The notes below the pieces were generated by a model, which saw only the letters and a list, made by a program, of their open reading frames with translations, made no database searches and was not told where the DNA came from. A stretch of 57,306 bases of DNA, the filler included, from Trichosphaerium sp. ATCC 40318 (Eukaryota; Protista; Tubulinea): assembly GCA_038496445.1 (NCBI GenBank). It is 3 parts of 3 records of this genome, joined end to end, with 100 filler letters (N's around TTAATTAATTAA, not from the genome) between each part and the next. Parts side by side here need not be neighbours in the genome. Positions count along the whole stretch, not along the records: positions 42,037 to 57,306 come from JALMLS010000119.1; 2 more parts are not named here. One strand, given 5' to 3'. Below are positions 1-57,306 of the stretch, piece after piece. The translations under genes and the position numbers were made by a program. The first letter of the stretch is position 1. Every line of letters starts with the position of its first letter.

Positions 1-37
1 TCAAAGGTGCTGTTGGTTTACTTCAAAATCACGTCTC

Positions 38-1270
38 TTAACCACTGACACTGTATGTAGGAGATGATAAACTCAATTTCGGTACGAGAGCTTGTGTTTG
101 GTGCTTAATACTGATACCGTGATTGGATGACATTGATGAGTGCGGAAGGTTTAACCTACAGAGATCAAAAGACGTATATCGAGCCACCTAAATGGAGTTT
201 GTACTTTTTAATTTTAAAGTATTTGTGACAGCTTCATCATGTTCAAAATAGTTTCGTAGAGTATCTAACCGACGGTTATTTAATCCACACAATACAGATA
301 ATGTAAATTGCAAGCGTCAGAAGAAAAGCTGCTTACCAAATCGCGGAGCTTGGCTTGTTCGTCCTTATCCAAACCTCCATTGGTGTAAAAGTCTCTATGA
401 ATGTATATTAAGCGGCAAAAAGGGGGTTCGAATGGCGGAGCGGTACCTGGTCTTCGCTTCTTTTGGATAATGCGTCTTTAGCCAGTGGAAGTATCCAGCT
501 GCTTGAAATATTTGTATCCATTCTGCGCTTATTTGCGATTTTAAAGCTTCCATATCTTCACGAACGTCTCCAAATTTTTTCTTGTACTTGTCAACCGCAA
601 TATCGAAACTTTTGTGTATCTGTTCCCGATTCAGCTAGGCACCTAGAGTTAGGTACCGCCTAATATGATAGCATCGCACCCATTCTGTGTTGTTGCTGGC
701 AGCGTCACCTTGTAATCGCATGTTGTCTCGACCCTTTTAGGTGGTAATTAATTACGTGTTGCGCGCACGGTTCTCGAGTTTTCAAGACAAACCTGTACTC
801 CATCTATAGGCAATCTTTCCACAGCTCCATCACCCACGTGTTTCTGTCTTGGGCTTAGTGATTGCTCTTAAAGTGTAATGGAGTCATACCGACCGTCTAC
901 GAGCCTTCTTTTGTTTTTTACGCATAATTCTGTTGCCATTCTCCATGTCTTCAGATTTACCATATGCTTTATCCCCTATGTCCAATGACACGGCCTATCG
1001 CAAATCAGAAAACGGTGTTGAAGTTTCACGCACGGTCGAGTGTCGAGAACGTCTTCTTGCCTTGTGGTTTTCGTTAGTGCAGCTACAAACTATTGTCGTA
1101 CGCGCTTGGTAGCGGGGTAGCTGTTTTTACCGTCGTGGTCGTTAGGTATTAGCAACCTGTCTTGAGCATGCCTGGTGCCTGCCATCGGTATTTTCTGAAA
1201 CACGTGTTTATTTTCAGGTGTAGCTTGTCTTCACACAACGAATTTTGGATATGGTGTAGCTGTTTGTTAC
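38..1270 (-). CDS. Hypothetical multi-exon protein (5' end approximate)
   Basis: Open minus-strand segments bounded by GT..AG join into a plausible frame (...LNREQIHKSFDIAVDKYKKKFGDVREDMEALKSQISAEWIQIFQAAGYFHWLKTHYPKEAKTR|DFYTNGGLDKDEQAKLRDL|...), with a candidate TAA at 38-40. No family recognised. Confidence 0.35.
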
Positions 1271-3192
1271 AGATATAATTGGATTGGTACGAATTGACAA
1301 GTATTGACTTGATAAACCACAATGAGCGTATAAGATTGACTGTATAAGCGCTAGCGAGAAAATTTAGCCAAATTCTCACGGCATTATCACGTGATGTCGG
1401 ATAAAGTGACTAGGCCTCATACGCTTATTTATGCGTAGAAAAGGAGACCTAGCGTATTTACAAGGTCGTTTGTGGAGTTATACCAGAAAGGGGATATTAT
1501 AACTTCTTACATGAGTTTTCGCTCAACCTTAACACCTCAATGACAACAGCTACAAAGAGAGTACATTACGACGCACTAAAATTACGTAAAAATTTCCAAA
1601 GTCCAACGCTTTTACGTGCGCTTCATGATACCTACACACCTTTACCACGTAATTACACATCACCTTGGTATTTTAGACCAAATGGCTCTTTAACAGTTTT
1701 GTTTAATACCAAATTTCACGCCTGTATACGTTGTATTGGCATCTCTGCAGATAAACAACACCAACAGATAACATGTCTTTTCTGTACAGTTTCAAATTAT
1801 TTTTGTTTTGATTCCTATTTACATTTTTGACACTATGTAGTAAACAACAGCAATAAAAATGTTCTTTGTTTCTGAAACAAAGAAATATGTAAATTCCCTG
1901 CTTGTAATTGGTTTTCTACATTGTAAAGTTATCATCCTTGTCATGATTGTCACTTATATTGGTATTTCTTTAGTAATAGCACTGCCATTGTAAAGAGGAT
2001 GCAAATTAATGTCTTTATCAGGGCTAAACAAGGCTTTGCCTTAAATATAAAGGCATTTTTCAAAATCAAGCATTCATGGCAAAAATCAGGCATTCAAAAA
2101 TGTCAAATGCCTAATTTTGCAAAGGCAATAGCAACAAAAAAGAAAAGCAAGCATTGAAATAAAGCTTTATTGGGCATTGTCTTAATTGTTGCAATGGTTT
2201 GTTTTTTTTTAGACAATGCCTGCCCTAGTTTTTTTATGCATTGCCAGCCTTAAATTTACAGGCAATAACTAGGCATTGGTTGTGTACACATTGTACATTA
2301 ATGGTACATTGGTTTAAGGTAAGTTTCCACCACACCAACACTTTCTGACATTTTTTTCCATTTACTACTGACAATTTATATAGACAATATCACCACACAC
2401 TTTAGTATTTTATGGTTTCTAATGAAAGTATTGTAATTTGAACCACAGCACCCAAATGCATCTATGACAGGAGTACAGGTACTTTACACCATTTTTCAGT
2501 CCATGAAAAGTATACCAATAATTTGTTAATTTTTTTTTCTAGCTAGGGTGATCCCAAATAGTAATCCAGCGATTCCAAATAGTAATGGATCACTTTTTGG
2601 AATTGCAGGTTTACTATTTCAAAGTACACGCATTTTATGGAGAATGCGTGTATCTGTTGTACTAAATAAAGCAAGCCTCACATGATACAAATGAAGTCAT
2701 TGAGTCCTTTCATACTTTCTTTTACTTTTATTTGTCTGTGTTGCATCAAGCGACCCAATCGCAGATACATTGATGTCAAAAGGGTTACATAGGAGTTGCA
2801 CCTACCACTCTCAATGGGAAGACAGGATGCCACCTATTAGGCGGACCATAATTGTGCAGTTATGACCCAGCTGCCTGAAAGGAGTGATCAGGTCAAGTTG
2901 TAAAAGCTGACCAAGTTTGTTGATGGTTGATAATAATGTTAGCTGGGATGAGCGCTTGCAGGCGCTCATATTTGTATTTGTGATGAATAAACGTCAGGAA
3001 CATGTGCTGTCACTGTGTTGAATAGAGTTATATTCCAGCCAGACAATTTTGAGAATCACCAAAAACTCAATTTGTTGCTTGGTTTGAGTTTACCTAAGTT
3101 GTTTAGTGTTAAAGTTGTATTTGAAAGATAGTTTAAGCGTAAAGTGTAGAATAGAGATGAGATTGGCCAAAGAAGAATTGAATAAAGACCAA

Positions 3193-4259
3193 CAGTGGTG
3201 GAATCGGACAGAACACGAATCGCACGTTTTGGGCACGTTTTGGGCACGTTTATTTTCCACGCAAAAGACACGTTTTGGACACGTTTTGGGCACGTTTTTT
3301 TTCCACGCAAAAGGCACGTTTCTCTTCCACATGCTGGCCACGCAAATCGCACGTTTTGGACACGTTTTGGGCACGTTTATTATCTACGTTTTGGGCACGT
3401 TTTAGGCACGTTTATTTTCCACGTTTTGGGCACGTTTTGGGCACGCATAAAACACCACTTTATAGAGGAAAAGAAAATAACGATTTATTACGATACATAA
3501 CACATAACAATTACAAAGAGGTTTGGTACAATTATTACAAACTTTACATAAAACTATCCCCACATAAACAATACCCAGTTTATATCAACCAACTTCATGT
3601 TTTTGCCATTTTACCTGCTTTTTTCACCAATCCTGCCTTATCGTAAATACTTAAGCAAGAACTTACCTAATTAGGCAAAAAATCTCAAATCCAATAATCG
3701 TCTTTAAAAAGAGGTTTAGTGGAGTTATTGAGCCATAATATCCTTAAACTACCCTAAATACCTATTTTCTATCGTTTTTGCCTTAAAAAGGGGCACCGAA
3801 CCCCAAACCACCACGAAACCATGCATCGTACCTAATAGTGGGCCATGCTTCGTTTTTTAAAGGATTCGTACTAGTAGACCTGAGTTATTCACGAAAAATA
3901 GAAAAATCAAGAAATTGTTGGTTTTTGGGTATTTTTAGATTTTTTCGCCTACTTTTAGAGCCATGCCAATACAAACCTAACTACTGCTTACTTGGGTGAA
4001 AATACATGTTTTATTGTTGACGATTGGAGGCGATCGGCTTTGGGGTGAGATGGTTGAGTTTTGAGTTTGTCAATTTTTTTATTTTGAATTTTTCTCCAAA
4101 TTTCTATTAAGGACAGGTCATGGTTAAAACACGCAAATGGCACGTTTTGGGCACGTTTATTGCAAATATACAACACGCAAATGGCACGTTTTGGGCACGT
4201 TTATTTTCCACGCAAATGGCACGTTTTAAGCACGCGTATTTTGTCCGATTCCACCACTG
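3193..4259. mobile_element. Non-autonomous DNA transposon (MITE/foldback-like), 1067 bp, with subterminal GCACGTTTT(GG) arrays
   Basis: 18-bp terminal inverted repeats: CAGTGGTGGAATCGGACA at 3193 and TGTCCGATTCCACCACTG ending at 4259. Tandem gcacgttttgg motifs lie inside both ends. No coding capacity and no perfect TSD (flanks aa / ga). Confidence 0.75.
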
Positions 4260-4299
4260 GAATTCCTACACTTCCAAATACAATGCATAACAAAACTGT

Positions 4300-7200
4300 T
4301 TTGTATAGCTTTTTCTTTGTTAGATGAATATTTCAAAGTATAGTCAGACCATCCATTTAGATTTGGTGAGATATGTTTGACAAACATACTTCCAATAGCT
4401 TTGGCATAGTTTCATTCAAAAAAGAGACAATGACATTGTAAAGGATACACTGGCTATTTGTGTGTCTGGCAGAAAGTAATTTTTTTGAAATCTCCAAAAT
4501 ATCATGTGATTTGTTGATTCTCCTTAAAGAACTAACAGAGTTAAGCATTTTGTGAACCTTTCAACTGTTATCAACATAATTTTTAGTGTAAAAGGCCATT
4601 TTATCAGTAAGTTTGGGTTGGCACAATAAACCCACCTTTTTTGAAAAAAAAAAAAAAAAAGTAGGTTTGGGTTGGGTTGTGTTTGACAATGTCAGATACT
4701 TTAACATACCTTTGACTAAGTACGTACCACATGCAGGTTAGGTACATGTCAAAAGTATGTGTCACAGTACAAGGCAAAAGTATGTGTCATATACAGGTTT
4801 TGTATATGCCAAAATCTTGATTACAGTACTGTTACAGCAAATAACATAATCAGAAACACAGCTGTAGTACTTGATCCAATGGAAACAAAACATATTTGGA
4901 AAATCATTACAAACATACCATGCCAAATTAATGGTTAAATAAAATACAATTTCTCAATAGTATGGTTTATTATGATGTACATAGTAGAAACTGTTGATAC
5001 AGTTCTTTTTGTACAATTTTACTTATTTTGTTTAATACGTACGTAACACGTACATGCCACATACGTATATTGTACATGTGAAAAGTACGTGGCACGTACA
5101 TATATTGTACGTGTGAAAAAGTATGTGGCACGTACGTATATTGTACGTGTGAAAAGTACGTGGCATGTACGTATATTGTATGTGTGAAAAAGTACGTGGC
5201 ACGTACGTATATTGTACGTGTGAAAAGTACGTGCCACGTACGTATATTGTACGTGTGAAAAGTACGTGCCACGTACGTATATTGTACGTGTCAAAATCCC
5301 GATTTCACTACTGTACCATATCACCAGATTTAAATGATACTTTGAACAGTAGTAAAATCGGGAGTATGGATAATGTACGGATAGAGTACGGGTCAAAATA
5401 TGTGTCTACACAAAATAGTAAAAACGATGGATTGGTTTATTGTTTTCTTAACTATTACAAGTACATTTACATTACAACACATTACAATACATTACATTAC
5501 AACCCCATTACCACTAAACGACCATGTTTTTGACCTGTTTGAGGAGATATTTTAGACATCATGCCTTAATTGTCCTAAAACCCAACTTAATATCCACAAC
5601 TTAACAACTATTTCAGAAAAATGCTTGAAACCCATAATCACCTTTAAAAAGTGGTTTAATAAAGCTTTTAGGCCATAATATCCTTAAACTACTCCAAATA
5701 CATATTTTCTGTCGTTTTTGCCTAAAAATGGTGAGCTGATCCCCAAACCACCATGAAACCATGCATTGTACCTAAATATACCTAATGCTACATTTTTTGA
5801 GCAGTTCATACAGTCAGTCCAAAGTTATTCAATAAAACAACAAAATTCAGCAAAAGCTACATTTTGCACTTTATTAAGTTTTCTCCTCTACTTTTTAAGT
5901 AAATGTCCTAATAACTATAAAACACCATCTTCTATTAAAAATACATGTTTTTGTACCTTACAATTACAAGCTGCCATTTAATTGCAGTAATTTTTTTTTG
6001 GATTTTTTGATGTTTATGTGGGGATAGTTTTATGTAAAGTTTGTAATAATTGTACCAAACCTCTTTGTGTTATGTATTGTAATAAATTGTTATTTTTTTT
6101 TCCTTTATAAAGAGGTGTTTTATGCATGTTCAAAACGTGCAATATGCGTGGCAAATATGTGTGTCCAAAACATGGAAAATAAATGCACCCAAAACGTGCC
6201 CAAAACGTGTGATTTGCGTGGCCAGCGTGGAAGAGAAACATGTCTTTTGTGTGGAAAAAAAACATGCCCAAAACATGTCCAAAACATGCCTTTTGCATGG
6301 AAAATAAATGTGCCCAAAATGTGCCCAAAACGTGCGATTCGGGTGTCGTCCAATTCCACCACTGTAAAGGGTTTTTTTTTAATACATTACTTTGTTTTTC
6401 AGACTGTTTTACGACTAATGAACTAGATTTTATTTATTTTTGTACTAATAATAATTATTTATTTGTTTTTATTGTTATTGGTAGAGAAGCTGTGCAAAAC
6501 CATTGCAAAGACTGCTGCAATTTCAATTGCATGTACATAAAAAACACTGTGAACAGCACAGACATGACAACTCAGGAGGTGACAAAGTGGCTCTCTGAGC
6601 ACTGTGTGGAATTTGTGCATGAGAAGTATAAACTTCCTGATATGCATAGCTTTTTCTTTGTTAAATGAATATTTCAAAAGTATAGTCAGACCATCCATTT
6701 AGATTTGGTGAAATATGTTTGACAAGCATACTTCCAATAGCTTTGGCATAATTCCATTCAAAAAAAAGACATTGACATTGCAGAGAATACTGGCTATCTG
6801 TGTTGGGCAAAAAGTAATTTTAGTAGAAATCTCCAAAGAATATCATGTGGTCTGTTGATTTTCCAGACTTAAGCATTTTGTGAATCTTTAAACTTTTATC
6901 TAACATATTTTTTAGTGTAAAAGGACATTTGATATCAGTATGTTTGGGTTGTGTTTGACAATGGCAGCAGTACTGGAATCGAGATTTTGACTTTTACTAA
7001 ACCTGTACAGAACCTGTACTTTTGACCTTACCTAACTCATACAGGTTTCATACCTGTACAAAACCCTTACATGACCTGTACTTTTGACCCATACTTAACC
7101 TGTACAGATTCCATATTGTTGATCTGTACTCTACCCGTACAAGATCTGTACGGGTAGAGTAAATAATATGAAAAATTGTAATTATTGGATACAAAACATA

Positions 7201-7932
7201 CCCCTCTTTTCCCCATACAATGTATATGTACACATATACCACATGTGTGCCAAAACCACAACCATCAGTATACACTTGCAATTAAAAAAAATGGCCATCA
7301 TATTTGGATTTGGAGATCAAAAAATCCAAAAAAAATTACTGCAATTAAATGGCAGCTTGTAATCATAAGGTACAAAAACATGTATTATTAATAAAAGAGG
7401 GTGTTTTAAGGTTATTAGGGCATTTACTTAAAAAGTAGAGGAGAAAACTTAATAAAGTGCAAAATGTAGCTTTATGCTGAATTTTGTTGTTTTAATAACT
7501 TTGGTCTCACTGCATGAACTGCTCAGAAAATGTAGCATTAGGTATATTTAGGTACAATGCATGGTTTCATGGTGGTTTGGGGATCAGCTCACCATTTTTA
7601 GGCAAAAATGACAGAAAATATGTATTTGGAGTAGTTTAAAGATATTATGGCCTAATAGCTCCATTAACCCCTTTTTAAAGATGATTATTGTCCAAAACAT
7701 GCCCACTCCATGTTTTTGCAGTTTTGCCTCAACCTAACTACTGCTAACTTGGGTGAAAATACATGTTTTATTGTTAGCAATTGGAGGCAATCTGCTTTGG
7801 AAGATGGTTGAGTGTTGAGATTGACATTTTTGTATTGTTAATTTTTTGGACAAATTTCTATCAACAGGTCATTGTTAAAACACAAATGGCACATTTTGGG
7901 CATGTGTATTTTGTACACTTCCACCACTGCTG
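4300..7932. mobile_element. Mosaic of nested, truncated elements of the same CAGT-terminus family plus a diverged direct repeat
   Basis: Related termini (CAGT-nn-T-nn-AATCG-like) occur at 4831(rc), 5313(rc), 5347, 6364(rc), 6968 and 7929(rc). 6013-6364 is an inverted diverged copy of 3193-3567. A shared internal block (aaaccatgcat.gtacctaa) occurs at ~3815, ~5755 and ~7555(rc). ~4307-4690 is repeated directly at ~6647-6960. Confidence 0.6.
5030..5313. repeat. Purine-pyrimidine-rich tandem array (~36-nt unit gcacgtacgtatattgtacgtgtgaaaagtacgt), subterminal to a CAGTAGTGAAATCGG end
   Basis: About 7 units are visible, abutting the terminal motif at 5299-5313. The array is mirrored at 17632-17910. 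Confidence 0.7.
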
Positions 7933-8127
7933 TAACTGTAAAGTTTGTTTACATAAACCATAGTTATTCACTTGTTTCCAGCTTTTAAAGAAAGTTGGTA
8001 CCAACAAATGAACCAAGTTTTGACAGCTTTGACATTGACAAAATTTTTTTACATCCATTGCAGAAAATTTAATGGTAAACAATTGATAAAATTGGCATTG
8101 ATTTATTATCATCTACAATGTTTACAA

Positions 8128-10683
<2,556 letters not shown>

Positions 10684-11765
10684 TCAATATTTAAATATCT
10701 ACAAAAGTCGTAAGGCGGAGAAGAGGTGTGAGTTGCGTACTTTTTGATGAAAAAAGAAAACTGAAGAATTTTAGAAAGGCCCTAGGAAAAACCTCCGAAT
10801 GCTCGGCCCAGAGTTATTAATAACGTGTAATTGCAATCTCATTTCGGTTTACGGTCTTAGGAAGCAATAAAATGGGTAATTGAACCCGTAAAACACAAGT
10901 TGCGAAGAGGTATCGCTGGTTTTTTGTTATTCGATGATTACTTTCAAAGAACAACTCCTTGTTTTTTATCTTTTTAGTCGCCATCTACAGTTTCTTCGGT
11001 GCTGGCGCGTTGGCCATACCGCGTAAAACGAAACAAGAATTCTTGAAATAGCTCTCTACTGCGTTGTGGAATTGCAGAAAAAAAAAAGAGCTGGAGGTCT
11101 TTTATTATACTGTACACTTGCTAAAACACCACCTAAAGCCCCATCTTATCTAATGTGGCGTGTCTTTTTGCGATGCCTTTCATTGCGTTCCAATTTATTC
11201 ATTTTTGACTAATACTGCCGTCAGCGAACACACTATAACCAACGATGGCGTAGAGCTTGGTTTGAAAATAAACGTGGTGCGTGTGTGATGCGTACCTTAA
11301 GCACTTGATTATATTCGTTCTGGAAATGTATTGCGGCCTTTCCTCGTGGAAGCTAGAGCGTATGAGCGTGCCTAATGGAGGGTTTCTAGTTAACGTACCA
11401 CACAGGAAATTTTTTTCTTGTTTCTGCCACTTTTGCCGTTTGTGGCGCGTATTAGACAACAAGTATCACCTTTTACATCCTTTCTGTTCGGTAGGACTTG
11501 CTCAGTTTTTGCTTTGTGCGAGTTACAATGTCAAGCGCTATTGATAAACGTACCAGCTTTGAACGTTATGAAGACAGTGCCAGATTCCTTTGTCTCATCG
11601 AACATTTGGCGCAGTGCGCGTAAAAATTTATCTGGAGCGAGACGCATACGATTTTTACAGAACAGACGCGATACGGACAGATGCCACGTTTGTTTACATT
11701 TATTGACCGAGTGCTAAAACTATGTTGGACTTTAAACACCCTTCTTTCGAAAGTACTGTAACCGC

Positions 11766-12424
11766 ATGGAAACGATACTCTCCTTCAGTCTCGCTGTTTT
11801 TTATTGTGTGGCATGCGCATTGCAGGTATTGGGATCGCTAAGCCGGGTGCAAGCTGTTAAATCGCAAATTTTTAGGTCAATGATCCTGATGCGGCGTTGT
11901 GGATGATTTTCTACGCAATTGGAGCAGGTGCGGTGTACTCTAACCGTTTTGAGAATTACCATTAACAATCATCAAGTGATAGCCGTACTTGTTGGACTAC
12001 GATTACCCCATTCACACGCGCTAGCTAGGTACAGTACAATTCACACTAACAAACACGTGACACTTACACTCACCACCTTTTTTAATTGTCGGTCAGGTTT
12101 TATTCTATGGCTCCAATTGCTATGGCTGCATATTTGTGTTACGGTATGGCAGCTGATGGAACATTTAATGACATGCAAACGCAAGAGGTGACTACTTGGT
12201 TCGACCACGAGCAAGTACGAGAATTGGGTGGCGCGTTAATCCTATTCTTGGGCCTGCACTCTATTTCAGGGCAATCATCCACCACCAGCAGCAAATTGCC
12301 AGCGATTGCCATGGTTGTAGTTGGTGTATGTGCCACATACGCAGCCTTATATTCCAGATACGGCTACTATGGCAAAGCTGGTTGCGCTGCATCGCCGGAT
12401 GCTACCCAAAGCCCAGAATTATAG
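11766..12424 (+). CDS. Small multi-pass membrane protein, multi-exon, unknown function
   Basis: ATG at 11766 gives hydrophobic METILSFSLAVFYCVACALQ followed by a GT donor. The last exon (ORF 12086-12424) has several hydrophobic segments. Convergent with NSF. Confidence 0.4.
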
Positions 12425-12513
12425 TGCGTTTGCAAAAAGTACAGGGAGAGATTTTACAGATTTGTGTTATTGATAAAAGTTACATTAGTCACTTGTTTTG
12501 TTAAATGTCTACA

Positions 12514-14397
12514 TTACGGCCTTCCTGCGCTCGCTAGATTGTATCCATAGTCACCCATGCACTGCATAAAATGACGCATTGTAGCACCTTGTATGTGTGG
12601 TTATTCCAGAGAATGTTGTTATGTGTGTGCGCTTTGGTTGGTACCTCCTTGTTCCTTTGCCTGTTGCTTTGCCATTTCAGCAATGTTGATGAGCTTCTTG
12701 ATCGGTATCATGTCATTAAATGCAACAGCTATTTGCGCAAGTTCATCTTCTTCGAAGCCGCCCAACTCTTTCAAGACCTGCAAGGCAAACTCTATTAGTA
12801 ACGTGCGACATGTACACTTGAGTACCTTTTGAACTTCTTCACCACCGCGTACACTAGGCATTTGTATGGTAGCGTGGAACACACCAGCAAACTCTAGTTG
12901 ATTGAGCGTCTCCAGGGCAGATGTGGTCGCCAGAATGCACAGGCGCCGGCCCTTTGGTGGAATCTTTTTGAAGAGCACCAACAGAGCTTGCAATACTACA
13001 TTTGAGAAGCGCGGTCCAATACCGACGTAGTCCAATAGCCTTTCGATATCGTCAACTATATAGCAAGAAAATAAATGTTAAATGAGGAGAGTTACTATGT
13101 CACACTCTGTACATACTACAGCGCACGTACCGACGATTACACTGAACTTGGATTTGTATGCGTCTTCAAAGACCTTGGCTATCTTGTCTACTTTGACACG
13201 CTCATTGCACCCAACCAACGCCTCTGGAGTGATCAATTTTACATATGGGACACCACTGCTAATGGCAAGAGAAGCTGCCAATGCTGTTTTACCAGATCCT
13301 GGAGCACCTGCAATGGTATATTAACATACTTTCTGCTGGACACACGATATAAAACAAGAAATGTCCAATGTCTAAGGTGACGCTGTTTTGTTGAAGACAT
13401 ACCGCATATACCAACAGTCAGTATTCTTGTCCTTGATGACTCCAGCATTTGCTTGATGAATCGTTGTCCTGTGGCCTGTACACGTGCGAACCTAGGTCCG
13501 TAATGAATGATGCCATTTGTAGCACCTACATCAATTCAGGTGAGACAAATACACAACTGTTTTGCTATGAGACAAGATATACGCACAAGAGGCAAATTGA
13601 TCCTCAGAAACGCCAAAAGCTGGTTTGATTTCCTGTATTTGGTTAAAATGAATGGTATACCCCAAGGGGTTGACAGTGACAGCAAGACGTACATTAAGAG
13701 CCAGCGCAAAATCATCTCGCATGACCTTGATCTTGGACGGATCAACGGGCTTTGTAGGGTTCTTTGCATCTACGTGTCTGTTCATAGCATATGACGCCGC
13801 TGACTTTGAAACACCCTATAACAAAATGCGGATGAGGATTTGGAATGTTGGCAAAAGGGGGTTGTCAAGTCACAAATCCATTCTGGATGGGTTTTTACCT
13901 CAATTTCAGCACCGCTGTAATTTTTTGTGTTTGCAGCAAGATTACCAAGGTCTACATCACCGCCCAGCAACTTATGTTTTTTCATTGAGGCTGTGTGAAT
14001 TTGGAAAATCTGCAATCTGCCTTGTTCGTCCGGTAATGATATCTCCATTTTTACTTCTAAACGACCAGGACGGAGGAGGGCGTCATCCATCATGTCTGGT
14101 CTGTTTGTCATACCAATCACCAAAATGTTGTTTAGCTCTTCCACACCATCTAGCTTTGCCAAAAGCTGATTTACAATACTGTCGCCAACGCCTGTGCCGC
14201 CTGCAGAACCACTCCCACGAGACTAAAATTACAAAATATTAAGTGGTGATAATGATAATGATCATGATCATGATGATGAGCAGAGAACAAACTTAATTTG
14301 TGTAGTACTACCCAATCACACTGGACATATGACGCACCTTGCAAATTGCATCAATTTCATCAAAGATGATAATATGTAAATCGCTCTCGTCACCCCT
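12514..14397 (-). CDS. NSF: Vesicle-fusing AAA+ ATPase NSF/Sec18, 3' half only (from D1 Walker B through D2); 5' part absent here
   Basis: [20 protein letters not shown]; [34 protein letters not shown]; NYSGAEIE; IKPAFGVS; D2 Walker [10 protein letters not shown]; FEDAYKS; [21 protein letters not shown]; stop TAA at 12514-12516. Sequence beyond 14400 is the inverted DDX3 copy. Confidence 0.9.
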
Positions 14398-14399
14398 TT

Positions 14400-17300
14400 A
14401 GGTAACCCACGTCATCAACTTTGATCTACCCCACGACATTGCCGATTACGTTCATCGTATCGGTCGTACCGGTCGTGTTGGTAACCAAGGACTTGCTACT
14501 GCATTCTACTGCGATAAGAACAGAAACATTGTTCGCGGCTTGGTAGAGCTATTGTCAAGCGCCAGCCAGGAAATTCCTCCTTGGTTAGAAGATGCATCAA
14601 TCTCTGCTAGCCGTGGTGGCTATTCCCGTGGCAAGCCTGGTAAGAGAGGCGGTTATGGGCGCAGAGGAGGCGGCGGTGGCCGTTACGGTGGCGGTGGTGC
14701 TCGTAGTCGTAACCCTGACTTCTACCAACGTGGTTCTCAAGGCGGTAACTACGGTGGCAACTACGGCGGAGGCGGTGGTAACAGCGGCTTTTCGTTCGGT
14801 GGCAGTGATATCAGATATTAGTTGTAAACATTGTAGATGATAATAAATCAATGCCAATTTTATCAATTGTTTACCATTAAATTTTCTGCAATGGATGTAA
14901 AAAATTTTTGTCAATGTCAAAGCTGTCAAAACTTGGTTCATTTGTTGGTACCAACTTTCTTTAAAAGCTGGAAACAAGTGAATAACTATGGTTTATGTAA
15001 ACAAACTTTACAGTTACAGCAGTGGTGGAAGTGTACAAAATACACATGCCCAAAATGTGCCATTTGTGTTTTAACAATGACCTGTGATAGAAATTTGTCA
15101 AAAAATTAACAATACAAAAATGTCAATCTCAACACTCAACCATCTTCCAAAGCAGATTGCCTCCAATTGCTAACAATAAAACATGTATTTTCACCCAAGT
15201 TAGCAGTAGTTAGGTTGAGGCAAAACTGCAAAAACATGGAGTGGGCATGTTTTGGACAATAATCATCTTTAAAAAGGGGTTAATGGAGCTATTAGGCCAT
15301 AATATCTTTAAACTACTCCAAATACATATTTTCTGTCATTTTTGCCTAAAAATGGTGAGCTGATCCCCAAACCACCATGAAACCATGCATTGTACCTAAA
15401 TATACCTAATGCTACATTTTCTGAGCAGTTCATGCAGTGAGACCAAAGTTTATTAAAACAACAAAATTCAGCATAAAGCTACATTTTGCACTTTATTAAG
15501 TTTTCTCCTCTACTTTTTAAGTAAATGCCCTAATAACCTTAAAACACCCTCTTTTATTAATAATACATGTTTTTGTACCTTATGATTACAAGCTGCCATT
15601 TAATTGCAGTAATTTTTTTTGGATTTTTTGATCTCCAAATCCAAATATGATGGCCATTTTTTTTAATTGCAAGTGTATACTGATGGTTGTGGTTTTGGCA
15701 CACATGTGGTATATGTGTACATATACATTGTATGGGGAAAAGAGGGGTATGTTTTGTATCCAATAATTACAATTTTTCATATTATTTACTCTACCCGTAC
15801 AGATCTTGTACGGGTAGAGTACAGATCAACAATATGGAATCTGTACAGGTTAAGTATGGGTCAAAAGTACAGGTCATGTAAGGGTTTTGTACAGGTATGA
15901 AACCTGTATGAGTTAGGTAAGGTCAAAAGTACAGGTTCTGTACATTTTAGTAAAAGTCAAAATCTCGATTCCAGTACTGCTGCCATTGTCAAACACAACC
16001 CAAACATACTGATATCAAATGTCCTTTTACACTAAAAAATATGTTAGATAAAAGTTTAAAGATTCACAAAATGCTTAAGTCTGGAAAATCAACAGACCAC
16101 ATGATATTCTTTGGAGATTTCTACTAAAATTACTTTTTGCCCAACACAGATAGCCAGTATTCTCTGCAATGTCAATGTCTTTTTTTTGAATGGAATTATG
16201 CCAAAGCTATTGGAAGTATGCTTGTCAAACATATTTCACCAAATCTAAATGGATGGTCTGACTATACTTTTGAAATATTCATTTAACAAAGAAAAAGCTA
16301 TGCATATCAGGAAGTTTATACTTCTCATGCACAAATTCCACACAGTGCTCAGAGAGCCACTTTGTCACCTCCTGAGTTGTCATGTCTGTGCTGTTCACAG
16401 TGTTTTTTATGTACATGCAATTGAAATTGCAGCAGTCTTTGCAATGGTTTTGCACAGCTTCTCTACCAATAACAATAAAAACAAATAAATAATTATTATT
16501 AGTACAAAAATAAATAAAATCTAGTTCATTAGTCGTAAAACAGTCTGAAAAACAAAGTAATGTATTAAAAAAAAACCCTTTACAGTGGTGGAATTGGACG
16601 ACACCCGAATCGCACGTTTTGGGCACATTTTGGGCACATTTATTTTCCATGCAAAAGCATGTTTTGGACATGTTTTGGGCATGTTTTTTTTTCCACACAA
16701 AAGACATGTTTCTCTTCCACGCTGGCCACGCAAATCACACGTTTGGGCACGTTTTGGGTGCATTTATTTTCCATGTTTTGGACACACATATTTGCCACGC
16801 ATATTGCACGTTTTGAACATGCATAAAACACCTCTTTATAAAGAAAAAAAAAATAACAATTTATTACAATACATAACACAAAGAGGTTTGGTACAATTAT
16901 TACAAACTTTACATAAAACTATCCCCACATAAACATCAAAAATCCAAAAAAAAATACTGCAATTAAATGGCAGCTTGTAATTGTAAGGTACAAAAACATG
17001 TATTTTTAATAGAAGATGGTGTTTTATAGTTATTAGGACATTTACTTAAAAAGTAGAGGAGAAAACTTAATAAAGTGCAAAATGTAGCTTTTTGCTGAAT
17101 TTTGTTGTTTTATTGAATAACTTTGGACTGACTGTATGAACTGCTCAAAAAATGTAGCATTAGGTATATTTAGGTACAATGCATGGTTTCATGGTGGTTT
17201 GGGGATCAGCTCACCATTTTTTAGGCAAAAACGACAGAAAATATGTATTTGGAGTAGTTTAAGGATATTATGGCCTAAAAGCTTTATTAAACCACTTTTT

Positions 17301-18444
17301 AAAGGTGATTATGGGTTTCAAGCATTTTTCTGAAATAGTTGTTAAGTTGTGGATATTAAGTTGGGTTTTAGGACAATTAAGGCATGATGTCTAAAATATC
17401 TCCTCAAACAGGTCAAAAACATGGTCGTTTAGTGGTAATGGGGTTGTAATGTAATGTATTGTAATGTGTTGTAATGTAAATGTACTTGTAATAGTTAAGA
17501 AAACAATAAACCAATCCATCGTTTTTACTATTTTGTGTAGACACATATTTTGACCCGTACTCTATCCGTACATTATCCATACTCCCGATTTTACTACTGT
17601 TCAAAGTATCATTTAAATCTGGTGATATGGTACAGTAGTGAAATCGGGATTTTGACACGTACAATATACGTACGTGGCACGTACTTTTCACACGTACAAT
17701 ATACGTACGTGGCACGTACTTTTCACACGTACAATATACGTACGTGCCACGTACTTTTTCACACATACAATATACGTACATGCCACGTACTTTTCACACG
17801 TACAATATACGTACGTGCCACATACTTTTTCACACGTACAATATATGTACGTGCCACGTACATTTCACATGTACAATATACGTATGTGCATGTACGTGTT
17901 ACGTACGTATTAAACAAAATAAGTAAAATTGTACAAAAAGAACTGTATCAACAGTTTCTACTATTACATCATAATAACACCATACTATTGAGAAATTGTA
18001 TTTTATTTAACCATTAATTTGGCATGGTATGTTTGTAATGATTTTCCAAATATGTTTTGTTTTCCATTGGATCAAGTACTACAGCTGTGTTTCTGATTAT
18101 GTTATTTGCTGTAACAGTACTGTAATCAAGATTTTGGCAAATACAAAACCTGTATATGACACATACTTTTGCCTTGTACTGTGACACATACTTTTGACAT
18201 GTACCTAACCTGCATGTGGTACGTACTTAGTCAAAGGTATGTTAAAGTATCTGACATTGTCAAACACAACCCAACCCAAACCTACTTTTTTTTTTTTTTT
18301 CAAAAAAGGTGGGTTTATTGTGCCAACCCAAACTTACTGATAAAATGGCCTTTTACACTAAAAATTATGTTGATAACAGTTGAAAGGTTCACAAAATGCT
18401 TAACTCTGTTAGTTCTTTAAGGAAGAATCAACAAATCACATGAT
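14400..18444 (+). repeat. ~4.05 kb inverted duplicate of 4501-8549 (DDX3 last exon plus downstream repeats), running to the contig end
   Basis: Reverse-complement match: AGGTAACCCACGTC at 14400 corresponds to 8549, and ...aaatcacatgat at 18444 corresponds to 4501. The differences inspected are mostly 1-nt or homopolymer indels. Confidence 0.9.
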
Positions 18445-18544
18445 NNNNNNNNNNNNNNNNNNNNNNNNNNNNNNNNNNNNNNNNNNNNTTAATTAATTAA
18501 NNNNNNNNNNNNNNNNNNNNNNNNNNNNNNNNNNNNNNNNNNNN
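18445..18544. other. Artificial contig linker (44 N + TTAATTAATTAA + 44 N)
   Basis: The 12-mer has stops in all six frames, and an identical construct occurs at 41937-42036. Confidence 0.95.
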
Positions 18545-20379
18545 TGAAGTGGAGACTGAAGTGGAGACCGCTAGTAGTCCAAAACAATATTCGATGATCC
18601 CAGGGCGACGATTAATTATTCTGGCTGTAACAGTGTTTGTATGCATTGCTATTATACGTACGAAGAGAAAAACGATGCCAAACGCGGAACGACGATATGT
18701 TCATATATTTTGGCGTCCCCACGTGTTCATACTGATATTTAGACTTTACTGGGATATTTTCGCAAGATGCACCTTTTTTTGACTCTACGGACCAAGTTGT
18801 GGAACCTTTGGAGCCTTCAGAACCTTTAGAACCGTCAAAACCTTTAGAAGCTTCAGAACCTTCAAAACCTTTAGAGCCGTCAAAAGCTTTAGAAGCGATG
18901 GATGAAGGAGTGGAAGAACCTACCGTGAAACCATTAGCGAAGTATTGCTACATTGCATTGATGAGTACGCTTAAAATTCATTGATTAGTTTTTATTAAGT
19001 TTTTTGTTTTGTGCTTTAGCGTCAAAGACGTATGTCATGTCGGCAGCTGTTATGATACATTCACTTAAACTACAGAAACCTAAGTATCCGATTATATTAT
19101 TCATAACAAAAAATCTAGTAAACCAAGTACGGCAGGAAGGACTCTCTTTTTTTCTTTTTTTTTTGACTTTGTGTTTCTTGTTGTAGCTTCCAGATGCGTA
19201 TAAGAAGTTGACTGATGAAATAAGGGTCATAGAACCCTTTGATGTTAAAAATTATTTGAGGAATACGGCATTACAAAGAAACCTGTGCGTCATTAAGAAA
19301 CACTTGGTTTCCTTGGCCAATACATACAACTCACTATATATTTTTTTTTTTGCTTTTTATTTTACTTACTGACAGAGGTGCTTAGGGCGAACAACATGGA
19401 GCTAGATTAGCTAAATTAAAGATATTCAAGCTCATGAAAGGATACACCAAAGCATGTTTTATTGATGCTGATATGGTCATTACAAAAAACGTTGACGACA
19501 TATTCACATATCCAACACCGTCTGGTATGAACACCATCATACACTTACCTCGTATCTAACTATAACTAGCCCATCGAGACTATTGGTCCCGTAGGGATGA
19601 CGAAGATTGTAATACAGGTATGCTATGGATCTAGTTGACAAGAAAATACTGATCTATTTTTAACACAAGGTTTCTTCGTCTTTGAACCGAATGATAAAGT
19701 TTACAACCATCTTGTAAAAGTGCTCAGAGAACACTTTATAGCAGAACTGCAGTTAAAGGAATGTTGTGATCAGTGGGTACTTAACTATGCTTTCGTGACA
19801 CGTAATGATTCATTGAGATGGAATCTTTTACCATGGTACGTTCATTTGATACTGTATTTCAGGTGCAGTCCTTCTTACTCCGTGTATTGATAATTTTCAA
19901 CCAGGGGTTATGTTGTTGATGCCAGAAACGTACATTCGCTGTACAATCAAAATTGGCTCGGTAAATCAAAGGTTTGGCATTTCCCTGGTAGTAAACCTTG
20001 GTCTTATCCTGTAAGTTCCCACTTTGCAATTGTTATGTTTCTTTTTTGGTCGGCATATTTCCAAGCATTGTGTATCCTCTTTTGTACTTAAAATTGTGCA
20101 TAGGGTGGTAGAAGGCGTATTCAATGGGTACAATGGTTTCGTGCATATGACTTATTGGTAGAAGAGTATCCTGATCTTGTAAACAACAAAAAGTTTTTCT
20201 TTGCAAAAACATTGTTTGAACCAAAACCAACACTTGATCAGAATGTCACATGGAGTCCACATATAAAAAAAGCAACGTTTCCTGTCACATTCAAGGAATA
20301 CAATGAACATATAAGACTAAAGTTACACATACCTAATAACGACTATCAACTGTACAATCACGACAAAAAAACAACTTAA
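18545..20379 (+). CDS. Glycosyltransferase family 8 (glycogenin-like fold), type II membrane protein, multi-exon; 5' end at contig edge
   Basis: TM segment LIILAVTVFVCIAII and an EPSKPL-repeat stem; ASKTYVMSAAVMIHSLKLQKPKYPIILFIT; LAKLKIFKL..FIDADMV (DxD); CNTGFFVFEPN; CDQWVLNYAF; KVWHFPGSKPW. These are the GT8 motifs in the expected order. Confidence 0.8.
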
Positions 20380-20914
20380 ATGTTCACCAACATATATTTA
20401 ATAATACGTACTATTCAACTTTATATTGTCCGTTACACGCAAGTGTGACAAATTTATTTGTTTTGTTGCCTGCCAGCGATGTGGCTCTTGAGACTTTTCA
20501 GTGCTAGTACGATCTCAAACATTGGTAATGAGTATTTTTGCATTTAATGTTTTTGTGACTTTGACATCTCGCTGTTTTTTGGTACCACTAAAGCTAGTTT
20601 TCGAGATTGTCTATGTATACAGGCAATCCACTAGCGTATACAAACTAGCCTATCGATGTACCTTTATGGAGTACTTTAAGTGAGGGATGCGTGCTTGGTA
20701 TTTTTACTACACGTGAGACAATACATAGTTCTTAAGCCGCATTATGTATTTATTGGCTCAGTGTACTTGGAGTATATATATAAACCCATTGTAAGAGCAG
20801 TAGAATTTGGTAAAAGGACAAAGGACTAAATCCTTAGTTCTAGAATAATTATGACTTTTTTGCGTTGTTCAGTTTACCAAACTTCGCCTTTGAGATACTT
20901 GTTAGCTATCAAAG

Positions 20915-22332
20915 ATGATGGAGGTTAATGATCAAAATTCATTACCCAATCGCTGTGAAAGCCAATCGTACTTCATACCATGCTTTGTACCTCATACTAA
21001 CACGCTTGTAGGTCCACAAAGTTATTGGACCTGCCTGTTGAGATTTTGGCACGTGTTCTGACAAATACGACAACAGCACGTTTCTCAGTATCACAAAGCT
21101 GTCAATACCTTCGTTCTATCATTTGCGATATTGTTGGGTACAGTGAAGTGATAATAAGAACAGTACCTCAAGCTGTCAAATACAACAAGCTATTTTGTAA
21201 AACAAGAAAGAATACAACAATTATTGTCAACAATGTTATTGCTCCAAAAGACAAAACCTTGAAGATAGCATTAGAAAATAGTACAGGGATATTCACAGCA
21301 TGTAGAAACATTCTAGATTTGTTTTCAAACACTCATTGGACTGCTGCAAACGCAGGTGCTGATAATATTGTTTCTGCTCTGGTTGAACCAAATGAAGGCT
21401 GTATTGGTGTTCACACTATCGATTTGACTGGGTGTAATGGAATAACAGATGAAGGTGTTAAGTTGTTGGCTGGTGTACACACTATCGACTTGACAGGATG
21501 TACTGAAATAACAGATGAAGGACTCACTCATTTGGCTGGTGTTCATACTATCAACTTGACGGGATGTGATGAAATAACAGATGAAGGACTCGTTCATTTG
21601 GCTGGTGTTCACACTATAAAATTATTCCTCCTGAGCAAAATATCAGATTCAGGTATCAAGGCATTGGCGGGTGTACACACTATCAATTTGACTGGGTGTT
21701 ATGGAATAACTGATGAAGGTGTCAAATCGTTAGCTGGTGCACACACTGTAAGCCTCAATAGTTGTAGAGTATCTGATTCAGGTATCAAGGTATTAGCTGG
21801 TGTACATAAAATTCAATTGGCATATTGTTATGAAGTGACGGATGAGAGCATTAAGGCATTGGCTGGTGTACACAGTATTAACTTAATGAATACTAAAGTT
21901 ACTGATGAAGGTGTTAAAGTACTTGCTGGAGTTCACACCATTCTCCTTGAACGCACTAGAGTAACAGATGAAGGTGTTATAGCGCTTGCTGGAGTTTATG
22001 AGATAGACCTTGCTTATTGTATGAAAGTAACTGATAGCGGTGTCGAAGCACTTGCTGGAGTTCATACTATACACCTTGGTCATACTAAAATAACTGATAA
22101 AGGTTTAAAAGCACTTGCAGGAGTTCATACTATTACACTCAATCACACTTCAGTAACTGATGAAGGTATAAAAGCACTCAAGGGAGTTCATACTATACGC
22201 CTCAATCACACTTCAGTAACAGATGAAGGTATAAAAGCACTCAAGGGAGTTCATACCATTTACCTCTTCAACACTTCAGTAACTGTTGAAGGCACTAAAG
22301 CACTGGCTGGGGCAAAATATATTTACAGATAA
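20915..22332 (+). CDS. F-box + leucine-rich-repeat protein (14 LRRs of 21-22 aa); exon 1 20915-20967, exon 2 21012-22332
   Basis: F-box LLDLPVEILARVL...VSQSCQYLRSI; repeats GVHTIxLxxCxxITDEGxxxLA. A phase-2 GT..AG intron links an upstream ATG in frame. Confidence 0.85.
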
Positions 22333-22455
22333 ACAGTTAGCACAAAAAACAGGTATTTTGATATGCATAGAGTGCAATATATAATTGCAAATAAAATAAG
22401 GTTAGTTGTTTACTGGTTGTGAGGATTCTGGAATTGTTGCACTCCCTTTTCTCGG

Positions 22456-22985
22456 TTGTCATTGATGTTAAGACTGGAAAAAACTCGAAGCGAAATTTAT
22501 GTCTTTCAACAGTATCATGGTAATGGTAGACTACAACTTCAAAAGACGTTTGTTCACGGTGCTGAGACTGGAGAGCTAAAGCAATGGTTTAAGAATGGTA
22601 GACCTGATCTACATAATGTCTCCTTAACGGTAAAAGACATGGATTGATTAAGTCATGGCATGAGAATGGAAAGATGAGACTTAAGACTGTTTTCGCTCAT
22701 GGACTACATAATGGTGAACATAATCAGTGGTATAAGAATGGACAGATTTCTTTGAAGACTTCATACAGGAAAGGTAAATTACATGGTAAGTATGAAGAGT
22801 GGTATGAAAATGGTCAACCTCTTATAAAGAATTAGCATGGCATAGGAATGGAAGACCTGATATAAATTGTCATTATGTTAATGGTCTTGAGCATGGTGAA
22901 CATAAGGAGTGGAATCAGTATGGGCAACTTGTATTTCATTGTTTGTATGTTAATGGTGTAGAACGAGTAGTGTACAAAGGATAGA
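22456..22985 (+). pseudogene. Frameshifted MORN-variant (YwqK-like) repeat gene
   Basis: Repeated GxxxxW[YH]xNGxL units (QWFKNGR, SWHENGKM, QWYKNGQI, EWYENGQ) are spread across shifted frames. The repeat type matches 36150-36905. Confidence 0.6.
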
Positions 22986-23205
22986 AAATAAAACACTTTT
23001 CGTAAAAGCAACATTCAGCGAAAACAAACTCTCTTGAACGTTACAATTCCCTTTCTCCCAGGTACACCTTTGTAACTTTTATGACTCAATATTCCTTCTA
23101 AGCTGTGATGCATGTTAGCACGTGATATGTTTGTAATTGCGAATACTATTAAACTGAGGAACAGTGACATTAGAAAAAAGTATTTTTATTTGAATGTTTT
23201 AGTAT

Positions 23206-23997
23206 CTAAGCCATGCCTTCATACATTGACATTGGTAGCCCTGAATTAATTGCCACTTTTAAAGTATCTTCTATTCTCACTTCTGCATTTGTCTTACCAC
23301 TATCAATAGCATAAAGGGTATTGTAATCACAACTTTCAAAAAACCTTATTATTCCATGTTCAACAGTCAAGGTATTTGTCTTTGTTCCTTCGCCTCCTAT
23401 CGCAGGTGCTGTGCTACAAATCTCAAATTGTACTGTTCCGTCAAAATGGACATCAATTGTGATATAATCGTTATCATCAGTCCCAAGTAAAGCTCCACAG
23501 GTCTTGTGACTTCCTTTGAATTTTTTCATAATTTTCATGTAGGTTTCGAAGCAATTCTTCGGAATACCTTTTGGTGCTCCCCAGACGTAGTATCGTTGGT
23601 ATTGACGCTTCCAGAAGTCGTTTTCGCATAAACATAAGCTACGGAGCTGTTTTGAGGTACGACTGAGGCGTAGAAAACCCTCCATTGAGCAAAACGCTAT
23701 AACGTGCTGAAAAACGTCACAGTTGAGAAGAGAATCATTTAATGAGATAGCAGGAGTTGTTGATGTAACGATAGATGAGAATATCTGCTTATAAGCTGGT
23801 TCTTCCATTGCAGCGTCGCTGTTGACTGTGACGGTTGGCTCAAAAAAGCTATTTTGAGAAGAAAACGTAAGACCGCAAAAATTCATCCTGATTTTTCTTT
23901 CATTGTCACACCTAAATACTTGCATTCTTAATCTCTCCTTACAAAGTGAAACTTGGTAACTCGCACATGTGAAAGACACGCGAATGTAGAATATCAT
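23206..23997 (-). CDS. F-box protein (true start uncertain)
   Basis: LLNCDVFQHVIAFCSMEGFLRLSRTSKQLRSLCLCENDFWKRQY matches the F-box pattern, within a 263-aa ORF. Confidence 0.7.
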   Translation of the reverse strand: MIFYIRVSFTCASYQVSLCKERLRMQVFRCDNERKIRMNFCGLTFSSQNSFFEPTVTVNSDAAMEEPAYKQIFSSIVTSTTPAISLNDSLLNCDVFQHVIAFCSMEGFLRLSRTSKQLRSLCLCENDFWKRQYQRYYVWGAPKGIPKNCFETYMKIMKKFKGSHKTCGALLGTDDNDYITIDVHFDGTVQFEICSTAPAIGGEGTKTNTLTVEHGIIRFFESCDYNTLYAIDSGKTNAEVRIEDTLKVAINSGLPMSMYEGMA

Positions 23998-25342
23998 GTT
24001 ATATTTCCTGAGTTACTATTTATTGAACACTTGGGAAGCCTTGCAGGTTGAAACAAACTTAGCATTTTAAATAATCCCGTTCATTTTTTTCTAGTCTTGC
24101 TCATATTCTTTATGCAATTAGAATGCCTGAAAGGGGTGACCCTTATGTTCATAATCTTTTTTGCCATAGCGAATTATTAGCCAAGCTAGAGATCTGGAAA
24201 TGCTCCAACGGCACTAACATTAAATTATTTGGTGTATTTCATGCTGCAACTTGTACCCCGGAATGTGAGGCGGGTATACCCATAGTTCTTTCTCAATTAA
24301 TTGTTCAACTTGTTTATCAAGTCCAAATGCCCTGTGATTTAATGTCTTTGGATCAAAATCAACACAAGTATCCCAACGACCCTAAACATCAATAAAGTTT
24401 CAATTCAACTCAGAATTAAATTCTTGTGGATAAATAAAAAAGGACTTGAAAGTCGGTGAATTTCTCTTATCATATTTACCTTCTGAACAATCTGAACATG
24501 AGAACATCTCTCTTTCTTATCAATACAAAGTGGAATGAGTGATCTCAATATCTGCTCAAGGTCATTTGTGTAATGTAAATGAACCATGCCCCCAAATCCA
24601 TCAAAAGTCATACCACCACTAGTCTCTTTGGTAGCCTCAATTTTGTAGTGCAACTTGCTCTATTTCCAAACAACATTACTTACAACTTCAACATATACAT
24701 GGTGAATGTATAAAATTATTTGCACGTGCTGTTCTATGTCTTAGGCTTGGAATCTCATCAGCAACTAACAAGTCAGTTATATTGTTTCTAAGCAACACTC
24801 TTTGCCTAACACATGGTCTATTAATGGCATGTTCTAATCAATACATGTATTGCTCCTTACCCTATCAATATTTTAAGATCATATCCATCAAGTTCATGGT
24901 AAAGTGCAACTTCGACATTAAGCAACTTGTCACCAACTGTAACCAGAATATCTGAAACAACAACCTGAAGAAGTCATTATTAGTCAGAGTACATTAATTA
25001 ACTCATGACGTACACAATGTCTCACAAATCCTTCCTCAACGTTATCCCATACTTGGTAGAATGTATGATCATGAGCGTTTCGATCAGAAATAACATCAAT
25101 GTTGAAAAGTTTCTTAAACTTTTGGTGCATCTCAAAACTGTAAATTGCAATAGCAACTTTCTGTGAATTTGACAAAGCGCAGTAAACCTGAAAAACGAAT
25201 TCTATTAGTATACACCAAAACAAGTACATATTGTATAATCTTACATCATACCAAGACTTGTAAGAAGACTTAAACGCATCAGAAATGTAGAACTTGCCCT
25301 CAATCTTTTTTTTCCAAAAATAATCGCTTTCACGTATTCTGC

Positions 25343-25489
25343 TGTCGTATAACTTAGCTAGGGTTATAAGACGAGTTGTTGCAGGTACGAGGTAAGGAGA
25401 ATTCTAAGTTTATTAATCTTATTACAAAATAAGGAACTTCGTTATATTCAGATAACGAATGACGGATATGAATGTGTTCATATACGACA
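25343..25489 (-). repeat. 3' LTR (147 bp)
   Basis: TGTCGTATA...TATACGACA; identical to 33601-33747 except at position 4. Confidence 0.95.
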
Positions 25490-25505
25490 TACTCCCTCCT
25501 TCTTT
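25490..25505 (-). promoter_or_regulatory. Polypurine tract
   Basis: AAAGAAGGAGGGAGTA on the minus strand, immediately before the 3' LTR. Confidence 0.8.
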
Positions 25506-28500
25506 AAGAGAAGCGTCTCTGCTTCTGTATTTCATGGGCGAACACTGTGTCGAAATTGTTTATCCAATTGTCCAAGAGTGTGAGCGCATCATTTTTGGTC
25601 TTTGTTTTCTTGATATCGCGTTTGAATTCGGATGCGCGATCTCTGTTCTTAATAAATCCAGCGCTAGGTTCCACAACATTCCTGAGATTTGTTTTGAATG
25701 AGCTATGTAGCGTAGGAGTTTTAGTTTTTGAGATCTTCTTCCTGGCGTTCGTGATGATGTCCTTGAATGTTTGCATCAGAGGTGGATATTCGGTAGTAGT
25801 TTCAACATCAGTGACAGTGTTTTCAGGAGGAGGAGGTAGTGAGGATGGAGGAGACCCTGTTAATGAGGGCGTATCAATGTTGGTAGGAGCATTGTCAGCG
25901 TCCTGGTTGTTCTGTAAAGGTGCAGTTGTGTCAACCGTTTGTTCTTCATTGTCGGCGTAGTATATACGATCGTACGCTTCATCTTCACGCAAGTGGTACT
26001 TGGCGTGAGGCAGATTCTTTAGAAGTTTTGTGACCGCCTTATACGTGTCTTTATTGATTTGATCGATTGAGTCATGCGATTTGTACTCAATGATCCTTTT
26101 CATGTCAACACTTTCAGTGTGACCTTTGACGTTGTGTCTGAGTTTGTAAGTTTTAGGTCCGATAACACCTGTAACGGTGTACGGGCCGTGTCTTTTGTTT
26201 TTAAGCTTTTTAGGTCCTTCACCTTGAAGCTCTTTCCATACCAGTACTTGCTGGCCGATGGAGAATGTTTTAATAACTTCAGGTACATTTCTATCTTTGT
26301 ACCTTTGGTATTCAGCTTGTCGTTTGCGCGTGTGTTCGCGAACTAGCTCTTGAGTTTCTGCAATAGTCTTAACCATATTGGCTGTGTATGTTGCTGCATC
26401 AACATGATCTGTAGGCATGTTGGTAGCATATACTTGATCGATTGGTAGGCGAGGTTCTCTACCAAAAAGAGCGAAATGAGGGCTAACTCCAGTGGTACGA
26501 TTGATAGTACTATTAAAGGCGAATTGTAGGAATGGCAATTTATTATCCCAATCATGTGGGTCATTAGCAGTAAGCGCACGTAGTAATGGTACAGCTGTGC
26601 CGAAGGATCGTTCAGCTTGACCATTACATTGAGGGTTATAAGGTGAGATGAAACGATTTTCTATTTTAAGCGTTTCACATATTCTACTGATTATGGCGCT
26701 TCTAAAATTGGAGCCATTATCGCTGATGATTGCTCAGAATGCGCCAAATTTGGTAATGATCCTATCACATATTGCATCAGCTACTAGATCAGACGTGGTA
26801 GAGCTCATTGGAACGAACTCGTGCCATTTAGAAAGTAAGTCTGAAATAGACAATATGTATGAGTTACCTTTATAGGAAGTAGGAAATGGACCAGATATGT
26901 CGACAGCAATAACACCCCAGGGATGTTCAGCTGTGATAGGAATCATGTGTCCATCTTTAGTTGTTTTAGAACGGAACTTTCGCTTTTGGCAGATGTCACA
27001 TTTAGATGTGTAATTTTGTATATCTGCTAACATGTTTTTCCAATAAAAACAACTTCTGATATTATTGTACATTTTATTAACGCCAACATGAGCGCTTAGT
27101 GGAGAGTCATGAAAATGACGCAACACGTCTATTTTAAGACAGTCAGGTACAACGATCTTAAAGGTGCCATTGGCTTTAACATGACCGGGTGGAACTGAGA
27201 AGTTATTGAGAACACCATCAGAGTCTAATGCGAAAGTGCCATTACGAGTGAGTTTAGGTTGTGAGAGTGTACTAGTCTCCAACTCAGCAATAATAGGAAA
27301 TAAGTCAGGGTCAGCTCTTTGTAAATTGCTAATATTTATTTTTCTTTGATTTAGTTCAGGTACAAAGGGCGAACTATTAACAACAGAAGTGTTATTCACT
27401 TTGTATACAATATTACCTTTAGCATCTTTGATATTGAAACTAAGGTTGGCCTTCTCTAAATCTTGAGGGTCCAATAGCGCTTCTAGTTCTTCTTCAAGTT
27501 CTTGATCACCTTCGAATTCAAGTCTTGACAGCGCATCAGCGTTAGCGTGTGATCTACCTTTTCGATATTGTATGTCAAAGTCATAATCTGACAATTTCAT
27601 GACCCAACGCATGAGAATTGGAGTGGGATCATGGAAGTTTTTAAGATATAGTAAGGCCTTGTGATCGGTAACTATAGTAAACTTATTAGGGAGTAAGTAA
27701 TGACGGAATTTAGTGACTGCAGCTACCATGGCCCAGCACTCTTTTTTCCATATCTCCCATTTCTTAACTCTTTCTGGTTTGAGCTTTTTTGAGAAATACT
27801 CCACAACATGGAGTTCACCATTATGCTCTTGTTCAAGTACCGCACCAATAGAATGTTTAGATGCGTTTGTATGCAGTACGAAGGGCTTTGAATAATCAGG
27901 CGGAACTAAGACAGGATATGATGTAAGCTTATTTATTAGGGTGTTCCATGCTTTTCCTTGTACAGCGTCATCCCATACAAATGGTACATCTTCTTTGAGT
28001 AGTTTGGTGAGTGGTTGAGTTATGCCAGCAAAATCTTTGACAAACTTTCTATAATAACCAGCTAAGTGTATAATCGAACTGAGTTGTTTCTTACCAGTCG
28101 GTTTGACTACTGATTGTAGTTTACTAATTTTACTTTCGCTAGGAACCATAGCTTTACCAACTAATGTATGTCCTAGATGATCCATTTCAGTAGCGAAGAG
28201 CACTGTTTTCTTAGGAGACATACGCACATTGTATTTAATACATACGTCATAAAATTCTTCAAGGTGTTTGAGCATCTGGTCAACTGTGTCAGCGCCAGTA
28301 CCAACATCATCGAAGTAAGGTTCTGTATGATTTAGTGAGCTGAATATATTATTCATAGCTTTTTGAAATTCAGCAGGTGAGTTTTTGTAACCCATGGATA
28401 GGATGTTGAAAACGTATACTCCCTTTTTAGTGACGAATGCAGTATACTTACGACTGCTGTCATGTAAACGGAATTGGAAGAAGCCTTGAGGTAAGTCATG

Positions 28501-31500
28501 TGCACATTTGTATTTCCATTTAGAAAATTTATTAAGCATTTCATTACAATCTGGAATTTGGTATGGATAAAATTCTGTATTATCATTAACTTTAGCAGGA
28601 TCTATGATAAAGCGATCGTCACCAGTTTTCTTCCGAAGTACCATAGCATGAGATACCCAGTCAGAACCGGTTACTTTAGAGACTATTCCTTGCTCTACTA
28701 AACGATCAACGCACTTCTGTAGATGCTTTTCATACTTGGCTGCATAGCGTCTTCTTTTAACTCTGTGAGGTACAGCGTTTTCTCTAATTTTGAGTTTGAT
28801 GGGTTCATATTTGACTTGTCCATACTTTTTAGGTGGTTTGTAAACACGTGTACCTTTGACCTTTAATAAATTGACCAAGTTATTACGCTGGTTCGTATCA
28901 AGCACTTTAGTGTTGACTTGAATGTCAGGTCTAAAAATTAAAGTGGTATATACCAGTTTTTTTATGGTATATACCACTTTTTTCAACAAAATGGTATATG
29001 AACTGGTATATACCATTTTGAAATACCACTTTTTTTAGAAATTAAGTGAATAAAAAAGTGGTATATGGAAGTGGTATATACCACTTTTCATTCACATAAT
29101 GAGACCTTCTAAAAATGGTATATAAAGTGGTATATACCACTTTTTTATGGTATGTGGTATATACTACCTTTTTATTGGTATATACCACTTTTATGGTATG
29201 CTTCAAGAAGGTCATTAAGGAGCTTTTTGGTAATGGGTTTTCTTGTTGAACGATCATGGACGTCATACATTGAACGGTGCGTAGGGACCTTAGTATATCA
29301 TAGAATCTAACCAAACCAAGCTCATTCGGACCGCAGGACCTGATTCCAGTACCAACATTGAGGAAACTATATTGCAGGTATTATACAGACGTTCGTGGGT
29401 ACCAGACAAAGTTTTATTTTATTTTCGTTTGATATACATTAACCGACCTCCGTAGGCCTTAGTAATTGATAGATTCAGGTGGGACCACTTTCATTAGGTG
29501 CGCAGCATGTTTTTACAGTAGTTACAGCAAGCTCATGGAGATGGACGAATTTTCCAGACGCCCATAGTAATGTAACTGTAGTGGACATTGTCCAAAACTT
29601 GTAACTCACAAACTGTGTATTAAATAAAGTGTATTTTCTGGAATTGCAGGTGTACTATAAGTAAGCATAAAGTGGTATATAAGAGTGGTATATACCATGA
29701 AAAACTGGTATAAAAAAGTGGTATATAAGTGGTATATACCTAAAAAAAGTGGTATAAAAAAGTGGTATATTTTTTTTTTTCTGGTGAAAAAAAGTGGTAT
29801 ATTTTCTGTTTTTATACCTGTTTTTTTTGGTATATTGTTGGTATATTTGGTCAATATACCACTTTTTTTGGTATATTTCGGTCAAAATATACCACTTTTT
29901 TTGGTATATACCATAAAAAACTGGTATAAAAAAGTGGTATAAAAGTGGTATATACCAAAAAAACTGGTATATTTTTTTTAGACCTGGTCTTTTAACACTT
30001 GATTGTTCTTTAATTCAGTTAACGTTTCAGTACCTGTATCTGGTGTACAATGGAGAAAGCGTTCTACTGGAGGAGGAGTGCCTTTAGATGGTTCTAGTTC
30101 TGGTAGTTCTATAGATTTACTGAATTCTTTAGATTTGTTAGTAGGTTCAGTATTAGGTATTAACACAGAGTAATCTAATCTAGTTTTATTGCTGTTGATT
30201 TTACCTAGGCGGTTTACAAACGCGTAGGCGAGAACATCTCCTTTTTTAACAGTGATAGGGATGTCGCGGCTATCTTTGTCGCGGTGTAGGATAGTAAGAT
30301 ACACTTTGTTATCTTTACTAACACAGGCGCCAGTACCAACCATCGAAACCAATACTTTGTGATTCTTCTTTCTAAATTCGAGGGCTTCGTTGATAGTAAT
30401 CTCAGAGAAGGGTGGTAGAGGTGGCAGCTTGAAACAAAAGACGACGCCATTGCGGTTATTGAACTCGATTGAAGCATCTTTGTCGGATATAAGAGCTGTT
30501 TTCCAGTAATCAGACGTCTCGAATGATATTGGTGTGCAATGTGTTGCAACTTTCTTAATGTTCATCTTTTGTATGGCCTTCTTGATGACTTGAGGAGGTT
30601 GGTTCTTGAGGTCCTCTCTGATTTGTTTATCGCCTTTCTTATCAATAAAGTGATCATCACCACCTTCATTGAGTTCTTTTTCGAGGTCGTCCTGAAATTG
30701 TTCAGTAGTGGTGGGAGTGATAGTGGTTTCTGAGTCTTTGTCAGACAACTCGTTTGGTTTGTTGTACTCTTGCTGGTATAATTTTTCAGCAAAGGGGGAA
30801 TTATCACCAGTGATAGGTGGTTCAGGCTTGACTGTAATGCCAGTGGCATTGCTGAATGGTATAACAGCGAAGTGTGATGAGGCGTGTATCATTTTGTTAT
30901 GGAGGTCAATGACCGCTCCCGCTTTAATGAGAGTGTTAATGCCGAGTACAATGTCAAATCTCGGTTTCTCCATGATGTGGAGGTTTTCATTGATTTTGAG
31001 GTCCATGAAATCAATGTCGGTGCTAATGATTCCTAAAGATTTCTCAGAAACGTCATTTAAGATGTCGCTGGTGACTCTAATGGTCTTACCGTTGTTAATA
31101 GGTATGATATCTTTATCTGCTTCTCGTAGCTTTCTGTTGACGTAGTTAATGCAGTCCTTGCTGATGACTGATATGGTTGAACCAGTATCAATCATGGCAG
31201 GTATTCTGCGCCTTCCCAAGATAATGTGAATAATTGGGAGCATCTCGCCATCAATACTGAACTCACTTGTACCAACATTGCAAGGAACTTCTTTAATAAA
31301 TTTGTTGTTGTACTTTAGTGCGAGTTCGATGACACCATCACTAATCTGGCTCTTCGGTTTCTTTTTGATTGGTGTTACCTTCTTCTTTGGAGGTGTAGGG
31401 TCGACTATGAAGGGATCATCATCTTCACCGTCGCTAGAAAGCGCTAAGGGAGCCGCATAGGGGTTGTTGCTTTGAGGGTGATTAGGCGATTGGTTGTATG

Positions 31501-33172
31501 GATCAAAGTTATTTTGTTGAGGTTGGTTGTAGAGCGCTTGAAACCCATTGTTATCTTGATATCCTTGATAAGGAGGAGTGAACGGGTTACCATTGTCTAT
31601 AGAAAGCGCAACGTTAGATTTGTTCATTGAATTGGAGGACTTACTATTGTTCCATTGATCCAAATTCTTTTGACGAGCATTATCGCGTTGATTTTGAAAG
31701 TTAGCGTATACGCTGCATGTTTCTCCGTTCTTGTGTTCTGGGCCATAACATGTAGCACACAGAATACGTCCATCTTGTTCAATAGTGCGGGCATAGTTGT
31801 TACGTCTTTGGTTGTTTCAATTGTTGTTGCGTTGGTTAAAACGCTGGTTGTTACCGCGTTGGTTGTTGTGACGCTGCCCTTGTTGATTGTTGTAGTTGTT
31901 ACGTTGTTGCTTTTGGGGACGTCCACCATTGAAACGGTTGTTAAACTTCCTGTTGGAAGTAAGCTTATCAATCTTTTTGTTCAACTTTTCTATTTCTTTT
32001 TCTAGGTCATGTGCCTTTTGAAGTTGCGCTGATTGAACGCCATTATTATCTGTTTGCGAAGAATTGATCCAATGAGGAGGGCTATGAGAAGTGTTTGAAG
32101 AATTATTGCCAGAACTATCATGACTAATTAGATTAGAGTGTGAACTGGAAAGTTTGTATTGAATTTCTTTTTTCTCTGCTTTTTCTAAGATTTTTTCTGC
32201 GTAATATTTGGACTTAATGTCACCATTCTCATAGTCTTTTTTAAGTTTAACGTATGTAGGGTATACTTTAGCTCGGAGGGCTTTCTTTAATCCGAGTACA
32301 AATTGTTCCGTGATTGCGGAAGAACGTTTATTAGCATACAATGCTGTTTCTTTAAGACGTCTCATGTACTGACGACATGTCTCATCATGTAATTGTACAC
32401 AATCCCTAAAATGAATCACAGATTGAGCTTTGTCCAGCGGAGTAATAATTTCCGCGATTATAGCATCATATAGCTTCTTAGGCTTTGCATCTAGCGGGAT
32501 CGTGGAAAGTAACTTTTTAAGTTCTTCCTTTTTAACATTTACTCTGAGTGCTATGGCCAGGGTTTCATCGTCCATGTCATAAGTTTTAGCTAGACTAACA
32601 CTGAATTTGTACCAGTGGTCTACAGATGCACGGTTTTTTGTTTTAAGACGCGGGACATAAGCGAGCACATTTTTTAAAACAGTGGGAGATTTTTTATTTT
32701 TTACATTTTCGGATTTACCGGTTTTCTTATTTTCTGTCTTTTCATCCTCACTGTCGGAGCTGTCCTTATCCGTAATATCGGATTCTGTGGAGTCAGCTAA
32801 TGTGTCTGATTCATCTCCCACATATCCCCTTTTTACCGCTACTGATAGTGGAGTAGGTTGTTCTATGTTGGTTGGACTTTTGGGATGAACTTTCTTATCA
32901 GCTTTTACGTTTAATCCTTCAGGATTAGACAACCCAGCCATTAATTCTTTTTCGAACCTTTGAGGTTTTGTGGAAGCGGGAGGATCTGTGGGTTCTTCAT
33001 ATTGTTCATCACTTTCTGATGCTTCTTCTGTTTGTTGTTCAAGGTCTTTGTCTTCACGTTGTATTTGTTCCATGTCCTGTAAAGCGGAACTGCCGCTATT
33101 ACCGGAGTCTAGATCGCTTTCCTCACTGATATTAGGAAGGGGAATGTCACCTTTGCGTGGTGTATCAGTCAT
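25504..33172 (-). pseudogene. Gag-protease-RT-RNase H-integrase polyprotein; originally one ORF, now broken by two in-frame TGAs and a DNA-element insertion
   Basis: Zinc knuckle CATCYGPEHKNGETC in frame after the TGA at 31817-31819; protease MIDTGST; RT PYFDD; RNase H HTNAS (usually TDAS); integrase HHCC (HDSPLSAH..CDIC) and D-D-E (AVDISGP, SDNG, QAERSF), in frame across the TGA at 26734-26736; GPY motif. No chromodomain is evident. Confidence 0.9.
28926..29986. mobile_element. 1061-bp non-autonomous foldback-like DNA element nested in pol
   Basis: TIRs CAGGTCTAAAAA / TTTTTAGACCTG, a 2-bp TSD (GT), and subterminal arrays of the palindrome GGTATATACC. Removing the element plus one TSD restores the frame QVLKD-IQVNTK. 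Confidence 0.9.
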
Positions 33173-33580
33173 GACAAGACACAAGAGGAGAAGTATGAAG
33201 AGGGATGTGATTTGGTATAAAAGTTTTATTTTTGTTATACAAGAGGCTTGTACGCCTTTACAGTGTTGGGGATTAGTAATCCCTTGAGTGTAGAAGTAGA
33301 TTGGTGTTACTATTGAGTTGTGAATCAAAAAGTCGCGCGGTATTTTGATTCACACGAAGGTCTTGGCTTCGTATAGGTGATGTTTTGGCGCTAGTAAGCG
33401 ACTTACACGAGCGGATCCGTAGTCCGACATAGATACTGCGAGCTTAGTCGACTTATGTAGAAGTAATGTACGGTCTTAGCCGTGGCTTATAGCCAGAGAG
33501 AGAGGGAGTTCTTTGACTCCAAAAGTAATAGCACGAAAGGTGCCGAGTGTAGGTTGATATTAAGAGTACTTACCTTATGC

Positions 33581-33598
33581 TAAAATCCAGTGTCGCCA
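33581..33598 (-). promoter_or_regulatory. Primer-binding site (tRNA identity unconfirmed; a ...GTCG-CCA 3' end is compatible with tRNA-Ser)
   Basis: TGGCGACACTGG starts 2 nt inside the 5' LTR boundary. Confidence 0.65.
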
Positions 33599-33600
33599 CG

Positions 33601-33747
33601 TGTTGTATAACTTAGCTAGGGTTATAAGACGAGTTGTTGCAGGTACGAGGTAAGGAGAATTCTAAGTTTATTAATCTTATTACAAAATAAGGAACTTCGT
33701 TATATTCAGATAACGAATGACGGATATGAATGTGTTCATATACGACA
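33601..33747 (-). repeat. 5' LTR (147 bp)
   Basis: Direct repeat of 25343-25489, followed on the + strand by the TSD ctgc. Confidence 0.95.
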
Positions 33748-34713
33748 CTGCTGTTGATAACATACGAACTCATACCTTTAGCATGTTATTCATTACATAT
33801 AACTTTAAACAGTTACAAGGCAGTTAACCGTTCTCGTGTACGCGTTAAAACAACGTACTTAGCACACCTACAGATGCAATAGGCGCTTCAAGGAGAATAA
33901 GCTCAAATAATTCATTTGGAAGCTTAGCAAACACCCCACCAACCCTTTGAGTTATTTGGGTTCTTTTGGCAGCTTTGTTGCCCATTTTGTTGTTGCTGTT
34001 TTGATAAAGAAGCAGTCACTTCCGATAGGAAATTATCACGTGACATTTTTTGAAGCATGAAAAAAGTGCACCTACAGTAGTAAAGCCATTTGCCAGTCAC
34101 GTTTCTTGAGGATTTAGTAATAATCAATTGGATGTCACGTGCATCTAAGTGAGAAGAAAAATGTCAATGTCATGTGGATCCTCCACAACCACAGTGCTAG
34201 CAAGCCATAAAGCTAGCAATCCAAATAAAGACATCGAATACCATATAAACGACACTACACTCAAAAAAGTTGGATGTTTGTTAAGAATAGCACAGCACCT
34301 ATTTTTATAGCAGTTGCTATACTTGCAACACTAGAAGCTCGTCAATCAATTAAATAGTGTGAAAAGTATCTCAACTGAAGAGTGGTTCGTAACAAATCAG
34401 AGGATAAAATTGTTGTCATCTATAGCACGTTTGTTCTATATAAGTGCATTATACATACAAAAATTGGCGTGCTAGCACTCATAGCATTTAATTAATGATG
34501 ACAATAGATGCAAACAAACTAAACGAATATTACAAATTTGTTCGAGCTACCCATGCTATCACTAGACTCTCAAGCAGTTATAATACTGTTGCTCCATATT
34601 TGGTGGAATGTTCGCACAATAAGATTAGGGAGATGGCCAAAGACAACTTAAGTATTGCATAATAATAGGCGAAGAACAATGTCTGATTTAATCAAGTTGG
34701 TTACGGTTTTTTT

Positions 34714-36045
34714 TTAACCCATGCCACAATTATAGCAAGGTTGTCGTACCCAAAGTTCCTCCTTGATAAATTGTTCAACTTGTTTATCAAGTCCAAATGC
34801 CCTGTGATTTAATGTCTCTGGATCAAAATCAACACAAGTATCCCAACGACCCTAAACATCAATAAAGTTTCAACCCACAGAAAAAAATACTTGTGGATAA
34901 ATAAAAAAGGACTTGAAAGTCGGTGAATTTCTCTTCTCATATTTACCTTCTGAACAATCTGAACATGAGAACATCTCTCTTGCTTATCAATAAAAAGTGG
35001 AATGAGTGATCTCAAGATCTGCTCAAGGTCATTTGTGTAATGTAAATGAACCATACCCCCAAATCCTTCAAAAGTCATACCACCACTAGTCTCTTTGGTA
35101 GCCTCAAGTGAGCGTTGTAACTTGCTCTGTTAACAAATAACATTATTTAAAACTATTTACATACGTGTGTAATAAAAATTGCTTACTCTGTGTATTCTAA
35201 GTCTTGGGATCTCATCAGCAACAAACAAGTCAGTTGTTTTGTTTCTAAACAACACCCTTTGCCTAGTATTGGTATATTAACGGCATGTTTTGGTCAATAG
35301 GTGTATTGTTTCTTACCCTATCAGAATTTTAAGATCATATCCATCAGGTTCATGGTAAAGTGCAACTTCGACATTAAGCAACTTGTCACCAACTGTAACC
35401 AGAATATCTGAAACAACAACCTGAACAAGTCATATTCGTAAGAGTGTATTAATTAACTCATGACGTACACAATGTCTCACAAATCCTTCCTCAACGTTAT
35501 CCCATACTTGGTAGAATGTATGATCATGAGCGTTTCGATCAGAAATAACATCAATATCGAAAAGTTTCTTGAACTTTTGGTGCATCTCAAAACTGTAAAT
35601 TGAAATAGCAACTTTCTGTGAATTTAACAAAGCACAGTAAACCTGAAAAACGAATTCTATTAGTATACACCAAAACAAGTGCATATTGTGTAATCTTACA
35701 TCATACCAAGACTTGTAAGAAGACTTAAACGCATCAGAAATGTAGAACTTGCCCTCAATCTTTTTTTTCCAAAAATAATCGCTTTCACGTATTCTGCTGT
35801 TGATAACATACGAACTCATACCTTTAGTACGTTATTCATTTCATTACATATAAATTTAAACAGTTACAAGGCGCTTAACCCTCGCATACGCGTTAAAACA
35901 ACGTACCTAACACACCTACAGATGTAATAGGCGCTTCAAGGAGAATAAGCTCAAATAATTCATTTGGAAGCTTAGCAAACACCCCACCAACCCTTTGAGT
36001 TATTTGGGTTCTACTAGCAGTTATTTTGGCAGCTTTGTTGCCCAT
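34714..36045 (-). CDS. F-box gene copy B (uninterrupted paralogue; MG start, possible N-myristoylation)
   Basis: MGNKAAKITASRTQITQRVGGVFAKLPNELFELILLEAP...DYFWKKKI. It carries the empty insertion site attctgctgttg at ~35791. The predicted last exon ends ...WVRQPCYNCGMG*. Confidence 0.65.
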
Positions 36046-36149
36046 TTTGTTGTTGCTACGACTTTTGATAAAGAAGCAGTCACTTCCGATAGGAAGTTAT
36101 CACGTGACATTTTTTTAATGCGACTGAAAATGTTGCCAAGAGCAATTTA

Positions 36150-36905
36150 TTATTGGTGCTGCAACCCGTTGATGTAGAAGCAGTGTTTCAATATTACGCC
36201 ATTGCTAGCCCATTGAGTATATTCTCCATCTCTCTTACCATCAACATGATAAACAAGCTCTTCTATCTGACCATTTTCATGCCATCTCTGGTACAGTCCT
36301 TCATGTATTCCATTAAGGTAAGAGTTCACTTGAAGCACTTGACCATTTTTATGCCACTCCTTATATTCTCCTTGTCGTTTACCATTGGAATACATACCTT
36401 GCTGCCGTATTTGACCATTTTCATCCCACCACTTGTACTCTCCTTCTTTGTTACCATTAGTGTAGTTTACTTCTGCGTGTAATTGACCATTTGAGTACCA
36501 GTGCTTGTACTTTCCTTCTATTGTATCATTGACATACTGACAACGAACTCTTAATTGTCCATTCTTATGCCACCATTTGTATTCACCATGGAGTTTGTGG
36601 TTTGAGTAGGTACCTTGATCACGCAACTGGTCATTACCATACCAACTCTTGAACTCTCCTTCTCTTCTTCCATTCACAAAGACTTGAGTTGTTTTGTAGG
36701 TGCTGCTTGGATTGTGAAAGGGCTTCCATTGTTTCAACCATTTCCCACATTTTTTAAGACTATCATTGAATCGTGTTGTTGTAGCACTATATTTAGATAA
36801 CAGTGGCCACTTAACATAAACTTCAAAGTCCAAATCGGTGATATAATAATGCAGTTCAACTGGAATATTAAATAAGCAGACATTGTCTTCTTTGATAGGT
36901 ACCAT
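36150..36905 (-). CDS. F-box-like + MORN-variant (YwqK-like) repeat protein
   Basis: N-terminal LFNIPVELHYYI, then about 7 units of GEYKxWxxNGQ in an intronless 251-aa ORF. Confidence 0.8.
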   Translation of the reverse strand: MVPIKEDNVCLFNIPVELHYYITDLDFEVYVKWPLLSKYSATTTRFNDSLKKCGKWLKQWKPFHNPSSTYKTTQVFVNGRREGEFKSWYGNDQLRDQGTYSNHKLHGEYKWWHKNGQLRVRCQYVNDTIEGKYKHWYSNGQLHAEVNYTNGNKEGEYKWWDENGQIRQQGMYSNGKRQGEYKEWHKNGQVLQVNSYLNGIHEGLYQRWHENGQIEELVYHVDGKRDGEYTQWASNGVILKHCFYINGLQHQ

Positions 36906-37574
36906 CTACAATGTATTTTGTTGTTAATTTGGTTCCAACCAAATTACACACGTTTTATAAAACAAGTGCGTTACCTTGCGTTTTACTGCCATGATTTATG
37001 AAGCGATAAGGATACACGTTGAAAGTATAGGTTAATCTGAACTAGAAACGTACAATTTCGGTCAAGAAAGTTCAGTAAAAACACGTGACCATGGTACGTC
37101 GTCTCTTTTCAACCCAATTCTCATACAACCTAAAAATAGCTTTTCTTGCCGAAACTGGTTAATGAAAATGTTGCTGGCTTTAGGGATGGTTTACCTACTC
37201 TAGCTTCCCTACTTTTCGTAAAGTGAATCACCTCGAATGCAGTCATCATCTAATGCTCTTCAACAAAAGCGTTATCTATGTGAGAAGCCTCAATTTCGCT
37301 CAAACAGTAAGTAAATTGAAGAGGCTCAGTAAGGCTCTATATTGGTTCATTCATTTCTGCAATGGTGCTCTAGACAGTTAAAATGTAAAGCTGTCTTCAA
37401 TTTATTTAAGCTTTGTAAGAAAGTGTGAGACGGCCTCCATTAGTGGTATTGTAGATCATTAAGAACATATCCAATCCCATGCGTAATATGTAATTAGGGG
37501 AAGTAGAATGAGTAAATTACTAGGAATATTGTAGGACAAAGAATAACGGGGTAAAAACAAAGTGTAATATTTTA

Positions 37575-38190
37575 TTACTCTGACTTGTTGCTTTTTTTTA
37601 CAGTCATCTTTGGGTTTATTACTTGATCAAAGTTATCATCAAAAGTGAATTTATATTGGTGTTGTCGGACAATATTTTTAGATCTAACCAAGTCTGCTAG
37701 TCTTGTACATAGAGAACATTCATTAACTTCAGATACTTGATCATCTTCATCGCGTTCTCTACTTGAAGCAATAGTTCTAGTTATTCCTTTCAATACTACA
37801 TGAGCACCACCAAACTTATATCGCGTCTTTTCTTTAAAAATCACGTGCCAACGTCCTATTGCATATCTGCTATAATCGGTATCTTCAATTTCCTCTGAAC
37901 TTTCTACTTGTCTCTTAAAAGTTCCGTCTTCATTGAGTAAAAGCAGTATATCAAACTGACCATGCGCCCACCCATCGTCACGCTCTATTTCAATGCCGAC
38001 AACCGATGAGATTTCTTCTAGAATCATTTTCATTCGTCTTTTTGAAGCGTTGTGAAAAAGCCTTGATGTCTTGCTTAAAGTAACGATTGTATCTTCAGAA
38101 GCTATTTCACAGATAAGATATGCTATATCAAACCCAAGAGATGTGCTGCGGAGTTGACATTTGTATCGTTTTTTTGAAAAAGACTTTTGT
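37575..38190 (-). CDS. Probable F-box protein (start unresolved)
   Basis: The frame of ORF 37575-38033 stays open upstream and reads SLGFDIAYLICEIASEDTIVTLSKTSRLFHNAS (F-box-like). The nearest ATG is off-frame by one base across homopolymer runs. Confidence 0.5.
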
Positions 38191-38369
38191 GTAAAAACTT
38201 AACCATTCATGGAATGGATTTCAGCAGTTCAGATTTCGCTAAAAATTCTGTGTCATTCTCAAAAATATGCAAAAGCTGAATTTAAAAGGGTGAATTGGCT
38301 TGAGAAGTTACGTATTGATCAGAAGAATGCTCTTTTGTTAATTTTGGTCATTGTTCCATATCACAAACA

Positions 38370-39017
38370 GTGGAACGATTGGTATCACGCCCTGGGCCTC
38401 TGGAGCCCCAGGGCGCTTCATACCACTTCACTGTCGCCAGAGATTCTTGGCGATCAATTCATCCTTACACAAAAAATATACAAACTACTGGACGTGATTG
38501 TCTCCGTAACATGCTACAACTCAAGTACAAAGTGTTTATGAAGTTCCCGCGCCCAGCTAAAACGCTCTACTGGCATCTGTATAACCCCAGTATCGAGCTC
38601 ACTCCGGCAGTTAAAAGTACCCTTGCAAGGTACCCTGCCACACGTGTCACACTGAAGCGCCTAAAAAGCGCTTTCTTTTCTAAACTTCCACTGCTCCGAG
38701 ATATGGCCCATCGCGCTATACTGCGCACGTTAAAATGCTCCTATAGCGCGCCTCAGATCACTGGAACATGGATATTATTCAAATCACCCCCTTCTGGACT
38801 GGCTGATGTCACGTGCCAACGCCTCGGTGTTGGATACAAGTACAAGCCAAAAACTCTGTACATTCTTGCCCTGCTCCCAGATGCCATTCAAGTACGGTTC
38901 CTAGTACTGATGCGCATGGTATTGCTAGATTACAATAACATATGTCATGGAGGCTGTATGCGCTTGCGCAAAGCCTTTGTTTCTCAGTACAAACGTGAGT
39001 GCACTCTTGCGATCTAA
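38370..39017 (+). pseudogene. Possible degenerate 3' fragment of a non-LTR retrotransposon ORF2
   Basis: Intronless ORF, richer in GC than its flanks, with no ATG start. LPLLRDMAHRAILRTL loosely resembles the post-RT region of L1/Tx1-type ORF2. No RT motif is seen. Confidence 0.25.
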
Positions 39018-40092
39018 TGTTACCAAAAACTATCTTCGAACTTGGTCGGCTTTTGTAGCCTGACCACACGATCAACGCTAAGGGCGGAGGCTCGCTTCCT
39101 CACTGTTACGATCCAGCAAAGTAGCTGGCGTCCTGAAAGTCTTTCCTCGCATTGGAAGCGTCCGGTGCAACTCCGGTGTAAACCCTTGGTGGGCACCATT
39201 GTATGTCTGTCTCAGAATGAGCCGCTTCAAGGAATGCAGACAAAAGTAAAGTAAAGTTTTTGGTCATTGTTCATAACTGTGTATTTCGTTAGTCTTTTTG
39301 TAAACTCCTTTGTCTATGCAAGCATTTGTAAATTGCCCACGACTGAGCAAGGCAACAAACACTCGAAAGCCAGGATAACAACCTACTTGATATAGAGGAG
39401 AAATTTTTTAGCATGCTCGAGGCTCGAACTGACAAGTGATAGAGTTGTTAGTTTTTGCAAGATCTTGTCTTAAGATATCTCTTTGATACTTTTGCCAAAC
39501 CAGTTGCAAACTAAATGATACGGACATATATGACGTTACCTAGGGATTTGACTTGAAACAACGCTATTCTATTTTAGCGTTAACCCTACAAGTTAAAAAG
39601 CCACTCCCAATTTGTAGCATGCACGTGACTTTCTGTTCTTATGCTCACATTAAGTACTGTATGAGTATACACTCTTGCTATACCTTGCAGAGTTGCAAAA
39701 GGCTACCTATGTTCACCAACCGTCCCGTAAAATCAGGCTTAGCAATAACACAAAATAGCACTATTTCAGGTCAACTTCCTAGGTCTTCTGTTGGTTTTTG
39801 ATTTAGTTTTTAATGGACTAAAAACTAACATCAAATTACGAATCGGCTCATACGAATTCATCACAACCAATGAACCTGTGGACCTAACTACAACCTTCGA
39901 CCTACATGCTGGCGGCAACAACGTAATATACAAGGACAAAGGGCCATTAAAAACTAAATCAAAACCAACAGAACTAAACATCTGCTCTTTCTTGACGTCT
40001 CAAGCGTAGAAACAAGTTGACCGGTACGGAAGTGTCGCTACTTGATATTTAGTATAGAAGCCAATTGCGCTTATAGTTAGCGAAAAGAGAGT

Positions 40093-41936
40093 ATGGGGCA
40101 TGAAATGGAGAACTCCAACAGAGCAAAACAATATTCGGCGATCCCAGGACGACGATTAATTATTATGGCTCTAGCATTGTTTGTGTGCATTGCTAATATA
40201 TGTACGCACAAAAACAATGTGAATCGTGAATCTCGAATACCACGTAGTTTAAACCTTTTACTCCCCAAAGTCACGGATAAGCTATAATTCCTTATATTTT
40301 GGCGTCTACGATGTTTTATAACGATGTTTAGACTTTTCGGGGGTATTATCGCCCACAACGCCTTTTATTGCCGCTACCGACGAAATAATAGAACCTTTAG
40401 ACAAGTATTGCTATACCACGTTAATGAGTAAGTGAAAACTCGTTGCTATTCGTTTTTTTTTAACGTTCTTTGTTTTGCTTTAGCATCAAAGACGTATGTC
40501 ATGTCAGCGGCTGTTATGATACATTCACTTAAACTACAGAACCCTAAGTACCCTATTATATTATTCATAACAGAAAATCTGGTAGACGAAGTACGGCAGG
40601 AAGGACTCTCTTTTTTTTTTCTTTTTTTTTTTTGTGATTTGATTCTTCTTTGTTCTTTTTTTTTTGACTTTGTGTTTTTGATTCTTGTTTTAGCTTCCAG
40701 AAGAGTTTAAGGTATTGCCTGATGAAATAAGGGTCATAGAACCATTCCATGTTAGCCATGAACTTGTTTCCCACTTTCTAAAAAAGCCTGTATGTGCGGA
40801 ACGACTTTATTCAGTTTAGACATTAGTTTTTTTTTTTTGTCTTCAATTTACTCCACTTTAATGACAGGTTTATTTAGAAACAAGGATATCAAAATAGATT
40901 AGCTAAATTAAAGCTTTTCAAGATCATGAAAGGATACTCCAAAGTATGTTTTATTGATGCTGATATGGTCATTACAAAAAACGTTGATGATATATTCACA
41001 TATCCAACGCCGTCTGGTATGAACACCATCATACACTTACCTCCTATCTAACTATAGCTAGCCCACCTAGAGTACTGGGCAAATGAAAAGAAAGAAGATT
41101 GTAATACAGGTATGCTATGAATCAAGTTGACAAGAAAATACTGATCTATTTTTAACACAAGGTTTCTTCGTTTTTGAACCGAATGAGACAGTTTACAACC
41201 ATCTCGAAAAAGTAGTCAGGGAGCACTTTATAGCAGAGCTTAACTTGACTATATGTTGTGATCAATGGGTACTCAATTATGCTTTTGTAGAACGTAATGA
41301 TTCGTTAAGATGGAATTTTTTGCCATGGTACGTTCATTTGATACATTAAGATGAAATGTTTGGTTCTTTACCTCATATCGTGTGACATTTTTATTTTGAA
41401 ATTACTGCCTTTTATATTTTATCTTCTTACTCTGTTGATAACTTTTAAAACAGGGGTTATGTTGTTGATGGTAGAAACGTTAATTATCAACACAAAGAAA
41501 AATGGCTAGCTGATACAAAGGTTTGGCATTTCCCTGGCCCCAAACCTTGGTTTTTATCAGTAAGTTACAGCTACTATGCTGTCTTTTATTTACAATTATA
41601 CCCAAACACCAGTTTTAGAGCTTTATCTTTAGAACACGTGAACTGGAAATGTAGTTTTCGAAAAGACTCAGCCAGATTCATCCTTTTTTCTGTTTCTTTT
41701 TTTTGGCCTCTGCATGTTTCCAAGGTGTACTCTGTTGTACTTAAAATTATATATAGGGTGGTAGAAGGCGTATTCAATGGATACAATGGTTTCGTGCATA
41801 TGACTTATTGGTAGAAGAGTATCCTGATCTTGTAAACAACAAAAAGTTTTTCTTTGCAAAACCATTATTTGAACCAAAACCAACACTTGATCAGAATGTC
41901 ACATGGAGTCCTCGTCAACAAGACAATCTTCCTATT
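40093..41936 (+). CDS. GT8 glycosyltransferase paralogue 2; 3' end truncated by contig end
   Basis: Collinear with 18545-20379: same TM segment, ASKTYVMSAAVMIHSL, FIDADMV, CDQWVLNYAF and WHFPGPKPW. It lacks the EPSKPL stem repeat. Confidence 0.8.
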
Positions 41937-42036
41937 NNNNNNNNNNNNNNNNNNNNNNNNNNNNNNNNNNNNNNNNNNNNTTAATTAATTAANNNNNNNN
42001 NNNNNNNNNNNNNNNNNNNNNNNNNNNNNNNNNNNN
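41937..42036. other. Artificial contig linker
   Basis: 44 N + TTAATTAATTAA + 44 N. Confidence 0.95.
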
Positions 42037-43442
42037 AAGAGAACGGCAAGCGCTTGTATTCTTAACATTTTGGTTTGCCACTGACCAGCTTTGACATGTT
42101 GTACGCATCTATAACACATTTTCCACAAAAATGTGTACCAACATCCACTCGAGTGGATTCTTTGTATTCCCAGTGTTGGTTTAACACTATTCAAGTATGG
42201 GACAGCGAATACAAGCTAATATAGAGCACTGTTCGCTTTCGGTCGGGCCATCGCTTCGCTCGGGACAAAAACCCGCCCTTCGCTCACAAAATGTCATACA
42301 TTGGTGTATGGCAGCACAGGATAATATGTGACTAGGTACCAAAATCCACTTGAGTGGATTTTGCTTCAGATTCAGTAGAAAATCTCTTCCCTGCCACCTT
42401 TGCCACTGTGAGTTTTGAGAATTATACCAAGAAAGTTTCGAAAGTACAGAAACTTCGGATACTACTACATAATTTCCATTACCACAACTTGCCCAAAGAC
42501 CCGAATTCGCCAAGAATTACTGTGTGTTCTCCGAGTTTCGCCAAAAGCTTTTTGAAGTAACCAATTACAAAAGCAAGGACGTACTATCCAAAATAAAATG
42601 TTAAATGTATTGGGAAATTACAATGTTCCGTTACATGGGCGCCCACAACTTTATCCAAAATATCTGAAAAGTTATAAATTATATCTTTTGTGCGACTGTT
42701 TATGACTTAATTTTCCACACCTATGTTCACGTGGGGGTCAAACTTTTTCGACCATTGCAACTTCTCCTTGGAGTTTCATGGTTTGTAAAAGGTAGGTGAG
42801 AGACGGACTGTTTGATGTCTATCCCTGGTCGTAGATCCTTTTATTACCCCTCCCGGTTGTGAGTGATCATCAAATGCTTGTACACTCGACGAAGGTTTAT
42901 GGTGTCAGAATACATATTGCGCTTTAAGCTGGGCAAAACTATTAGTTGGAAAAGCTGACATTACAGTCCCACAGATACCTTTTTCTTAATGTAATGACAG
43001 GGTGGCGAGTCGGGTTAATGGGTGACCTTTTTTTATTTCCCTGCTCTATAACGTGGGCTTACGAATACCCGAAAATAATCAATGTCACTTCAAATCACGT
43101 AGTGACGCATTAGATAATTCTGAATGATAACCAATTGCTTACGACTTTTGTTTGCAACATCAAGAGGCCTAAAAATACTAGGGTCAATGGTATTGAATCT
43201 GAAAGAAATAACAATTGATGGTCAACTTAGCTTTATCAATCTTGAGTACTGCACAAAAATAAATCAGTATCTTTTGTAACGCTCAATGCTTTGTAAACAG
43301 CAAAGAACAATCGCTAAAGTATTCCGCCATTGTTAACATAGTTGTTGTACGATGATAAGCCATCTTCTGTTGCAACCTGCTACTAAAGGCACAGAACCTG
43401 AAAATAATAACAATACAAAATAAAGTTTATTTAGCAACTTTT

Positions 43443-44500
43443 CTACATATGTTCTCTTTGCATTCTCAATCTCATCTCTTTGCAAAGATCAATACATTGC
43501 GTGATGTATGTGCTTCCCGCAAAGTATGTGATTGAGGTGCTCATTGATCCAGATAATACAGGTCCAATGATGGGTAGAAATGATAGCACCATTTTAGACA
43601 TACTCTGGAATGCACTGTCAGCCGCTTGTTGTTCAACAGCCTTATAGACAATTTTAGTACTATGCTTTCGTGGTCCGAATAACATATATCGACGTGATCC
43701 CTTTGTAACTAATTCTTGTGCTACATATTGAACAGTCTTGATACCTGTCTGTTGTGCTGACTGTTCAATAAACGTTTTAAGTAACTACAGAAAAAGTTAA
43801 CTATACAATGGAACCGTGGAGAGAAAAAACATCTTTCTATTAATACTTTGTCACTAGTTTTTTTCGTACAGCTGGTGCGTAATTAATGAGAGCTAGTTCC
43901 AACCTTGGAAAATTGTATTTTGTGCTATTTTCAAGCCAAGCTGAGATTACAAAGAACCTCTCTGGAACTGCATATGGTTATAAAGTACAAAGTAAGAATG
44001 TTGTTACACTAAATAGAACATACACAGTTTGGAAACCGCGTCAAGATTGATTGAAGATAGCTTTCTCTGAGATCTTCAGGACTTCTACCTGGTCTATCAC
44101 GCTACATTATGAAGTTAGTATAACAGACCGTTAGTATTAAGTAACATAATGACAATACAAAGATGTTGACAACCTGGCGAAAAACTGGTTCACAAAAAAG
44201 AACGTGAGTTCCAGAAGGTAGTTTCAAAAAGATTCACTTTGTTGTTCGTAGTCTTTGACGTCACACTTCCATATAACGCAATCACTATTCAAAGAGTTAT
44301 CCCCTCCATCACTAGCCTCTGTATTTAGAAGTACATGCAGTACATAAATAAGAAAAAGAGAGACAAAAAGAATGAAAGAATGTACTATATCTGCCATTGG
44401 TTGGCTAGCCAAAACCGAAATTAGTGGGTGAATAACGAGATAGTGTACCAGGAATAGACAGGTTTTTTGATATAAGCGTGCTTGCTAATTCGCCATCTAC
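43443..44500 (-). pseudogene. Fragment resembling the C-terminal half of an immunity-related (IRG/IIGP-like) GTPase
   Basis: PERFFVISAWLENSTKYNFPRLELALINYAPAVRKK and FLPIIGPVLSGSMSTSITYF resemble, from memory, the IRG G5 region and C-terminal helices. No G1 P-loop was found, there is an in-frame TGA at 44224-44226, and exon phases do not join cleanly. Confidence 0.3.
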
Positions 44501-44611
44501 TTATTTTGTATTATCTGGTAAAGTACTTGTACCGAAAGTAATTTTTTTCTGTTTTAATCCAGTTGTTTAACATGTGTTAATAAGTAGATTTTTTGATTTC
44601 ATGAAAAACAC

Positions 44612-45070
44612 ATTATGAAAAAACCTGAGTGGAGAAATTATTTTTATTGTCGGATTCTATGCACTCATACATGTCGCATTAGTGCGCAAATAATCAGAGT
44701 CAAAATCGGTCTGGTAAGCCAGAAATTTTTACTTTTTTGTTGATTTTTTGCTTCAAAAACGAAGAACTTTTACCTCACGTTTGATATGAAAAAATTTCCA
44801 GAAAAAAATAAGAAAGGTAACATTTATGGCAACCACGGTCAATTTCAGCTCTGATTTTTTACACAGTACACCAACATGTCAATGCGCTTATTTGCAATTT
44901 TATTGAAATGTAAAAGTTCTTTGTTTTTGAAGCAAAAAATCAACAAAAAAGTAAAAAGTTCTGGCTTACCAGACCGATTTTGACTCTGATTATTTGCGCA
45001 CTAATGTGACATGTATGAGTGCATAGAATCCGACAATAAAAATAATTTCTCCACTCAGGTTTTCATAAAT
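44612..45070. mobile_element. MITE-like long inverted repeat (~160-bp arms, ~135-bp spacer)
   Basis: 44612-44773 and 44910-45070 are near-perfect reverse complements, with degenerate extension to ~44580 and ~45107. Confidence 0.75.
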
Positions 45071-45875
45071 GCACGTGCGTTTTTCGAGCACTAAAAAACT
45101 ACTTTAGCTTGTGGAGTAAGTTGGAGTCGCCTTGGTACATGTAGGATCCTAAAACTAAAACCGTGAGCCGGCTTTAAGACGCTTTACAAGTAGAACAATA
45201 ACCTTGTTTTGTGGTGTGAGGATTGTTATGACTTGTACTGGCACTCATACATGATTGTCCCGTACAAATAAAAAAGACATGAATGCATTTTACAGCTAAG
45301 TAGAAAGAAGTTAATAAGAGGAGAAAACAGCTTTGACTTACAGATTAATTGATCTGTTAGAAGCGAATATATCTTGATTTGCTCACATAGCTTATCTTGT
45401 GTTAGTGTCAAGGAAGACACTTTTTTTACCCCGTTACACATGTACCACCATGTTGGATCAGTGTAAGGCATCAGTGAAAGTCGGCTCAGCACTTTTTTTG
45501 AAACGCATTTCAATGAAAACCAAGAAGAGAAAATAGTTTTATTGCAGCGTTATACACATATACATGTCGTCTGTGTATTGTGGAAAAAAATTGGGCTTAA
45601 ATTTATGTAGTAAGTCATAAATTACAAATTCTTATTGGCCTGAGCGGCACCAATAAAATTTCAACAATACACAATTGCCATCTTGTTATTTTATCTACAA
45701 CATACATCTCTACCTTCCAAAGTTGAACAAATTACAATTGAACGTTGCACTTATAAGTATCCTTTATTTTCAGTGCGCCAAAACAAGTTATTGAAACAAA
45801 GTACAATTTGTGAGAAAAACTAAACTGTGGTTGTTTATTGATAAATGTTGCTTGTTTACAACAGCCGCATTAGAA

Positions 45876-48800
45876 TTACTTTGCTGTACTTTCAAGGAGA
45901 GCTATTTTTGCCAGTAGAATGGCATTCTTCTCCTTTAGGCTAGTGATGTCTCGCATTAGATCTTGGACACTTTCGGTGAGGTTGATATTGTCTAGCTTTA
46001 GGGTGTTATTGCTTCCTGTGAGGTTGATATTGTCTAGCTTTAGGGTGTTATTGCTTCTTGTGAGGTCTTTGATGCTTTTGGTCAATTCAGTAATGTGCTG
46101 TTCTTTGTTTGCATTCATTTTCTGTGAATTCCAATGAAGTTCAGCCAGGCTCTTCTTCAATTTCTCTACCTCGTTGTTTGATTCTAGTTCAAGATTGGCA
46201 TAATTATAACTTGGTTGTTCATCATCAGTTGAATCATCATGGGCAGCCCACAGTTTTCTAGTACAAAACTTAAGTTTAAAAGATACTATAAAATTATACC
46301 GGTTAGAAATAAAAGTGGCGTCAGAATCAGATAGTTCATCATCAGATAGCTCGCCAGCTGAACCAGCAGTATCTACTTCTGAAGCTTGATCTTCAGTTTG
46401 TTCATTATCGCCTTTCTCTTTCTTTGTCTTTTTATCAACTTTCTTGGCTTTTGAACGTTTTTTTGTACGTTTTTTACGTTCAACTTTGATGATGTACCGA
46501 GCAACAGCTTGAGTATCTAAAATAGTGTTTAATACTTTAATCACATTTTTCGATTGTATTGCTGAGTGTACCTTGTGCCACTACCAGCTCATCGTATACT
46601 GCATCTTCAAGTTTATCTGCGGGCAAAAGTTTACCGATGCGGTCTACCAATGCATAGTGGCTTTGGTAGCCTGGTTTTATTGGCCTTCCGTGCAAGCTTT
46701 CATTCGTGGTTTTGGTACCCTCATCAGTCTTTTTACATACAAGGGGATCATGCTTTTTATCAAGTAAGTAAAGAATATCCACATGTTTGCTTACCGGATA
46801 AACGTTCCCAGGAGTAACAAGACTTAAAACCAGTGTTTTTGAAGTTGTTCCTTTTAAATCATATGAAGCGGCATACTTTATGCTTCTCTATTGCCGAAAA
46901 TGAATATTGACCACCTGCAATAATTGGGTAATAACGTACAGTGAAGTATATCCCTTGACCATAGTAACCAGCGTCTAAAGAACTCACAGTTCCAAAACCA
47001 GCCTTTACAATACTCTTAGCAGCTTCTTCGGTTGTTCCATGGACCATCAATATCACTGGTAACTAAATAAAATGTTTGTAGTGCAAGAGTACCAAGAACA
47101 TTACCTTATCTTTTTTTTCAGTATAACAATCATTAAAAGCAGTGAGGGCGTTGTACTTTTGGTACACAGTCTCTTTGTATTTCTTGTAGATACTATCAGT
47201 TTTCCACTTTTGTTTTTTAAACAACTTGGGCAGTTCTCTAATAGATGCATGTTTAGAATCACGAAAATGCCTATGAAGTGTGGAGCAACCGTACTGATGT
47301 CTGTGCGTCAGTATTTCGTTGATTCGACCAAAGTTTTCTGTCAAGATGTCATTATAAACGAGAGTCGCTTCAATGATTTCGTAATTGTCACAGCCATGTA
47401 GTTTTGACATCTCCTGTTTGAGGATGTTGAATTCTCTGACTGCCACTTTGTCGTTTGTATCAAGAAGGTTCAGTGTTTTGTAGTGTGTTGCCTTTGCAAC
47501 AATGCCTCTTTTTGTAATATTAGAACTAATAAAAAGTAATTGTACGCACGTGTTAGAGCTATCCCAATTATTTGCAAAATACAATCGCGGATTCAGGCTC
47601 CATGCGTTTTCACCTTTTAATCCTTTTGACAACTTTTTTTAGTACTATATCACCACACGCTTCTTACCTTCAGTACACTCTTCTTTTAAGGATTCATCTT
47701 GACTGTTATTAACCCAAGCATCATTGGGCATATCATGCAGAATGCCTTGCATTGATTGCCCATCTTGTTTCCAGAATTTCTGTAGAAAAAGAATGTTGTT
47801 TGTAGTGTAGATGTTAGCAGTGAAGATATCGTACCGGAGACAGTACAACTTTGGGATCGCATGTAGAACAAATTAAATAACAAATCCCTTTTTCCATTGC
47901 CAGTTTGAAATAATACCGCGTTGGCTAAACGTTATAATGGTTAGATATTGGTATTCAACAAAGTGTACCAAACGGTGAAGCCATTCTTCAAACTGTTTTC
48001 TCCCCTCTACGTAGTGCTTTTTACAGTATCTCCACAGTGGATGGCATTGTTTACCACTTGGACAGTATTTTAAGAAAGTTACGAATTTTTCAACAGCTGA
48101 GGGTGTATTTGATACCACTTCTCTAATTAAAATGAACATAAAGTCTTGCCACTTTCTTTGGCATGGAGTTACTACTACTTACAGTGTTAGCTATATTTCA
48201 CCAAATTTTTTGTAATGTGCCCAATACCTGAATTCTTGTTGGTTTCACTTTCATCAATAGTATCAATAGTACTTGCGTTAGGTTTGATTAATTTCAACAT
48301 TAATATTGATATATAGTCAAAATCTCAAATGATAGTAAATAAACATAGTTTTTATCTCATTTGCGATATTACCTGCATAAATCAAAGCTGTATTTCCATA
48401 TTTATCAACAACTTCAATATTGGCGTTGGCTTTGAGTAAGATTGATACAACTTCATTGCGTCCTTTTATTGCTAAATAGTATAGTGAGATATGTACATGT
48501 TGTATCTCATCATATCATGTTACCTGCATACATTAAAGCTGTCCTTCCATCTTTATCAACAGCATCAATATTGGCGTTGGCTTTGAGTAAGATTGATACA
48601 ACTTCACCCTGTCCATCATATGCTAAATAGTAGAATGAGATATGTACATGTTGTATCTCATCATATCATGTTACCTGCACATATTAAAGCTGTCATTCCA
48701 TCTTTACCAACAGCATCAATATTGGCGTTGGCTTTGAGTAAGATTGATACAACTTCACCGTGTCCTTTTATTGCTAAATAGTAGAATGAGATATGTACAT

Positions 48801-51329
48801 GTTGTATCTCATCATATCATGTTACCTGCACACATTAAAGCTGTATTTCCAAATTTACCAACAGCATCAACATTGGCGTTGGCTTTGAGTAAGATTGATA
48901 CAACTTCATTGTGTCCATATTGTGCTAAATAGTAGAATGAGATATGTACATGTTGTATCTCATCATATCATGTTACCTGCACATATTAAAGCTGTCATTC
49001 CATCTTTATCAACAGCATCAATATTGGTGTTGGCTTTGAGTAAGATTGATACAACTTCATTGTGTCCTTTTATTACTAAATAGTAGAGTGAGATATGTAC
49101 ATGTTGTATCTCATCATATCATGTTACCTGCACACATTAAAGCTGTCATTCCATATTTACCAACAGCATCAATATTGGCGTTGGCTTTGAGTAAGATTGA
49201 TACAACTTCATTGTGTCCATCATATGCTAAATAGTAGAGTGAGATATGTACATGTTGTATCTCATCATATCATGTTACCTGCTTTAATTAAAGCTGTATT
49301 TCCATTTCTAGCAACAGCATCAACATTGGCGTTGGCTTTGAGTAAGATTGATACAACTTCACCGTGTCCATCATATGCTAAATAGTAGAATGAGATATGT
49401 ACATGTTGTATCTCATCATATCATGTTACCTGCACACATTAAAGCTGTCTTTCCATATTTATCAACAACATCAACATTGGCGTTGGCTTTGAGTAAGATT
49501 GATACAACTTCATTGCGTCCTTGTATTGCTAAATAGTAGAATGAGATATGTACATGTTGTATCTCATCATATCATGTTACCTGCTTTAATTAAAGCTGTA
49601 TTTCCATCTTTATCAACAGCATCAATATTGGCGTTGGCTTTGAGTAAGATTGATACAACTTTATTGTGTCCATTATATGCTAAATAGTAGAATGAGATAT
49701 GTACATGTTGTATCTCATCATATCATGTTACCTGCATACATTAAAGCTGTATTTCCATCTTCATCAACAGTATCAATATTGGTGTAGGCTTTGAGTAAGA
49801 TTGATACAACTTCATTGTGTCCTTTTTGTGCTAAATAGTAGAGTGAGATATGTACATGTTGTATCTCATCATATCATGTTACCTGCATACATTAAAGCTG
49901 TATTTCCATCTTCATCAACAGTATCAATATTGGTGTAGGCTTTGAGTAAGATTGATACAACTTCATTGTGTCCATATTGTGCTAAATAGTAGAGTGAGAT
50001 ATGTACATGTTGTATCTCATCATATCATGTTACCTGCACATATTAAAGCTGTCTTTCCATATTCATCAACAACATCAACATTGGCGTTGGCTTTGAGTAA
50101 GATTGATACAACTTCATTGTGTCCATTATATGCTAAATAGTAGAGTGAGATATGTATATGTTGTATTTCATCATATTATGTTACCTGCACATATTAAAGC
50201 TGTCCTTCCATTTCTAGCAACAGCATCAACATTGGCGTTGGCTTTGAGTAAGATTGATACAACTTCACCGTGTCCTTTTATTGCTAAATAATAGAATGAG
50301 ATATGTACATGTTGTATCTCATCATATCATGTTACCTGCACATATTAAAGCTGTATTTCCAAATTTACCAACAGCATCAACATTGGCGTTGGCTTTGAGT
50401 AAGATTGATACAACTTCATTGTGTCCATCATATGCTAAATAGTAGAATGAGATATGTACATGTTGTATCTCATCATATCATGTTACCTGCTTTAATTAAA
50501 GCTGTATTTCCATTTCTAGCAACAGCATCAACATTGGCGTTGGCTTTGAGTAAGATTGATACAACTTCACCGTGTCCATCATATGCTAAATAGTAGAATG
50601 AGATATGTACATGTTGTATCTCATCATATCATGTTACCTGCACATATTAAAGCTGTATTTCCATATTTATCAACAACATCAACATTGGCGTTGGCTTTGA
50701 GTAAGATTGATACAACTTCATTGCGTCCATATTGTGCTAAATAGTAGAGTGAGATATGTACATGTTGTATCTCATCATATCATGTTACCTGCTTTAATTA
50801 AAGCTGTATTTCCATTTCTAGCAACAGCATCAACATTGGCGTTGGCTTTGAGTAAGATTGATACAACTTCACCGTGTCCTTTTATTGCTAAATAGTAGAG
50901 TGAGATATGTACATGTTGTATCTCATCATATCATGTTACCTGCACATATTAAAGCTGTATTTCCATATTTATCAACAACATCAACATTGGCGTTGGCTTT
51001 GAGTAAGATTGATACAACTTCATTGTGTCCTTTTATTACTAAATAGTAGAATGAGATATGTACATGTTGTATCTCATCATATCATGTTACCTGCACACAT
51101 TAAAGCTGTATTTCCATATTTATCAACAGCATCAACATTGGCGTTGGCTTTGAGTAATGTTGATACAACTGCATTGTAGCCATTTGTTGCTAAACTTTGT
51201 CAACTATTTGTTTAGCAAGCATTACAAACCTGCAAAAGAAAACACAATTTCAATTATGGGGAGATAGATGTTGTTGGTTGGTTCTTCCTTTTCTAAACAT
51301 TGGTATTTGTCGCTCTGTGATTCTGTCAT
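45876..51329 (-). CDS. Ankyrin-repeat array (19 one-repeat exons) + PARP-like ADP-ribosyltransferase + K-rich/acidic segment + coiled coil
   Basis: Exon 1 (51329-51230) reads MTESQSDKYQ...IYLPIIEIVFSFA, followed by 19 in-frame 99-nt exons and then linker exons. The ART motifs are MVHGTT, GYYGQGIYFT|RSIKYAASY, LSLVTPGNVYP, PGYQSHY, VYDELVVAQ and TQAVARYII. Stop TAA at 45876-45878. Some linker splice sites were inferred by eye. Confidence 0.85.
48373..51189 (-). repeat. 151-bp exon-intron tandem array: 19 x 99-nt ankyrin exon + 18 x 52-nt intron
   Basis: Exons occupy 48373+151n to 48471+151n (n=0-18). Each encodes AxxGxxEVVSILLKANANxDxVxxxGxTALxxA. The intron is GTAACATG...CTATTTAG and all introns are phase 1. 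Confidence 0.95.

Positions 51330-57306: not shown

Follow-up and report, generated by a model that had tools for sequence, protein, structure and literature searches.

An array of 19 near-identical ankyrin exons, variable mainly at predicted binding positions, precedes a predicted PARP-like domain in Trichosphaerium sp.

The window analysed (a stretch of 57,306 nt, filler included, joined from three records of Trichosphaerium sp. ATCC 40318) contains a minus-strand gene in which 19 near-identical ankyrin repeats, each encoded by its own exon, lie in front of a predicted PARP-like ADP-ribosyltransferase domain. Since the units differ almost only at the predicted binding surface, and stand before such a domain, the array looks like a fast-evolving recognition module. 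The probable explanation is that concerted evolution and diversifying selection act together on a target-recognition solenoid that would aim the predicted ADP-ribosyltransferase, as parts of one expressed protein of 1300 residues.

The array (48373..51189, minus strand) consists of 19 exons of 99 bp, all phase 1-1, and 18 introns of 52 nt; array exon i runs from 51189-151(i-1) to 51091-151(i-1). TRF found a single array at 48369..51194 (period 151, 18.7 copies, 91% matches, 0% indels, score 4455). All 19 exons are exactly 99 bp long, each encodes one 33-residue ankyrin repeat (pattern xxGHxEVVSILLKANANVDxVxxxGxTALxxAA), and the shared reading frame is open across the 2.8 kb with no stops and no indels. 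TRF and the exon translations thus agree with the first-pass annotation, which had described 19 ankyrin exons free of stops and indels; the number and order of the units are those of the assembled record, tandem 151-bp arrays being hard to assemble. A Pfam scan of a single array exon placed it among ankyrin repeats (Ank_4, 6.4e-6; Ank, 1.9e-5). Each of array exons 1-18 is followed by a near-identical GT..AG intron (representative copy: 50888..50939, minus strand, 52 nt, GTAACA...ATTTAG); the 18 copies show six variable columns in all, of which one is non-singleton. The small hairpin in this intron was no more stable than shuffled sequence (z = 0.13). Intron 19, unlike the array introns, is unique and 49 nt long (48372..48324).

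The whole gene model (45876..51329, minus strand) has 32 exons, 1300 codons plus TAA, and 31 introns, all GT-AG and 40-57 nt long. Once spliced it contains no in-frame stops, and its homology with two transcript-derived proteins, P0001 and P0002, reaches the stop codon. The domain order is an N-terminal cap, the 19 ankyrin exons, a C-terminal capping ankyrin exon, a linker, the PARP-like domain and a coiled coil, giving 21 ankyrin repeats (N-cap, 19 near-identical units and C-cap). Exon 0 (51230..51329, minus strand, start codon at 51329) encodes 33 residues that end in a partial capping repeat (..IYLPIIEIVFSFA); the intron after it (51229..51190) is 40 nt long, and an in-frame stop lies four codons upstream of the ATG. 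Exon 20 (48228..48323, minus strand, 96 bp, phase 1-1) encodes a degenerate C-terminal capping repeat, the translation of which (DFDYISILMLKLIKPNASTIDTIDESETNKNS) stays in frame and still fits the repeat pattern. All 20 ankyrin exons (19 of 99 bp and one of 96 bp) are therefore phase 1-1, and their donors and acceptors are identical. The linker (exons 21-25; 47295..48177, minus strand), three introns of which were corrected from public run contigs (47834..47780, 47667..47623 and 47549..47508), has three conserved cysteines and matches no Pfam family. With two homologues among 1.84 billion representative proteins, it is, as judged by sequence searches, lineage-specific.

The PARP-like catalytic domain (exons 26-29; 46572..47237, minus strand) carries a predicted H-Y-E triad in the motifs VHGT, GIYF and YDELVV. 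The domain is spread over four exons and the Pfam scan took exons one at a time, and in that scan one exon matched PF00644 partially (20.7 bits, E = 3e-4; gathering cut-off 26.7). The same family scored above this cut-off in both relatives (36.5 bits for P0001, 30.9 for P0002), and the core exons of the domain share 74-93% identity with P0002. A profile search of the PDB returned PARP12 (2e-4) and PARP4 (1.6e-3), in which the three triad residues aligned: the H of VHGT and the Y of GIYF match PARP12, while the E of YDELVV matches that of DDEFVV in PARP4. The C-terminal domain is accordingly classed as a predicted PARP-like ADP-ribosyltransferase. Exons 30-31 (45876..46516, minus strand) encode a basic/acidic low-complexity stretch and a coiled-coil-like tail ending in ..LLESTAK before the TAA. 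This tail aligns with those of P0001 and P0002 and gave weak leucine-zipper and golgin-type Pfam matches, from which we infer a C-terminal coiled coil. Pfam scans that covered the linker exons and positions 1-200 of P0002 found no SAM domain, even at E up to 10; no NOD or ROC-COR was found either, the PARP-like domain being the only recognised non-repeat domain, and no Pfam domains were present in open frames of the minus strand as far as 3 kb upstream of the gene. The array is attached to this predicted PARP-like domain and coiled coil and not to an NLR or ROCO core, a context absent from the first-pass reading. The same C-terminal module lies behind ankyrin repeats in L001, a transcript of a relative, where the repeats share about 55% mean DNA identity, show scaffold changes and one indel, and are not homogenised. 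A single-sequence structure model of the relative's repeats gave an implausible all-beta fold.

The gene is transcribed and spliced, because nine of the predicted introns are missing from public run contigs (assembled from short-read runs). Contigs of runs X1, X7 and X3 lacked introns of 55, 52, 42, 57, 45, 42 and 55 nt at exactly the predicted sites, and in X1 and X7 contigs exon 0 was joined straight to exon 1 (loose ends 48458 and 48603). Junctions between ankyrin exons were also present, so the array itself is transcribed, a point on which the first-pass reading depended. An identical DNA contig from a marine metagenome was unspliced. Contigs from organism A contained three variants of unit positions 1 and 2 (QN, QG and RE) that none of the 19 units of the window has, a hint of further diversity in contigs in which alleles and paralogues look alike.

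Mean identity between units is 88.6% at the nucleotide and 76% at the amino acid level, and 16 of the 17 internal units (2-18) are distinct. For these internal units, pN was 0.144 and pS 0.016 (ratio 8.9). Nucleotide diversity was 0.119 in exons versus 0.021 in introns, which are thus about six times less diverse, and the non-singleton variable columns numbered 24 in exons versus one in introns. The minimal number of state changes was 29 at the amino acid level versus one synonymous (binomial P = 0.004). Under a GY94 codon model, the maximum-likelihood omega lay at the upper bound and omega = 1 was rejected (2dlnL = 25.7); these selection tests compare paralogous units of one gene copy, and recombination breaks the tree that the codon model assumes. 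Eleven codons are hypervariable (unit numbering 1, 2, 4, 5, 20, 22, 23, 24, 26, 30 and 31) and hold 1315 of the 1489 summed nonsynonymous differences among units 2-18 (88%). Outside them there is not one synonymous difference (pS = 0), the scaffold codons of units 2-18 being identical in DNA; the internal units show a single synonymous polymorphism, ATA/ATT at codon 30. In many of the differences, codons are swapped at more than one nucleotide (e.g. ATA/CAA/TAT, TGT/AAA/TAT and AAT/GGT). The variable sites are mosaic, with all four gametes present in 32 of 91 informative site pairs, and the 5′ and 3′ variable clusters were not significantly linked, whether they lay in the same exon or on either side of an intron. 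The closest units are 5 and 13 (one difference) and 9 and 10 (three differences), pairs that indicate recent turnover of units.

These counts bear out most of what had been read from the array at first sight: a scaffold invariant at the DNA level, variation gathered at a limited set of positions, and change that is almost wholly nonsynonymous, with ATA/ATT as the one exception. Concerted evolution, also proposed then, agrees with the near-identity of introns and silent sites across units and with the mosaic of variable sites, and the pN/pS ratio, the excess of amino acid changes and the rejection of omega = 1 argue for the diversifying selection invoked alongside it.

The variable positions had further been said to include those randomised in designed ankyrin repeat proteins (DARPins), which we take to be six (2, 3, 5, 13, 14 and 33). 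The register was checked against solved DARPins, with which one array exon aligned repeat by repeat (multi-repeat chain 6mol_A, E = 1.7e-43), the D-K-Y-G-N of the array being matched to D-x-x-G-x. Unit positions 23, 24 and 26 correspond to x2, x3 and x5, and unit positions 1 and 2 to x13 and x14; all five rank among the positions of highest entropy. The most variable codons thus align with five of these six positions, four of them among the five most variable. The correspondence fails at position 33 (unit 21), which is invariant in the array, and two to four variable codons lie outside the canonical paratope (unit positions 4 and 5, plus a conservative I/M at 30).

In the explanation that we favour, the 21 ankyrin repeats would form a long solenoid in which groove-facing beta-turn and inner-helix residues vary from repeat to repeat on a constant scaffold. 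The 151-bp unit (99-bp exon plus 52-nt intron) would act as a coding minisatellite: the pattern suggests that unequal crossing-over and gene conversion homogenise introns, silent sites and scaffold codons and reshuffle the variable codons, while selection, to go by its statistical signature, would favour and keep amino acid diversity at about 11 codons per unit. The intron is predicted to have the inner-helix/beta-turn cluster of the preceding exon on one side and, on the other, the residues equivalent to x13 and x14 in the following exon. Because it separates these two paratope clusters, crossovers within it would recombine the halves of one structural repeat's binding surface. The solenoid may then bind one or more variable targets and present them to the H-Y-E domain for ADP-ribosylation, recruitment through ankyrin repeats being the logic of tankyrase, and the C-terminal coiled coil probably mediates oligomerisation. 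The most likely setting would be genetic conflict, whether with a virus or parasite or in non-self recognition, and an arms-race or immune role of the protein is plausible.

Other readings have to be weighed against this one. The variable surface residues could be old, held by purifying selection for constant endogenous partners, as in ankyrins and tankyrase, with conversion homogenising the rest. Comparisons within one gene make diversifying selection and long-term retention against conversion look alike, multi-nucleotide codon differences are consistent with old divergence, and housekeeping ANK-PARP proteins such as tankyrase do exist (PMC9688111). However, gene conversion could give this pattern only by passing over 11 codons scattered at both ends of each 99-bp exon and yet erasing all silent differences in between. 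That the variable clusters are unlinked, that the near-duplicate pairs 5/13 and 9/10 point to ongoing turnover, that organism A has position-1/2 variants unseen in the window, and that the relative's repeats are not homogenised likewise make such fixed heterogeneity unlikely. Neutral differences in a very recent tandem amplification, or errors in the assembly of a shorter array, are extremely improbable. Assembly difficulty does apply to a 151-bp tandem array, the interior of which rests on this assembly, but random changes or errors would strike introns and silent sites equally, and the counts of 24 versus one columns and 29 versus one changes already contradict a neutral or error origin of the pattern; 2.8 kb free of indels and stops, and spliced ankyrin exons in run contigs, also speak against it.

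A different kind of alternative concerns the mature protein, which might include some of the 19 units and not the others if the array consisted of cassette exons that are skipped or chosen in a mutually exclusive manner. In its favour, the 20 ankyrin exons are all symmetric in phase and share the same donors and acceptors, and brown-algal LRR exon arrays undergo alternative splicing (PMC11378527). One run-contig junction joins an IKAA-type exon end to a CAATAAAAGG-type start, a pair that is not adjacent in the window; the match, however, covers 28 nt at ≥90%, and the exon 11/12 junction fits it with one mismatch. Isoform structure is invisible in contigs, short ankyrin stacks require caps and several repeats, and nothing points to mutual exclusivity; we consider this reading very unlikely. 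A related and distinctly improbable idea is that the array serves as a germline combinatorial library, in which exon skipping, whether regulated or stochastic, or else unequal recombination that is frequent in mitosis would give individual cells or clones different solenoids to aim the predicted ADP-ribosyltransferase. Such cell- or clone-specific solenoids could arise because every ankyrin exon has phase 1-1 and the same splice sites, and the introns barely differ. If true, a defence that generates repertoires would exist beyond animals, fungi and plants, with ANK-PARP as its base in place of NLR or LRR.

The favoured reading, concerted evolution with diversifying selection, has counterparts in known systems. 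Minisatellite-like coding arrays of near-identical units that differ mainly at ligand-contact residues and change by unequal recombination are found in PRDM9 zinc fingers and TAL-effector repeats; these have other folds, DNA ligands and units within a single exon, unlike the ankyrin array. The analogies first drawn, with fungal and brown-algal arrays, are apt as regards fungal ANK, WD and TPR repeats and the one-LRR-per-exon design (PMC4986451, PMC11378527). In fungal NLR (STAND) proteins such as Podospora Pa_3_8560 and HET-E/HNWD, ANK, TPR and WD repeats are kept near-identical by concerted evolution, with arrays of about 20 units among them (Dyrka et al. 2014, PMC4986451). Their selection signature, positive selection at concave-face codons, appears to be shared by the present array. 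Fungal NLRs, however, have a NACHT or NB-ARC partner where a PARP-like one is predicted here; no NOD lies N-terminal to the repeats, the first of which is preceded by 33 residues and, further upstream, an in-frame stop. Fungal arrays are also uninterrupted, whereas each repeat here has its own exon and a homogenised intron, and amino acid identity between units is 76% (88.6% for nucleotides) against a cut-off of >85% for fungal repeats (PMC4986451). The ROCO-LRR and NB-ARC-TPR exon arrays of brown algae, marine candidate immune receptors (Teng et al. 2024, PMC11378527, citing Zambounis et al. 2012), resemble the array in that each repeat occupies its own phase-compatible exon (here 19 + 1, phase 1-1), exons are shuffled and residues of the concave face are under diversifying selection (pN/pS 8.9 here). 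They differ in their unit (LRR exons of 72 bp versus ankyrin exons of 99 bp) and in their ROC-COR GTPase (ROCO) or NB-ARC core, not found here; the tiny (52 nt), near-identical introns of the present array are unlike theirs.

Tankyrase combines ankyrin repeat clusters, a SAM domain and a PARP domain (PMC9688111). The predicted protein resembles it in its long N-terminal ankyrin domain, followed by an H-Y-E PARP domain and a C-terminal or adjacent oligomerisation element, so the ankyrin domain probably recruits substrates for ADP-ribosylation, by analogy. Tankyrase repeats, however, form five conserved ankyrin repeat clusters (ARCs) that recognise the tankyrase-binding motif RxxxxG, in contrast to one continuous hypervariable array with no detected SAM; the best PDB matches of the catalytic domain are PARP12 and PARP4, not tankyrase; and tankyrases show high conservation, in contrast to this family with its two detectable relatives. 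With DARPin libraries (PMC8683736) the array shares a fixed 33-residue consensus scaffold with diversity on the beta-turn and first-helix surface. DARPins are designed and have two to three internal repeats, whereas this array is natural, genomic and has 19; their TPLH motif is TAL[I/M] in the array, where DARPin-equivalent positions 1, 9, 10, 16, 17 and 32 additionally vary and 33 is constant.

Near-identical arrays with hypervariable binding residues are characteristic of recognition proteins that adapt rapidly, such as fungal NLRs, brown-algal ROCO-LRRs, PRDM9 and TAL effectors. The use of such arrays for recognition is a known design; what is new in this marine eukaryote is an ankyrin scaffold on which the naturally variable positions are for the most part those chosen for DARPins, the encoding of every repeat by its own exon, with 52-nt introns that are homogenised too and divide the binding surface of each structural repeat, and a predicted PARP-like ADP-ribosyltransferase effector in place of a NOD or ROC-COR core. 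PARPs have been implicated in vertebrate host-virus conflict (PMC4038475). If the conflict reading is true, the gene would connect ADP-ribosylation with immunity through variable receptors in protists, and the array would be a natural test case for the diversification of ankyrin paratopes.

A single tandem array was identified in the window by Tandem Repeats Finder (48369..51194; period 151, 18.7 copies, 91% matches, 0 indels, score 4455). On the minus strand, its unit consists of a 99-bp exon followed by a 52-nt segment that starts with GTAACA and ends with ATTTAG. Array exon i (i = 1 to 19) extends, on the minus strand, from position 51189-151(i-1) down to 51091-151(i-1), and is 99 bp long in every case. 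Eighteen 52-nt introns lie between the array exons, while a distinct 49-nt intron follows exon 19. All 19 exons were open in a single frame, with phase 1 at both ends, their product being a 33-residue unit of the form xxGHxEVVSILLKANANVDxVxxxGxTALxxAA. A single array exon matched the Pfam ankyrin models (Ank_4, 6.4e-6; Ank, 1.9e-5) and aligned repeat-by-repeat with solved DARPins (6mol_A, E = 1.7e-43). The first-pass annotation had described 19 exons with an invariant scaffold and a list of variable positions, which exon extraction and translation bore out in every particular; its further statements that no exon contained a stop or an indel, that ATA/ATT was the sole silent change among the internal units (units 2-18), and that many changes were multi-nucleotide codon swaps were also found to be correct. 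The number and order of the units are taken solely from the assembly. An 8-bp inverted repeat in the array intron was considered as a structural element and rejected, its stability being that of shuffled sequence (z = 0.13). The sole common intron polymorphism was at nt 40 (T in 10 copies, C in 8), and judged by eye, its two states did not obviously track the hypervariable codons of the adjacent exons.

A search of 1.84 billion representative proteins with HMMER, using a 191-aa frame from the linker downstream of the array, detected two homologues only, P0001 and P0002, both on transcript-like contigs from one JGI sample. Guided by these two transcript-derived homologues, the gene containing the array (hereafter the ANK-PARP gene) was modelled at 51329..45876 on the minus strand, as 32 exons that together comprise 1300 codons followed by a TAA stop and are separated by 31 GT-AG introns (40-57 nt); it uses the standard genetic code, and the organism's G+C content is ~35%. 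The ATG lies in exon 0 (minus strand), four codons downstream of an in-frame stop; this exon encodes a partial N-cap, and exon 20 (48323..48228, minus strand) a degenerate C-cap repeat. The introns have GTA-rich donors and weak polypyrimidine tracts, and their narrow length range suggests that tiny introns are the rule throughout this genome. Several of them contain no stop and keep the reading frame (e.g. 47294..47238 and 47549..47508), so that they are absorbed into exons when ORFs are read naively. At intron 20, the acceptor (48178-48186, minus strand) reads TAG TAG TAG, offering three in-frame alternative 3′ splice sites that would add or remove one or two valines.

The ankyrin domain is followed by a linker of ~230 residues with no Pfam match and by a PARP-like catalytic domain (47237..46572, minus strand); a charged segment and then a coiled-coil-like tail complete the protein. 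The catalytic domain was assigned as PARP-like because PF00644 scored above the gathering threshold in both P0001 and P0002 and gave a sub-threshold partial match to one exon in the window, and because a PDB profile search with the region matched PARP12 (2e-4) and PARP4 (1.6e-3), aligning a predicted H-Y-E catalytic triad (His of VHGT, Tyr of GIYF, Glu of YDELVV). At the level of sequence, these results identify the C-terminal domain as PARP-like with an H-Y-E triad. A phmmer search of the PDB with a relative's PARP region alone gave no match, a small profile being needed, and the predicted model of a relative's linker and PARP region had a pLDDT of only 35. The linker contains three cysteines spaced C-x5-C-x6-C (CPSGKxC..LW..C; 47969-48177, minus strand) that are kept in residues 31-45 of P0002; their only match was a faint one to a CCCH finger (E = 0.07), and P0002 does not share the histidine found after them in the window. 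In the tail, a 42-bp tandem duplication (45976-46066, minus-strand exon 31; 2.2 copies, 97% identity) repeats the peptide SNNTLKLDNINLT. No NACHT, NB-ARC, ROC-COR or SAM domain was found in the gene or in ~3 kb upstream on the same strand. Pfam searches of the flanking open frames returned only MORN repeats, in two adjacent frames at 55326-55738 on the plus strand (1.5e-9 and 1.9e-7), and a sub-threshold SAP match at 53122-53466 on the plus strand (19.9 bits; cut-off 23.9). The MORN frames are probably part of another gene, which lies upstream of the ANK-PARP gene and is encoded on the opposite strand. Scanning the piece with Rfam and for tRNAs revealed no RNA families and no tRNAs.

Contigs assembled from public sequencing runs (X1 and X7 from organism A, X3 from organism B) skipped 55, 52, 42, 57, 45, 42 and 55 nt at predicted or near-predicted introns, and were used to correct three splice sites. 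One X1 contig matched 181 nt of exon 29 in the window without a difference, and it was spliced on both sides of this stretch. Within the array, contigs skipped intron 18, one loose end joined an ankyrin exon directly onto another, and two loose ends joined exon 1 to exon 0. The intron-less joins show the RNA origin of these runs, their RNA label itself being a guess, and indicate that the array is transcribed, a property on which the first-pass annotation had made its reading depend. In a marine metagenome (run X2), a contig was identical to the window and unspliced across the intron 47104..47063, so that this part of the gene is supported independently by DNA; the organism occurs in marine metagenomes. 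Together, these data establish that the gene, with 21 ankyrin repeats in the model, is real and spliced. Some differences among the contigs were also observed. Two acceptors are candidates for the intron after exon 28 (46729-46794, minus strand), which would be 42 nt or 66 nt long depending on the one chosen; an X1 contig used the 42-nt form. X3 and X7 contigs had 50 unrelated letters at this position, so this PARP-domain loop varies between relatives. X3 contigs skipped or replaced part of the duplicated region of the tail (joint 45984 to 46118).

The array exons were far more variable than the introns that separate them. Nucleotide diversity was 0.119 in exons versus 0.021 in introns, and 34 of 99 exon columns were variable versus 6 of 52 intron columns, five of these six being singletons. 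Among units 2-18, Nei-Gojobori counting gave pN = 0.144 and pS = 0.016 (ratio 8.9). Eleven hypervariable codons (unit positions 1, 2, 4, 5, 20, 22, 23, 24, 26, 30 and 31) carried 1315 of the 1489 summed nonsynonymous differences, with pN reaching 0.35, and outside them pS was exactly 0. Many variable codons differed at two or three nucleotides (e.g. ATA/CAA/TAT, TGT/AAA/TAT and AAT/GGT). Selection was assessed by a one-ratio GY94 likelihood test and by count-based tests. The codon model, fitted to the 16 unique internal units, placed omega at its upper bound (~50) and rejected omega = 1 (2dlnL = 25.7), although the units compared are paralogous and lie within one gene copy, and recombination violates the model's single-tree assumption. 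Counting distinct states gave 29 replacement changes versus one silent change (binomial P = 0.004). Per site of the respective class, replacement changes were approximately fourfold more frequent than silent ones (silent sites being synonymous plus intron sites; Fisher P = 4e-5), a contrast with both silent classes that is independent of any tree. There is therefore an extreme excess of replacements, while introns and silent sites have been homogenised across units; dN/dS on the array units lies far above 1, as the proposal of diversifying selection in the first-pass annotation had implied.

The DARPin alignments set the register, with D22-K23-Y24-G25-N26-T27 of the unit corresponding to DARPin D1-x2-x3-G4-x5-T6. 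Because the GH of helix 2 comes after unit positions 1 and 2, these are the equivalents of x13 and x14. In DARPin libraries, positions 2, 3, 5, 13, 14 and 33 are randomised. The highest entropies, in bits, were found at unit positions 2 (x14; 2.09), 24 (x3; 1.90), 26 (x5; 1.62), 1 (x13; 1.55), 22 (D1; 1.47), 23 (x2; 1.38) and 31 (DARPin position 10, one helical turn before 13/14; 1.38). Position 21, the equivalent of x33, was invariant, while positions 4 and 5, at the start of helix 2, and position 30 (a conservative I/M) varied yet are not part of the canonical paratope. The replacement excess is thus confined mainly to predicted groove-facing positions. By this register, the variation would lie largely, though not wholly, on the concave binding surface where the first-pass annotation had placed the variable sites. 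The DARPin paratope is made up of defined surface positions of the internal repeats, which are randomised (PMC8683736), and in fungal ANK arrays the variable residues occupy the same locations (Dyrka et al., PMC4986451). A single-sequence AlphaFold model of a relative's ankyrin segment was all-beta (pLDDT 78); as the segment has Ank Pfam hits of 1e-38, the model was dismissed as artefactual.

The internal units were mosaic. Sixteen of the 17 were distinct, and all four combinations were present at 32 of 91 informative site pairs. Linkage of the 5′ cluster of variable positions (1, 2, 4, 5) was not significant either with the 3′ cluster (20-31) of the same exon (P = 0.11) or with that of the preceding exon (P = 0.41), and the unit distance matrix by lag showed no periodicity or higher-order repeat structure. 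Near-duplicates were also present, units 5 and 13 differing by one base and units 9 and 10 by three. Mosaicism combined with near-duplicates marks ongoing concerted evolution through unequal exchange and conversion, and the 151-bp units may well be homogenised and shuffled by unequal crossing-over and conversion. The homogeneity of introns and silent sites, the mosaicism and the pN/pS ratio support the earlier interpretation of concerted evolution plus diversifying selection.

The replacement excess suggests that diversifying selection has favoured new binding specificities. The main rival explanation holds that the units differ at contacts with constant partners, contacts of long standing that are fixed by function. 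Organism A contigs contained QN, QG and RE at positions 1/2, combinations absent from all 19 units of the window; alleles, strains or paralogues could be their source. JGI metagenome contigs gave no match to the invariant 27-nt scaffold segment and hence no second array copy or allele. A mutational origin by DGR-like, adenine-targeted mutagenesis was rejected: A was the majority base in ~16 of the 34 variable columns (hand count), in an exon judged by eye to be A-rich, and no reverse transcriptase was found among the Pfam-scanned frames flanking the array.

The contig carrying P0002 (JGI 3300016894, Ga0186627_100633) has ankyrin repeats upstream of this protein. Their units share ~55% mean DNA identity, their scaffold residues differ, and one unit has 32 residues. 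A run of Ns lies between the ankyrin part and the C-terminal ORF, which are thus joined by scaffolding only, and gene calling yielded two separate proteins. These diverged repeats in the same architecture indicate that the ANK-PARP-coiled-coil arrangement is older, and that the homogenised hypervariable array is specific to the lineage of the window. This fits the rarity of concerted repeat evolution, which is lineage-specific (PMC5100051).

The ANK-PARP protein is neither an NLR nor a ROCO protein, nor is it a tankyrase; it resembles the first two in the evolution of its repeats, and tankyrase in its domain logic. The ankyrin solenoid may recruit targets for ADP-ribosylation, as in tankyrase (PMC9688111), and the coiled-coil tail would mediate oligomerisation. 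Antiviral PARPs evolve rapidly (PMC4038475). By analogy with these, with fungal NLR repeats (PMC4986451) and with brown-algal ROCO-LRR exon arrays (PMC11378527), an arms-race function is plausible, in which the ANK-PARP protein would take part in conflict with viruses or parasites.
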